Shown piece by piece: positions 1-64,000 of a stretch of 64,000 nt of DNA. This stretch comes from an uncultured Methanosarcinaceae archaeon (GTDB lineage: Archaea; Halobacteriota; Methanosarcinia; Methanosarcinales; Methanosarcinaceae). Both the position numbers and the translations under genes were made by a program. The notes beneath the pieces were generated by a model. That model had not been told where the DNA came from, searched no databases, and saw only the letters and a list, made by a program, of their open reading frames with translations. The DNA lies in assembly GCA_963833425.1 (NCBI GenBank), contig CAWHXP010000008.1, positions 468,578 to 532,577 on the forward strand. Direction: 5' to 3'. The number at the start of each line of letters is the position of its first letter. The first letter of the stretch is position 1.

Positions 1-277
1 GGAGAAGTAGGAAAAATTCTTGTTACTTATGTTCAAAGACTGGTCAGAAGATGTTGTGTATCTTTTTTTATCACAATTAATTGATGACCTTGAAAATAAA
101 AGAATATTTAAGGCTAGCAGGAGCTATCTTCAAAATCAAAAATAATTTTAGAAAATATTTTAAAAGTCACTTGTCCACTATTTTCAGTAACCCATGAACA
201 CGATCAAAATATTTCCTTGAATATTGTGATTATGCAAAATTAAAAAGTTTCCCACAAAACGGGAAAGTTTCTAAGTC

Positions 278-1163
278 CTAGGTAGAATTATCATGAATAT
301 TTACATTGATTTCGTTAGCATGTACATGTGCAATTGCAGGGCCAGCTAAATCATGAAAATTGTTGCCATAAACTTCAGTATTTGAAACAGTCCCTTCTAA
401 TTCTAAACCCGCATATCCACCGCCAGATGTAGTACATTCATTATTTGCAAACACGCCATTGGTAACCTTATAGAATCGACACGATGAATTAGTCCTGTTG
501 ATAAATCTACTGTTTATAACTTTAATACCAGTAACATCATAAGCACTTATGCCATCATGTCCACATTTGTTTACAGTTACTTTATCTATTCTTATATTGC
601 TACATTTATTGACAAGAACAGCATCATTGCACCCATTCTTGAATGTAACATCATGAATCGTTAATCCATTACAACCCACCAAAGTTGCCATGTTATAACA
701 TGAGGTTCCGAGCCTTATATTTGGATAATAGTCTGCCTGGCTACCATCGACAATTAAGTTTTTTATTATAATATTGGTTGCTGAATTGTCTTTAATCATA
801 ATCATAGCTTTTTCGTCTGCGATATTACTACTGGCGTCCACCCCATACAGATAATCCTGGAGCAAGTTTAATTTTTGCACCTGGATCTCCTTCAAGGATT
901 GTATTGCTGCCGATTTGAAGAGTATCGCTTATGTAGTACGTGAACTGGCCTTTAAGGCGGACAGTTGTGCCTGGGTTATCAGCAGCATATTCAAGTGCCT
1001 TGTTAATCTGGACTTGATCGTCTTTTCCGTCACAAATAAAGTTTCCGCTTCCATCTCCTGATACCGTTATAGTTCGTGTGTTATGGCCGCCTAACGCAGC
1101 TGGTACGGTTGTTAAAATAAGGCATGTTACTAGGAACGAGGTCCCTAGCTGTCTCTTTAGCAT
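278..1163 (-). pseudogene. Disaggregatase-related / right-handed beta-helix secreted protein, frameshifted near 830
   Basis: ORF 828-1163 has a signal peptide and the TVSGDGSGNFICDGKDDQVQINKAL N-terminus typical of Methanosarcina disaggregatase-related proteins. It continues in another frame (ORF 278-895) with parallel beta-helix repeats. Confidence 0.8.
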
Positions 1164-1546
1164 CGTATCACCTTTGGGTTGGGATTTTAGAGTTTTGAGT
1201 AAACTACAAAAATTTAGGATTTTTGTATCTTTTTTCCAAAAGCTGATAAGTTGTTAAAATAAGGTATTTATCAGGAACAAAATTCCTAATGCTCTTTTCA
1301 GCACCATATAGCTTCTGGTTTTCTATCTATGGGAATTAAAGTGTAATCAAAACTTCATAGCCCACATTCTGCAGATGTACACAAAAATGCCATATGTTTT
1401 CTAATATGACAGTGGCTTTAAAAAAAATCTAACTTTCAATGAATAATAGTGAGCTGATAGGCAAACAGATACCACATCTGTGCATATATGCAGAATATAG
1501 ATTATGGGAAATTTACATCTTTTTTCCCAGATTTCTCTCAAATTCC

Positions 1547-1770
1547 ATATTACGTACTCGTAATAGTTTTGTTTCCGAAATATCTAATTAGACTAATCTG
1601 TATTAAATATCTAATTAGATCGGCTCTATGCGGTTATTCAATAATCGATATTACGTACTTTAATAGTTTCGTTTCCGAAATATCTAATTAGACTAATCTG
1701 TACTAAAAATCTAATTTGTTCGGATCTATACGGTTATTCAATAATCGATGATATTACGTCTGCGTAATAT
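1547..1770. repeat. ~101-bp tandem duplication (2 copies plus the start of a third), rich in palindromes
   Basis: Units start at 1547, 1648 and 1751 with ATATTACGT. The two full copies share gtttccgaaatatctaattagactaatctgta and cggttattcaataatcg. Confidence 0.9.
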
Positions 1771-2367
1771 TCTTTAAACCTATTCAACTATGGTTTCTGA
1801 GACATATAGGCGGAAACATTGTACACATAGTATCCACTCTCCAATTACTTCTGAGAAATTTGTTATTGGAGATGGAGGGTATGAGAAGCTTTGACTTCCT
1901 ACTACTCAAAATCTGTTACTAACCATAGGAAATTACTCCTTCTGGTCAATACCACCTCTTTTAGTAATCACGGCCTTTAGCCAAGTCAATTCATTTGTCT
2001 GAAAAAATATCAACCCATCTAATATTGGATTTCAGAAAAGAATTGACATCAGGTTTATGTAGTCATATTATAAAATATTTTTGGTTTTTTCTCAAAAATT
2101 TGCATAATTTATTGTTTTTTTTTCGTTTGCTGCAGACTTTTGAGCGTATTAAAAAGTAAAATTTTAGAGTAATTATTGCATTAATTGCAGACACAAAATA
2201 ACAAAAATTATTATTTTCCTTAAAAAAAGGATAGAAAAAAATAACACTGATTTCTTAAAAGAATTAATTTTGGAAGTGAAAGATGATATTTTCAACCACT
2301 TAATACCTTCCGCAGAAGTACACACACAAATGATATCCATTTCTCAACATGACCGCAGCATAAAATA

Positions 2368-2470
2368 TAGAATAATTAGATAACTTCCTAAATTCTATCC
2401 AATGCCTATTTGTGATATATAATGGTAGATAAAGTGACTCGTGAAAATCAGAAGTTTATCAGAATTCTCA
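2368..2470. mobile_element. Degenerate MITE with IS5-like terminal inverted repeats
   Basis: Left end tagaataattagataacttcc; right end gactcgtgaaaatcagaagtttatcagaattctc. The right end is nearly identical to that of the 59202-59294 copy. Confidence 0.6.
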
Positions 2471-2597
2471 ATAAATTCAATAATCTAGATGAATCTCCGA
2501 TTTCAACAAATTTCGCAGATCCAATTTATAGTCAACTAGCCAAAATTTGAATTTATCGAAATCCTTATAAATTAGTTAATAGATATTCTCGGAGAAG

Positions 2598-2635
2598 CTT
2601 TCATCCCTGCAGCAGAAGACGAGCTTTTGGCTAAA
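2598..2635. mobile_element. Possible IS200/IS605 terminal hairpin remnant
   Basis: ttcatccctgcagcagaagacgagcttt resembles the TTCATCCC...GAAG.CG end motif also seen at ~63099. Confidence 0.35.
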
Positions 2636-2792
2636 ATAAAAACCATTTCAGTTTGGTAGTAGTTCTGAATTTTTTAGCTGCAAAACCCATCTTTTAGAAT
2701 ATAGATGCTGAAAATGAAGAAGACTAAAAGATAATAAAGACTATTCAGATTGAGATTAATGAAACAAAAAATTATAATGGTTATAGCATTTA

Positions 2793-3314
2793 TTACAGCG
2801 TAGAATTAATGTCACTGGAAGATACATTCCTTAACCGAGCTACTCCATCAATTTTTCTGATAGCTTCTACGATCGATTTTGGAACCAAGTGTTCCCACTG
2901 TTCTCCTGCAACCATTCGTCTCCGAATTTCTGTACCTGAGTAGCTTTCCCGAATGTAAAGAGGAGATACCTTTACGCAAAAACTGGCTTCTCTAAAAAGT
3001 TGAATAACGAGAGGATTATTTGAGTATACAACTTCAAATTTTGGCGTACGTGATGCTACGTGATGAACCCATATAGAATTATATCGGACGTCTTCGATAG
3101 GAAGAATGTAATGGCGGACAGGTAAGTTCTCAAGCACATTGTGAAGCATCAGCACCCGCTCTCCTGCCGTAAAAGGATCAGTGGCCTCATGACTTTTCTG
3201 AGCGCTTCCTATACCTATAACTAGTTCATCAACCTCTTCAGATATCCGCGAAATTACCGCATGGTGACCAAAATGATATGGCTGGAAACGTCCAATGTAG
3301 AAAGCTCGTACCAT
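2793..3314 (-). CDS. nadM: Nicotinamide-nucleotide adenylyltransferase
   Basis: GRFQPYHFGH (HxGH) and SGTEIRRRM motifs; 173 aa. Confidence 0.95.
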   Translation of the reverse strand: MVRAFYIGRFQPYHFGHHAVISRISEEVDELVIGIGSAQKSHEATDPFTAGERVLMLHNVLENLPVRHYILPIEDVRYNSIWVHHVASRTPKFEVVYSNNPLVIQLFREASFCVKVSPLYIRESYSGTEIRRRMVAGEQWEHLVPKSIVEAIRKIDGVARLRNVSSSDINSTL

Positions 3315-3381
3315 CCGAATTCCAACCTCTAATTTGTAATCATGTTATTTGGGATAATTGCTGTTTCAAAAAAATCTTTTT

Positions 3382-3779
3382 TTAAATCATTTCATTACAA
3401 ATTCTTGTTCCAAAAAAAATTTTTTTACAAACTTTCAAGAAATTTTCAGCATTGTTCTTGCGCTCCACTTCAATAAGTATTCTTATAAGTTCGAAATCTG
3501 GCTTCGGATCTTCCATGATTTTCATAAAATCGTGGACCAGATCGAAGTACTTTTCTCCAGTCTTGGTTCGTATAAAGATTGAATTCCATCCTTCAGGTGC
3601 CCAACAGAACCTCCAGAAATAAGCTCCTGTAGTTTAAAAACTTAGATCGTTTGGATCACGAATTTCTCCGCCTTCTTTGCAGTAACAGTCCTCATGGGGG
3701 CACACGGCTTCGCATCCACCGCAAGCTGTGCACACGTATGTTCAATGACTTCTGTAATTTTTATGGCAGTTGGTTGCAT
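3382..3779 (-). pseudogene. fpoF: F420H2 dehydrogenase subunit F remnant with a large internal deletion and frameshifts
   Basis: Mixed-frame translation gives KITEVIEH..C.ACGGCEAVCP..EIRDPNDLS joined to ISGGSVG.PEGWNSIFIRTKTGEKYFDLVHDFMKIMEDPKPDFELIRILIEVERKNNAENFLKVCKK. These match the N- and C-termini of Methanosarcina FpoF as I recall them, and the locus is directly downstream of mer. Confidence 0.85.
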
Positions 3780-3868
3780 CTGATGCTTTTAGGCGCTAGC
3801 TTTACGACAAGATTTTTTTAGGAAACTCGACGAGGAAGTTAAAATTTTTATGTCGCGTGTAATAAAAT

Positions 3869-4867
<999 letters not shown>

Positions 4868-5596
4868 CTAATAATTCTTTTTGGCGAAATAGGTTTTTGT
4901 TCCATAATTTTTTTCCAAACTTCACATCTAAATTATATAGTATTTCGATAAAATTACAAATTTAATAAATTATGTATGTAATTATTGCCAGCAACCAGAC
5001 AAAAATCGTAGTTTGTTGAAACGCTCATTTATCAGTAACCAAATTCGCTTAGTAGTTTTTAAAAAACTGTATTTAATCAAATTTTGTGCTTGCATTTCAA
5101 CCTACAGGATAGCATATGTTTATGATGTCTGGCATTTTGTCTAAACTTAGAGATCATCGATTCTTATTTAACCATTTTTTTTTAATCGAAAAAATTCAAA
5201 TTTTGATTTCCGCCATTATCTTAGATTCCTTAGTATAGTACTTTATTGTGTCAGTTATCGCATTTCTAACTGGAACTTAAACATAGTTTAAATAGTTTTA
5301 AGGAAATACTCTTTTTAAGATATAGTTTTATACTTGTATTACTTAATAAAAACAGGAATCTTCCACCATTAATGATTGATATCTTCATGATCAAATTTTC
5401 AATCAATGAATGCTGCATTTTATGTAGTGAAACATATCTGCCTTCATCTAACAGAAGGCGGAATAAAAATACTGACAAAAGGAGAATTATGCCGTACTAT
5501 TCCTTTTTATTCATTCCATTAAGTTTCTGTTATACCTTTCATCATTCTTAAACACTAAGTATACCCCTTTTCAAATTCACAAAAACCTCAACTTTT

Positions 5597-5900
5597 CTAG
5601 AATTCCTCCTCGATCGCCGTAGCAAACTTGCAATCTGCAGGCAATTCTACCATTATCATCCCCACCCCATCTTCAATAATTGTTTTAAGGATAAGGTTCA
5701 TGCAGATAACACCAAAGCCTATAGTGGGTTATAACATGCTTAGCCTGCTTAGGACAAATTTTTTCGGTTGCTCATTCATTTTCAGCAACAAGCCAGTATT
5801 TTTCTGCAAAGAACTGATTCGGATACTCAGGCCTCAAATGCAAATACGGAGAGTGAGCTTTGATCGGAGGAAAACCTAGAAGTTCTTCAGAAGCCAGTTT
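5597..5900 (-). pseudogene. Degraded C-terminal fragment of an unidentified gene
   Basis: Protein-like fragments (HLRPEYPNQFFAEKYWLVAENE; TIIEDGVGMIMVELPADCKFATAIEEEF*) interrupted by stops. Confidence 0.4.
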
Positions 5901-6611
5901 GCATTTTTATCTTTTTTGCCAGCAGTGTCGTAAATTTGCTCTTCAAATCATAGTAAGGATAATTATTAGTATCGTTTTCCAAGGTTGAATAGTTTACATT
6001 TTTGTGTAAATTTATGGTGGAGCCCAACAATAAACCTAAATTTCCAATAATCTTTTCGGAAAATTCTTGATAGCTTAATCACATCTTCAAGTGGTTTGGT
6101 GCAATAAATTTTGAATTCACATCATCTTTTTTGTGTATAAATCTTTCAACTATTAGAGCCAAATAATTTATCAATAAATCATAATAGAAACTTAAAAGTC
6201 ATTTGGTGATTAATATGCTGCTACATTATATTTTTCTGCATGACCTAATTAGTAAGGGCTAAAATTCAATTATCATCTCTGCCAAAATGCTGTTGTCGCT
6301 TTTCATCAGATATATAAAGTACTAGAGCGATGAAAAAAATATTTGAGAACATCTAAATCACAGACATCCACACTTCTGCCAATTTAAATTACAATTAATT
6401 GGGCAGTTGAATTGCCTTAAAGGTAACTCAGCATCCGTGATCAAAGTCATATTTGAGACTTCTGGCAATTCACTTATCAGTTTAAAAGGTTTTGAAAACC
6501 AAAATACAGCTTTTTTACTAGAAATAACGCTGAAGTCAATGTTCAAAAAAGCGTGATTAAGATAAAAATTCTATTTATTTGTGTTATTCATTTGAAGAAT
6601 TTAATCTTTTT

Positions 6612-8252
6612 TTAGATATATTCTTTAACTATAAGATCATCGAGCTCAAACTCAAATCCTGCAACTGCATACCTGAGACCAAAGTTGTTTATGACTTCAG
6701 GGTGTAATTCTCCAAAGACTCCGATCTTTTTTCCTTTTGCATACACATCTGCCCGCCTGCCTTCGAGGAAAGCCGGATCTCTTGATTCTTTTACCTCATG
6801 CTGAAGCATCATTTCCCTCATGAGTGCATCTACAACCTCGTAAATCTCGGTAAAGTTTGCCTGCGGGTGAATCGAGACTGCCGCTACATGTTGGATGGTT
6901 TTTTCACTTCTCAAAACCTCACCGAATTCGAAGATCTTCTGAGCAAGTTCCCTGTGCCGGTTTAAAGCAAGGATTTCAATCAGTGTGGGAAGCAATGTTG
7001 TCCTGAGCATGATCTGTTCTTCACTTATCGGGTGAAGCACGTAAGTAACGTCATCGGTCTTCTGTCTGCACATATTCTCAAAGTTTATCTTTTCGCTTGT
7101 AAGTGTAAAAGGCATTACCTCATAATACCCCAGTCCCATCATAATTTCGTTAATATTGGAACGCAACAAAGAAATTGGATGAGATTTTCCTGCAGTATAT
7201 ATTCTAGGAGTCCTTACTTTGATGTTCTCATATCCATAACCCTTAGCAATATCTTCGACCAAGTCGTAGTTGTGCAGTATGTCGGCTCTGTAGGCCGGCA
7301 CTTGTACCTCAATCATCTCCTCATCAAGAGCCTGTGCTCCAAAGCGCATCCTTGAAAGCTGCTTAACTATTTCTTCTATGGAAAGTTCCATTCCAAGTAG
7401 GGATTTAACATTACCTTTTGTAAGAAGTCTGGTATTTGGTTCCAGGTTGGGCAATACAAATGTTTTGCCATCGTGGGTGGTGATCCTGACAAACTCTATC
7501 TGCCCACCCCGCTCAGCAAGGGCTGTGACAACAATGTTTAGAGTAGTGTACACATTTTTCCCAAGCCCTGTGACGTCGATAAAAATATCAGTTGTGCTTT
7601 CTGTTACACTCGTAAGTGCTCCGTTAATAATAGGTGGGAAAGACAGTACATTGTCATTTGCATCCAATATGACTGGGTATTTATTAAAATCCTTCACTAG
7701 ATTGGCAAAAGTTTTGCCTTTAGGGTGCTTTTCCAGGATTTCGTTCATGCTCATCTTTTCGGTGTAATCAAGTGGCACGAACTTTAAACTTGGATCAGCT
7801 GCCATGTAGCGAAAAGGAGGCTTCAAATTTAAAAGGTCGTGTACTCCGATAGAAACTTTTTTTCTGTTTCTCCCAGGACCCCAGTGCAGATCTTCCTGCA
7901 GATCCATCAGGGACTTTATCGAAGCAGATGTAAACTTTATTCCCCTTATGACTGCACACCCAAGAAAAGGCCTGATTTTTAGGATCTCCTCACTGATAGA
8001 TATCGAAACATTGTAAGGCTTTACCTCATATTCGGGAAGTCCTGTTTCAAGGTCCAGAAAACCCCGCATTGCTCTAGCGATTCCTTCAACACTATAAAGG
8101 TCAGGTCTATCCGGAAAGAATTCGATATCTATGTATTCATCTTCAATCCTTTCAATATCTGCCCCTATCATCGGCACTCTTTTTATTATATTTTCCCTAT
8201 CTGTTCCTGTGAGCTTTTCGAGGTCTTCGTACTGCAAGGTGATTATTGGCAT
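6612..8252 (-). CDS. pheT: Phenylalanine--tRNA ligase beta subunit
   Basis: [21 protein letters not shown] and [20 protein letters not shown] motifs; 546 aa. Confidence 0.97.
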
Positions 8253-8509
8253 TGTAAATTCATCTCTATATGTTGCTGGCTAACTTAATCACAAAAATAC
8301 TCAACTTCAGATTTAATGCTTTTGTTTCGGAGTCATTTGGAATATTCTGGAAAATTAAATTGTTTGGAAAAAATACATGCTTTAATCAAAGTTACAGCAG
8401 CAAAAGTCTACCCACTACCAACAAGGAAACATGTTCTCACTAACACTCTGGTTATAAAAGAATTAGTTAATCTCAAATATTTTCATTTGCTAATAGCTTT
8501 TTCTCTGCT

Positions 8510-8903
8510 GTTTTATGCGATTATTCGTATAGTTTTTAATTAAATTGGAACTAGTACTGTAACCAAAAGTTCCGATCTATTCTTCATCACCACACATCTC
8601 AACTAAAAAATAACCGTTTTCAATCTCATAGTATTTTTGAAAGATTTTTCTTGCCTTGCTATTTCATAAATCCTATCACTCTCACAGCAGAATATTTGGT
8701 TCAGCTCCAACGAAAAATGTGCAGGATGATCATCAGTTCCAAACACATCAAGCTCAAAGCAATGCATTTTACAAATTTCAAAGAATATATCTCAAATAAT
8801 TGATGGTAGCATTGTCCAAAATAAATTTTTTACGATGCTTTGTACAAAGAAAAATTTGGTATCTCATTTTATGAACATAGTTGTCTGATTGACGTCGTTG
8901 CAT
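8510..8903 (-). pseudogene. IS200/IS605 TnpA (Y1 HUH transposase) remnant
   Basis: Mixed-frame translation gives MRYQIFLCTKHRKK..FEICKMHCFELDVFGTDD..HIFVGAEP..SDEE*IGTFGYSTSSNLIKNY, matching the TnpA layout. Confidence 0.65.
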
Positions 8904-8911
8904 TTATTGTA

Positions 8912-10045
8912 GAGAATTTCGATAACCTCCATGCTCTTGAGCATGGTTGACTTTAAATTTGCAAATATTTATGTATATTCATGAAAACTCTTACTGATTT
9001 TGCTCTTAAAGAAGAGTATAAACGTCTTGAATCCGTTGGAGATAAGCTTGCTGAAATTGCTTCCTTAATTGATTGGAAAGCGTTTCGTATTATTCTTTAG
9101 TCTATGTATATTAACAAAGCCGTTTCAGGAGGGATACCTGAAACTGATGTCATTGTGATGTTCAAAATGCTTGTTTTACAACAATGGCACGTGCTCTCTG
9201 ATTTTGAACTTGAGAAACAGTGTATAGATCGAATTTCTTTTAGGAAATTCCTTGGATTTCCGGAATACATACCTGACAGTACTACTGTATGGCTATTTAG
9301 GGAGAGAATTATCGAGAATTTCAAAGAAAATATGGGAAAAGTTGCAAAGCCAACTTGATGCTCTGGATTTACAGATAAAGCAAGGAATGATTCAGGATGC
9401 TACTTTTATCCATTCAGATCCAGGACATGCGAAAGCAGAGAGATGAGGCAAAAACAAGAAGAAGCAGAGACGGAACATGGACAAAAAAGGGAGGTAAGTC
9501 TCATTTTGGATATAAGCTTCATAATATAATAGACAGAGATTATGAGCTAATCAGAAGATTCAAAACAACAACTGCGTCAGTACATGATTCGTATGTAGAT
9601 GTGACAGAGGAAAATGAAGTGGTTTATAGGGACAGAGGATACTTTGAGCAAAAACGAAAGGGTATAATGCAACAATGAAAAGAGCAGTCAAAGGACATAC
9701 GCTGGGAATAAAGGATATATTAAGAAATAAGAGAATTAGCTCAAAAAGAGTCAAAGGGGAAAGAGGTTGTTCAGTAACTAAAGAAATTTTCAAAGCAGGA
9801 AGAGTTTTTGTTACTACTGTTAAAAGAGTAAATCTAAAAATGTTGTGTACGGCTTTTTGTTATAATCTCCATCAATTGAGGACATTGAAAATAAAAAAAG
9901 TATATTGAAGATAGCGGAAGCTATCTTTAAAATCAAAGAATTGAGAATAAAGTAAAGCCAAAAAGAGGAATTAAATAGAGAAATTGAGGGGAAGATCTGA
10001 GAAATTCCTGCTAAGAAATAAAATCCGAAGTTTATCAAAATCCTC
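8912..10045 (+). mobile_element. IS5-family insertion sequence with frameshifted DDE transposase (~8981-9908)
   Basis: Imperfect TIRs (gagaatttcgataacctc / gaagtttatcaaaatcctc) flanked by TA. Transposase fragments FKMLVLQQW..DRISFRKFLG, IQDATFI, GKSHFGYKLH and DRGY lie in shifting frames. Confidence 0.9.
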
Positions 10046-10162
10046 TATAGTAAAAAGGTGGCTTAAAAACAGAATTGTTGACAATAATCCATTAGGAGAT
10101 ACTCCCAAAGTAACCATTGTCAATTTAGATCAGGAATTTCAAGAGCTAATTTGAGAGTCTTT

Positions 10163-11356
10163 TTAAAATATAGGAATTAGACCTGGGTTATCTCCTGTAA
10201 TACACTCTCCACCCTTTGAGGTCACTATAAAAGTATTTTCAATTCCCACCATTCCTATTTTTTCAATTCCTTTTTTAGGTTCGAGAGCAAATACCATATC
10301 TTCTTGAAGTGGTTCATCAAAACCCTCTGCAATTACAGGCTGTTCATCGATTTGTAACCCAACCCCGTGACCAAGGAATTTTACTTTTCTGTTCCCAAAA
10401 CCCATGAAATTTTGTAAAAATTCCTTATCGAGCTTGTACATTATGTTATTGTATATTTTGGAAGGGACAGCTCCAGGTTTTAACATTTTTGCAGCTTCAT
10501 TTTGTATCTCCACGCATTTATCGTGAATACTTCGAGCATAATTGGGTATTGAAGAACTGAACATGTATGTTGTTGTTTTATCCGTGTTATAGCCTTCAAC
10601 TGCACACCCAATGTCAATATAGACCAGATCGCCTCTTTGTAGTCTCCGGGACCGGTTCCCGATTAGGGGCACAGCAGGGCTCATACCATAATTTCCTCCC
10701 GGGCCATTAAAATAAGATGGATGAATTGAACTTTCACCAAAACAAACATTTCCCAGGAACATCTCTGTATCAAACATCCCAAAACGACATAATCCATCAT
10801 GTCCTTCCTTAACCATAACTGAAAAGAGTTCTGTTGACAGATCTACTTCACTCATTCCCTCATGCAGCATCTCTGGCAAAATATCTTCCAGCACGTGTTG
10901 ATGAATTCTGCCAGCTTCTCTCATCAAAGATAGCTCATATTTGCTTTTTACTGCTCTAGCAGCGGAAATTTGAGCATCAACAGACTTAACATTTTTGGAA
11001 GGAAAATATTTTTGAAACCTCTGGTACAAATCCAGGGTAACTATTCCAGTTTCCATAAGTACTGTATCTGGGAGCTTGCTTATATTCCTTGCAGCGTCAC
11101 GGAAACTGTCCATATGTTCTATATTTGGAAATAATGATTCTTCCCGAGCTCTTTCATAGCTGCGCCGTACCCAAAATGTTTCATCTCCATTTTTTGGAAT
11201 AATCAACATTCCATCCTGCATTGTGCCAGTAAGGTAGTAAAGGTTGATCTTGCTGAATATTACGGCTAATTCCCATTCGATGTCCGATTTGTCCATACTC
11301 TTTTTTAGGCATCTCATGCGATTTTTGAGTTCATTAAAAGGTACTTTTTTAATCAT
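10163..11356 (-). CDS. Xaa-Pro peptidase family protein (M24)
   Basis: [24 protein letters not shown] and GIENT metal-binding motifs. Confidence 0.93.
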
Positions 11357-13106
11357 GCGGATTCCTTTACTAAGTTTATCTGTTATCAGTTATAAAAATT
11401 GGACTCATGCTAGTGGATATAATGCTCAATTTGGCAGAGACTACCAATTAGTTTGGTACTCTCTAATAGCAAACATATTTCATCGGCACATTATTATTTG
11501 GAAAAAAACTAATGTAAAAAATCTAATTCCTTACTGTTAAATTTTAGCTCTTAGGGATCTTTAGGAGACGACCAAAACTACAATCCATAAAGAGATTAGG
11601 GATATACGCACTTGAAGCGGGATACTTAAGCTTAATAAACTTTATGAATTTTTTTTTTAGATAATCTGATGTTTAATACTATTTGTTTCTAAGTTCAGCT
11701 ATTTATTTTTTTCAATATATAAAAAAATTTATTATGTAGTATGTGGTTTCGTTCGATCATTTAGATATACATTTTTCTAAATTTATATATTATTTAAAAA
11801 GAAATTGTTCTAATTATACTTTAGGACAAAGTAATTTTAAAAAAGATTTTTACAGATTAATAGAAAAGATTTAATTTCTTATTTAATCTCCTTGTTTTAA
11901 TCATAAAAGTTTGAATGATTTCAAAAAATAGATACATTAATGGGTAAATTCCATCAAACTTGACTGAATTTGTTATACTAACGACGAAACATAGTGTATT
12001 TTATAGCTATTCGCAATGCATGAAAGAAAAAAATTAATACTAGGCAGCGAAGCTATAAAATTCGATGACTACGAATCGATTCCGATAAAATTAATACAGC
12101 TTTTATTCTCAGTTATTTTAAATTAATTTCCGGAGATCAACTTAAAAGGCATGAACATAATCTGGTTGTCTCTGCCATTGCTCTTACTAAGTGGCTGTCT
12201 TAAAATTCAAACCGATTCAGCAATTGGATAATTGGCAATGCTTAATTTAGAATCAGACAATGAATTTTTCTGAAAATAGGATGCCCATTAACCTTGTATT
12301 ATGTGCTTCCTTATGGACTTCATTTAATTCTTTAGTTCAAATGCATGAATCTTATCCAATTGTGAGTTTAAGTTCATTTTAAGAGATGCTCAGGAAGGTG
12401 TTAGTGGTCCCTATTATTTACAGTACTTGAAGGAGGAATGAGATTACGTTCTCGCTGTTCAAAATTGTTGAAAAAAACGGATGTTTGGGACATTTACCTA
12501 CATAGGATAGCGATTTTTGATGGTACTGAGTTCAGCGATGAAATATGGACAACTAAAAAGGAAATTACAATTGAACTGCGTATCGGATATATTGAAAAAT
12601 GGGTTATAATTATACCCATAAATACATATTGGCGCTCTTACGTTTTACAGGGGACTGAAGCCAGTTGATTAGTGCTTAGATCCTAACAAAATAGTTTGTG
12701 AGCTACTCAATTTACTCAGAACAGTCGATAATTCAAATTATATAGTATTTTTTACAATTAATAGGCAAATATGCATATTTAAAATTCAAAAGGTAGCTAT
12801 ATAGAGTAGTTTTTTGATTATTCTGTAAACTCCAATTATTCTATCATTTTTTACCACAGAAAGCAGAATTTAAGACTTATTGATGCGCAGGTTTTGGTAA
12901 AAACATATGTATTTTTCATTGATTTCGTCTCTAATTATAGGATATATTTTACCGAATTATACCCTTTATCCATCACTTAGCATTCCAGTAAAAATTTATA
13001 TGGTTGAGCATTATAATTGAGTATCGAAACTTTAATTTATGTATTTCAAGGGCCTTTAAGATCAAAAAGACGTTTTAAAACGTAGTTTAAGGAAAAAGGG
13101 CTAATA

Positions 13107-13727
13107 ATGAGGTTTAAGGGCGATATCAGAGACCTAGGAGTGAAATTACTGGAGGAAATCTATACCGAAAACGAGAAAGTCGTTTACTGGAAAGACTGGC
13201 TACAAAAATATCGTTTTTTCCCTGCGTACCCGGATGACCCTTATGCTTGGTTTACAGACGTGCTCGCGCTGAAATCCGTGAATTCCGGAAACTACGGAGT
13301 AGGAAGCGTTATGGTAGGTTTTGGAGATGAGATCGTAGCCTTGGGTCAAAACCTTGTTTACTCTCCTTCTTTTCGAAGCGACCTGCATTCGGAAATGGTA
13401 GCCTTAAATTACTTTGAGGAAGAGAACCCACAAATAACAAACCTTGAAGGATATACTTTCTATACTTCATTAGAACCTTGCCCTATGTGCTTGATAAGGC
13501 TGATATCTTCTGGTATAAAAAGGATTCACTATGTAGCTTCTGACCCAATTGGCGGGATGGTAACTGGAATCTCACTTCTTCCTCCTCTCTGGAAAGAGCT
13601 TTCAGAACCACAACTTTTTAAAGTAGCGCAGTGTTCCATAGAGCTTTCGAAAGCTGCAAACGAAATTATGCATATCAACGCACAAGAATTGCTTGAAATT
13701 CTAAGAAAACGCCGTTCTGATGTTTAA
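13107..13727 (+). CDS. Zinc-dependent nucleoside/CMP-dCMP deaminase family protein
   Basis: HSE and SLEPCPMC zinc-binding motifs. Confidence 0.88.
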   Translation: MRFKGDIRDLGVKLLEEIYTENEKVVYWKDWLQKYRFFPAYPDDPYAWFTDVLALKSVNSGNYGVGSVMVGFGDEIVALGQNLVYSPSFRSDLHSEMVALNYFEEENPQITNLEGYTFYTSLEPCPMCLIRLISSGIKRIHYVASDPIGGMVTGISLLPPLWKELSEPQLFKVAQCSIELSKAANEIMHINAQELLEILRKRRSDV

Positions 13728-14033
13728 ATTTTACTTTTATGAAACAGAATCTCAAGTAAGCTTTCCATTCCTGTTTTAAATTGATTTTTTAGTCCTTTTC
13801 TTAACTATAAAAAAAGAAATTGTTGTCTCTAATGATGCAGAGGTTTTGTGATAAAGACGGTGCAAAAACTATGCGATTCTAAAAATATTTTCTAAACTAC
13901 ATTCTTTAAGTTATTAGAAGAATGGCTAAAGATATACGATCACAAAAAAATTATCTCTCCTTGGCTTTTCGCTGACTCCATGGAGATGCTATGGGCAGCT
14001 CTAAGTGATATGTTTTAGAAATTTTAGTTAAAA

Positions 14034-14330
14034 TTATTTGACCGGCGAATATCCATTGACTATCACTGATTTTGTAATCATAGAATTCTCTCTAAAGGGT
14101 GCAATCTTCAGATACTCCGCCGAATTAAAGCAATTTCTTAACTGTTCTTCGGTTCCGAACTCAATAAGGACTATTCTCTCCGGATTCCAGTTTCCAAACA
14201 TTGGAATAATCTCTCCTCCCTAACCAGATACCTACCTAAGTGTTTTTATTATTTCTGGAGCTTTTTCGACGTATCTAGCATACAGTTCATTGTCAATGAC
14301 TTTGATTTAGATTATCATATAAACCGGCAT
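14034..14330 (-). pseudogene. DUF1330-family protein, with stop and frameshift
   Basis: MPVYMII*IKVIDNELYARYVEKAPEII / GGEIIPMFGNWNPERIVLIEFGTEEQLRNCFNSAEYLKIAPFR. Confidence 0.75.
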
Positions 14331-15052
14331 TTTTTTCCTTCCATCTACTCTCTTTCAAATAGGCAAATATCAACCCCACTTTCATTATAACATATTCTAT
14401 ATGCATCCATGCCAAAAATCCAAATACTAAAGCAAGTAATTGAGCCTTTTTAGATATAAGTTTCTATAGCTTGAATCCATTATTCGGAATATAAATAATA
14501 AAGAGAAAAAGTGTAAATTTTGAGATTCTGACTGCTGGAAATGAATAAAAAATATCAAAGAGTTCAACATTAATTACCAGAACTTCCACTATAACTTTTT
14601 ATGTCTGGATTTTCAGGAAGTAACTTAATGTTTAACTTTTGTTATCCTTGATTAATTTCTGAATGTTAATCTCTGGATTATGCATATATTTTGCTATAAA
14701 GCCTATGTATATTTTCAATGTAAACTCTTCATCACTATTTTATCCACTAGTACCTACCACGAACTAAAAAGTATGCCTTTTAATCTTTTGAAATTAAACT
14801 ATATTTCTATATTAAGTATATATTTTGGATTAAAACTAACGTTCTCATAAAATATTTCATAGGAAAATAAATTTTATTCAGAGACTATTTTTTTAGAATT
14901 AATTTAAAATAATTAACAAACTCACTAAGTAATATAGTTCATCAAAAATTGTTGGTGTAATAAATGTCCACCAACTAATTCCTGTAGCTTGAACAGTTAA
15001 CAAAAACAAATCTCGGTGTAATTATCAATTTAACCTTAATGGAGTGAAATAA

Positions 15053-15319
15053 ATGTTAAAACAATCATCTCGTGGAATAAAAAACACTTGGTATTTTACT
15101 GGCAGTTTGTTTTTTAATGGCTGTGGCCGCTGCATCAGTAAGCGCACACCCAGTTGTGGTTAAGGATAAGAACACAGTTATAGTGGCATTTCAACATGAG
15201 AAGACTAAACTTTTCAAATACCACTATCACCCCCATCACGACCCTGCTGCGACCCCTGCGAAGATATGGACATGGGGATGAACATGAACATGGATCGTAG
15301 AACTGACGATTGGTACTGA
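15053..15319 (+). pseudogene. Small secreted Methanosarcina-type protein, frameshifted
   Basis: GGAGTG RBS, then MLKQSSRGIK / TLGILLAVCFLMAVAAASVSAH signal peptide split by a frameshift. Confidence 0.55.
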
Positions 15320-15699
15320 TCTAGCGATGCATAGACAAATTGACTATCTTATTAACTACGTAAATAATATTTTATTATCATGAGCTTCATGTTAATAGAC
15401 ATTATCTCCATGTATAATTTAAATGGATCGGGCACCTAATTTCGAGGGCAAAAATGATATTATTTAAGGTAATCAAAATTGCCCGATTTCTTTTATAAGT
15501 CTTCTAATTTTAAGCACAGTTTTTTTTGTGCTAAAACCTCCGTATTTTTTTATTTTTGAGCCGGACTTATAGGATATTTTTATCCAATTTCGCAGAAAAT
15601 ACATCGTTTTTATTAAAATATATGTTATATAAAAAGTCAAAAAATTGCTTTATTTATTAAGCGAAGGAAAAAATAAATAAAACTTAAATTATTATTCAA

Positions 15700-15831
15700 C
15701 CTACAAATCGGGTTTATTTGATTTATTTAAAGCGTTTCTTTTTTTGACAAACACAATGGATTCTGTGGGTTAGTTTTAAGTGCTTTGTCAAATGCTTTTA
15801 TTGCTTCATCGGAATCTCCTTTTTTTGTCAT
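15700..15831 (-). pseudogene. Single TPR-motif remnant
   Basis: GGTGA RBS, then MTKKGDSDEAIKAFDKALKTNPQN, followed by a frameshift. Confidence 0.5.
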
Positions 15832-16822
15832 TTATATCTCACCTTCAGATAGTTAGCTGTGGAAATCTTATTTTAATGAAGTACACTTTTTGAGATTGAG
15901 TAGAAAATATATCCTTCAGGTTTTTGTAGAGACTTTTCGGGATTTTCTCCTGTTTTCCCATTTTCTTTTGTACTGATATCATTATTTGCTTTCAGATCAT
16001 TAATTGTCAAGAATGTATTTTGCAAGTGCTAACCCGGATAATCTTCTTACAATCTTCACTAAAGCATATTCCATATTTTACGAATTTATCCACTTGATGG
16101 ACGATATAGTGATTAGTTTGAAAGGATTTGCGTATATATATACTGTATTATATTATTGAGTATAGTACTATGGGTAGTTCTAATCCAATAAAAGAAATCA
16201 AAAGCGCTGTAAAATACTCAAAAAAGAAATAGAACAACATCGATTACCTTAAGGAATGTCATTATTGACCTGGAAATTAGATGACCAACTCATGTGAATT
16301 TTGCCTGAAGAATCCACCTATCAACTTAAAGTTAACAACTATAGAATATTGTTTATATAGTTGATGAGATGATCAATCTGATACCTAAAGCGGATTTTTC
16401 CCGAACTGTTGTCTCCATTTTCACGACTATGGTGCAGGATTCTCACTACTTCAGGTACGGATACCTATATTAGATATATTTGATTATATTCTATTTCAAA
16501 AATTAGGCAGCGTGCATAATTTTCTGTACAATCTGCCCTATACCCTTTAATCTTTTGTTTTGATTACTGTTCAATTATATCCATGGCAGCATAAGGAAAT
16601 ATGTTTTGTAAGTCATTTATATTCAATATGTGATTGCTAAATACACAGTTTTTGTATTAAAATCTCTGAATCCCTTAAGTCCCATCTGAAATAAGGAAGT
16701 ATCGTTGGTATATGACTCATGGAGCCCGTGGGACGGATAGACGAACATAGTCTCGCTTTAATACTGGTGCTGAATTCACTGCGGGAAGTACCTAGCTTAT
16801 AGTACGGCTCTTTATAAACTCA

Positions 16823-17690
16823 CTATTCGATGCGAATTCCCAGTGCATAAGCCTGTGATAATGCTCGGATCTGGGTCTATGACGTCCTTAGATGCAGCTC
16901 TGAAGCTCTGAGCTTGTGAGGTTAGAGGGCTCTAATTTCCAAAGAAAATTTCCCCAATAATTCCAACGAACTTCACCTCCACCACCCACCAAGGCGAAGC
17001 CGGGCTTTACTAAAGCGACAGTTCCTGGATGGGGTGTTTGGTTAGAATCGGCTTTGGTGATGGCTAAGTGACTGTGCCGATTACAATATCTTTTTTGATA
17101 CATATAGGAAATATCTGAAGATTTTAAGGGTCTGAGATACCGTGATCCTAAGAACAAGCCATCCAAGAAAACTCTGTTATAGGGAAGGAAGCTGTTCCAA
17201 GGTTCCCATCACCATGCCAGTCTACCCTGAATCCCCCACCAACTAATACAAAATCATCAGATGGAACACCAGTTTCAGCTTCAGAGTGTGACGCCACTCC
17301 GCTGGCATCCGTACTGAAGTGCATTGAATCTAGCAACTGCTTCCTACCCATTTCCTTAATCTTTCTTCCGATTACATAGGTGATTAGTTCGTGTGGATGA
17401 GGTACCAGCGGTCTTTAGAACTAACAACCCATCCTGCTAGATCATTGTTCGGATAAGAGGCAGTCAATAATGCTCTATAAGGAGATTGATCAATAGTTTT
17501 GCTACCACCGCCGATAGCTAGCATATCATCGTCACCGACTAATATTTTTTTATCTATCAAATACTCTTTCGGAGGACTAGATATGTGCGAGAATAAAGAC
17601 ATGGTGAATAATCCTGAAGTGTCATTAAATGTAATGTTGTAAGTTCCTGCTGAGCTCTGCTGAATCCCTAGTTCTGTTGTAGTGATCTCG
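16823..17690 (-). pseudogene. Protein with three ~60-aa LxGGG...(S)xP...SKD repeats, frameshifted
   Basis: LAIGGGS..LLTASYPNNDLAGWVVSSKD; LVGGGFRVDWHGDGNLGTASFP..WMACS*DH; LVGGGGEVRWNYWGNFLWKLEP..ASKD..YALGIRIE*. Confidence 0.7.
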
Positions 17691-18401
17691 CGCTTATTCT
17701 ACCTATATTTCTTAAAATTAGTATTTTTCGCCTATCCCTCTTTATGTAAGGCGCTATATAAAATAGTAACATATTTATAAATATAACCCTATTTTAAAGT
17801 TCACATTGCCTATACTTACAAAGAAGATAAATTTTGATCTTTTTATCATTGATATTTTTTGCAATCCCGTCAAATTTGGTAGAAGCATATTTTTCACTCA
17901 TAAATGATTATTTCTTCGATCAGAAAAATGGAATTCACAATCCCATTACTAATTTTTAAACCTTGCATTGGTAAAGGAAGCTTTTCTTCAATTTGGTGTT
18001 AAACGCTTTGATAGAACTTATTCCTTACAAACACTCTCTTGCAAGTATACTGGTATATTCCTATTTACAATGGAATGATAGAGTTTATAGACACATAGGT
18101 GAAAATCAATTTCTTCATGTTTTTGTGCAGATTGGAAATAATTATCAAATTGAATAAAGAATTTTAAAATAATAAAAAAATTATTATAAATATTTAATTG
18201 TTTTTTTCTGATTGTGAAACATTTTATGTGATTTTATTTTTTGTTTAGAAACTATTTTTCGTGTAATTAATTTAAAATAATTTTGCAATTTTTGTAAATA
18301 AGTGCGAAATATATGCTGAAACAATAAGTTAGTAAATAAAAAAGGTATCCTTAATCTTCTATCAGAAAAATATATTTATATAGATAACTTAGGGAAATGA
18401 A

Positions 18402-18992
18402 ATGAAAGTTCTTTATGTTTAAGCAAATCCTGAACCTAAATCATTTAACTCTACACTAAAAGATATAGCTCTTGATACACTGAAAGAAATAGGACATGAG
18501 ATAATACTTTCCAGAACGAAAAAATTTGGAGGTGTTTAAACCTTTCTTAGAAGCTATAAAGGCATCAAAGCAAGGAACTTTCGCTCCGGACATTAAGGAA
18601 GAGATGGAAAAAGTGAAATGGGCGAATCTGCTAATTTTTCAGTTCCCGATTTACTACACAGCCGTGCCAGCGATTATGAAAGGCTGGATAGACCGCATTC
18701 TGGCTCCAGGATTCGGTTTTAATCCTATCACTAACAGTATCTATGATACCGGCCTTTTAAAAGGCAAATACGCAATGCTTGTTACACCACCGGATCTCCA
18801 AAAAATATGTATTCCGAAGAAGGAGCACATGGAGACCTTAACAGACATCTAGAATCATTAACTCACTGCGTATTTGAAGACATAGGATTGAAAGTTCTTC
18901 CTTCTTACATAATTTACGAAGCAAGCAATATGTTAAAAGAAAGAGGGACTAAAGAACTGGAAAATTGCAAGACACACCTGCTTCAATTTTGA
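18402..18992 (+). pseudogene. NAD(P)H:quinone oxidoreductase (flavodoxin-2 / KefF-MdaB family)
   Basis: MKVLYV*ANPEPKSFN, then FQFPIYYTAVPAIMKGWIDRI. Has a stop, an internal deletion and frameshifts. Confidence 0.85.
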
Positions 18993-19106
18993 CTTTGGGA
19001 AAGAAAGCTTGGAAACACATCATCACAAATGGATAGGATAAACTAGGAAAATTCAAAAACCTATTGCAAGGGTTGAGATTAAGCCATTTATTAACCGATG
19101 GTGAAA

Positions 19107-19308
19107 GGCGTATATCTGTTAAAATCCATGAGATCAGGACCACATATTTTTGTGCTAATTAGTTTAAGTTAGTACTACTTAGACAACATACAATAATTAT
19201 ATAATTAATTGAATCTAGTTTTAATTTATAGATTTTCTGCGACTATCAAGTAGATCTGCCATCTAGCTGCAGGTATTTCTTCACCTGCAGCACACAAGAT
19301 AAATTTTT
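19107..19308 (+). repeat. Dispersed ~200-bp intergenic element, copy A (candidate ncRNA)
   Basis: agatcaggaccacata..ctaattagtttaagttagtac..gctgcagg-N10-cctgcagc-acacaagat followed by a T-tract. Confidence 0.75.
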
Positions 19309-19327
19309 AGATGCCCACTCATTCATA

Positions 19328-19627
19328 TTAGGCGCCTTCGGGAGTACTTGGTGATCTTCGACGATTTAATATCACAATGTCACCGATATTAATGCCAGTG
19401 GGTGGCTCACTAAATACAGGAACGCCATCGCTACAATAAGTAGGAGCTTCATCGGGATTAATATGATAGGGCTGGCTACTCTCATAGTAGGTATGATAGT
19501 TATCGCCGGCATTGCCCGATAATACAGCTGTCAAAGTACTACTAAAAGGATTGCAAGCGAAATAGTTAGTACCTTTTTTTATTTTACTAGATAATTGCAT
19601 GTTCATTATTTTCAACAGCGTATACAC
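19328..19627 (-). other. Orphan ORF fragment next to an IS end
   Basis: 99-aa ORF with coding-like composition and no recognisable family; an IS5-like left end lies at ~19645. Confidence 0.3.
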
Positions 19628-19644
19628 ATGATTTAGTTTTATTT

Positions 19645-19675
19645 TAGAGAATTTCGATAACCCCTAATTCTTGAC
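19645..19675. mobile_element. Solo IS5-like left end
   Basis: tagagaatttcgataacc is identical to the left end at 8910. Confidence 0.7.
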
Positions 19676-19734
19676 TGATGCATGCATATCTCTAGAGTAA
19701 TTATTTGAAATTATTTATGAAAATTTAAAACGTT

Positions 19735-20160
19735 TATACTCCTCAACATCTTCAAGGTCCTTTTGTATAAACCGGTAATCGTTGTAAATAAGGTGCTAGA
19801 GGTCGAACGTTTCAGATATCCATTCTGTATCCACAAGATATTGGTCCGACTAGATGAACACAGGAACCTGGTACTTTTCAGCAAGCTCAAAAGCTTTATT
19901 GGTTAAGTAAAAAATCTGTTTTGGATTTCCGGACTCAAAAATTACTCTAGGAAACTCTCCATGTACTGCATGAAGAATAAAAAGCAAGTCTGCCTGCTCC
20001 GTACGTTTCGGCAAACCGGTTGCAGGTCCAGGACGCTGCATTTCTGCAATCACAATAAGAGTTTTGGTAATCCCTGCCAGAGAAAGACCTTCTACCATCA
20101 GAGCAAATCCTCCGGCTGAAGTTCCGATTATTGCTCTTACGCCTGCAAAAGCGTGTTCCG
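19735..20160 (-). pseudogene. 2-oxoacid:ferredoxin oxidoreductase alpha-subunit internal fragment
   Basis: GTSAGGFALMVEGLSLAG..QRPGPATGLP.RTEQADL..HGEFPR..AEKYQVPVFI*SDQYL; truncated at both ends. Confidence 0.85.
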
Positions 20161-20956
20161 CGTTAACCAGTTCACAATATTGTTTTGTTGGCTCTTCCCA
20201 ATCCATATCCTTTGCGAGGAGGGAAACTTCCTTGCATAGGAGTCTATACTTTACCCTGCCTTCGATGAAAATCCTCGTAAAGTAGCTAACCGCAAGAACA
20301 TAATTAAGAACTGATCCAGAATAGGAAAGATCAATGTTATCTGTATATGAATTATCTTTTTTTTCAATCCAATCAATATTTAGCCTAGTGATACTATCTG
20401 CTATTCGTCGTTGGCTAAGATTAGTTAAACTTTTGTTTCTAATGTGATCTTTAACCCAGCCCGCTATACAACATGCCAGATAATGATCATATTGATTCAG
20501 GATCTTTCCAACGTTTAAAATGAATGTTTAGGGCAAATATTTCAGCGTAGATTTTGCCACATCGTCCATAAATATAGAATAAATCAGTGTTGATGCAGAC
20601 TGTTTTTAAATGTTTAGTATAAATTGTTTCGATAATATCACTATATGATTCTGAAAAAAAAGTATTATATTCTTCATTCATGTTCTCATTAGTTTTATGT
20701 GGGTATTTTAAGTTATATAAGTATGTTGTTCTTTAATTAATTTTTTGAGATAAAAAGATTGTGTTTGTGGATTAACTATATAGCTTTTATTCCGAAACAA
20801 TTTTGTATCATCAATTAAAAATAATATGGGAAATAATAACCATCCGGTTGCAATAAATCGCTTATATAAACTTTACAAACAATTTTTAGAAATAAGATAT
20901 CAAAATATACTAATATTTTGTCCACTGTTAAAGTATAAAGTCAAAAAATATTATCA

Positions 20957-21200
20957 ATGAAAGAGATCTTTAAACTTGTGCGAAGGGCATTCTATGGTGG
21001 GAAAGAGGTCTATATGGAGATCGTTATGGTTGATATATGTGAGCTTCTGACTGCAGAACAGAAGAAAAAAGTTGCAGTAATGAGAATGGATGAATTCATA
21101 CAAATTTTAGAAATAAATATATAAGGTATGAAGAACTGATTTAGCTAAAAAAAGAAGCTATCGCTATATTAAAAAAGTTCAAGAAATGCTCAAAAAATAA
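20957..21200 (+). pseudogene. Small coiled-coil hypothetical protein remnant
   Basis: ELLTAEQKKKVAVMRMD..IQILE followed by stops. Confidence 0.35.
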
Positions 21201-21555
21201 AAATAAAATTAACAGAATATGATAATAGAATTGTGTCCTGCCCAAATTATATCAAATAACGAATTCCTCCAACTATTAATATAGCCTTCAAAAGCTAAAT
21301 TTTTTCCGGATAAATATAGCAATTTTTTGGCTCTTTAAAATAACATATATTTATTAAAAACAATGCGTTCCCTCCACAATTATATAGAAATGCATTACTT
21401 CGGCTTAAAAATGAGAAACCTCATCGATTTTGATACAAAATCGGTGCATCTCAAGGTTAAAATAATTCAACTTTTAAACCAAAACTATAATCGCTATTCA
21501 ATAATTTTATTATGAAATCAAAATACTCATAGTACTGATTACAGGTTACAAATTT

Positions 21556-21859
21556 TTACATTCCCCGTGTTGCTCGGTCTCCTGCCTGATCTGCTTCTTT
21601 TTGGCAAACATATGCACCAGTCTTGGTGTTCCCGTACCCACGTTGACCTTTGTAATGATAGATGCCTGTTCGAAGATTAAGCCAAACAACAGTATCTGTT
21701 GGACAATGCGATTTGGCTGCTTGCTCTGTGCTGAATTGTTGTAGTCCGTTGCTGCTGTGATGGGGTGCTTCCGCACTTATTGCCGAAGCTGTTACCGTTG
21801 CCAGGCCATTAACAGCAAAACAGCGATTATTTTATGAATTTGTTTTGCTATAGAGCCAT
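21556..21859 (-). pseudogene. Small secreted Cys-containing protein of bacterial type, frameshifted in the signal peptide
   Basis: GLATVTASA..FSTEQAAKSHCPTDTVVWLNLRTGIYHYKGQRGYGNTKTGAYVCQKEADQAGDRATR, in a frame not shown in the ORF track. Confidence 0.7.
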
Positions 21860-22692
21860 TATTCCTTATTTTTAACTTTTTGGGAGACAAAGTTTTGCAC
21901 AAAATTCGTTAGCTCTTTATAAATGAATTTAATTGGCATGCAATATTTCATGGGGGGAAAAATTGTAGCATTTGGGAGGTTACTTGGATAGTTACGAAAA
22001 TGTGCTATTTCAAATATTTTATACCGAGACTAAATTCTATTGTCGTTTCTCTGTCGAACGTTTGCTACTTCCCAGTATTATTTTTAATTAATGATACAAA
22101 AATAGTTTCTGAATCAAATTTACTTTCCAATAAAATATTTTAAAGTAAAAAAAATAATTATATACTGATAATATCTTGATATTTCCCAAAGTCTTCAGAT
22201 TTTAACATTAGATTTCTCTAAAAAACAATATGGAGTGATTTAACAAACTCTCTGCAATTTTGAGTGAAAAATTATATGCCCACTTCCCAAATTGAGATGT
22301 AATCTGCATAAAATTCTAATAAATTTATTGTGAAATATCAAGTTTTTATCGATGGCAATCTCTTTAGAATATCACTTTTCAACTCAATAATTATTTCCAA
22401 TCTGCACAAAAACGTGAAGAAACAAATTTTCACTCAAGTGTCTGTAAACTCGATCATTCCGCAAGAGTAGAGAAATATACAAATTTATACCGATCACATC
22501 AATAAATGCAAAAAAAGTCTTTAAAACACATAGGTAAAATAAATAAACCCACTTGATATCTAGTTTATCACTAACTATGCAGAGTATAACATCAGTTATA
22601 GGCATATGATGAAAATCAGGAGTTTTTATTGAAATTTCCTATAACATAAAAGGATTTAAATAAAAATAACCGGAATACTGGATTGAGAGAAA

Positions 22693-23181
22693 ATGAATAC
22701 AACCAAGCAAAAGGCAATCGTATCACTCATTGTCGTTATTCTAACAGCATTTATACCCTTAGGAGCAGCAGCTCCTGTAGGGATATCAGAATCTGCAGTA
22801 GTGGAAGCTGCAAAAAATTGGATTGGAATTGAATCGGTGCACGGTGGCAATAATAGCTCAGGCATTGATTGTTCTCACCTAATATATCAAGTATACAATC
22901 AAGTCGGAGTCAAAGATATAATCTTCCAAACTGTGCCTGATATGAAAAATAATGCATATTATGTTAAAATAAGATCTCCCACTCCTGGAGACATAATCTT
23001 TTGGGAAAAGGATGTCACTAAGAACAACAAAAAATATTGGCTTTCCGTTCATGCTGGAATATACATAGGAAACGAGCAATTTGTACACACATCTTTTGAC
23101 ACAAAAAAAGTTGCCATAGATATTATCAGTGGTCCATATCAAGATGGAATGCCATACTTTGTAAAATGGTCACATGCTTAA
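22693..23181 (+). CDS. Secreted NlpC/P60 (C40) cysteine peptidase
   Basis: Signal peptide; GIDCSHL (catalytic Cys), PGDIIF and HAGIYIGNEQFVH (His pair). Confidence 0.9.
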   Translation: MNTTKQKAIVSLIVVILTAFIPLGAAAPVGISESAVVEAAKNWIGIESVHGGNNSSGIDCSHLIYQVYNQVGVKDIIFQTVPDMKNNAYYVKIRSPTPGDIIFWEKDVTKNNKKYWLSVHAGIYIGNEQFVHTSFDTKKVAIDIISGPYQDGMPYFVKWSHA

Positions 23182-23296
23182 GAGGATTTCGATTTACTTC
23201 TTATTTTTTTTCTTCGCAAAAATCGCATCCAAATCTTTCCCGCGAATTTTTGTATTTGACCTTATTTTTTCTTTTCCAGTTTGAAATTCTTTAATT

Positions 23297-24030
23297 TCAA
23301 CAATGACTCCCTCTAACTTGTTCTGAGACTTTAGCAGTGTTTGTTGCTGTGTCAATTACACAAACATTGTTGCCCCAATTTGTAAGATATCTACTTTTTC
23401 CATTTGGTGTGACTGCAACTCCACCAGAGATATTTTCCGGCACGATTGCGGCTGTAACAGTATTAATTTTTGTATTAATTACAGAGACAGTATTGTTGCC
23501 AGTGTTCGCTACGTACACTTTCGTTCTATCCTGGCTGACTGCAACTCCATAGGATAATTCCCATAATTGTCAAGATCTACATGCACTATGCCTGTTTCAG
23601 TATCTGTGACTGTATCAATTACAGCGACAGTTTTGTCAGAATCGTTTGTCACATATACCCTTGTTCCATCTGGGTTGACCGCAACTCATGTGGGATAATC
23701 TCTTACAGACACTATGGATGTAACTTGTTTGTGAATGTGTTAATTATATATACTGCCGAGTGTGGATCCATATGGTTTGCCACATAAACCTTTGTTCCAT
23801 CTAATGTGGCTGTAACGCCAGCAGGCCCTGCTCCTATTCCAGAGGTTGGGATTCTACAGTTGCTGTTGCTATAGCAGTGCTAGTTGCTGCGTCAATAACA
23901 GAAACCTTGTTGCTACAAGAGTCAGCAATATATGAAAAGGGTGCTGCACCTGCGATACTTACCAGCACTAAAATTATGGCTATTGAGACTCAGGCTGTTG
24001 AACATAATTTGTGTTTATTGATCATACATT
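23297..24030 (-). pseudogene. YVTN beta-propeller cell-surface protein, multiply frameshifted
   Basis: AGAAPFSYI, YVANTGNNTVSVINT and GVAVTPNG repeats spread across frames. Confidence 0.85.
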
Positions 24031-26034
24031 TCAACGCCTTCACCAATGTCATTAAGCAGAAAACTCGAAAACCATTACTTCTGATGGGAATAGATAAAAA
24101 TATAATTAGGCGAAAATACAGAATAAATTGATAAACATCAATCTTTGAAGGACAAATTACTTAGCTAATAAAAATAAACAGTTGTTCATTATGTCTAATC
24201 TTACTGCTGAATAAATTTCAAAAACAAAGGACAATTTGCGATTGATTAGCTTATTTTATTTTTTTCAGGTGAGTAACCATCATTTTATAAATAATAATTA
24301 ATCTAAAAAAATTCATATCTACAAATAATTTCTTTCCAATAGAAAAAACAAATGAAGAGCCCTGAACATCGATAATCAAAAGGTTCAAGTTAGATTAGAT
24401 TCTTTTACTTCATTCTCTCAGGTTAGATGATATCGATAATTTTTTCCCCATTTGATCTAAAAAATCGGTTATTTTCAGCCCACACTATTTATATTTTTAC
24501 ATGAAAATTTCCTTGGAATAATGATCTTTCATTCCGGAATGCTGTCGTTGTGTTCTATGGTGTCAAGATTACTTATTCTGATAATAATTAGTTAAAGTTA
24601 TTGCTACTTAGAATATATGCAAAGAAACATGGAGCAAACAGAATAAACAGTAAGATTTATCCAGCTATGGCTATTTCGGAAGCTATAGATGACAAAATTT
24701 AGACTTTCTAGAATCCGAATGTCAAAATATCAACACCGGGATTTCTGAAAAAAGATATGTGCATATATCTTCACTGGCTTTATAACGTGTAGATTTCTTA
24801 TTTTCATCATTTTTTTCTGCATTTACAAGCCTATTAGCAGAATCAAATAGGTGATCCGTTTAAGGTGTGTAGACTTAAGTTTGGAGGCAAATTGAAAAAA
24901 TTCTTGAATAGTAATTTTTGCGGTGGAACTTTGGTAGTTCAAATATTATATAGGAACCCAATTTTGGTATTTTTGAGTATTACATAGCTCATTTTTTTTT
25001 TGTGTTGCTAAATCATGCTGTGAAGATAAACAAATTTTGAAAATGTTCTTGCACTAAATTTAAAACTAGCCAAGAAGCTCGTTCTATAACTGATTTTTCA
25101 CCTTATTATTTCTCTTTCACATCCTTTGCAAATTATATCTCCTGTATTTTTAGGATTTTTAATGCAGACCCCTCCATTTTTGCATGGAACTATGAGTTTT
25201 GTTCTAGCATTCACCAGGTTGCTTTTATTTCTCTTTTTTTTTATCATCGCTTCCTCTATTCTAATTCGTTAATTTATTCTGCAAAATGTTTAAGCCTTAC
25301 CAAATTCTACAAATTTCTCATGATATAACACATTCGGATATTGCTGGACTAATTTTAGAATCTATCAATAAATTATTTGACCATCAAATATTTTGATACT
25401 TTGTTCACCTCTTTTTCTTATTGATGTCACAGCATAACAACAGTTTTATTAACACCACTTTCTAAAGACTTAGTATTTAAAATAATGTTTCATATAGTCA
25501 TATAGCTACAATACCTCTCTCACTAGCTCTGTAACATGATTTCATTGACAAAAGTAATTCTATTTATTGGATACCTAGTACTCTGCTATCAAATTTTAAG
25601 ACAAAATCAGATATTTTTCTCAATTTCAAATTTATTAATATTCATAAAAAGATTTTTAGAAATATCAAAATGTAATTTAAATTGTTAGTTATATTTAATA
25701 GGTTATGACACTGAAAATTCTCCGTATGCTACAGTACCGTGCCTGTTGGATCCTGTCCTTATGGAGCTGCAATCACACCAAAAGGAACAAGTGTACATGC
25801 TGCGATTAAAAAGATGAAAAATGGTTTTATTTCTATTTCCATTAAATGGATATTAAAGCCGAAATAACAAACTTAGATCCTGGATTCCGGTAGTTCGCAA
25901 TTTATAAAAGAGCAAAACATCCATACCGTTACAAGTGGAGTCAGGAAAAACTGACTTCATTCTCGCTTTATTGGAACTTGTCGAGGTCCATATTTTTTAT
26001 TTGGGTATCCAAAATTTTTTCACTTTTAAGTCCA

Positions 26035-26245
26035 CAAAAGTTTGCTACGAATACCGATGCATGACATAAGGCAGCTCAAAGATCAAAACTACACTATTTG
26101 GTCGCTGATTAGTTTAAGTCAGTATTATATATTCAAAAAATATATATTAAATTAAATTTAATTATTATTTGTCTTTCACCCCATGAAGTAGACATTCGAT
26201 CGGGCTGTAGGCATATCCCCCCTGCAGCTCACAGATCAATTTTTT
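26035..26245 (+). repeat. Dispersed element copy B
   Basis: gcagctcaaagatc..gattagtttaagtcagta..gctgtagg-N9-cctgcagc-tcacagatcaattttttt. Confidence 0.75.
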
Positions 26246-26357
26246 GATATTAAAATCAGCCCGGTTATCTAGGCTAATAAACTAAAATAGAAAAAATATA
26301 ATTTTGGAATTTGAGCATATAATCGACCAATATCATATTTTTATTGCATATATATCT

Positions 26358-26455
26358 GCAAAAGTTTGCTGTGGATACTGTACAAAGACATAAAGTAACC
26401 CAAAGATCAGGACCAGCAACGTTAAAACTAATTAGTTTAAGCTAGTGCTAATATA
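26358..26455 (+). repeat. Dispersed element partial copy C (local duplicate of the 5' half of B)
   Basis: aaaagtttgct..gacataa..caaagatcaggacca..ctaattagtttaagctagt. Confidence 0.7.
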
Positions 26456-27051
26456 TGTAACAAAATAAATGACTACAATTTTATAGTTTCCCAGTATCTT
26501 CAATTGGATTATCAGATGGAAAACGCAATAACAGTGGATGCTTATGACGTGTCTGGTAAAAAATTAATAGAAGGAGTTATACCGATCAATTCGGTCCGCG
26601 ACCTGATAAGATTCCTATCACGCATAGAGATCCGCGAAAATTGCACCTAAATATAAAATAAATCTGAATGATTTTAATCCCAACAATACTTTTTTAATAA
26701 AATACAAATTACCTGACAATAATTGAATGATCTAGTAACTTTTTAGACATAACTCGAATCCGCCTTTATTCAGAGATGATATCTAGAATTAAACCATTAC
26801 GAAAAATTATTTTTTGATTACTACTATATAAATTCTTTATTTAAAGAAAAAAAATTTATATTTTAAATTGCTAATCAAGAAACTCTTTGTAGACAGTCTG
26901 AATGCAAAACGATTAGAACAGTGTGAAGCTCACGTAATTCATTCAAAAAAAACATGTGCTTAAAACACCAAACTATTTAGATCGTAATACTTATGATCAA
27001 TCTGCGAGTATTTTTTGCAGCTTAAGTGATTTAGTCCTAAGGAGAACTTAT

Positions 27052-27528
27052 ATGAGAAAATATATTTTATCGATGGCTTTAGTGGTTTTACTTTTAATGC
27101 CAGCAGTTTTAGCATCAGGCAATGTTAAGATTAATGATTTTTCTGCCAACGTTACTAATGGGACTATTCCATTACATACAAGATTTACTGGTGATGTCAC
27201 AGGTTACGTTAATACTTGGCGTTGGATATTTGAAAACATAGAAACCGGAGCTACTACTTATAGTGGTTCAAAAATAACTACTCATCATAATTTTGGAAAA
27301 CCTGGAACTTATAACATTACATTGAAAGTATGGGGGCCTGATGGCAATGATACACTTATCAAGCCAGCATATATAGCTGCCATGGCAGTAAACACAAATA
27401 CAAGATATAAGGCTACAGTTTCTTCATCAACAAGTTCCAAAGCTAAATTGAGTGGTCACAAAGCTAAAGTTTCTTTAAGTAAACATAAACACAAACACCA
27501 AATCAAACATCATGAAGCAGAAGAATAA
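27052..27528 (+). CDS. Secreted single-PKD-domain protein with a Lys/His-rich tail
   Basis: GGAG RBS before ATG 27052; signal peptide; FSANVTNGTIPL..WRWIF..HNFGKPGTYNITLKV PKD signature. Confidence 0.85.
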   Translation: MRKYILSMALVVLLLMPAVLASGNVKINDFSANVTNGTIPLHTRFTGDVTGYVNTWRWIFENIETGATTYSGSKITTHHNFGKPGTYNITLKVWGPDGNDTLIKPAYIAAMAVNTNTRYKATVSSSTSSKAKLSGHKAKVSLSKHKHKHQIKHHEAEE

Positions 27529-27641
27529 ACGATCATAAAGTTGTTTAAGGCATTTTCTTGAGTAGGGGAGAGGTTTTATGGAATAATCGAAAAAAAACCT
27601 AATTAATGGACTGAGATAGAGTCATTTATTGATTGGGGAGA

Positions 27642-27842
27642 GGAGCATGTCTGTTACAATTCACAAGATCAGTACTACATAATTTCAATACTTATTAGTT
27701 AGAGTCATTAATATTTAGGACATATCCAAAAGATATATACCTAAGCAAATCTAAGTATAAATTAGCGGTTTCCCAACATTTTCAAGCAGACTTTCTATCA
27801 GGTTGCAGGCATCTTTCACCCGCAACTCACAAGATCACTTTA
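27642..27842 (+). repeat. Dispersed element copy D
   Basis: tctgttacaattcacaagatcagtactacata..tcaagcagac..gttgcagg-N9-cccgcaac-tcacaagatc. Confidence 0.75.
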
Positions 27843-28049
27843 ACATTTGATTGCAACAAATTGCTCATAGAAACTTTATGAACAATTTGTTGAAACCGGA
27901 GATCAAAAAAGCTGAATGTAGAACAATACACTTTGACTTTTAGTGCCTTAATCGAATCCAAATGAAGCATTTATTATATACTGGTTAAAAACGTGAAAAA
28001 GAAGCATTAATAACGTCTGAATATTTTTATAAAATTTTTATTGGAATGT

Positions 28050-29294
28050 ATGGGAAAATCTGAGAGTAAGGAAGAAGAAATAGTGTCTTTAAGTTCTAAA
28101 GCATCTATCATTGAGAAAGTAAGGGAATTAATAAGATCATCATCCTTAAAATTCAGAGCTCTAAAGTTTGTCCTGCTGATCGGGGCGATGAGCTTTTTTG
28201 CAGACTTCGTGTACGAAGGTTCGCGAGGAATAATAGGTCCTTATCTTGCATTTCTTGGAGCAAGTGCGTTTACAGTTGCCGTTGTTACCGGATTTGGCGA
28301 ATTTGTCGGGTATGCTTGGCGCCTTGTTTCTGGGAGCCTTAGCGATAAGACTGGTCAATTTTGGGTTATTACAATCTGTGGTTATGTTATCCAGATGGCT
28401 TCAGTACCGTTGCTTGCTTTGGTGGGGAGCTGGCAGATGGCAGCCGTGCTCATTATTCTGGAGCGATTTGGGCGGGCGACTCGTAACCCACCACGTGATG
28501 TTATGCTTTCTTATGCTGCCCAAGAGATGGGAGGATATGGCTGGGCCTTTGGCGTGCATGAAGCGCTTGACCAATTCGGAGCATTATTCGGTCCGCTTGC
28601 TGCAGCTGGTATTCTTGCCTGGCGCGGTGACTACAGGTTCGCTTTTGCCGTATTACTTATTCCAGCTCTCGTCATGATCTCTCTCCTAGCTGTTGCACGA
28701 TTAACTTATCCCCATCCAGAAGAGATGAATGATATTCCCCCCAATTTAGAAGCAAAGGGCCTCCCGAATGTTTTTTGGCTTTATCTTTCGGGAGCTATCT
28801 TCGTTGCTATTGGATTTGCAGATTTTCCTTTTATGGCGTATCACTTAGAAAAGATGTCTATAGTCTCCACTTCAATGATTCCAATCTTCTACGCAGTGGC
28901 GATGGGCATGAGCGGATTGGGCTCTCTACTGTTTGGACGCCTCTTTGATAGTGTTGGCGTTATCATCTTAGTTCCCCTAACAGTCCTCTCTGCCCTGTTT
29001 GCTCCATTAGTGTTTTTTGGAGGCTTCTGGCCAGCACTTATCGGAATTGCACTATGGGGGCTGGGCATGGGAGTTCATGAATCGATTATTCCTGCCGCAG
29101 TAGCCCTGATGGTGCCAGTTCAACGACGTGCTTCAGCGTATGGTCTATTCACGGCGAGCTATGGAATCTTCTGGTTTCTGGGAAGCGCAGTGATTGGTAG
29201 CCTCTATAGCGTATCGCTGCCATTGTTAATCGTTTTCTGCCTGGTTACAGAATTTGCCTCCATCCCACTGTTTTTCCTAGTAAAACAGCGATAA
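28050..29294 (+). CDS. MFS transporter
   Basis: About 12 hydrophobic segments; SGSLSDKTG and GRLFDSVG motif-A variants; RNPPRD. Confidence 0.92.
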   Translation: MGKSESKEEEIVSLSSKASIIEKVRELIRSSSLKFRALKFVLLIGAMSFFADFVYEGSRGIIGPYLAFLGASAFTVAVVTGFGEFVGYAWRLVSGSLSDKTGQFWVITICGYVIQMASVPLLALVGSWQMAAVLIILERFGRATRNPPRDVMLSYAAQEMGGYGWAFGVHEALDQFGALFGPLAAAGILAWRGDYRFAFAVLLIPALVMISLLAVARLTYPHPEEMNDIPPNLEAKGLPNVFWLYLSGAIFVAIGFADFPFMAYHLEKMSIVSTSMIPIFYAVAMGMSGLGSLLFGRLFDSVGVIILVPLTVLSALFAPLVFFGGFWPALIGIALWGLGMGVHESIIPAAVALMVPVQRRASAYGLFTASYGIFWFLGSAVIGSLYSVSLPLLIVFCLVTEFASIPLFFLVKQR

Positions 29295-30029
29295 ACCACA
29301 ACTCACGAGTTTGACAATGGGATGATAAAATGGATCAAATTACGCATATGTTAATCGAAGTGAAAAACAGCAACATATACAAAGTTATCCAAATCTCACT
29401 AGTTCTGGTGAGACTACATACACTTGATTTTCTATCCAAATCGCGCAGGTCCGATGTTCGTTTTCTATGCTTTCCTGCCCAAAAATCTGATATACATCCA
29501 AAAATATTCTGACCTGAGCTGGAAGTTTTTTCATTTGAGCGATTCCTAAGCCATTGTCAGTAATGGAGTCGCAGGAATCCAACGAACGATCACGCCCGTG
29601 TTGAGCGCATGGCAATTGATACAGTAAAAATCCTACCGATTCCCGTTACCGGATCTACGGCTCCATAGACGAAAAAATATGAGACAAGGATCTCGGCTAT
29701 GATCACTGCTGCAGGTAAAAGAGTGCTCTCAAATCCGAAGGACAGTTCGAATAATATTACTATAGGTCCGGTTTTAGATAGGGCTGATATGCTCTCACCA
29801 TGTTTGCACTAGTAGAGTTTCTCTTGATATATATAAAATAGTTACATAAATATGCTGAAGGAAGCAAAGTAATAATATTTCCTCTAGAAATAAGTTTATT
29901 TGAATTTATTATGTACTTCTTATTAATTGTTAAATTTATATAATGTTGGTGCACCTACCATTATTAACACGTAATATGTAGACGTAATGCTCTCCTAAGA
30001 TAATGAAAGTTGAATTTATTGGTCATCTG

Positions 30030-30300
30030 TTAGAGAATTTTATTATCTTCATGCTTTTGATTTGGGCCAAGAAAATAGTCCAAGATTCGAGGATTAACTC
30101 TAAAATCAGCAATCTACTCCAATTTCACAGCAATGAATACAATGGAGAATTTTTGCGAAATCATTGCGATAGATGTTATTCTTGACATACGCATATCTCT
30201 CGGAACTCATTTCCTTTTCAGTAAAAGTCTTTGAAAAAGGAGGTTCCTACAAGGCTATGGTCTGATGGGAATTATTCTGCAGGTATAGTTGCAATTCTGC
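30030..30300 (+). mobile_element. IS5-like left end next to an IS200 TnpA-like remnant
   Basis: tagagaattttattatcttcatgcttttga resembles the end at 8910; downstream are EIIAIDVILD.THI and LWSDGNY fragments. Confidence 0.45.
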
Positions 30301-30910
30301 AGCTCGAAACCAAAGTCTTTAAAGCTTGCTCTATAAATTGTAGAAAGTAGTTCCACAGATATTTTTCCGTCAACACAATTGACTCTATTGGGGCTTGCAC
30401 ACTTGAAGTACAAAATTAACCGCAATAGGACATCGTGGTCAAATTCACCATCTAGGCAATCGAATTTTAGTGTCACTGATCGTGTATCTCAAGTGCATAA
30501 ATCCGATCTCTATCTTAGATTTGGTTCTCTGCTGTTTTTTGTGGGTTGAAAATAATTATCCAGTTGAAAAATAATTATATAAATAAATTAACATCTATAA
30601 AAAAGAGACTCCCCCAGAGAACTATTTAAAAATATCACATATATGTGTCACATTTAGAAAGTGATTTTAAATTACCCACTAGAAATAGTGAAGCGCTTTA
30701 TATTTCTTAATCCGATACTAGAAATCACCTTTTTCTGGTATAACTAAGTTAGGTGGTTTATGTGATAATTATTTTCCTTATTTTGCTTACACTGCATGTG
30801 GTAGATTATTGATTGATCATCAGGCTTTCTGTCGAAAAGTTAGAGCATGGTTAGACCAATTATATCATGAGCGTTCCAAAAGAGCTGTAGGTGATTTTTA
30901 AGAAGACTTT

Positions 30911-32419
30911 CTATTCAGAGGGTTTTTCAAAAAGGGCAGGATACTTACTCTTTAGGGTTTTGAGGATCTCGTTGTCTAATTCAATGTTGTAAAGTGTTTT
31001 CACTTTAGAAAACTGATCAATTGAAAGATCCTTAGCCCCTTTAAGTTTAGTTCCCTTTATTTTAGCCTCTTTAAATTTTGCTCTCTTTAATTTAGCTCCT
31101 TCAAAGTTAGCTCCTTCAAGGTTTGCTCCTTCAAGGTTAGCTCCTTCAAGGTTTGCTCCTTCAAGGTTTGCTCCTTCAAGGTTAGCCCCTTGAAGTTTAG
31201 CCTTCATGAAGTTAGATCCTTGGAGATTAGTCCCTTTAAGGTTAGCGCATTTGAGGTTAGCCTTTAAAAGGTTAGCCCCTTCAAGGTTAGCCCCTTCAAA
31301 ATTAGTATTTTTAAAGTTAGCTCCTTCAAGGTTAGCTCTTTCAAAGTTAGTCTCTCTAAGGTTAGCCTCTTTAAGTTTGGCCCCTTCGAGTTGAACCATT
31401 TTAAGATTAGCTCCTTTAAGGTTAGCTTTTCTAAGATTAGATCCTCGAAGATTAGATCCTTAAGGTTTGCTCCTTGAAGGTTAACTTCTCTGAGACTAGC
31501 TTCTTGAAGATTAGCTCCTTGAAGGTTAGCTCCTTGAAAGTTAGCCTTTTCGAGGTCAACCCTTTGGATGTTAGTTTCTTTAAGATTAGAATTCTCAAGG
31601 TTAGCTTTTCCAAGGTCAGCTCCTTTGAAGTTAGCTCCTATAACGTTAACTCCTCTAAGGATAGCGTTTTCAAGGTTAGTTTCTATAAAATCAGCTCCTT
31701 GGAGATTAGCTTCTTGGAGATTAGCTTTTTCAAGGTCAGCTCCATAGAAATAAGCCCCTTCAAGGTTAGCTCCTTCAAGGTTAGCTCTATAAAGGTTAGC
31801 CATTTGAAGTTTAGTTTTCATAAGTCTAACTTTTTCAAAGTTAACTTCTTTAAGATCGGCTCCATAAAAGTTAGATTCTTCTAGGTTAGCTCCTTGAAAG
31901 TTAGCTTTTTCAAGGTTAGTTCCTTTAAGTTTAGCTCCTTCAAGGTTAGCTCCTTTGAAGTTTAGCTTCTATAAGGTTAGCTCCTTGAAGGTTAGCTTCT
32001 CTAAGATTAGCATCGTGAAGATTAGATCCTTGAAGTTTAGCTTCTTGAAGGTCAGCTTTTTCAAGGTCAGCTCCATAGAGATTAGCCGCTACAAGATTAG
32101 CTCCTTGAAGGTTAGCTTTATAAAGATTAGCCTTTTGAAGCTTAGCTCCCATTAGGTTAGCGCTTTCAAGGTTAACTTCAGTGAGATCAGCTCCATAAAA
32201 ATTAGCTTCTTTAAGGTTAGCCCCTTGAAAGTTAGCTTTTTCTAGGTTAGCTCCTTGTAGTTTAGCTCCTTCAAGGTTAGATTCTTTAAGTTTAGCTCCT
32301 TTAAGATGAGCCGCCATAAGGTTAGCTTCTTGAAGTTTAGCCCCTACAAAGTTAGCTTCTATAAGGTCAGCTCCTTGAAGATTAGCCCCGCGAAAATCTT
32401 TTTTACGTGATGCGGTCAT
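30911..32419 (-). pseudogene. Long pentapeptide-repeat protein (~500 aa) broken by two frameshifts
   Basis: A(N/D)L(E/Q)G repeats continue across three ORFs; frameshifts at ~31955 and ~31460. Confidence 0.9.
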
Positions 32420-32875
32420 ATATAGCTATTAGCTTTTAATTGAAATAAACGTTACTGATCATGGAAAAATATCTTTTATCCTTCAGAATTTAGTTTTTAA
32501 AATTTTGCCTATTTACAGTTGCGTCTACAAGGATCGCAAGAAATGATAGCTACGTCCTTAAGATAAAAAAGCTATTTTCCAGATTTTGCACTTACTTTTT
32601 ATGGATATCTTGCTTTTCGACGAGATAAAAATGCAAGTTTTTAGTTTTTTTTAGTTGTTTTAGGGATTTTAGTAGAACCTGAATATTGTTTTCAAAGTTT
32701 CTCAATTTAAAGTAAAAATATCTATGATTTTGACTAAAACTGAGAATGCATAGTTTTTTATACAAATATAGTATCCTATTTTTTTCTGTTCTGTACTTTT
32801 GTGAGGCTAGAGCAAATCTGCTTCGACTCATGAAATGTCAGTATTATTGCAATGAGGTTGGATGATGAAAATATC

Positions 32876-33872
32876 GGCTCTGTAGAAATGCTCTAAATTG
32901 AACTTTTACACCATAATATTATAACTATTCAGTTATAATATTCTTCTTATTTTTTCGATAAAAATGAAGGAACATTTAATATTGAAGTTTAATAAGTACA
33001 TTAAATTTGTTGATACTAGTCTTGAAACTGTTCAGTCTTCGAGACTGAAGCCTTATTCCTGCAAGTATTCAAAAACGTTTATACTCAGCATCAGCTTCTT
33101 GCACTGGTTTTATTGAAAGAGTATAATAGTACAGACTATCGAGATTTTGTAGAACTTATTGACCTTATGAGAGATATAAAAGAAAAACTTGCTCTTGACA
33201 AGATTCCACATTTCACTACCCTTCAAAAGTTTGTAACTAGGATTCCTTCCTCTCTGTTTAACCTTCTTCTGTCAAGGATTCTAAAGCTGTTTTACTCATA
33301 TGGAGAAAATGTCTCTGTTGCAGCGATTGATGCAACAGGATTTACGAGTTCATATGCAAGTTGTTATTATTCCAGAAGAACAGGGAAGCTTCGAAGAAGC
33401 TTCCTGAGAACTTCAATGTCAGTGGAACAAATAAAAAGATAATATTGGGATGGAAAATTAGTCAAAAAACAGACCATGAAATCAAACATACAAATGCTCT
33501 GATAAGGCAATCAAATAAGATGAAAAAGTCTGATTGTTATGTAATGGATAAAGGAAATGATTCAGAAAAAATACATTCTATAATTAGAGAAGAAATCAAA
33601 GCAGATTCATTATACCTGTAAGAGAGAGAAAAATAAAGAAAATAAGAGGGAAATATGAAAACAGTTGAATCTGGTCTTTGACAGAATTAAATAGAATCAA
33701 AGAAATATCGTGGAGACAATATTTTTGTAGTTAAAAGAAAATTAGGAGAAACACTAAGGGCAAGGAAATTCCGTTATCATTGAAAGAGATTAAAATTAAA
33801 TTAATAATATACAACATAGACAAAAAAAATTATAGAAATAATTTGCGTCAAATTAAGGATTTCTACAGAGCC
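32876..33872 (+). mobile_element. IS5-family element (ISH1-group-like) with a degraded transposase
   Basis: Perfect 14-bp TIRs GGCTCTGTAGAAAT / ATTTCTACAGAGCC and an 8-bp target duplication AAAATATC (32868-32875, 33873-33880). Transposase fragments [16 protein letters not shown] and MDKG are frameshifted. Confidence 0.93.
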
Positions 33873-35429
33873 AAAATATCATTCATTTATTAGTAGACAT
33901 CCAAACAACGAATAGTCACAACTGATTTTAATTTGCAACAGATTCCCGAACTTGCCAAATTTTCTCTAATTCACATACAATGTAGGTCTAAGAGAGTGTC
34001 CTGAAAAATTATCAAATCATGACTCGTATCAAACATATCAATAACTAGATCTAATTTGATATACATTTTTTACAGTTATTCTAAATAGCACTCCTAAGAC
34101 TAATTTACACTAAAATTAAGTGATCCAGATCTTAAAGACCATGAAAATAACCTTCTGGAATGAAATGTTGATATTTTACCAGTATTCATACATAAAAACC
34201 CAAAAAGTTTGGCAAAATATATTAAAAAATTCTTTTTATTGAAAGTAAAAATATTGAAAAATTTGTCAGAAACTTACGAAGTAAGCACAATTGTGGTATC
34301 ATAAAATTGGGTTACTGACTCAGTTTATTCATTTTGTTAATTTTGTCTTCTATGCGACACTATTATTTCTTTTTCGGATATTTTCCACTTCTGACCGTGG
34401 TTTAAGTTAATCAAGATCAGTGCCTATGAGCTCCACACCAAACACTCAATGAGGGCGACAATTTTCAGTATGTAACGTATTTTTTATAAGTGTTTTATAT
34501 AGTATATACTAATATCCAATTAAATATAACTATTTTAGTTACATATATAGGTATATAACATATGCAGAAAATATTTATATATTAATCTTTTAAATTATAT
34601 ATTTACATAAACACAAACTAAAATATATAGATAACTGACTTATAAATGTTTATTAATACCGGGTGGGTGTAAAATGACAAAAAATAATAGGAAACGAATA
34701 GAACTTCTCAGGATTCATAAAGGAATTTTAAACTTTGTTTTGAACGTGAAAAAGCTGAACATTGTGAGTAAACTTGGGTACGTATCGCTAAATCAGTAGG
34801 AAATTGAAAAGTTTAAGGAAAAATACATATAATACATATAAATGATCTATGGGAAAACATCACTTTTTGGTTGGGTACTTTCCAAAGAATGATTAAGGCA
34901 AATTTTCGAGGTAACTGGTCTTATGATACGTGAATATAAAATTGATCATGTGGTCATTTTCTGGGTTTTAATTTTTAATTTTGGTGTACACTCGCAGAGT
35001 ATACTTGCAGTTTAAAAAAGATGAAAAATGCAAATAACACTATAAGCTACGCCAGCTGTTATTATTGATTCATGCCAGAATTTGTTGAGTTTTTTTATAA
35101 GTATCATATCCATGGCAAAAAACACTTGAAAAATAATTTTGTAGAAAACTTAGCAAGGAAATCTAAAAATCCAAGTATGTTCTTATTCAGGACAGCCAAA
35201 TTGTTCGCCCCCACACCTCTTGATAGTCCATCATTATATGCCCGATGGTTTTATGATTAAGCTTTAATTGTAAAAATTACTTATGTTTCCAAAAATTGAA
35301 GCAGATCTTCTCTAGCCTACCAAAGTGTGGAACAGAAAACAAATTGGAAACTGAGTTAAAGATATTTTGGAGACAACATGATCAAATAATTGAGCCTTAG
35401 CTGAAAATAAAGAAAAGGGGAATTTGATA

Positions 35430-37105
35430 ATGTCTGCACTTCAGGGAGTATTAAATGGACAAAAAATCGCGTATTTTTCTATGGAAATAGGTCTTCGAAG
35501 TGAAATTCCAACCTATGCTGGAAACTAGGAGTACTGGCCGGGGATTTCATATATTCTGCTGCAGACTTGAAGGTTCCACTGGTTGCAGTGACCCTAGTAA
35601 GCAATAAAGTATATTTCAAGCAGACTCTTTATCCTTCTGGAAATCAGATCAGCACACTGAAGAATGGAATCCTGCGGTTTTTATGACTACTCTTACAGAA
35701 GTGGTAAGCGTAAAAATTCAGAATCGAGATATTAAAATCAGAGCCTGGATGTATATTTGCAAGAGCCTCACTGGAGACACAGTGCCAGTAATTTTTCTCG
35801 ATACTGACGTCGAAGGTAATGAACCGGAAGACCGAAGGATTACGGATTTTCTCTATGGAGGAGATCACAGTTATAGGCTCAAGCAAGAGATAGTGCTTGG
35901 AATTGGAGGAGTAAGGATGCTTGAAGTACTTGGGTTCAAGGTCAGAAAGTACCATATGAACGAAGGGCATTCAAGCTTGCTTGCCTTAGAACTTCTGAGA
36001 TCTAATGGTACAGACTCAACGAAAGTAAAAGACCTCTGCATTTTTACTACTCATACCCCTGTGGAAGCAGGGCATGATAAGTTCGATTATGAGCTCGTAG
36101 CAGACCTGATCCGTGATATGAAAGATATTGACATACTCAGGAAGTTTGGAGGAGTGGATCGCTTTAATACAAGCCTTTTTGCTCTGAACCTGTCAAATTA
36201 TGTAAATGGAGTCACAAAGCGACACAGCAAGATCTCAAATGAACTCTTTCCAGGCTACAAAATCCGGTATGTTACTAACGGTGTACATTCTTATACATGG
36301 ACTTCTCCTCATTTTAGGATGTTTTATGATCGCTACCTTCTCCTGGTTGGGCAAATGAGCCTGAACTTCTGGTGAGAGTCGGGGTAATCCCAGAAACTGA
36401 GATATGGGAAGCACACTGGAATGCAAAAAAAGACTTGATTGATGATGTAAACAGAAGAACAGGTGCGGGGATGGATAATGAAAGCCTGACTATAGGTTTT
36501 GCACGTCGCATGACAGCATATAAACGTGCAGCATTGATCTTCTCCGACCTTGAGATGTTCAGAAAAGTAAACCAGATAGGCAAAATTCAGCTTATTTTTG
36601 AGGCAAAGCCCATCCCAGTGAGGAAGCTGGGAAACATATTATCAAGGATATTTTAAAAAATATCGAGAAACTTATAAAAGAAATGAAAATTGTTTTCCTG
36701 GAAAATTACGACATGAATCTAGCCACAAAAATGGTTTCTGGAGTTGAAGTCTGGCTGGATACTCCTATTCGTCCCTATGAAGCGTCGGGTACAAGCGGCA
36801 TGAAGGTTGCTCATAACGGAGTCGTGAATTTCAGTGTGCTTGACGGCTGGTGGATAAAAGGATAGGTCGAAAATATAACAGGTTGGGCTATTGGACCTCC
36901 TGCCCAAGAGAGCTTTTCTGAGGAAGAGACTAGAATCGCTGAAATCAACGACTTTTACAATAAGCTCTACTATATCATCATTCCTATGTACTCTGATCGA
37001 AAAGACGAGTGGTTCAAGCTTATTAACAACTCCATAGGCATGTTAGCCTATTATTTCAACAGTCACAGAATAATACGCCGTTATGTCATACGTGCTTACC
37101 TTTAA
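35430..37105 (+). pseudogene. glgP: Alpha-glucan (glycogen) phosphorylase
   Basis: AYFSMEIG, RLKQEIVLGIGG, HMNEGH, TNGVH, GFARRMTAYKR and EASGTSGMK motifs are split by several frameshifts and stops. Confidence 0.92.
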
Positions 37106-37220
37106 ATTACAAAAAGTACGAAATAAAGAGCAAGGTATATATGAACTTGTCAAATCCTAAAAATTACGGAGACCTGAGAAATACCCACAAGTAACTGAGC
37201 AGAAATAAGGAGACAGCTTA

Positions 37221-39746
37221 TTGGTCAATAATGAGAATAAATTCGAATTTTGAAGTATTCCTACAGCTGACATGTTGAACAAACTCCAAATAACAACCGA
37301 TGGTCTGAAAAGTGCAGAAGTTGATGAACGTCGTAATAGGTATGGAGCTAATATTCTCAAACCAAAAAAACGAACCGACACCCTCACACTTCTGCTGTCC
37401 CAATTCAAGAGTCCAATTACTCTTATCCTCATTTTTGCATCTGGACTTTCTTTTTTTCTCGGTGACGTCACAGATACTGTAATCATCGTAATTATTATCC
37501 TGATCAGCAGCATGCTGGGTTTTTGGCAGGAAAAGGGTGCTGCTGACGCTTTTGGTAAACTGCTGGCTGCTGTGCAGATAAAAGCTGCTGTGCTTAGGGA
37601 TGGTGAAGAAAAAGAAATTCCTGTGGAAGAAATTGTGCCTGGAGACATAGTAATCCTCAACGCCGGGGATATCATACCTGCAGACTGCCTAATTCTGGAA
37701 TCAAAAGATCTATTTGTTAGTGAAGCGACTCTCACTGGAGGGACTTATCCTGTAGAAAAAGTTCCAGGCGTGCTGAAAGCAGAAACCCCTCTCGCAAGGC
37801 GCACAAATTCTCTCTGGATGGGAACTAGTGTGGTCAATGGTAGCGGAAAAGTTCTAGCAGTTTCCACAGGGAAGGGAACTGAGTTTGGAAAAATATCCGA
37901 GAGATTAAAACTCAGGCCCCCGGAAACAGAATTTGAAAAAGGAATTTCAAATTTTGGACATTTTCTGATGGAAGTTACGATACTGATGGTATTAGTCGTA
38001 TTTGTGATAAATGTATATCTCAAGCGCCCGATTTTGGAATCATTTCTCTTCTCACTAGCTCTTGCAGTTGGGCTGACCCCTCAGCTCCTTCCTGCAATCA
38101 TCAGCGTCAATCTTTCCCATGGAGCAAGAGAGATGGCGAAAAAGAAAGTTATTGTCAAGAGGCTGGCTTCCATTGAAAACCTTGGCAGCATGAATTTGCT
38201 CTGTTCCGACAAGACCGGTACTTTGACCGAAGGCGAACTACAACTTCACTTTTTTCAAGATCTTAAAGGAAATCAGAATGAAAAGGTCCTATTCTATGCT
38301 AGCCTTAATGCCTATTACCAGAAAGGCTTTGAAAACCCAATCGATAGGGCAATTCTAGAATATAATAAATTTGATCTGGCTAAGTATAAAAAACTAGATG
38401 AAGTTCCTTATGATTTCTTGCGCAAAAGATTGAGCATCCTCGTCTCAAAAAGCGATACGAACCTTATGATCACCAAAGGTGCACTTAAGAACATTCTTGA
38501 AATTTGCTCCTCAGCAGAGATCGAACCTGGAAAGACCGTAGAAATTTCCGATTTGAAGAAAATAATTGAGCAGCAATTTGAAGAGTTCAGTAAAAACGGG
38601 CTCCGTACTCTTGGTATTGCATACAGAGAAATGGGCCAGCAGAAGATTATAGGAAAGGAGAACGAAATCGATATGACCTTTTTAGGATTCCTCTTCTTTT
38701 TTGACCCCCCAAAACAGGGGATTGTAAATATAATCGAAAACATGGAAAAACTTGGAATTTCTCTAAAAGTGATTACCGGAGATAATAAGTATGTAGCTAC
38801 CAGTATCTGCAGGGAGATCGGCCTCAAGAATGCCAGAGTCATAACTGGACGTGAACTTGATAAAATGAGCAGTGAGGCCCTGATAAAGCAGACAAAAGAT
38901 ACTGATATCTTTGCCGAGGTAGAACCGAATCAGAAAGAGCACATTATTCTTGCGCTCAAGAAAAGCGGAAACGTTGTTGGATTTATCGACGGGATCAATG
39001 ATGCGTCTTCTCTTCATGCAGCAGATGTAGGAATCTCTGTTGATAGTGCTGCAGACGTTGCAAAAGAAGCTGCAGATATTGTGCTGATGGAAAAAAGCCT
39101 GGATGCACTTATTGAGGGGGTAAAAGGAGGACGAAAAACATTTGCTAACACCCTAAAGTATGTCTTTATGGCTACAAGTGCCAATTTAGGGAACATGTTT
39201 AGTATGGCAGAAGCGTCCCTTTTCCTGCCTTTTCTACCTCTGTTGCCCACGCAGATTCTACTAACCAATTTATTAACTGATTTTTCGGAGATGACTATAG
39301 CTACGGATTCTGTGGATAAGGAATTGGTCGAAGAGCCGCATCGCTGGGATATAGGTTTCATCCGCAAGTTTATGATGGTATTTGGCATTATAAGTTCTGT
39401 ATTTGACTATTTGACCTTCGGTGTTCTACTCTTCCTCCTACCAGGTATGACAGAGCAATTCAGAACTGGCTGGTTTGTGGAATCCGTTATTTCGGCATCG
39501 ATGATAGTTCTGGTAATCAGGAGCAGGAAACCATTTTTTAGGAGTAAACCTGGAAAATACCTGCTTGCAGCCACCCTCGTGATAGTAGGCCTGACTCTTT
39601 GCATCCCATTTACTTTTTTTGCGGCTCCTTTTGGCTTCAAACCTCTTCCAATTACGGTAATTTTAATAATTGGAGCCATAGTAGGGCTATACATCCTTAC
39701 GGCTGAAATAATAAAAAGATTTTTTTACAAAAGAACAACATTTTGA
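37221..39746 (+). pseudogene. mgtA: Mg2+-translocating P-type ATPase, probably inactivated (ORF from 37272 remains open)
   Basis: CSDKTGTLT and PQLLP are present. The RBS-linked TTG at 37221 runs into an in-frame TGA at 37251; TGE(S/T) reads TGGT and GDGIND reads DGIND. Confidence 0.75.
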
Positions 39747-40390
39747 GCTCAATATGTACTGATCCCACAGATGATTTTCAACCCTCTTCGGAGTCATTCT
39801 GACTTCGCTAAATTCTATTGTAATGTGACTGGCATTGCTCCTTATTCAAATTGAATTTGAGAACATCAAAGTCAATTACTCAGAAGATATGGATGCTTTT
39901 GCAAAAAGCCTTATTAATGGAACGTTAACAAAAAATTTGTGTAAGTTTTAGCCCTTTTAGTCGTTATTCTACTCGTCGGTGCTCCCTTATTAATTAGTTG
40001 ATATTTTGAACGATCTATAGTCTAGAGTTTTTTTATTTTTTCTGATTCTTCTCCAATTATAAAAGAAAAATCAAAATCGACAATTTCTCTTTGGAGTAGT
40101 CACTCTTCAACTAGATAATTATTTTCAATCAACGAAAAACAATGAACAGCAAAATTTTTGCCTATGTTTTTGATGACTCGATTATTCTTCGATTATTCTA
40201 TGACTTTCAGGAATGTACAAGTTTCTACCAATTAAATCCAGTAAATGCAAAAAAAGTATTAAAAGCATAGCAAAATTAAATAAGTGCTCTTGAATTCGAT
40301 TTTTAAGTTGAATCGGTAAATACTAATTACAAGAATACTTTCACCTAACTTCCTCAAACCTTTTTATGTTTTTAATTTCATATTACGACG

Positions 40391-41497
40391 ATGCTCACCC
40401 TTAATCCTAAAGTAAATAATTTTGAAAGGCCGATTACCTTCCATATAGACATGGATAGCTTTTTCGCATCTGTAGAGGTCAGAGAAAAGCCAGAACTGAA
40501 GGGATTGCCAGTGGTTGTAGGCTCTGACCCTAAAGGGGGATCAGGCAGGGGAGTTGTGAGCACTTGTTCATATGAGGCGAGAAAATATGGAATTCACTCC
40601 GCAATGCCAATTTCAAAGGCCTACAGGCTCTGTCCTGATGCTGTCTTTTTGCCTGTAAATATGAACCTATATGTTGGAGTTTCGGTAAATGTAATGGAAC
40701 TCTTGAAAGGGTTAGCAGTAAAATTTCAGCAAGTAAGTGTTGATGAAGCCTATATATTACCAGGGCCTGATATCGGGAATTTTGAGGAGGCTGCTATCTA
40801 CGCCCTTAGAATTAAGGATAAAGTCCAAAGGCAGGAAGGAATTACCTGTTCTGTAGGAGTCGGGCCAAATAAGCTTATTTCAAAGATTGCTTCTGGATAT
40901 CAGAAACCTGACGGGCTTACGATTGTAAGGCCTGAAGAAGCCAGAAAATTTCTTTTCCCGCTAAAAGTTTCAAAGATTCCCGGAATAGGGAAGAAAATGA
41001 CCGAGGCCTTAAAAGAGGTGGGAATAACCAAAGTAGGAGAACTCGCAAATTGCAATGTTCAGCTGCTTTTGGAAAGGTTTGGAAAGATGGGGGGCCACAT
41101 GAAGCAGATGGCAAATGGGCTCGATTTTGAAGAGGTTCGGGAAAGAGAAAGAGTGAATTCGATAAGTAGGCATGTGACATTGGATGAAGATACAAAAGAC
41201 CCTGTGAAAATTCAAGGGACCCTGGACATACTTGCTGAGAGTGTACACAACTCTCTCCTGAAACACCGCTTCCTTTTCAAAACAGTAACCCTTACAGTCC
41301 GTTTTGAAGACTACTCCACGTACACACGCTCAAAAACTGCCCCAATTTGGACTTCGGATATTTTTGTTATTAAACGGACAGTTATACAGCTCATTTCGGA
41401 ATTTTTTGGCAGGCAAAAATTCAGGCTTGTAGGGGTAGGAGTCACAAAATTAAGGGAAAGAGACAAGATACAGACTTTGATTACAGATTTTACATAA
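40391..41497 (+). CDS. dinB: DNA polymerase IV (Y-family)
   Basis: HIDMDSFFASVE, SYEARKYG, SVDEAY and KPDG motifs. Confidence 0.95.
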   Translation: MLTLNPKVNNFERPITFHIDMDSFFASVEVREKPELKGLPVVVGSDPKGGSGRGVVSTCSYEARKYGIHSAMPISKAYRLCPDAVFLPVNMNLYVGVSVNVMELLKGLAVKFQQVSVDEAYILPGPDIGNFEEAAIYALRIKDKVQRQEGITCSVGVGPNKLISKIASGYQKPDGLTIVRPEEARKFLFPLKVSKIPGIGKKMTEALKEVGITKVGELANCNVQLLLERFGKMGGHMKQMANGLDFEEVRERERVNSISRHVTLDEDTKDPVKIQGTLDILAESVHNSLLKHRFLFKTVTLTVRFEDYSTYTRSKTAPIWTSDIFVIKRTVIQLISEFFGRQKFRLVGVGVTKLRERDKIQTLITDFT

Positions 41498-41648
41498 TCG
41501 CTCTAGAGACTCTTTATTATTTTCGAAGTTTTTGATTGATTGCAGTTAATTGCCAGTGAAATTGATGTTGAATGTTAGCGATCAAAGGAGATATTAAAAA
41601 TCTCGAGATTTTTGTGCTCACTCTTTTCAATAAATCGCGAACATTACA

Positions 41649-44405
41649 TCAGTTCATTTTCCTGACAATTAGCTTCTTCATAGCCGTTTTTTCATCCATT
41701 TTTTTATCTGTATTTTCAGTGCTTTCAGAATCTTCGATCCAGACCCAGAAATGATATTCATTGTCAATTCCAGGGTCTCTAATGTGAATCTCAATGGGAT
41801 CTATTCTTGTAATTTCCCTTTTCTCTCTGAATTTTCGAAGAAATATTTTTGCTGCAGCTTTTTCGGGAGCAAGCGCTGAGATTACTCCTATAATTCCCCG
41901 ATTTTTATCCGTGGCAATGAAGATTCTTTCCTTTTTTTCTTGTTTAACTGAAGATTTCTGTTTTATGGCTTCCAGCCTGATCTGTCTCTTTACATTAGTA
42001 AAAACTTTGTCAGTATTTTTTTCTTCAGGAGCTGGCCTTAAAGATTTTATTTTGGAGAGGCTCTCTTCTTTTCTCTCATATGGGATATAAGGGACTTTCC
42101 CCATAATTTCGTGCAGGATCATGATTGCAGCATGCTTATCTAGAGGTTCGTTGTTATTTCCGCATTTTGGAGATTGGATACAGCTAGGGCAACCACTTTC
42201 ACAGGGGCAGCTCTCAATTGCTTTTAAAGTGCCTTCAAGTATCTTTTCGATCAAGTCATATCCTTTTTCGGCATATCCGACTCCACCTTTGTGCCCGTCA
42301 TAGATGAATATTCCACTTTTGCCTCCAAGATCATGATGTGTTGGAGTGGAAACCCCACCCACATCGCTTCTGTCTACAAGTAGATTAAGAGGGTACATGG
42401 AAATCATTGCATGCTCGACTGCATGAATCCCACCAGCAAAATCCAATTTATGTTCTCCTATCTTCTCCTGCAGTCTGTCCGGAAGCTTTATCCAAAGGGC
42501 TATTGTATTGAGAGTCGTAGGAGGCATTTCAAGGTTGTATGTACTTATTGTTTCGTTGCTGTGGGTCTGAATTTTTCTGTACCCTATAACTCTATCAGTT
42601 ACTTCTACTTCCCCAAGCCCTATTTCAACCTCTTGAGCATGTAAAAGGGCTTTTGTTGCATAGTTCTCCTGCACCAGGATTGATGAGTTGATCATAGGTT
42701 TTGTATAATAAGCATCATGTGTTTTTATGGCATGAATCTCATTTTTTCCATTGTCTATCTTGTTTATGTAGTAGGGATCTCCACTGTGCATATAGACAGC
42801 ACCCGGGTAGCACTCCCGAAAAGCTAGAGCCTTCTCTATGTCTTTTTCGAGGGGGAAGCTTTTTTCTCCTTCAAAGGCAAGGAGGGAATAAGTGTCATTA
42901 TCTATTCCCCGTAGAGAGACATGTTTGTATGGAAAATTATCAGTCGAATATTTCAGGTCGTTACCCGCAAGCATGCCTTCGGCTTTCAAGAGTTCTACAA
43001 CTCTTGGATACCCCTTTCCAAAATACTTCTCATCGGATGCTCGCAGAGGAATTTCTTTTGCAGCGCAGAGTAAGTGTCCAGCAAGGATGTATGGATTTTT
43101 AGGGTTAAGAACTGCATTTTCGCTACTTCTCACAAAAAAATCAGTAGGATTTCTCATGTAGTACTGATCAAGAGCATTTGTTCCTGCTACTAGGACAACA
43201 ATACTTTCTTTTCCGCGCCGACCTGCTCTTCCTGCCTGTTGCCTTGAGCTCATAACAGTTCCTGGATAGCCGTCCAGAATACAAGCATCAAGCCTTCCCA
43301 TATCTATCCCGAGTTCGAGGGCATTTGTGGAAACTACACCCCTAAGTTCTCCTGAATTCATTTTTTTTTCGATTTCTTCTCTTTCTCTGTCAAAATAGCC
43401 GCTTCTGTATGAGCAGATTGCTTGGGAAAGATTTCTATTCTTCAAAAGCTCCCTGCAATTTTTATACATCCTTTCAACTCCTTGCCTGGACCTGGTAAAG
43501 GCAAGAGTTTGCAACCCCACCTGGACAAATCTTGTAAAAAGGGAAGAAGCCTCAGAAAAGCTACTCCTTCTGAGAGTACAGCCTCTATTATTCAGATATA
43601 GAGGAGGATTCCAGAATATGAATTTTTGAGGACCATTTGAAGAGCCGTTATTCTCAACCACCTCTGCTTCCCGCCCAAGAAGGACCTCTGTATGTTCTTT
43701 TGGGTTTCCAATTGTTGCAGAACAACAGATGAACTGAGGAGAAGCCCCATAATATTCAGCAACTCGCAAAAGTCTGCGAAGCAGGTTTGCCATATTGCTT
43801 CCTATGACCCCTCTATAATAATGGCTCTCATCAACTACTATGAATTTGAGGTTGGAGAAAAAACGCCTCCATAGGTGGTGCCAGGCAAGAAAACTCATGT
43901 GAACCATTTCAGGGTTTGTGAAAACAATATTCTTTTGCCCTTCCCTGACTTTCCTTTTCTGGGCCTCACTAAGTGCTCCGGTATAACGGGCTATGACTGC
44001 CCCTGATCCTAATGTTTCTTCGAATTCCACAAAAGCCTTTAACTGATCGTTTACAAGAGCGTTTAAAGGAGAAATATAAAGTGCAGTTGCTTTCGAGTCA
44101 TCGAGGACGGTTTCAAAAATCGGGATCATATACGTTAGGGACTTTCCACTTGCTGTGGTTGTACAAAGCACGATGTTTTTTCCTTCTCGGATTTTATCGA
44201 TGGCCTCTTTTTGATGGGCGTACAGATATTCGATCCCTAATCCTGAAAGAACAGCTTCTACTTGTGTTTTCAGCTTAAGAGGAGCATAAATGGCTTTCCT
44301 GGCGGGAATCTCCTCTATATGTACTATCTGGTTTTGATAATGACTGGATGATTTTATTTCATTCAGCAGGCGGAGGATATTCATTCCTTGCTCCATTTTT
44401 TTCAT
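41649..44405 (-). CDS. DEAD/DEAH helicase with DUF1998 (MrfA/YprA family) and a C-terminal MC1-like extension
   Basis: TASGKS, DESH, SAT, TNALELGID and QQAGRAGR motifs; CPCESGCPSC zinc motif. Confidence 0.93.
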   Translation of the reverse strand: MKKMEQGMNILRLLNEIKSSSHYQNQIVHIEEIPARKAIYAPLKLKTQVEAVLSGLGIEYLYAHQKEAIDKIREGKNIVLCTTTASGKSLTYMIPIFETVLDDSKATALYISPLNALVNDQLKAFVEFEETLGSGAVIARYTGALSEAQKRKVREGQKNIVFTNPEMVHMSFLAWHHLWRRFFSNLKFIVVDESHYYRGVIGSNMANLLRRLLRVAEYYGASPQFICCSATIGNPKEHTEVLLGREAEVVENNGSSNGPQKFIFWNPPLYLNNRGCTLRRSSFSEASSLFTRFVQVGLQTLAFTRSRQGVERMYKNCRELLKNRNLSQAICSYRSGYFDREREEIEKKMNSGELRGVVSTNALELGIDMGRLDACILDGYPGTVMSSRQQAGRAGRRGKESIVVLVAGTNALDQYYMRNPTDFFVRSSENAVLNPKNPYILAGHLLCAAKEIPLRASDEKYFGKGYPRVVELLKAEGMLAGNDLKYSTDNFPYKHVSLRGIDNDTYSLLAFEGEKSFPLEKDIEKALAFRECYPGAVYMHSGDPYYINKIDNGKNEIHAIKTHDAYYTKPMINSSILVQENYATKALLHAQEVEIGLGEVEVTDRVIGYRKIQTHSNETISTYNLEMPPTTLNTIALWIKLPDRLQEKIGEHKLDFAGGIHAVEHAMISMYPLNLLVDRSDVGGVSTPTHHDLGGKSGIFIYDGHKGGVGYAEKGYDLIEKILEGTLKAIESCPCESGCPSCIQSPKCGNNNEPLDKHAAIMILHEIMGKVPYIPYERKEESLSKIKSLRPAPEEKNTDKVFTNVKRQIRLEAIKQKSSVKQEKKERIFIATDKNRGIIGVISALAPEKAAAKIFLRKFREKREITRIDPIEIHIRDPGIDNEYHFWVWIEDSESTENTDKKMDEKTAMKKLIVRKMN

Positions 44406-45708
44406 ACTAGAACTTTGAAGTACAAAATCAACTACTTCAGGCGTTTAGTTAAACTTGTGCTTTTGACAGTTGAATGTTTTATGCTATTAATTTTTCAGCA
44501 CAACTGCTTAAGAGCTTATTTGAAAAGTAGAATAACTACGATATAAGTCGTGTTTGGTCATGACAACAAGAAAAATCTGGCACGACTGTGAGATATTTGA
44601 TGAATTTTGTGAGAAAGTAGAACAATTACTAGTAGTGGAATGAATTTACTCTAAATTCGACGACAAATTTTTGTTTACTGCGTTTAACTTGGTTCTTCAT
44701 ATACGAAATATTTCTACTTAATAATTTATTAAGATTTATGATTTTACAGCAAATAAAGCACGCTCCAGAGCAAATTTAAAAAAATAATGAGATTCATATA
44801 AATTATTGAAAATTAATTTCTGGCATATTACGGTAATTTGGCGGCATATGTAAAAAATGTTTCCAAAAGCCTCCAATTTCTACATTTACCAAGTTCTCAA
44901 AAATAATTAACACCTAACAAGACGCCATCAATTGGATTCTAGATATCGGGTATTTCATTGAGACTTATGCCTTTGTGGCATCAAATCAAGTGCAATAGAC
45001 ATTTGTTTAGTTAGAAATTACGTGTTTGAAGTAAGGAATCAAAAACTTTAGGCATGTAGTATGATCAAAAAAGAAGATTAAAGAGTGGATAGTAGATTTT
45101 ACGCAAAATTCTGCACACTGGCAAGAGTTAGGATAAAGCTTTAGACCTTATCAAAGCTTAAGGACCTTTTTGATTTTTAAAGAACTGGGAAACAGTGTTG
45201 AGACGGTCACTCTAAAGAATAATCAATCCTGAGGAAAAAATTTTTTAAGAACTATCTTTTTTATGTATTATCGATTGTCTCCAATTTAGCAAATCGACAT
45301 TAGATTTTAAAATTTTATTAATCATTTATTCGCGTATTAGCTGCACTCCCTGAGAAAATATACCAAAAATTCTGTAAATCAAGAAAAATAATTAGGCATA
45401 AATTTACTTATATTGATCATTTTTTAGTTAACCTGGATGAGTCACTTTTAGTGTATAACCAGGCAATATTTCCTTGGACGCTTTTAAAAACACACATTAG
45501 ATTGTCTTAATAAAAGAGGATTTTTAATTTATCAAGGATTGCTAAAATTTACCATTAATTCAACTGGCAATTGACTTAAATCAATCAAAAACCTAGAAAA
45601 TAATAAAAAGTCTCATATATCGAAGAAACACCTTAATTTATGAAGTAAATATATCAAAAGATTTGAGAAAGATAGCCTTTAAGACAACGAAATATCAAAT
45701 ATCATCAC

Positions 45709-46146
45709 ATGAACCTGGAGAAACTCTACATTATTTCTGTATATGCCATTCTACGGAATGAGAAAGGAGAATTTTTGCTTCTCAGGCGATCGCAAAATTC
45801 TCACTCAAACCTAGGTAAGTGGGATCTGCCAGGAGGAAAACTAAATCATAGAGAATTGCTTGAGGAAGCCATTGTGCGGGAGGTACGGTAAGAGACAGGG
45901 ATTTCAATTATCCCGGGGAATATTGCAGGATATGCTACCTTTGAGCTCCCGGATAAACGGATTATTGCCGTAGTATACGATGGCGGGTACGTTATTGCAG
46001 ATGTCAAGTTGAGCTATGAGCATATTGAGTATGCATGGATATCTCTTGATACGATCCTGGAGATGAACCAGCTTCCGATTTATTTTAGAGATTTCTTCAA
46101 AAGATTCGACATACAAAATAAAAAATTTTCGGAACCATCAATTTAA
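45709..46146 (+). pseudogene. Nudix hydrolase with a nonsense codon inside the Nudix box
   Basis: WDLPGGK..EEAIVREVR*ETG (TAA at 45889); the frame continues to LSYEHIEYAWI and a stop at 46146. Confidence 0.88.
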
Positions 46147-46624
46147 TTCAAATAAGAGCTCATTTGTCGTTCCATATTTCGTGATCGATGTTAGTGCCTG
46201 AATACTATTAGTACCGTTTCTCAGCTCTTTTGTTTCGCACTACAGTAGACAACAGTAGAGCCCGCTCAATCAATAAAAACGCAAACAAATGTTTCAATGA
46301 GGCTTGACCATGAAAACATCATTATGTATTAGTGGACATCCATATAGCGAATAGCTCAAAAATGACTTTAATTTACATCAAATTCGCAAAGCTGCATTTA
46401 ATTAGTGCAGGATAAGATGTCTATGAAATTTGATTATAAAATCTGAAAAATATAGATGTTTTTATTTTAAATGTTGCTCCCTTTCATGATTTTTGTTATT
46501 AAAAAGCTTTCTTATATCACATATATATCCTAGAGATCTGGAATCTCGATCCTTAGTTATGACAACACCAGTTAATAACTGATATCTCTATAGTCATCAT
46601 GATGTATTAATAAATATGTTTTAA

Positions 46625-46855
46625 AGGCTGCAGGAAAGGGATACCTACAGCCCGTTAGACTGTCTGGGGAGTCCGTGACAATTTTTCACTAATCAGACAC
46701 ATAACTACACTAAAACATTTTATTTCGGGGTTTATCAACAGCGCATTTATGGATCACAATATATTAGCTGAACAGGATATAATATCTATTTTTTGTATAT
46801 ATTGAATATAGTATTAACTTTAACTAATTAGTATCAAATGTACGTAATCCTTAAC
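46625..46855 (-). repeat. Dispersed element copy E (inverted)
   Basis: Reverse complement contains ctaattagttaaagttaatac and cagacagtctaacgggctgtagg-tatcccttt-cctgcagcc. Confidence 0.65.
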
Positions 46856-47642
46856 CCACGAACTGTGATATCAACCTCTTGGGAAAGAGATTATAATCCA
46901 ATGGTATCCATATGCAAAAACGTAAACTGTAAAGCAAAACATATTAAGAAATTTCTTCTACTTAAGCTTAAAAGATGGAGAAATTTCTTATAAATATATA
47001 AAGTGAGACTGTAGTATCGAAAAATTGAGCTTTAGATTCAGTTTATTCATATTTTTTATTTTGTTTAGACTAGTATACAATTATTTTTTTTGTTTTTCTA
47101 TTCATGATTGTGATTTAGTTTAATTAGTTTAATTAGTTTAAAATGTCCCAAGAGCCTCACATGCTCCATCTGCTCTGTGAGCTCCCTAAGCTCTATGAGT
47201 AATGAATCAGCAATGTTTTCATCTAGATAGAACTCGGAAAATTCAAAAATTTTGCTACAAAAATTATGCCTCTTATATTAAATTGCTATTAAGAATTTAA
47301 TTTTATTGCTGTAGGTCTTTTGGACTTGGATCTAAGCAAAGATCAACAGAACTGGTTAAGAAGGGTTGTGAATTATTCTTTTTAGTAAATAGCAAAATTA
47401 TTTTTTCTTTGGCAGAAGTCTGACTTCTTATAATGTTTTTTTCAGTCATCATAACTATCTACGCAACAATTTTTTAGCTCATAACATTGCATCCCGCAAT
47501 TATTTTATTTTCTTGCCTTTATACGGTAATTAGGGGTTTCTAAAGGTATGAGTGTATTTACTTTTTGAAAAGATGAAACTGCTCTTTTCTCAGTGAAGTG
47601 AGAAAACTTCGTCCAATCCTTATGACCATCAAAGACATTAGA

Positions 47643-47815
47643 TATCAAAAAATTGATCTTGTGAGATGCAAGCGAAGAAAGGCCTACAGCCCAATTAAAT
47701 GCCTGGGTTAAGGGACTGGAAAACTTCTGAGATATAAATATATTTAAATTATTATATTGAGATATATATCCTAAATAATCATAACTTGAACTAATTCGCA
47801 CGGACATTTTGTGAC
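47643..47815 (-). repeat. Dispersed element copy F (inverted, degenerate stem)
   Basis: Reverse complement: gcgaattagttcaagttatg..gggctgtaggcctttcttcgcttgcatctcacaagatcaattttttgatat. Confidence 0.7.
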
Positions 47816-48100
47816 CCTTTTACCTCGAATTATAACAGATGTGAAATACAAACTCTACATCGATGTATATCTGCAAAATCTGGCGCAAAGAATTGTTATA
47901 GATTTTAAAATCCAACAATTTTCAATTTTAAGTTAATCACTGAAATTTGGAATTGAGTCCTTAAGATCATTTGAGTGACTTGATTCGTTTATCCGAGTTT
48001 TGCTTCCCAATTTTCGTTCGGAAAAACGGGATCTTTTTCTGTTCCTTCAATCAGATCCATATAATTCTTAAAATGAAATAGAAAATAATAAAGATAAACA

Positions 48101-48883
48101 TTAAACAGAGAATTCGAGTTCAAGTCCTACAGGACAGTGGTCTGAGCCCATTATTTTGGAATAAATTGGAGCAGACTTCATATTCTCTCGAAGATTTTCG
48201 CTGACAAAAAAATAATCTAGCCGTCAGCCAATATTTCTTTCTCGCGCCTTAGTTCTTATTGACCACCAAGAATAGTTCTCACCATTTGTGTTGAACATGC
48301 GAAACGTGTCAATATATCCTGCAGCAAGGAACTTGTCTATCCAAGCCCTCTCTTCTGGGAGAAAATCTGATAAAGTCTTGTTTTCTCTGGGATGGACGAG
48401 ATCAATTTCTTTATGGGCAGTGTTCACATCACCGCAGATGACAAGTTTTTTTCTTTCGGATTTGAGGGCGTTTGCGTATTCAAAAAAGGATTGATAAAAG
48501 TCCATCTTAAAGTCCAAGCGCTCCTGAGAAGCTTTTCCATTAGGGAAGTAAATATTCATTAAGGTAAAGTCATCGTAATCGACTCTGAGGAAGTGACCTT
48601 CCTTATCAAACTTTTCGATTCCCATTCCAGTCTCAACATTCAGAGGCTTTCACTTTGAAAAAATTCCTACCCCACTGTAGCTTCTCTGTTCTGCTGAAAC
48701 GAAATATTTGAAGTAGCCCGAAATATTCTTGACTTCCCTCGGGAGTTTGTCAGGAGAAGCTTTAGTTTCTTGGATGCAGATGGCATCAAATTTCTGATCT
48801 AGCAAAAAATCAAGAAATTTTTTTTTAACTGCAGCCCGAATATCGTTTACATTCCATGAAACAAGGTTGTAGTGGCTATACAT
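48101..48883 (-). pseudogene. xth: Exodeoxyribonuclease III / AP endonuclease
   Basis: SWNVN, QETK, YFPNG, GDVNTAH, IG*RLDYFF and GSDHCPV motifs; in-frame TGA at 48650 and 48224. Confidence 0.93.
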
Positions 48884-50045
48884 TATTTTCACGACTCAAT
48901 ATTATTCTGTGATCTTGATTTTATCATGGTGGCTTCGAATTTCATTTACTGATACTAAATATCCATAATACTATTCTATGTTAAAATTTTGTGTCATGTC
49001 TAGGAGTTATTGATCTAATCTGACAACAGATTGAGTTCCTGTGTTAGATAAAATGTGAATGGATTCAATTTATCATAAGTTCCAAATGTAGTGATTTTCG
49101 AACATAATTCCTGGAGATGTAGCATCAAAAATAACACTTTTTAAAGTTTTAAACTTTAACCGAATCAAATCGATTAAACTTAACATGTTGAGAGCTTGCT
49201 TATGCATAACTTTTATTGTAAAACATAGGCAAGTTCTCAATATCGACATCTCCTCACTACTATTGCGCTATAACCTACTTCACAAATCTAAAAATATATA
49301 GAAAATATACGCAGTTAATTTTAAACAAACTTATTCTAAATGTGGGTAAGTTGCATTTTCGGAGTTGATTTCTGATTACTCACATTAAAATTTCCAACTT
49401 GGAATTTTAAGTCAAAAGATAAATCATAATTTTATAAAAATAATATTCTCAAATTAATTTCAATTAAAAATCGATAAAAATGGCATTTATTAAATTTTAC
49501 TATACTTTTTCTGCATTCGCTAGTGGATACTAGTAGGAGTAAACAACCTTATTCAATGAAGTATGAAATAATCGAGTTCATAGGCACATAGCTAAAAAAT
49601 GAGGTGAGTGCCTTCCTGTAGTAGAAGTGCTGGTGACGAATACATACATATACTAAAATTTAATTCATTCTATGTCTTGAGTGTTATGTCTATTACAATA
49701 TTGTATTGCTCTATGCATACTGTAAATAAACATTAATTTTTGAAGAGATATCCTGCCGCAATTAACAGTAGTGATTAAATTATCACATTCTTAATAAAAA
49801 ATAGTGGTTTTAGGTATTAACATCAGAATTTTTGCAAATTTTGAGTTCATTTTCTACTCAAAATTGTAGAACCTAGAAAAAAAACACGTTCTGATTCCAA
49901 GGCTTTTATTTAAGCTCTCAAGATATGGCTAAATTGAATTGCATTAGAGATATTTTAAAAGCTCTTAGAAAATATCAAAGTAAAAAAATATGAAGTTTGG
50001 AGAAGATATACAAAGAAATGGTTGATATATCTATTTTCTTGGAAG

Positions 50046-50754
50046 TTATGGGAATAGATTCTCATTAATATAGTCCTCAGGAGCTACAAAAAGTGCGTAG
50101 TTGTCCTCTTTTAGTTTTTTAAGCAGCTCTTCGTTTAATTTTGCACCTTGAAGTGTTTTTACTTCAGAAATCTGGTCAATTGATAAATTGTGGGCATCTC
50201 TGAGGTTAGCCCCTTCAAGGTTAGCCCATCTAAGGGTGGCTCTTTCAAGGTTAGCCCATCTAAGGTTAGCTTCTTTAAGGTTAGCTCCTTTAAGGTTAGC
50301 TTCTTTAAGGTTAGCTCCTGTAAAGTCAACTCTTTCAAGGTGAGCCTTTAAAAGGTTAACTCTTTCAAGGTTAGCCCATCTAAGGTTAGCTTCTTCAAGA
50401 TTGGCTTCTTCTAAGTTCGCTTCTTCAAGGATAGCTTCTTCAAGGTCAGCTCCTCTAAGGTTAGCTCCTCGAAAGTTGGCTTGAACAATATCAGCTCTTT
50501 CGAAATTAGTTTCTAGTAGATTAGCGTCTCTAAGATCAGCTCCGTGACAGTTGGCTTCTCTAAGATTGCACCATTTAAGGTTAGCTTCTTTGAAATTAGC
50601 TTTCTCAAGGTTAGCTCCTTTAAGGTTAGCTTCTCTAAGGTTAGCTCCTTCAAAGGAGACCTCCTTAAGATCAGCACCTGTAAGTTCAGCACCAATTAGG
50701 TTCTTTCTTTTGGAGTAAATTCCTCCAAAATTCACCAAGTTGAAGTTAAACATC
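50046..50754 (-). CDS. Pentapeptide-repeat protein
   Basis: GAGGTGA RBS before MFNFNL; continuous ANL repeats; C-terminal LSIDQISEVKTL cap shared with the 30911 paralogue. Confidence 0.88.
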
Positions 50755-51662
50755 TTATCATCACCTCTTCCTTTCCAACAACTTTTTTGTTCTGCTGTCT
50801 TAAGCCCCCTTAAAATTAAGTTCAATTATACAATTGAGATAAAACATTCTATTCGGAGGTCAATTCATCTTGAAATGACTATTCATGCGTCATTCGATAC
50901 CTAGATTACCTACGAACCAATGCAGAAATTGATTTAATTTTAATATGGGCTTATCTTGGATCAATAGTGTTGTTTTGTATTGAGTGGTTGATGTTTGTTG
51001 TTATGTTTGACTTTTAGATCGGTTGATATTACTAATTTTGTCCTGACGTGATACAACTTCAATTGCATATGCTGTGGTGCAACACTTGTCAGAAGAGATA
51101 CGCAAATAATATTTACCAATTATTATTCCAAAATCATTTTTTGAAGAATAAATATTTATAAATATTATAGGAGACTGGCGAACCTGACAATCACCAGGAT
51201 ATCAGTTGTCTGACAAATTATATTTGAAATTATATCATTCAAGGTATTATTATTTAAACAATATAACACTTTAAGAAACATAGTTCAGAACTCCGTATAA
51301 TCCCAAGTTTACTCATATAGAATCCAGTATTTAATAATATACTGAATCATTTATTTTTTTAAGCTTATCTTCAAAATAATTATAATTTATTCTTCAATAT
51401 TATATGATCAAGATATAATATGTCCCATCTTTCTATATTAATCAAAGTTAAGCATTCAATAATTGTAATATGCATATATGTTTTCACAAAAAGGATATAT
51501 TTCATCAAATTTCCTAATCAAAAATGTGATCTTCACTTCATTTAACAAAGTTTATTATACGAATTAATAAGCAAATTAAATTTTTTTAATAATATTGAAA
51601 TAAAATGTGCGAGGAAAATGAATGGGGTAAAAGTGGAAGAGATATTTTATCGGAGTATAAGA

Positions 51663-52478
51663 CTAACAACTCTTCGATCTCAGATCAATAATCTGATTTG
51701 CAACCTCTGCAAGTTGCTCAGGAGTCAGGTTCTCAGCCCTTTTGTCCATCAAATTCTCAGAGAGCTGAGAAATTAATTCTCTAATGTTAGGAATTTTGAG
51801 AATATAATTTGAGTTAAGGATTGCATTTCTTATCTTTTTCCGACGCTGGCTAAAGACTGCTGCAACAAATTTCATGAAAAAGGCTTCGTCTCTTACTCCA
51901 AAAGGTGCTGGCCGTGGAACAATTTTAACTACTGCTGAATAAACTTCCGGTGAAGGCTGAAAGGCTTCTTTTGGGACTTTCATAAGAATAGAAGAATCTG
52001 AAAAATAGTAGGTACCAACAGTTAGACGGGAATAGTCCTTGCAGTTGGGTGCTGAAACCATGCGTGCTGCAAATTCATACTGATACATAAGGATTCCGAG
52101 TTTGAATTTATGATGGAGAAGCTTGAAGGTTATTTCTGAAGAGATGGAATAGGGAAGATTTGAGACGACCTTGTCGAATTCAGGAAAATCAACTTTCAAG
52201 GCATCGCCTGCGACGATATCAATTTTCTTGATATCGTCAAATTTATCATGAAGGACGTTAACCAGAATCGGATCAAGTTCAATGGCAATCACTTTTTTTG
52301 CCTTCTGAGCAAGCCTTTCAGTAAGGTTCCCAACACCGGCACCTATTTCAAGAACAATATCTTCGGACCTTAACTCAGCAGCCGCCACGATTTTGTCCAT
52401 GTAGCATTTATCGACCAGAAAATACTGATCAAAAATACCACCTTTTATGTTATATTTTTCAAGAAGAGAAAGTGCCAG
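51663..52478 (-). CDS. rsmA: 16S rRNA dimethyladenosine transferase
   Basis: VLEIGAGVG and VSNLPY motifs. The frame extends upstream through DQYFLVD to a CTG 8 nt after GGAGG. Confidence 0.93.
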   Translation of the reverse strand: MALSLLEKYNIKGGIFDQYFLVDKCYMDKIVAAAELRSEDIVLEIGAGVGNLTERLAQKAKKVIAIELDPILVNVLHDKFDDIKKIDIVAGDALKVDFPEFDKVVSNLPYSISSEITFKLLHHKFKLGILMYQYEFAARMVSAPNCKDYSRLTVGTYYFSDSSILMKVPKEAFQPSPEVYSAVVKIVPRPAPFGVRDEAFFMKFVAAVFSQRRKKIRNAILNSNYILKIPNIRELISQLSENLMDKRAENLTPEQLAEVANQIIDLRSKSC

Positions 52479-52618
52479 GACTGAAACCTCCTTAATAAAG
52501 CAAATATTTTGATGTGAAAAAAATTAAAGCTGCTTGAATAAAATTGCATGGATAATCAAAACTAAATCTGTATAACCTAAGAATTCTGAACATATTATCT
52601 AAAAAGAATATTCACAGT

Positions 52619-53347
52619 TCACCCTGGCCTCTGACGGCGTGGAAGAGTGGTAAATAGTCTGTATTTAATGAAGTCATCCTTAAGTTCAACTTCGATTCTG
52701 TGGGCAATTACTTTAGCCGGATCATGCAAGCTCGGAATTCTCTCACGGATATCCTGAAAACTCTTAAAGTCTGTTTTTTTTCGTTCATCTATCATGGACC
52801 ACATAAGCTTTTTTCCTATTCCTGGCAAAAGTTCAAGCATATGAAGGCGAGTGGTAATAGAATGAGCATCATTAAAAAATTTCACAAAACGTCCCTCCTG
52901 ATTCCTGACACAAGCTTCAAGAATAAAAGGCATTTCAAGATTGGCACCTGTAGTAAGGTCATTATAACCTATTCTCTGTTTTACGTGGTCTATTTCATTC
53001 CTATCTCCAGGACCGATGTAAATTTTTGACTGGATGTTGGGAATCACACCGTTTTTGGGAACCAACTCCATCAGGGTGAACTTTTGATCTCCTACTGCTT
53101 GGACAAGGGGCTTTTTTTGGAATGTACTAGTACCATCAACTAGCTTTCCATAGGGCAGATAATCTAGAACCCACACATATTCCTCTCTGCCCTGCGAGTT
53201 ATCCAGGGATTTTTCAGACGAATGCGAAGCTCTTTCTGACTGTCTATCTGATTGCGGTCTGCCTGTCGAACGATTGCCGCCACAAAATTTTTCAGAAGCT
53301 GATCTACCAGCATACTGTCTACTTGATTGCGACTTCTCTACTTTCAT
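52619..53347 (-). CDS. DUF655 family putative RNA-binding protein
   Basis: VLDYLPYG, FTLMEL and LELLPGIGKK motifs; conserved position between rpoF and rsmA. Start at 53347 inferred. Confidence 0.9.
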   Translation of the reverse strand: MKVEKSQSSRQYAGRSASEKFCGGNRSTGRPQSDRQSERASHSSEKSLDNSQGREEYVWVLDYLPYGKLVDGTSTFQKKPLVQAVGDQKFTLMELVPKNGVIPNIQSKIYIGPGDRNEIDHVKQRIGYNDLTTGANLEMPFILEACVRNQEGRFVKFFNDAHSITTRLHMLELLPGIGKKLMWSMIDERKKTDFKSFQDIRERIPSLHDPAKVIAHRIEVELKDDFIKYRLFTTLPRRQRPG

Positions 53348-53789
53348 CAGCACCCATCCTATCGCTAAACATGAAATTCTGCAATAGACTGTCTTTTCAG
53401 GGTATGCCAAACATTAACACTGTCAGCTTATTTTAATTCTTCTATACGATTCGAGAACTACACCAATAATCAAACTTCAAACCTTCAACTACAAGTTTTT
53501 TGAAAACTGTGATCTGTAGCAACCAACTCTAGGACCCAGGGTCTCCTGCAGCCTTAAGAATTCGACGTGCTGAATTTGTCATGTAAATATGTTCCTTAAT
53601 GCGTGAAATGCTATAAGTCTCGGAACTCTTCTTTTAAATAATAAGATAGAAACTGCTATATAGCTATTCCCTTTTAATTTTAAAGACTTTTCAATCTTTT
53701 CGGAATCGCAATAATTCATTCTCATTCCCGGCATTAAGCGACTGCAACAACTCAAAAGCCCCTAAAATTAAAAAAGTATAAGATTTTAC

Positions 53790-54143
53790 TTATTCAATAG
53801 TATCAGATATGTAATCAAGGATTTGATCCAGTTCTTCGTTACTCAATGTATACTTTTCTTTTGCATAGATTGATCTGATTTCGTCCCTGGACTGAGGCAG
53901 AATATCTGTGATCCTAACCGCTATTACAGGTTTCATTTTTTCTAGCTTTAGCAGTTTATTAACAAGTTCTCTTGATTTTTTCCCACTGATCTTTGAGAAC
54001 TGATCAGCATGATGCAGGGCTTTTCGAAATACGTATACAACCTCAGTCCCCTGCTCTTTTCGTTCTTCAGCAATCTTAGAAAGTATTTCTTTGACTTCAG
54101 CCAACGTCAATAATTCTTCGTTGAGGACTTCCTTGACTATCAT
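53790..54143 (-). CDS. rpoF: DNA-directed RNA polymerase subunit F (Rpo4)
   Basis: MIVKEVLNEELLTLAEVKEIL..DILPQSRDEIRSIY; synteny with rpl21e. Confidence 0.93.
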   Translation of the reverse strand: MIVKEVLNEELLTLAEVKEILSKIAEERKEQGTEVVYVFRKALHHADQFSKISGKKSRELVNKLLKLEKMKPVIAVRITDILPQSRDEIRSIYAKEKYTLSNEELDQILDYISDTIE

Positions 54144-54960
54144 TGGAATACACTCTTTTTGAGTTAAAAACTTTAGATAATTTCTATTCTCTGCAGAGTG
54201 ATCTATTTCGATCACACTTCGATACTCTAATAATTTCTGACTTCTCCAAGTATTTTCTTCCTGGTTACATTCCGAATACTGCAATATAAACTAGCTTTTG
54301 TTGAAAATATTCGTCATATTACAATTGATCCAGCTTTATCCAGATAGATGAATGCACGAGATAAAACCTTCATTTAACAAACTGTGCTGTTTCAGATAAC
54401 ATTATCCTAATATTGCATCCTGGTTATATATTTAACAAATGATATATAATTACGGATACTTACGAACCTAAGTAAGAACTAGAGTTCTCAAAAGTAGCTT
54501 TTCGTCCCGTCTAGTTTGCATTTTTAGCAGTTTTTTCAAGGAACATCAGTTTGTATCTTTATAATGAACTAACGAATTATTCCCAGTTCTAAAAACCAAT
54601 TATGTTTTTCAAGTAATAATTAATCCTTAAGCCACTCGAAATTATATAACTATGAAAAAGGCGGAAAGAAAAGGAAAAAATTGTTACTATATTTCCTTTC
54701 TTCAGAGTTTTGGATGCCTTTGGTGGTTTATCTCTAAGTGTAAGATCAATGGAAAAATTTTATGATATTTTCATAAGTTTGTTTTTCTCATTTTATGAAG
54801 TGTCTATCTTTACTGGGTTGACTATAATCAGTTAGCAGACTATTAATCCCGCAATTTTCCAATCCTTTAGGCATGAGCAGCATTCGTTAGGTACGATGCT
54901 TGCAGACAGCAAGCCCAAGATAAAAGGACTGTATTTGGAATTTAGACGTCTGGAACGAAG

Positions 54961-55281
<321 letters not shown>

Positions 55282-55505
55282 TCATTTCGTTCTAATAATA
55301 CAGATTTCCTCTTGGTAAAATGTATAAATATGAATAAAATTTTCAGTTAGGCAATTTTTTATTGACTCTCTATATATAATAGACTCTTTATCATCTATTT
55401 GGATTTTAAAAATTTACTAGTATTTCTCGCACCCTTCGACTACAAGAAAACAAAAATCTCGAAAATAATAGAAAATCTCCTGAATAAACCTAATTCAAAT
55501 ATGGC

Positions 55506-56801
55506 TCAGATATCTACATCAATCACATCAAGATCTTCCACAAGTGTATAAATACCTAAAAGCCCACTAAGACTTGGATTTGTTCTACCATCATCTCCGG
55601 AGATAAGCTCTTTTACATACAAACCGCCTTCACATTTGACTATTAAGTAAGCATAACCATCCTCTGTCAATCCATCAAGTTTTATGCTATTCACGTGTTT
55701 CTTCCGAACAATGTCAGCCCGCCTGTGAACTACACGTCTTGGAGTCTGTTGGTAAATCTCTGTATTGCTCAGAGACTCAAGACAGACTTTAAGCTCTTTC
55801 TCTGAAACAGGTTCCTTAAATGTAACTTTAAGCTTATAAGTTTTATCCGCTTTTAAGCTTTTTAGGTTTTCAATTATATTTTTTCCGACGAAAGAAAGCT
55901 CTCTTACATAAATTTTTCCGTCAGCTTTATCGTTAATGTTTTTCATAAGCTCTTCAAGATTTGTGCTGCGCTTTTTAGGAGATTTTGCTTCCACTATAAA
56001 AGGCCTGCCTTTTCCAAGCATAAGGGCATCTATATCTTCCCTACCCGAGCCGTGGAAAGCTGTATCAATTGCCTGGAAAGCTTCAATAACTGGACCTTTA
56101 ATCAACTCGTCTACAGATTCAGGATACTGTTTTCCGGTATAAATACATCTTTCACAGCCTTCGCCCTTACATTTCCTGCAAGGCCAGCGTGTCTGTGGGA
56201 TCCCTCGTACCATTTTGCAGTAGCGACTACGAATATATACAGAGCGAATCTGAAGCTCAAGATCGCTTTTTGCAATGTCAAGGACGATTGTAATATCGGG
56301 GTTTTTCAAATCCACATCTTTTTGAACTTTTTCGGCAATCCTTTTGCCTACTTCTCTGTTAAACTCTGTCTTAAGCTGTTCAGCATACAAAGTCCCTGCC
56401 TCAGCCCAGAGAAGTTCTTCGTTTTCATTCAGAAGCCCACTAACCTTTGTGCCCACAAGGAATGTAGAATACTCAAGGCCTTCAAGAGCCTTTACAGCTT
56501 TATCTGCCCATACATCTAACTTTTTGAATTGGTCGAGGCAGACCCAGCATTTCTCGTCTTCACCCTCTGTTCCAAGAGTATTCCTAGCAAATACACTGCA
56601 ACAGGAAAGTTCCTTTAGAAGATAATCATCTTTTTCACTTTTGTAAGCACGATCTCCTTCCAGAACAAGGGCGAGTTTTAAGGCCTGACCACGTTCTTTG
56701 TTACTCAAGCCAGTTGATAACTTTGCAAATTGGCGGCCAAGACAATGATCACATATAGGGCCTTCATGTATAATCTTTTTTGAAATTTCAAATACATCCA
56801 T
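55506..56801 (-). CDS. pus10: tRNA pseudouridine(54/55) synthase
   Basis: CDHCLGRQF, GSGREDIDALMLG.GRPF, QQTPRRV and GGLYVKELISGD motifs. Confidence 0.96.
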   Translation of the reverse strand: MDVFEISKKIIHEGPICDHCLGRQFAKLSTGLSNKERGQALKLALVLEGDRAYKSEKDDYLLKELSCCSVFARNTLGTEGEDEKCWVCLDQFKKLDVWADKAVKALEGLEYSTFLVGTKVSGLLNENEELLWAEAGTLYAEQLKTEFNREVGKRIAEKVQKDVDLKNPDITIVLDIAKSDLELQIRSVYIRSRYCKMVRGIPQTRWPCRKCKGEGCERCIYTGKQYPESVDELIKGPVIEAFQAIDTAFHGSGREDIDALMLGKGRPFIVEAKSPKKRSTNLEELMKNINDKADGKIYVRELSFVGKNIIENLKSLKADKTYKLKVTFKEPVSEKELKVCLESLSNTEIYQQTPRRVVHRRADIVRKKHVNSIKLDGLTEDGYAYLIVKCEGGLYVKELISGDDGRTNPSLSGLLGIYTLVEDLDVIDVDI

Positions 56802-57040
56802 TTTCTTTCACTCTCTTTATACTCCTATTTGGAGAATAGACATGGAGCGTATATTATGGGAATAAAAAATAAATTGAAGGCAAGAAAGCACGCTCTGAAG
56901 ATGAATGCCTAAGTTACACTATTCGGAAAGGTGAATATCCCGAAAGATACATTGAGTAACCTTCTATCCTCATACAGATAAATGGGATATAGCCTTTTGC
57001 ATTGAAGCAAATCAAAAATTATAAATTATTCATCATCCTT

Positions 57041-57661
57041 TCAATCAGTTCCTCTTGTTGATCCCTTTCTTGTTGATTCAGCTCGGTCCAACTCGTTATG
57101 GACAAGGGTTATGCAGTGATCAGAATGAAGGGAAATCGGGCCTATTGAAATAATTTTTGCCCCTGCTTTAAGGATCTGTTCCTCTTCTTCTTCGGTAACA
57201 CCTGCATGATCTCCCAGAATAAAAATTGGATCCCGGATTTCACTGACAAACTCTCGAACATCCTCCCCATCCTCTCGAAGGTAAAGTAAGGTTCTTCCTT
57301 CAAACTCTAAGAGCATGGATTTGAGATCTCCCCTGCGAATCCAGACACCTGGAGTGGAACGGGTATATTGCTCGATTGTATTCTTCTGAAGGGCTTTCTG
57401 GATAAGCGAACCGCTGCTTCTTTCATCGGGATTAAGGTACTTTAGGTTAAGCCCTTCAAATCTGATTATTTTCCCTGGATCAGGATCCCCTAAAAGAAGC
57501 AGATTTACATTCACATCCCTTCGTATTTCGAAAGAGATAAATAGGGCAGAGCTTACACAGCGACAGAGAATATCCATCCTTCCCGCAGAACCGGGAAGGT
57601 CGTTTAAAGAAAAATCTCCATTTGTTTTCGCCTTATGTCCTATGATAACGATATCTCGCAT
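57041..57661 (-). CDS. trmY: tRNA (pseudouridine54-N1)-methyltransferase
   Basis: DLPGSAGRMDILCRC, PDERS and FILGDH (SPOUT) motifs. Confidence 0.95.
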   Translation of the reverse strand: MRDIVIIGHKAKTNGDFSLNDLPGSAGRMDILCRCVSSALFISFEIRRDVNVNLLLLGDPDPGKIIRFEGLNLKYLNPDERSSGSLIQKALQKNTIEQYTRSTPGVWIRRGDLKSMLLEFEGRTLLYLREDGEDVREFVSEIRDPIFILGDHAGVTEEEEEQILKAGAKIISIGPISLHSDHCITLVHNELDRAESTRKGSTRGTD

Positions 57662-57935
57662 GGGCGTTATATTTACGTAGGGGATATAAAAGATGTATGA
57701 TGCTCAAAGCAAGCAAAGATTAAGAAATTGTGAGCTAAAAACATTGAATTAAAAACTTGGGAGCGGGATTATGTAAATAGGACTAAACGCCTTATTTTCT
57801 GTGAAATCACAACTCTCAATAAGTTATTTGGTAGAAGAATTCCACATCTAAAGAACCCAATGGCACACAGCACACAAAAACTTGATTTTGAATTTAGAGC
57901 AAAATTGCAATATTATTTATACAGAAGGGATACGG

Positions 57936-58592
57936 ATGAAGATACTAGCCATTTCTGACCTCCATGGGGATTATTCGAAAATAGAGAAAATAATGGAAAC
58001 AGCTGGAGACTTTGACATTGCTATGATTGCAGGAGACATCACTCACTTTGGACCTGATGCGAAGGTCAAAGAATTGATGAAAATGTTTGATAAGCCTGTG
58101 CTTGCAATTCCAGGGAACTGCGACCAGAAAAGTATTCTTAAAGCGCTCGACATCTCAAAAGCTATAAACATGCATGGTAAACTTGAACAGATCGGAAATA
58201 TCCAGTTTATAGGACTAGGAGGCTCAAACTTCACTCCTTTCAATACCCCCTTCGAACTCTCAGAAGAAGAGATAGAAAGTGTCCTTGAAGAAATGATCTA
58301 CGCCGCCGAAAATACAGTAGATAGTGGATCGATAGTGCTTCTTACTCATGCCCCTCCTCATGGAGTCAGAGATGAGCTTCCCATGGGGCATGTGGGCAGC
58401 AAAGCCATCCTAAAATTCATTGACCGAGTGGACCTGATAATCTGTGGACACATCCATGAGGCGAAAGGCAAGGAAAATATTGGAACGACTATGGTGGTAA
58501 ATCCTGGAGAAGCCTGCAAGGGTTCCTATGCCCTTATAACTATCGAAGATGCAAAAAACAAACCCATTGAAGTTGAATTAAAAGAAGTATAG
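57936..58592 (+). CDS. Calcineurin-like metallophosphoesterase
   Basis: SDLHG, AGD, PGNCD, THAPP and GHIHE motifs. Confidence 0.93.
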   Translation: MKILAISDLHGDYSKIEKIMETAGDFDIAMIAGDITHFGPDAKVKELMKMFDKPVLAIPGNCDQKSILKALDISKAINMHGKLEQIGNIQFIGLGGSNFTPFNTPFELSEEEIESVLEEMIYAAENTVDSGSIVLLTHAPPHGVRDELPMGHVGSKAILKFIDRVDLIICGHIHEAKGKENIGTTMVVNPGEACKGSYALITIEDAKNKPIEVELKEV

Positions 58593-59201
58593 AATAAACA
58601 AGTTTCAATCAAATTAACACGTTTGACCAAACTTCGGAGTAACAATTATGATTTTTCAAAGGTCTATGTGTACAAGGATCCTTTATCCGTTTCAGTGGCT
58701 ATCTTAATTCGCGTTCATACATTGTACTCCATAATTATATTTTTGGTTAAATTACTCAATAATTTATCCTTACTTACACTATAATTGAGTCGTAGACTTA
58801 CTACGCCGCTAACTTTGTTAGCATTCTTTATTTGCATAAAATTATATTCTTCACAGTAAAAGTTAATACTCAAAAAATTTTTGAAAGTTTGTTTGTCGTA
58901 AATTACATGCTCATCTCCGTTATTCATGAAATGCAAAGTTGAACGAAGAAAAACATGGAAAAAAACTGAAGGAAATAAGAGCTTCTGCTGTACTTACTTT
59001 CATTCTCTTTTTCGAGATTTATACAATACCAGACGACTTAAATGTGAATATTTAAATCACAAAATGCATTTTTTTAGAGTGGTAATTAACTTGACATTGT
59101 CAAATTAACTCATGTTTGCAGATTTTTCGACTCAATTTCAGGCTAATTTTTATTATTTTGAAATTTTTTCATCTATTTTTTTCTATTTTCATTCTAAGTC
59201 A

Positions 59202-59294
59202 TAGAGGATTTAGATAAATCCCTGAAGTATGGTATATGATTGTAAATTGCATATAAATGACTCGTGAAAATCGGAGGTTTATTGAAATTCTCTA
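59202..59294. mobile_element. ~93-bp MITE with IS5-like TIRs
   Basis: tagaggatttagataaatcc ... ggaggtttattgaaattctcta; the ends match the IS at 8912-10045 and are flanked by TA. Confidence 0.75.
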
Positions 59295-60181
59295 TATAAT
59301 CGGACCATAACCATGGATAAAGTTGTTTAATCCCATACGTATCATATCCTTGTCAGGTTTGGGGCTACCTCTGAAAATGATGCAAAAAATAAAATAACTT
59401 CACAGAGGAGCAACGATTTAGAGAATTAAACTAAAAAAGGCGAAAGTTCACATCAGACCTAACTTAAAAAGACGTTGTACTCGGATTTTTCAGCACTTCT
59501 AAAATAGTATATTTGTACGATACTTTATTCAAAAACCATTCGATATCTTGTCTCGTAGACGCAATAATTTGCATGCTGAAGTCCGGTTTCATATTATTAA
59601 GGTAACTTAAAATACAAATCAGTTGGTGAATCTCGATTTTCGAGAAGTTCCTATTTTTCCAAAAAGCTGCATGGTATCCACTAAAACAAAACAGAAAATA
59701 TTGAAAATGACATAACTGTCATCTTTTCCAATGTTGGGGAAATTCGACTCTCTTGATCCGGATTATCTGTTGGAATACAACATTACCCTTGCATACAGAC
59801 GCAATGATGTGAATCTACTTCATCTATGTATTTCCCTCCTCAGCTTAAAGGCAGAGGCAAATGTTGTATAAATAAGCAAATGTAATTCTATAAAATAGAA
59901 CACAGTGACTTACGTTACGAAGAATACTTAGAAAAAAGATGCTGGGATAATGAGATTTATGCAAATTGACCAAAATTTTAAAAGTTTTATAAAGTCCTTA
60001 CTATTATGCACCAATAACAATATAATATATCCAATATATAGTTATGTTGCTATCAGTATTATGCAATCTAAAAAGAACTAAAATCTTTTATAAAAATTGA
60101 AAGTCGTTGAATGAAAATATATGAATGATGGGGAAAAGATGCGATTATGTGAGTGTTCTTGGAAAAAAGGGGTAGTCTGAG

Positions 60182-61123
60182 ATGGGATATCGCCATGTTG
60201 ATACTTTAAGTCCTGGGAACCCTTTCAGAGACTGGCTTGTGGAAGAAGTTGTTGGATCCTGCCTCCGGGATAAAAGATGTTTAGTTGATGTCTTTAAGTA
60301 TGATTCCTCTCATACAGTCTGCAGGTATCAGTTCAAAGGAGAACACTTGAGCGTAATAGCAAAATTTTTTTCCGAGCCCACAGGAAAGATGAGAGATTAT
60401 AACCCTTATAAAGGAATGATGAATGAATACAGAAACCTGAAAAAAGCAGGTCGCACAATAAATGTTGCAAAGCCTCTTGCAATCAATAAAAAGTTCAATT
60501 GTGCCCTCGTAACTGAGCACATACCGGGAAAGTCCCTACGTTGGTATATTAAGCATGAAAAAGGACTATACGAACGGCTCGCTTCAATTGGCCATATGCT
60601 CAAGAGACTTCACGAGAATACCCTGTCTTCCTACAATAAGGAAAATGAATTTAGAAATTATCATGAAGTATTGAATCATCTGGAACTGAGAAATAATATC
60701 AGAGAAAGTTTTAATCAGTTGCTTGGAGATTGGTGGTATAGTTCATGGCTTGATAGGGCGCATGGATGCATGATTCATAGAGACGCTACTCCTTCCAATT
60801 ATCTATTTTGCAAAGATAAACCTTATGCACTTGATTTTGAAAGCTCCTGGTCAAATGCCCATCCTGTCAGAGACCTTGGAATTCTTAGTGCAGAACTTAA
60901 AAATGATTTTGAACTGCATAAAGGTGGAGGAGAGAGAGCCGAACCTTACATTGGAAAATTTCTATGGGAATATAGCAAGGATAAAAATGACTTCTTCCAA
61001 ATTACAGAAGTTTTACCTTTTTTTATGAGTTTAGGATTACTTCGTTCTGCTCGGCTCCACCAAAGCAGTTACAGAAATTATCTAATCAAAGAAGCGCTAA
61101 AGTGTTTAAAGTCAATTAATTAA
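60182..61123 (+). CDS. Aminoglycoside-phosphotransferase / kinase-like protein
   Basis: IAKFF, HRDATPSNYLF and LDFE kinase-fold motifs. Confidence 0.85.
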   Translation: MGYRHVDTLSPGNPFRDWLVEEVVGSCLRDKRCLVDVFKYDSSHTVCRYQFKGEHLSVIAKFFSEPTGKMRDYNPYKGMMNEYRNLKKAGRTINVAKPLAINKKFNCALVTEHIPGKSLRWYIKHEKGLYERLASIGHMLKRLHENTLSSYNKENEFRNYHEVLNHLELRNNIRESFNQLLGDWWYSSWLDRAHGCMIHRDATPSNYLFCKDKPYALDFESSWSNAHPVRDLGILSAELKNDFELHKGGGERAEPYIGKFLWEYSKDKNDFFQITEVLPFFMSLGLLRSARLHQSSYRNYLIKEALKCLKSIN

Positions 61124-61537
61124 ATGTTAAGAGATTTTTTAATATCTTGTGTTATTGCCGGATTTGCTATTAATTCCTTGCACACAGCTAAATAAATTCA
61201 AATTCTAGTGTATTGTAGTGGATACGATTCACAATTACTATTTGCAAATCCACAATACTGAATTTTCGATAAGCTGTTACAAAAAAGTGAAATCAAGATT
61301 GATGGATGAATTTTTTTCGTGTAAAACTTTGAGAAAAAAATTGAAACTAATAAGAGTATTCATTTGATATTACATCAAAACAGAATTCCTTGAAACACAG
61401 AGAAAAACCCTCTATGATAACTTGTCCATGCATCTAGCTGGTATGAAGACTATGCGACGGATAAAATAGAGATTCGATAGCAATATAGCAGTTTACAGGA
61501 GCATTTTCATTTTCAAGTTATTTCATTTCAAGTTATT

Positions 61538-62338
61538 TTATTCTCTGTATTTCTCGATATCATAAATTCTTACAGAAAGCCGCTCGTATTGATCATACAA
61601 TTCTTTTCCCCAGGCCAAAGCATCCTGCTCAAGGCTAATTATATACTTCCGGTCAAAAGTAGCTTCTTTCGGGAAAAGGACCATCGCCATGAAGTTATCT
61701 GCAGCTGTGATAGCCGGAACTTTTTCATAATCAGTGCCAGCAAAAAGTTTAGTATTTCCCATTTTTATAAATTTCTCGGTTTGTTCCTTGTGATCTTCAA
61801 TCCATTTTTTCAGGATTAATTTTTGAAGAATGAGAGATACAAATGTTCCCTTTTCGGCAATTTCAAGATAAAAAGAAGGAAATAAAGGATGAAAGTAAGA
61901 AATTGTAGCTTCCAGAATCTTTGCTTTTTTAGCATTCATAACGTATTCTGGGTTCATCTCGAAAATGTTATCTGGTTTAGGTTCGGTTATGATTAAGTTC
62001 CCAAGCTCATTGATTCGGCTGATTAGATGTGCTGGGATCCGGGTCATATCTCTCTCAAACCAGTAATTGGTATTTTTTTCCAGAAAAGAAAGAGTGGCTA
62101 ACAGGGGTTTCATTTGCATAGCCACTATTTTCCCTATTTCGCTTAGATTATAAAGATTTTTTTCTTGGACTACAAGGTTATGTTCTTTGAGCATTTTTAT
62201 TTGCGGCTGGATAGATGTTGCACTGGCATTAAGAATCTTTTTTATGGTATCTATTGTCATTGGCTTTTCGAGCAACAGGAGAATAACATTCTGTCTTTTC
62301 TCAGAGAGTAATATTATATCAAGTAAAAAATTTTTCAT
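61538..62338 (-). CDS. Winged-helix transcriptional regulator with DUF1724-like domain
   Basis: LSEKRQNVILLL..IQPQIKMLKE..YNLSEIG; ALAWGKELY; typical Methanosarcina family. Confidence 0.85.
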   Translation of the reverse strand: MKNFLLDIILLSEKRQNVILLLLEKPMTIDTIKKILNASATSIQPQIKMLKEHNLVVQEKNLYNLSEIGKIVAMQMKPLLATLSFLEKNTNYWFERDMTRIPAHLISRINELGNLIITEPKPDNIFEMNPEYVMNAKKAKILEATISYFHPLFPSFYLEIAEKGTFVSLILQKLILKKWIEDHKEQTEKFIKMGNTKLFAGTDYEKVPAITAADNFMAMVLFPKEATFDRKYIISLEQDALAWGKELYDQYERLSVRIYDIEKYRE

Positions 62339-63064
62339 ATATTGCACCTGAACTGGAAACCCATAAACGAAGGTATTTTTGAAATTTGTCGGTAAGAAGA
62401 TTCTGATGAATATAATATATATACTTTTTTATTAATAAGAACTTATACATTTTTTTACTTATGAAAGCTTGGAGGTTAGTTCTGTTGTTTGTACTTGGTG
62501 TAGTTCAAAATAATTGTTTTTTTCCAGTTATAATCTTTTTCTCAATAGTTACAAGAAAATATAATATATCGGGGCTACAAGTTGATTAAAATATTTAAAA
62601 TAACAGCTTCATAACTTCGTTTTTCTCGGAGATTATTTATCAAATAAAAATGAAGTAGCTTACAGAGACTGCAGATACTTTTGAGAAAATTCAAAAGGCT
62701 ATGATGTAACAATTAAAAAAACGAAAAAGAATGTCCTATCGCAGTGATTGAGATATTTAGGAGCAAGAGAATCAGTTCAAATAGACCCACAAATCAAAGA
62801 ATAAAGAGCCCAAAAATAGGTCCAATACAGAAATCAATGAGGAAGATTTGGATTGGGTTCTCGCGAGGAAAAAATTAGAACTAAATCGGAATACTCTATT
62901 TTGTATCGATATTTATGTACCAACAATATGTGATAGTTTGACTGACTATAGCCATTGCTAAAGCGATTCAATTCCATTATTTATCACATTTCAGTTAGAA
63001 GTGGTAGCATCACCTTTGAACATGATTCAAAAACTAGCTCATCTGAAAATAAGCGATTATTTAG

Positions 63065-63155
63065 AGTGATACACGAAAACAAATGATTGAGGAGTCACTT
63101 CATCCCTGATCTAGAGGACGGATATGTGTGACCCTCAGTACTCTCTAGATAAATG
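63065..63155 (+). mobile_element. IS200/IS605 right-end remnant
   Basis: cacttcatccctgatctagaggacggatatgtgtgaccctcagtactc resembles, from recall, Methanosarcina IS200/IS605 ends (TTCATCCC hairpin followed by GTGACCCTC). Confidence 0.5.
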
Positions 63156-63469
63156 AATTTTAGAAAATGTTTTTCTACAGAGAAAGTACTTGAATCGGTA
63201 AAAGTTCCTACTATTTGCTTCACAAAGATTAAATTATACATATACAGTTACTCATTCTTTTGCTGCAGAAGGGAAACGTGACAAACTAAAAATGATTTAT
63301 CAATGTGCATTTTACTCCATTCATGTAACATTCATCCAAAAAAGTAATATCTTGTAATTATATACAGGAATACTACAATCTTTTCCGTTATTTATTATTT
63401 TATTATAAAAAGTTATACTAGTACTCTCAAAAATATGAGATATACTTTAAAGTTTCTGGAAGGGTTTGA

Positions 63470-64000
63470 ATGATTAAAACACGCCTGAGGGATTTTCTTG
63501 TCACAAAGGACGACTGGCTTTTTTCGGTTTCCGATTACTTCTGTAACGAGGGAATAAGATCAATGCTTCGCTATGTTCCAGACGAAAATGGAGAACGGGA
63601 GTTAAACGGAAAAAAATACAGAAAATATGATTTTGGTCCAGCTTATGAATTTATGAAAAAGTACAGACCTGACTGGGTGCAGGATGTTCATGTAGTTCCG
63701 GAATCCGAGATAAAAAAAGTGCTTCGGCCTTATAACATAATTCCTAAACTTGTAAATTCAGACAGGCGAGTGAGAGAAATTGTGAAAGTGCTGGAAACTT
63801 CTGGAATTCCCAGAACAAGTATGGGAGTTACAGGTTCGATGCTCTTGGGCCTGCAAAATGAAAATTCGGATATCGATTTTGTCGTTTACGGACCGTTATG
63901 GTTCAGGGCAAGGGATACCATAACAAATGCAAAACAACAGGAAGGCTCAATTAAAGAACTCGATGAAGAGCTGCTGAAGAGGATCTACAAAAAGAGGATT
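63470..64000 (+). CDS. Nucleotidyltransferase (Pol-beta superfamily), 5' part; runs off the window
   Basis: MIKTRLRDFLVTKDDWLFSV..LRYVPDENGER..GVTGSMLLGLQNENSDIDFVVYG; open to the window end. Confidence 0.88.
   Translation, partial: MIKTRLRDFLVTKDDWLFSVSDYFCNEGIRSMLRYVPDENGERELNGKKYRKYDFGPAYEFMKKYRPDWVQDVHVVPESEIKKVLRPYNIIPKLVNSDRRVREIVKVLETSGIPRTSMGVTGSMLLGLQNENSDIDFVVYGPLWFRARDTITNAKQQEGSIKELDEELLKRIYKKRI

Follow-up and report, generated by a model that had tools for sequence, protein, structure and literature searches.

Introduction

According to two studies on Methanosarcina barkeri, growth on acetate requires only the hydrogenases Vht and Ech and growth on H2/CO2 requires Frh, Vht and Ech, while Fpo provides an alternative route for the F420H2 from methyl oxidation in methylotrophy (bioRxiv 334656, 335794). 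In this H2 cycling Frh and Ech make H2, Vht recaptures it and HdrDE closes the chain, with no Rnf taking part. A different arrangement is described in a report on Methanothrix thermoacetophila, which keeps the Fpo body, possesses neither a functional FpoF nor hydrogenases and uses acetate (PMC10470525). Methanosarcina without pyl genes have been published as well, with a raised TAG stop use of 13.5 % (Shalvarjian et al., PNAS 2025; PMC12626013), and Stordalen Methanosarcinales are reported without methylamine genes (PMC10805028).

The window analysed here is a whole stretch of 64,000 nucleotides from an uncultured Methanosarcinaceae archaeon (assembly GCA_963833425.1, contig CAWHXP010000008.1, positions 468,578 to 532,577 of the forward strand). 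G, C and L numbers denote genomes, contigs of this genome and loci, respectively. This genome (G000) is 80 % complete, about 20 % of it being unassembled. The FpoF reference is the 346-aa protein of Methanosarcina hadiensis locus L011, which scores 648 bits on model NF040616 (cut-off 475). Intact mer-fpoF-nadM loci were found in the genus, in line with the first-pass annotation of the window, which placed fpoF beside mer.

The fpoF remnant between mer and nadM

The features of the locus are as follows.

2793..3314, minus strand: nadM, nicotinamide-nucleotide adenylyltransferase, intact, 173 aa (TIGR01527 above cut-off)
3382..3621, minus strand: fpoF remnant, 3' piece, codons ~270-346 (alignments and profiles)
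3621..3622, minus strand: fpoF deletion junction (DNA alignment; crossed by independent contigs)
3622..3769, minus strand: fpoF remnant, 5' piece, codons 1-48, with the first CxxCxxCxxxCP motif
3869..4855, minus strand: mer, F420-dependent methylene-H4MPT reductase, intact, 328 aa (TIGR03555 above cut-off)

The gap between mer and nadM measures 557 bp in the window versus about 1,180-1,250 bp in those Methanosarcina whose fpoF is intact. Both pieces occupy the place that FpoF (NF040616 / PRK09326) has in Methanosarcina, nadM being by synteny its conserved downstream neighbour. Compared with the reference FpoF, window 3741-3637 (minus strand) matches residues 13-44 (59 %, E 4e-12) and window 3600-3385 (minus strand) matches residues 275-346 (61 %, E 6e-29), the latter in frame and followed by a stop codon at 3384-3382. 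The two FpoF models are the best profile match for both pieces. NF040616 gives E 1.5e-7 (31 bits) on the 5' piece and E 1.1e-21 (77 bits) on the 3' piece, far under the cut-off of a full-length protein, whereas the FrhB model TIGR03289 finds no match on the 5' piece and reaches E 0.0096 (15 bits) on the 3' piece. The fragments were correctly ascribed to FpoF rather than to FrhB.

A single deletion of ~650 bp was located by DNA alignment, with the junction at 3621/3622 and not at about 3630, where it had been put before. About 220 of the 346 codons (~49-269) are gone, among them the second Fe-S motif and the FrhB-like flavin/F420 domain, and residues 1-48 and 270-346 are fused beside an intact mer, which bears out the internal deletion first read from the letters. 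Unlike the FpoF of Methanosarcina, the window copy has no start codon, the ancestral TTG having become CTG at 3769-3767 with a decayed ribosome-binding site; the ancestral gene did not start at the ATG of 3779. A TAA at 3636-3634 precedes the junction, and four or five 1-bp indels are present. Judged from its sequence, the remnant in the mer-nadM gap is an fpoF pseudogene and not a working gene.

The junction was checked on assembled contigs. Those of all four DNA runs (four studies, about 92-97 % alike) cross it without a joint, so the deletion is real and an assembly artefact is ruled out. The extra frameshifts of the first-pass annotation stand in part: 1-bp indels exist, but a base at 3667 is present in all four contigs and missing from the window, so that at least one of them may be an assembly error or strain-specific. 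In this assembly 29 of the 156 genes tested are broken, some of them essential, including leuS and PCNA. Frameshift patches in essential genes (PCNA, leuS, hdrDE) lie at C2:50000-58300, C7:297000-311000 and C6:88900-90900. Such local errors mean that reads should back any pseudogene call made for a single gene of this genome.

A whole-genome search revealed no intact fpoF outside the window. The other matches are FrhB on C3 and one paralogue of 344 aa on C18, downstream of glutamate-synthase-like genes, and a second copy is thereby ruled out. Elsewhere in the window, two short ORFs at 9104-9678 look like a split IS transposase, near-identical copies of which lie at C3:348173-348978 and C3:366625-367187. 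At 278-1163 a surface protein gene is split into two overlapping ORFs; its product is presumably pectin-lyase-like (right-handed beta-helix).

Decay of fpoF within one clade

The five loci nearest to the Mer of the window (L001-L005, 85-87 %) all carry a broken fpoF and form one clade with the window (support 1.0, Mer+NadM tree). Its six genomes (this genome, G019, G055, G064, G065 and G067) are all MAGs, 73-92 % complete with two at 92 %, and no cultured representative is known to exist; for the named members the record titles give bog, fen and soil as origin. The fpoF lesions differ in each of the six loci: L001 and L005 have other deletions, and L002-L004 up to eight in-frame stops plus frameshifts. 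Since no lesion is common to all, decay probably began after the clade had started splitting. Pairwise dN/dS is 0.26-1.27 for the remnants (14 pairs) and 0.03-0.09 for intact fpoF (32 of 36 pairs, the other four being saturated); mer, at 0.12-0.25 within the clade, is still under purifying selection.

FpoF is full-length in 47 of the 59 genus genomes, in two others it is interrupted once or falls into an assembly gap, and ten are without it, namely the six clade members and G009, G020, G056 and G063. In the sister genome G056 only fpoF 255-345 is left, mtaB is frameshifted and pylS contains a stop. The sister genome G020 has an frh operon without frhD, no fpo beside crtI, and full methyltransferase sets (sister-genome loci: L274, L275, L276).

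The former fpo site

FpoD is missing from the same ten genomes. Four further incomplete MAGs are without FpoD and have fpoF, which probably reflects assembly gaps. Among the 39 high-quality genus genomes FpoD is found in 36; the exceptions, G019, G064 and G009, all are without an intact fpoF. In this genome none of the 13 Fpo membrane and connector subunits and no remnant of them was detected by sensitive tblastn and blastn: FpoA, C, J, K and O gave no match, and the FpoB, D, H, I, L, M and N queries matched Ech paralogues only (25-38 %).

A crtI-like/cofGH cluster flanks fpoA in five of five reference genomes. In this genome it lies mid-contig at C3:360917 beside frhADGB (C3:354493-358081), and the distal flank, the gene that comes after fpoO in G065, follows collinearly after frhADGB. 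With both flanks on C3 and frhADGB between them, the fpo site is assembled and empty of fpo, and the integrity of fpoA-O, which the first-pass annotation wanted checked, comes down to the absence of the operon.

Scars were found in three relatives. In G019 and G067 a frameshifted fpoA and fpoB codons 1-47 abut frhB; in G065 frhA abuts a broken fpoN, followed by fpoO. The two scar ends bracket ~8.5 kb of an intact fpo operon, in whose place a segment of ~4.8 kb with frh is found. The frh cassette is inverted in G064 and this genome, with no fpo remnant, and G055 is without the locus. FrhA of the clade is monophyletic (0.98) and of the ordinary Methanosarcina type; a foreign or fre-type origin of the cassette was rejected, as clade FrhA groups with G006 (0.87) and the cassette has frhD. 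Read most simply, the Fpo body was replaced once, in an ancestor, and the head decayed afterwards. The different fpoF breaks per locus together with the dN/dS values likewise make it likely that the head decayed after the body was lost. The single event is a reconstruction, since the scar ends come from different genomes, two cassettes are inverted and the locus of G055 is missing.

The dead fpoF beside an intact mer had suggested a headless, ferredoxin-fed Fpo as in Methanothrix. FpoF is indeed inactive here, but intact fpoA-N genes are not there: neither this genome nor its five relatives contain a body, the locus bears scars, and the idea has practically no chance of being right. The likeness to Methanothrix thermoacetophila (PMC10470525) consists in the loss of a functional FpoF and in acetate use, which for the clade is deduced from genes; otherwise the clade is its mirror image, for Methanothrix keeps the Fpo body without hydrogenases, whereas in the clade the body has disappeared while Frh, Vht and Ech persist. 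A Methanothrix-type Fpo would also entail ferredoxin:heterodisulfide activity without hydrogenases, whose genes this genome does have. It is highly improbable, too, that the fpo operon was relocated and resides in the unassembled ~20 % of the genome. The completeness of 80 %, the gaps that swallowed cdh and most of mtr, and the four other incomplete MAGs that keep fpoF without FpoD could be cited for it, but none of the six clade genomes has the operon, although two reach 92 % completeness, broken remnants of fpoA, B and N persist at the native site, and fpoF evolves near-neutrally.

A second lineage, G009 (L032 / L103, L211; 99 % complete), stands far from the clade in both trees. Its fpoF has an 852-bp deletion, fpoA is cut, FpoD, fpoA-O, MtaB and MtmB are lost, and pylS and MttB are kept. 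This Fpo loss is separate from that of the clade.

Hydrogenases, acetate genes and the C1 branch

This genome encodes echA-F on C9, one vhtGACD operon on C6 and frhADGB on C3, so that Ech, Vht and Frh, the hydrogenases of the Type I (H2-cycling) Methanosarcina, are all intact. RnfD was found in none of the five clade genomes tested (M. acetivorans control positive), which likewise agrees with Type I. The hydrogenase and rnf checks thus fit the rewired energy conservation and obligate H2 cycling that had been proposed for the lineage. FmdA, Ftr, two Mch, Mtd, Mer, Mcr and an intact pta are present as well. Within the clade dN/dS is 0.06-0.09 for Frh A, G and B, mostly 0-0.08 for Ech (EchF 0.20) and 0.07 for AckA; Mcr is among the more constrained genes (0.0-0.09), pta stands at 0.22, and constraint on Mer, Mtd and Fmd is no more than average (0.14-0.25; median of 156 genes 0.15).

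CdhC occurs in four of the six clade genomes, and ackA is intact in both that are 92 % complete. In this assembly ackA has one TGA and two frameshifts, hdrDE is frameshifted, cdhA-E and MtrH were not found, and one contig begins inside mtrE. Read literally, the damaged ackA and the missing cdhA-E would make this species a strict hydrogenotroph with a genuinely inactive ackA and a genuinely missing cdh operon. This is very unlikely. The neighbours of cdh in G064, including the proteasome beta subunit and a beta-CASP nuclease, are missing here too, and the loss together with essential neighbours marks an assembly gap; PCNA and primase beside ackA are frameshifted as well, whereas pta is intact; and RNA and DNA contigs 90-99 % alike have neither of the two ackA frameshifts (this concerns the frameshifts, not the TGA). 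Two metatranscriptomes contain RNA contigs over pta-ackA of close relatives (90-99 % alike). Strict hydrogenotrophy from the broken ackA and the missing cdh and mtr was therefore set aside as a product of assembly defects.

The C1 branch is less uniform. The sole full-length mtd found is broken in G019 (three stops), G055 (one stop) and G067 (frameshift), so that some clade members may live on acetate only, provided that no second copy lies unassembled. The damage to these relocated copies (L198, L262, L201) hints at a shift towards living on acetate alone. At the native site, five clade genomes carry mtd as a strongly degraded pseudogene. A mch-fmd-mtd-ftr cluster is found at L196 2346-13301 (G064), L205, L201 and L267 (this genome, C7:54414-63124), and mch is doubled in only four of the 59 genomes, all of them clade members. 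Mch and Mtd have long stem branches in the trees; horizontal re-acquisition was rejected, because the extra copies fall as within-clade duplicates (outgroups from the genus only).

One alternative makes the clade an acetate-only specialist converging on the Methanothrix niche, with Ack/Pta, CODH/ACS, Ech and Vht for energy and with Frh and the C1 branch kept solely to supply reductant for biosynthesis. The broken mtd of three of the six genomes and the five native-site pseudogenes point that way, as do CdhC in four of six and the high depth of pta-ackA in two RNA libraries (contig-level depth). Yet mtd, mch, ftr and fmd are intact in this genome, G064 and G065, where they are partly duplicated and clustered, and Frh is strongly constrained although it is dispensable on acetate in M. 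barkeri. For the clade as a whole this alternative is unlikely; it may hold for G019, G055 and G067 alone.

Methylotrophy and pyrrolysine

The methyltransferase check asked for by the first-pass annotation brought a loss to light: pyl and methylamine methyltransferase genes were not found in this genome, and MtaB is a stump (C3:66466-67010). pylS is absent from all six clade genomes, while 37 of the 39 high-quality genus genomes have it, the two exceptions being clade members. MtmB was found in none of the six and MttB in none of the three clade genomes tested. MtaB is intact in one of six (G019), frameshifted in G065 and missing in three; the MtaA family is intact in G019, broken in G065 and missing in three of the five tested. 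G019 thus retains an intact mtaABC. TAG ends 118 of the 1,066 long ORFs here, a share inflated by error-truncated ORFs, versus 2 of 128, a small sample, in pyl-bearing genomes, and ARAGORN listed no CTA tRNA, a weak sign in an 80 % assembly. In these respects the clade does not look like Type I Methanosarcina, which have Fpo as second branch, methanol and methylamine methyltransferases and pyrrolysine.

The Mcr tree places G020 and G063 (77-81 % complete) as sisters to the clade (1.0), and a mer locus was found in neither. FpoD is absent from both, yet they have mtmB, pylS and mtaB in several copies. Losing Fpo thus need not entail losing methylotrophy; as the mtaABC of G019 also indicates, the two are not strictly tied.

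The absence of pyl genes and the raised TAG stop use are shared with the Methanosarcina of Shalvarjian et al., whose text, in the part available (PMC12626013), does not mention Fpo, fpoF or frh and whose three genomes possibly overlap the clade. A search of openly accessible main texts turned up no publication on the loss of Fpo or on frh at the fpo site; Fig. S2B and Table S3 of the PNAS supplement may bear on novelty.

A proposed route to an Fpo-free methanogen

The fpoF remnant is probably best understood as a decaying orphan input subunit in a lineage whose Fpo body was deleted, with frh at the site, and which leads an H2-linked life on acetate and H2/CO2. In one ancestral event, a ~4.8-kb frh cassette would have taken the place of fpoB48-fpoN~205, and FpoF, left without its docking partner, would have decayed separately in each descendant. 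Fpo may have been dispensable because neither acetate (Ech to H2 to Vht) nor H2/CO2 (Frh supplying F420H2) should need membrane F420H2 oxidation, while methyl disproportionation, which does need it, was meanwhile being lost. The missing cdh and mtr and the frameshifted ackA and hdrDE of this genome would be assembly defects.

F420 would then be linked to the membrane chain through H2 only, by way of Frh, Vht and HdrDE. On acetate, electrons would run from CODH/ACS via ferredoxin, Ech, H2, Vht and methanophenazine to HdrDE; with CO2, Ech and Frh would give ferredoxin and F420H2 to Fmd, Mtd and Mer. The use of F420H2 by Mer in the CO2 route would explain why mer is intact beside a dead fpoF. With Frh, Ech, Vht and HdrDE and neither Fpo nor Rnf, we infer that all catabolic electrons must pass via H2. 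Judging by gene content, the clade likely makes methane from acetate and H2/CO2 and depends on H2 cycling for it; its use of H2/CO2 is uncertain, mtd being broken in three genomes and Mer, Mtd and Fmd under only average constraint. In M. barkeri (bioRxiv 334656, 335794) H2 cycling is alike and Fpo stays as a second branch; in the clade Fpo is naturally deleted and frh sits in its stead, with pyl and the majority of the methyltransferases lost as well. The chances are about even for the longer history, in which a one-event swap of Fpo for frh and obligate H2 cycling were followed by the shedding of methylotrophy and the 22nd amino acid, the clade now splits into acetate-plus-H2/CO2 and acetate-only members, and G009 is an independent parallel.

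As a rule Methanosarcina are credited with the use of every methanogenic substrate, and nearly the whole genus has Fpo (36 of 39 high-quality genomes). Wetland methane models would misplace a clade that lacks Fpo, pyrrolysine and the majority of methyltransferases. Its scars show the order in which a respiratory complex was dismantled, and it offers a natural test of the H2-cycling model. Fpo of Type I Methanosarcina has been proposed to work backwards during direct interspecies electron transfer (PMC6315138); the clade should be unable to use this route, and its members would, if that is true, be natural knock-outs for the need of Fpo in electron uptake by direct interspecies transfer.

What the first reader, a model, noticed from the sequence alone, without database searches (positions are those of the whole stretch)
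41733..41930. MrfA/DUF1998 helicase fused to an MC1-like chromatin domain
Seen: after the CPC..CPSC zinc motif and a charged linker, the tail reads RIFIATDKNRGIIGVISALAPEKAAAKIFLRK..DPIEIHIRDPGIDNEYHFWVWIE. Known: Methanosarcina non-histone protein MC1 reads (from recall) RNFVLRDEDGNEHGVFTGKQPRQAALKAANR..NPDIIRLRERGTKKVHVFKAWKE. The pattern R.F...D.....GV.....P..AA.K...R...P..I..R..G......F..W.E is shared. Inference: a repair helicase has acquired a DNA-bending/bent-DNA recognition module, possibly linking it to MC1 chromatin or distorted DNA. I do not know this fusion as described.
Basis: partly seen in the sequence, partly recalled or inferred. Interest (0 to 1): 0.7.

Follow-up and report, generated by a model that had tools for sequence, protein, structure and literature searches.

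The report
Repair helicase carrying a diverged MC1-like tail
A Methanosarcina DNA-repair helicase of the MrfA type ends in a diverged copy of the chromatin protein MC1 that has lost MC1's DNA-bending residues and sits where related genera carry a TPR protein-binding module.

Summary
ORF 41649..44405 (-) encodes a 918-aa MrfA/YprA-type helicase. It matches solved B. subtilis MrfA at E 4e-149. Residues 823-918 form an extra domain that MrfA lacks.

Evidence that this domain is a diverged MC1 fold:
- Pfam MC1 matches end to end but below cut-off (16-17 bits against 23).
- MC1 is the only hit of the tail profile among PDB sequences.
- hhalign against stand-alone MC1 gives 96% probability, E 1e-9, 87 columns; 150 column shuffles reach at most 21.8 against 51.6.
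- The predicted secondary structure has the same order as MC1.
- The closest predicted structures are giant-virus MC1-domain proteins (TM up to 0.73).

The NMR structure 1t23 was not retrieved, but a genuine MC1 model retrieves it only weakly.

Core residues are invariant in 36 tails. The bending determinants are gone: Arg25 is Glu/Asp in 36 of 36, the Trp74/Met75 wedge is deleted, the arm is acidic, and net charge is about +4 against +14.

The fusion occurs in 32 of 34 other genomes of the genus and in two sister genera. It is under purifying selection (dN/dS 0.18). Orthologues in six other genera carry three TPR repeats instead.

I read it as a new domain architecture. Its function as a DNA or chromatin tether is inferred, and MC1-like bending is unlikely.

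The parts
41649..44405 (-). Whole gene: 918-aa MrfA/YprA-type SF2 helicase with a C-terminal extension (stop codon 41649-41651)
   Evidence: ORF list and translation. phmmer to PDB: B. subtilis YprA/MrfA 6znp_A, E 4.4e-149, residues 16-745 against 10-732 of 751.
43701..44219 (-). RecA1 (DEAD/DEAH box) domain, residues 63-235
   Evidence: Pfam PF00270, E 3e-31.
43212..43520 (-). RecA2 (Helicase_C), residues 296-398
   Evidence: Pfam PF00271, E 4.7e-15.
42903..43106 (-). Hrq1-type winged-helix domain, residues 434-501
   Evidence: Pfam PF22982, E 4.9e-15.
42177..42419 (-). MrfA Zn-binding domain (MZB/DUF1998) with the four-Cys motif, residues 663-743
   Evidence: Pfam PF09369, E 8.9e-24, 84.4 bits. 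CPC..CPSC is read directly in the translation.
41940..42176 (-). End of the MZB region and a Lys/Arg/Glu-rich linker (residues 744-822). It contains the conserved basic helix motif (V/A)xRQ(I/L)R that is also present in the TPR-tailed and tail-less orthologues.
   Evidence: Sequence: the 75 residues after KCGN have 17 K+R, 11 D+E, net +6. Conserved across tail types. dN/dS 0.12. Expanded to about 190 aa with KKEY-type repeats in L039.
41652..41939 (-). MC1-like domain, residues 823-918
   Evidence: Pfam MC1 17.3 bits, E 0.0059, profile positions 2-83 of 96. The PDB profile search hits only 1t23_A MC1. hhalign 96.3% / E 1.4e-9 and 94.2% / E 1.2e-7. AF2 pLDDT 82 with strand-strand-helix-strand-strand-arm-strand order. 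BFVD hits to MC1-domain proteins, TM up to 0.73.
41733..41930 (-).
   Evidence: Core residues equivalent to MC1 F6, G17, P24, A27, K30, P42, I45, F58 and W61 are invariant in 36 of 36 tails. The Arg25 equivalent is Glu in 35 and Asp in 1.
41679..41732 (-). Arm equivalent (residues 892-909): acidic, variable, predicted disordered, without the Trp/Met wedge
   Evidence: pLDDT below 50 at domain positions 73-77 and 79-84. Arm length is 16-23 in 36 tails, against 19 in MC1. Net charge is -5 to +1, against +1 to +4. 0 of 36 contain Trp.
41655..41678 (-). Strand 5 with the retained Lys-Lys..Ile patch (residues 910-917)
   Evidence: The K85 equivalent is K/R in 34 of 36, the K86 equivalent K/R in 36 of 36, and the I89 equivalent I/V in 36 of 36. 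Strand predicted at domain positions 88-94.

Best explanation
The last 96 residues of this MrfA/YprA-type 3'-5' repair helicase are a true but strongly diverged MC1-fold domain. It most likely arose from an MC1 gene and was fused behind the zinc-binding MZB domain in the common ancestor of Methanosarcina and two sister genera. There it took the place of a three-repeat TPR module that orthologues in other Methanosarcinaceae still carry.

It hangs on a flexible basic linker of about 55-80 residues (elastic in length between genera) from the MZB domain. In solved MrfA, the MZB domain lines the DNA entry funnel.

Inferred mechanism: the domain acts as a tethered accessory or targeting module. It holds the helicase on duplex or chromatin DNA ahead of it through the retained strand-5 Lys-Lys/Ile minor-groove patch and the basic linker. 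It does not impose the sharp MC1 bend, because the Arg25 clamp and the Pro/Trp/Met wedge are gone.

Shown here: the architecture, homology at profile level, conservation, purifying selection, loss of the bending residues, and the TPR alternative. Inferred: the origin, the direction of the swap, and DNA binding. My odds are about 0.9 for homology and about 0.45 for the tether function.
For: Helicase identity: Pfam DEAD, Helicase_C, WHD_HRQ1 and MZB. End-to-end match to solved MrfA, E 4.4e-149. B. subtilis MrfA ends with MZB at residue 749 (PMC7797055, passages), so residues from about 750 to 918 are extra.

MC1 homology:
- Pfam MC1 is the top family for 5 of 6 tails, best E 8e-4, over nearly the whole profile.
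- The profile of 6 tails against 177,635 PDB sequences hits only MC1 1t23_A (E 0.01, positions 5-95 against 4-92).
- hhalign gives 96.3%, E 1.4e-9, 87 columns and 94.2%, E 1.2e-7, with shuffle controls.
- The tail profile finds stand-alone MC1 genes in other genera at per-genome E 8e-6 to 1e-3 over positions 3-95.
- In 1.84 billion representatives it finds P0018 at E 2.7e-7. P0018 passes the Pfam MC1 cut-off at 43.8 bits.
- The nearest ESM Atlas clusters are MC1 (0.91, 206 of 256 features).

Fold:
- The AF2 tail model (pLDDT 82) has elements E5-10, E16-22, H25-37, E49-55, E60-70, E88-94.
- The AF2 model of genuine MC1 has E2-7, E13-19, H22-32, E41-47, E52-64, E76-89. The NMR description agrees.
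- In BFVD, the top 14 hits are giant-virus proteins, and 6 of the 50 listed are named MC1 domain-containing, with TM up to 0.73.
- The tail model and the MC1 model share 11 of their 50 listed neighbours among 48,161 chains.

Conservation:
- The fused tail is in 32 of 34 other genomes of the genus, 6 of 6 of g13 (one broken) and 1 of 2 of g2.
- dN/dS is 0.18, against 0.048 for the core.

Swap:
- 13 of 13 fetched orthologues from six other genera end in TPR-like sequence, and 3 of 3 scanned pass the Pfam TPR cut-offs.
- On the core tree, the 8 MC1-tailed rows form one side of a 100/100 branch.

Retained and lost DNA-contact residues: one search read.
Against: - The tail fails Pfam's own MC1 cut-off (16.4-17.3 bits against 23).
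- BLASTP finds nothing.
- Three searches of solved structures did not list MC1. Their force is small, because a genuine MC1 model reaches 1t23 only at TM 0.46 and Z 3.7, rank 7.
- No BFVD hit reaches E 0.001.
- Arg25 is called essential in the MC1 model, and its equivalent here is Glu or Asp (charge reversed) in all 36 tails.
- The arm is acidic and the net charge is only about +4. DNA binding itself is therefore uncertain, and no assay exists.
- It replaces a TPR, which is a protein-binding module. That favours a protein-binding role at least as much as a DNA-binding one.
- The direction of the swap rests on a midpoint root only.
- Two complete genomes of the genus lack the helicase altogether, so the gene is dispensable.
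Confidence: 0.5

Rival explanations
1. The MC1-like domain no longer binds DNA. It is a protein-interaction module or a DNA/chromatin mimic. Like the TPR it replaced, it recruits a partner (a nuclease, MC1 itself or another chromatin protein). Alternatively its acidic arm folds back on the basic linker or the DNA funnel as an autoinhibitory plug.
For: - It occupies the position of a TPR module.
- In B. subtilis the partner exonuclease MrfB carries three C-terminal TPRs, and removing a terminus of MrfB abolished its interaction with MrfA (bioRxiv 10.1101/426304, passages).
- The Arg25 equivalent is Glu or Asp in 36 of 36 tails. The arm has net charge -5 to +1. Several members of MC1's basic patch are lost (K22, K53, K54, H56, R71).
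- Net charge is +4.2 against +14.3.
Against: - The Lys-Lys/Ile strand-5 patch and K30, K81 and K91 equivalents are conserved, and the flanking linker is basic.
- No partner gene is linked: the only PF13482 (YprB-type) gene lies on another contig, and the DinB neighbour is not conserved.
- No binding prediction could be run.
Confidence: 0.27
2. The domain is an MC1-type bent-DNA or junction sensor. It binds and bends DNA, or recognises distorted DNA, in essentially the MC1 manner and steers the helicase to lesions or junctions.
For: - MC1 prefers four-way junctions and minicircles (PMC3928310, passage).
- The fold core and the strand-5 contact site are conserved.
- The arm keeps MC1's length (16-23 against 19 residues).
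- Some giant-virus MC1-like proteins also lack the critical Arg/Lys (bioRxiv 10.1101/2024.02.22.580433, passage).
Against: - Substituting Ala for Trp74 or Met75 abolishes bent-DNA recognition and strongly reduces bending in MC1. Here both are deleted and 0 of 36 arms contain Trp.
- The Arg25 equivalent is acidic in 36 of 36 tails.
- The arm is predicted disordered and is acidic.
Confidence: 0.12
3. The resemblance to MC1 is convergent or due to chance. The tail is an unrelated small alpha/beta domain, or a decaying remnant without function.
For: - Below the Pfam cut-off.
- BLASTP negative.
- No solved-structure match to MC1.
- Both profiles have low diversity (Neff 1.5-2.1).
Against: - Independent methods all point only to MC1.
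- The match is end to end, with the same order of secondary-structure elements.
- MC1's buried core residues are the invariant ones.
- dN/dS of 0.18 and an intact frame in 38 of 39 genomes that carry it argue against decay.
Confidence: 0.07

Closest known systems
MC1 (Methanogen Chromosomal protein 1; Pfam PF05854; PDB 1T23, 2KHL, 2NBJ)
   Same: - About 90 residues with the same order of two strands, a helix, two strands, a long arm and a fifth strand.
- Conserved core residues (F6, G17, V18, P24, A27, A28, K30, P42, I45, F58, W61 equivalents).
- Conserved Lys85/Lys86/Ile89 equivalents, and a similar arm length.
   Different: - Not a stand-alone abundant basic protein, but the C-terminal domain of an enzyme.
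- Arg25 equivalent is Glu or Asp.
- The Pro72/Trp74/Met75 wedge is deleted and the arm is acidic and variable.
- A 5-residue insertion follows the helix.
- Net charge about +4 against about +14.
- Below the Pfam cut-off.
Bacillus subtilis MrfA/YprA (PDB 6ZNP) and the DUF1998/MZB helicase family (M. smegmatis SftH, yeast Hrq1)
   Same: NTR-RecA1-RecA2-WH-OB-CON-MZB core, aligned over residues 16-745 at E 4.4e-149. Four-Cys zinc motif.
   Different: - About 170 extra C-terminal residues (linker plus MC1-like domain), whereas MrfA ends at MZB residue 749.
- No adjacent MrfB-type exonuclease gene.
- Within its class the gene was found almost only in one family: f1 75 of 86, f2 1 of 7, and 0 of 107 in four other families.
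TPR-tailed orthologues of the same helicase in six other Methanosarcinaceae genera (loci L054-L066)
   Same: Same core (53-57% identity), same basic linker helix, and the same position of the terminal module.
   Different: The terminal module is three TPR repeats (Pfam TPR_1/TPR_2, E 1e-9 to 4e-17) instead of the MC1-like domain. One orthologue from another family (L067) has neither module.
Giant-virus MC1-like proteins (mimivirus gp275/R252 and relatives)
   Same: - An MC1-fold domain embedded in a larger protein and diverged at the critical Arg position.
- They are the closest predicted structures to the tail model.
- P0018, with four tandem MC1-like repeats, is the only non-helicase relative found by the tail profile.
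   Different: The viral proteins are DNA-condensing architectural proteins flanked by disordered regions, not enzymes. None is fused to a helicase: 'helicase' occurs 0 times in the main text of that preprint.

Membership tests
MC1 (PF05854) | Scores above Pfam's gathering cut-off (23 bits) | tested here: not met
   16.4 bits (153-aa tail) and 17.3 bits (96-aa domain). 5 of 6 orthologous tails list MC1 as the top family, best E 8e-4.
MC1 (PF05854) | Significant profile-profile similarity over the whole domain | tested here: met
   hhalign 96.3%, E 1.4e-9, 87 columns and 94.2%, E 1.2e-7. Shuffles reach at most 21.8 against 51.6. The tail profile's only PDB sequence hit is 1t23_A.
MC1 (PF05854) | Fold: strand 1, strand 2, helix, strand 3, strand 4, arm (LP5), strand 5 pseudo-barrel | tested here: inconclusive
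   - The order of elements matches in the AF2 models of the tail and of genuine MC1 and in the NMR description.
- BFVD: TM 0.50-0.73 to giant-virus proteins, including 6 named MC1 domain-containing, but no E <= 0.001.
- 1t23 is not listed for the tail. The genuine MC1 model reaches it only at TM 0.46 and Z 3.7.
- The two models share 11 of 50 neighbours.
MC1 (PF05854) | Fully conserved Pro24-Lys30 segment with Arg25, which neutralises phosphates in the narrowed major groove | tested here: not met
   P24, A27 and K30 are kept in 36 of 36 tails and A28 in 33 of 36. Arg25 is Glu in 35 and Asp in 1. Q26 is Lys in 35 (feature taken from PMC3928310).
MC1 (PF05854) | Hydrophobic wedge Pro72/Trp74/Met75 in the arm, needed for bending and bent-DNA recognition | tested here: not met
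   Trp/Met/Pro fall in a 3-residue deletion in the alignment. 0 of 36 arms contain Trp, 3 contain Met and 5 contain Pro. Arm net charge is -5 to +1.
MC1 (PF05854) | Strand-5 minor-groove patch Lys85, Lys86, (Arg88), Ile89 | tested here: met
   K/R in 34 of 36 and 36 of 36, and I/V in 36 of 36. The Arg88 equivalent is hydrophobic; the paper notes that Arg88 varies within the family.
MC1 (PF05854) | Small, strongly basic, stand-alone architectural protein | tested here: not met
   It is the C-terminal domain of a 918-aa enzyme. Net charge is +2 (window), mean +4.2 over 36 tails, against +14.3 over 13 MC1 proteins. The tail profile found no intact stand-alone copy of the tail type, only 9 fragments of 52-118 aa.
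MC1 (PF05854) | Binds and sharply bends duplex DNA; prefers junctions and minicircles | not testable with these tools
   Needs gel-shift, circularisation or microscopy assays with the purified domain.
MrfA/YprA (DUF1998) helicases | SF2 RecA1/RecA2 core with a DExH motif, a WH domain, and a C-terminal MZB with four cysteines | tested here: met
   Pfam DEAD 108.9 bits, Helicase_C 56.2, WHD_HRQ1 56.8, MZB 84.4. DESH and CPC..CPSC are read in the translation. 6znp_A matches at E 4.4e-149 over the whole core.
MrfA/YprA (DUF1998) helicases | Operon partner MrfB (DnaQ-like exonuclease, PF13482 type) next to the helicase | tested here: not met
   No such gene flanks the ORF. The single PF13482 match in the genome is on contig C2.
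MrfA/YprA (DUF1998) helicases | 3'-5' DNA helicase activity and a role in mitomycin C or crosslink repair | not testable with these tools
   Known for B. subtilis MrfA, SftH and Hrq1 (PMC7797055, passages). No data for the archaeal protein.

The most novel reading that the evidence does not exclude
The domain is an MC1 copy turned into a chromatin-aware adaptor. Without its wedge and Arg25, and with an acidic arm, it no longer bends DNA. Instead it recognises or competes with MC1-organised DNA, or MC1 itself, so that the helicase can load on, or clear, MC1-bent chromatin at lesions. That would be a lineage-specific case of a repair enzyme domesticating its own chromatin protein, in exchange for a TPR adaptor.
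Probability: 0.15. Interest if true: 0.75.

Novelty: new variant of a known kind. Interest (0 to 1): 0.52.

Why it matters

A conserved, selected MC1-fold domain inside a repair helicase would be the first archaeal case I could find of this fold used as an enzyme module. Three literature searches and the main text of a YprA-family survey do not mention it. That survey's supplements were closed, and I could not consult InterPro, Gene3D or SUPERFAMILY.

The domain is a natural MC1 variant in which the bending residues are removed but the strand-5 site is kept. That makes it a ready-made probe of which MC1 surfaces suffice for DNA recognition.

The TPR versus MC1-like exchange at one position shows that the C-terminus of archaeal MrfA homologues is a swappable targeting slot. 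This bears on the open question of how MrfA-type helicases find their lesions (raised in bioRxiv 10.1101/426304). Methanosarcina acetivorans is genetically tractable, so the idea is directly testable.

Tried and rejected
- **BLASTP**, tail against the genome's own MC1: no alignment of the domain (E 37).
- **phmmer**, single tail against PDB: only a spurious flagellar protein at E 0.28.
- **Solved-structure searches with the tail model**: Foldseek pdb, VIA-align over 48,161 representatives and VIA second look at 694 chains. None listed MC1. Best were PaaB (Z 5.5) and PAS/LOV-like rows. The controls with a genuine MC1 model show that these searches barely recover 1t23, so I treat this as uninformative rather than negative.
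- **Linkage to the convergent Y-family polymerase gene** (40391..41497): rejected. The adjacency is seen in 2 of 51 helicase loci.
- **MrfB-type partner next to the gene**: none.
- **Rfam** on 39500..49000: no match.
- **Earlier notes of this scan**: none for this genome.
- **Sequencing runs**: only small shares (at most 0.16 of words). When laid, contigs 90-95% alike from three RNA libraries and one DNA run cover parts of the gene, including the tail (X20 41500-42255, X6 41719-42297). These come from relatives, and RNA libraries can hold DNA, so this is at most a weak hint of transcription.
- **Complex prediction** (helicase core 1-770 with the tail domain): could not be run because the queue stayed full. 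Nothing can be said on docking.
- **P0013 and P0014** (giant proteins hit in 8-9 short stretches): not examined; probably low-complexity matches.
- **Direction of the TPR/MC1 swap**: only a midpoint root was available, with no outgroup outside the order.
Full report
**1. The observation**

The - strand ORF 41649..44405 encodes 918 residues. It contains SCPCESGCPSC at residues 732-742, then a Lys/Arg/Glu-rich stretch.

A fourth copy is decayed.

**2. The helicase**

Pfam finds four domains:
- DEAD, residues 63-235
- Helicase_C, residues 296-398
- the Hrq1-type winged helix, residues 434-501
- the MrfA zinc-binding domain MZB/DUF1998, residues 663-743

The best solved relative is B. subtilis YprA/MrfA (6znp_A, E 4.4e-149), aligned over residues 16-745 against 10-732 of 751. 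B. subtilis MrfA ends with MZB at residue 749 (PMC7797055, passages). The archaeal protein therefore has about 170 extra C-terminal residues.

A source names a close relative 'DEAD/DEAH box helicase [Methanosarcina sp.]'.

**3. Is the tail MC1-like?**

*Sequence evidence*
- The tail alone matches Pfam MC1 over profile positions 2-83 of 96, at 16.4-17.3 bits. That is below the 23-bit cut-off. MC1 is the top family for 5 of 6 orthologous tails, best E 8e-4.
- A profile of six tails searched against all 177,635 distinct PDB sequences returns one hit, MC1 1t23_A (E 0.01, positions 5-95 against 4-92).
- Profile-profile comparison of 36 distinct tails with 13 stand-alone MC1 proteins gives 96.3% probability, E 1.4e-9, 87 aligned columns. 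The tool's own hhalign on smaller alignments gives 94.2%, E 1.2e-7.
- With the columns of the MC1 alignment shuffled 150 times, the score is 11.3 +/- 2.5 (max 21.8) against 51.6. Reversed, it is 9.2.
- A plain global pairwise alignment to the genome's own MC1 has 23 of 87 identities and scores 62, against 13.0 +/- 5.6 for 1000 shuffles (max 39).
- BLASTP with composition adjustment found nothing.
- The tail profile, run over 151 genomes of the family, hits stand-alone MC1 genes (frames of about 100 aa) in other genera at per-genome E 8e-6 to 1e-3 over positions 3-95.
- Run over 1.84 billion representatives, it finds 12 proteins:
  - 9 short fragments of the same helicase tails;
  - 2 giant proteins hit in many short stretches, not examined;
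  - P0018, a 469-aa protein with four tandem MC1-like repeats (E 2.7e-7), which passes the Pfam MC1 cut-off at 43.8 bits.
- The nearest ESM Atlas clusters by language-model features are MC1 clusters (0.91, 206 of 256 features).

*Structure evidence*

| | AF2 tail model | AF2 model of genuine MC1 from this genome |
|---|---|---|
| Alignment depth | 6 sequences | 12 sequences |
| pLDDT | 82 (pTM 0.71) | 88 |
| Elements | E5-10, E16-22, H25-37, E49-55, E60-70, low-confidence loop, E88-94 | E2-7, E13-19, H22-32, E41-47, E52-64, E76-89 |

- The NMR description of MC1 is strand 1 residues 4-9, strand 2 15-21, helix 25-34, strand 3 43-49, strand 4 54-66, arm 67-77, strand 5 78-90 (PMC3928310, passage). 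The order of elements is the same.
- Searches of solved structures with the tail model did not list MC1.
- As a control, the genuine MC1 model finds 1t23 only at TM 0.46, rmsd 8.2 Å despite 84% identity. By VIA-align it is at rank 7, Z 3.7. These searches therefore cannot decide.
- The two models share 11 of their 50 listed neighbours out of 48,161 chains. All top four of the MC1 model are among them.
- Against predicted viral structures, the tail's top 14 hits are giant-virus proteins (probability 0.99-1.00, TM 0.50-0.73). Of the 50 listed rows, 6 are named 'Chromosomal protein MC1 domain-containing protein'. No hit has E <= 0.001.

I put homology to MC1 at about 0.9.

**4. What was kept and what was lost**

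The MC1 paper names three recognition regions: Lys85/Lys86/Arg88/Ile89 on strand 5, the Pro72/Trp74/Met75 wedge in the arm, and Arg25 at the start of the helix. The segment Pro24-Lys30 is fully conserved in the family. Trp74Ala and Met75Ala abolish bent-DNA recognition and strongly reduce bending.

Across 36 distinct tails:
- Kept in all 36: the equivalents of F6, G17, P24, A27, K30, P42, I45, F58 and W61.
- The Arg25 equivalent is Glu in 35 and Asp in 1.
- The K22 equivalent is Pro in 31.
- The K53 and K54 equivalents are Gly and Ser/Asn.
- Trp74, Met75 and Pro76 fall in a deletion, and 0 of 36 arms contain Trp.
- The arm keeps its length (16-23 residues against 19) but is variable and acidic (net -5 to +1, against +1 to +4 in MC1).
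- The K85 equivalent is K/R in 34, the K86 equivalent K/R in 36, and the I89 equivalent I/V in 36.

Domain net charge is +2 in the window and +4.2 on average, against +14.3 for 13 MC1 proteins.

So the fold core and one of the two minor-groove contact sites survive. The clamp and the wedge that make the bend do not.

**5. Distribution and evolution**

- The fused tail is present in 32 of 34 other genomes of the genus. The two exceptions, G063 and G148 (99% and 90% complete), lack the helicase at E <= 1e-50.
- It is also in 6 of 6 genomes of genus g13 (one broken into several frames) and 1 of 2 of g2.
- Orthologues in g4 (27 of 34), g6 (3 of 3), g8 (7 of 11), g9 (1 of 1), g10 (13 of 13) and g16 (6 of 11) align only to about residue 750-837, yet their frames are 910-992 aa.
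- All 13 that I fetched end in a TPR-like sequence after the same basic linker helix. 3 of 3 scanned pass the Pfam TPR cut-offs.
- One orthologue from another family (L067) has the linker helix and a short Lys-rich end, and neither module.
- Within the class, the helicase was found in f1 in 75 of 86 genomes, in f2 in 1 of 7, and in 0 of 107 genomes of four other families.
- On a tree of the helicase core (22 rows; I used only the fetched full-length genes), the 8 MC1-tailed rows form one side of a 100/100 branch. The tail-less row is next to them (100/98). The 13 TPR rows lie on the other side. A midpoint root places TPR forms on both sides of the root, which suggests that TPR is the older state, but the root is not established.
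- Nei-Gojobori dN/dS over 36 orthologues is 0.048 for 350 core codons, 0.12 for the linker and 0.18 for the MC1-like domain. dS is near 1, so these are rough figures.
- The linker varies in length. It is about 190 aa, with KKEY-type repeats, in L039.

**6. Surroundings**

The convergent neighbour 40391..41497 is a Y-family polymerase. This adjacency occurs in only 2 of 51 helicase loci. No MrfB-type exonuclease gene is adjacent, and the single PF13482 gene is on another contig. The 3.8 kb upstream holds only short or split frames. Rfam finds nothing.

**7. Mechanism**

In solved MrfA, the MZB domain lines the wide funnel where the loading strand enters. The displaced strand is proposed to leave along MZB. 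A module tethered to MZB would therefore lie near the duplex ahead of the enzyme; this is inference.

I favour a tethered accessory module that holds or targets the helicase on duplex or chromatin DNA through the strand-5 Lys-Lys/Ile site and the basic linker, without MC1-type bending (about 0.45).

The main rival is a protein-interaction or mimic role (about 0.27). It is suggested by three things: the TPR that the domain replaces, the acidic arm, and the TPRs of bacterial MrfB.

Non-homology or decay I rate at about 0.07.

**8. Novelty**

Three full-text searches returned no paper on an MC1-helicase fusion.
- The YprA-family survey has 0 occurrences of 'MC1' in its main text.
- A 2026 study that screens Methanosarcinaceae with PF05854 has 0 occurrences of 'fusion' and of 'helicase'.
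- MC1-like domains inside larger proteins are known from giant viruses (bioRxiv 10.1101/2024.02.22.580433, passages).

I could not check InterPro, Gene3D or SUPERFAMILY. I class the finding as a new variant (a new domain architecture) of known kinds.

Noticed in passing
window 40391..41497 (+): Y-family (DinB-type) DNA polymerase gene (IMS, IMS_HHH, IMS_C), convergent with the helicase, with 151 nt between the stop codons. The adjacency is seen in only 2 of 51 helicase loci.
   Followed up: yes
window 44406..48900: About 3.8 kb upstream of the helicase has almost no ORF of 100 aa or more. It holds a NUDIX-like fragment (45709..45891) and an exonuclease-III-like gene split into two frames (48224..48625 and 48650..48892). 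These are decayed genes or assembly errors; the genome is 80% complete.
   Followed up: no
P0018 (protein from the representative library): A 469-aa protein with four tandem MC1-like repeats separated by acidic spacers. It passes the Pfam MC1 cut-off (43.8 bits). It resembles the giant-virus MC1-like proteins that are the closest predicted structures to the tail.
   Followed up: partly
L039 (G001, genus g2), tail region: The linker between MZB and the MC1-like domain is expanded to about 190 aa by KKEY(K/E)-type tandem repeats and contains a run of N. This suggests the tether length is free to vary.
   Followed up: no
L043 (G041, genus g13): The helicase gene is broken into at least three frames, with a TAA inside the MC1-like tail. 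It is a pseudogene in 1 of 6 genomes of that genus.
   Followed up: no
L004 (G000:C3:359417-359632): A fourth, decayed MC1 copy in the window's own genome, with one TGA and one TAG inside the match, beside three intact MC1 genes (L001-L003).
   Followed up: no
L067 (G262, another family of the order): The only helicase orthologue found outside the family. It keeps the basic linker helix but ends in a short Lys-rich stretch without a TPR or MC1-like module. It groups with the MC1-tailed clan on the core tree (100/98).
   Followed up: partly
models mc1f925ddbbf7 and m7dae9c1d8630: An AlphaFold model of genuine MC1 matches the NMR structure 1t23 poorly (TM 0.46; VIA Z 3.7, rank 7). Both MC1-type models list the anti-CRISPR AcrIF9 and PaaB among their best solved neighbours (Z 4.4-5.5).
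   Followed up: no
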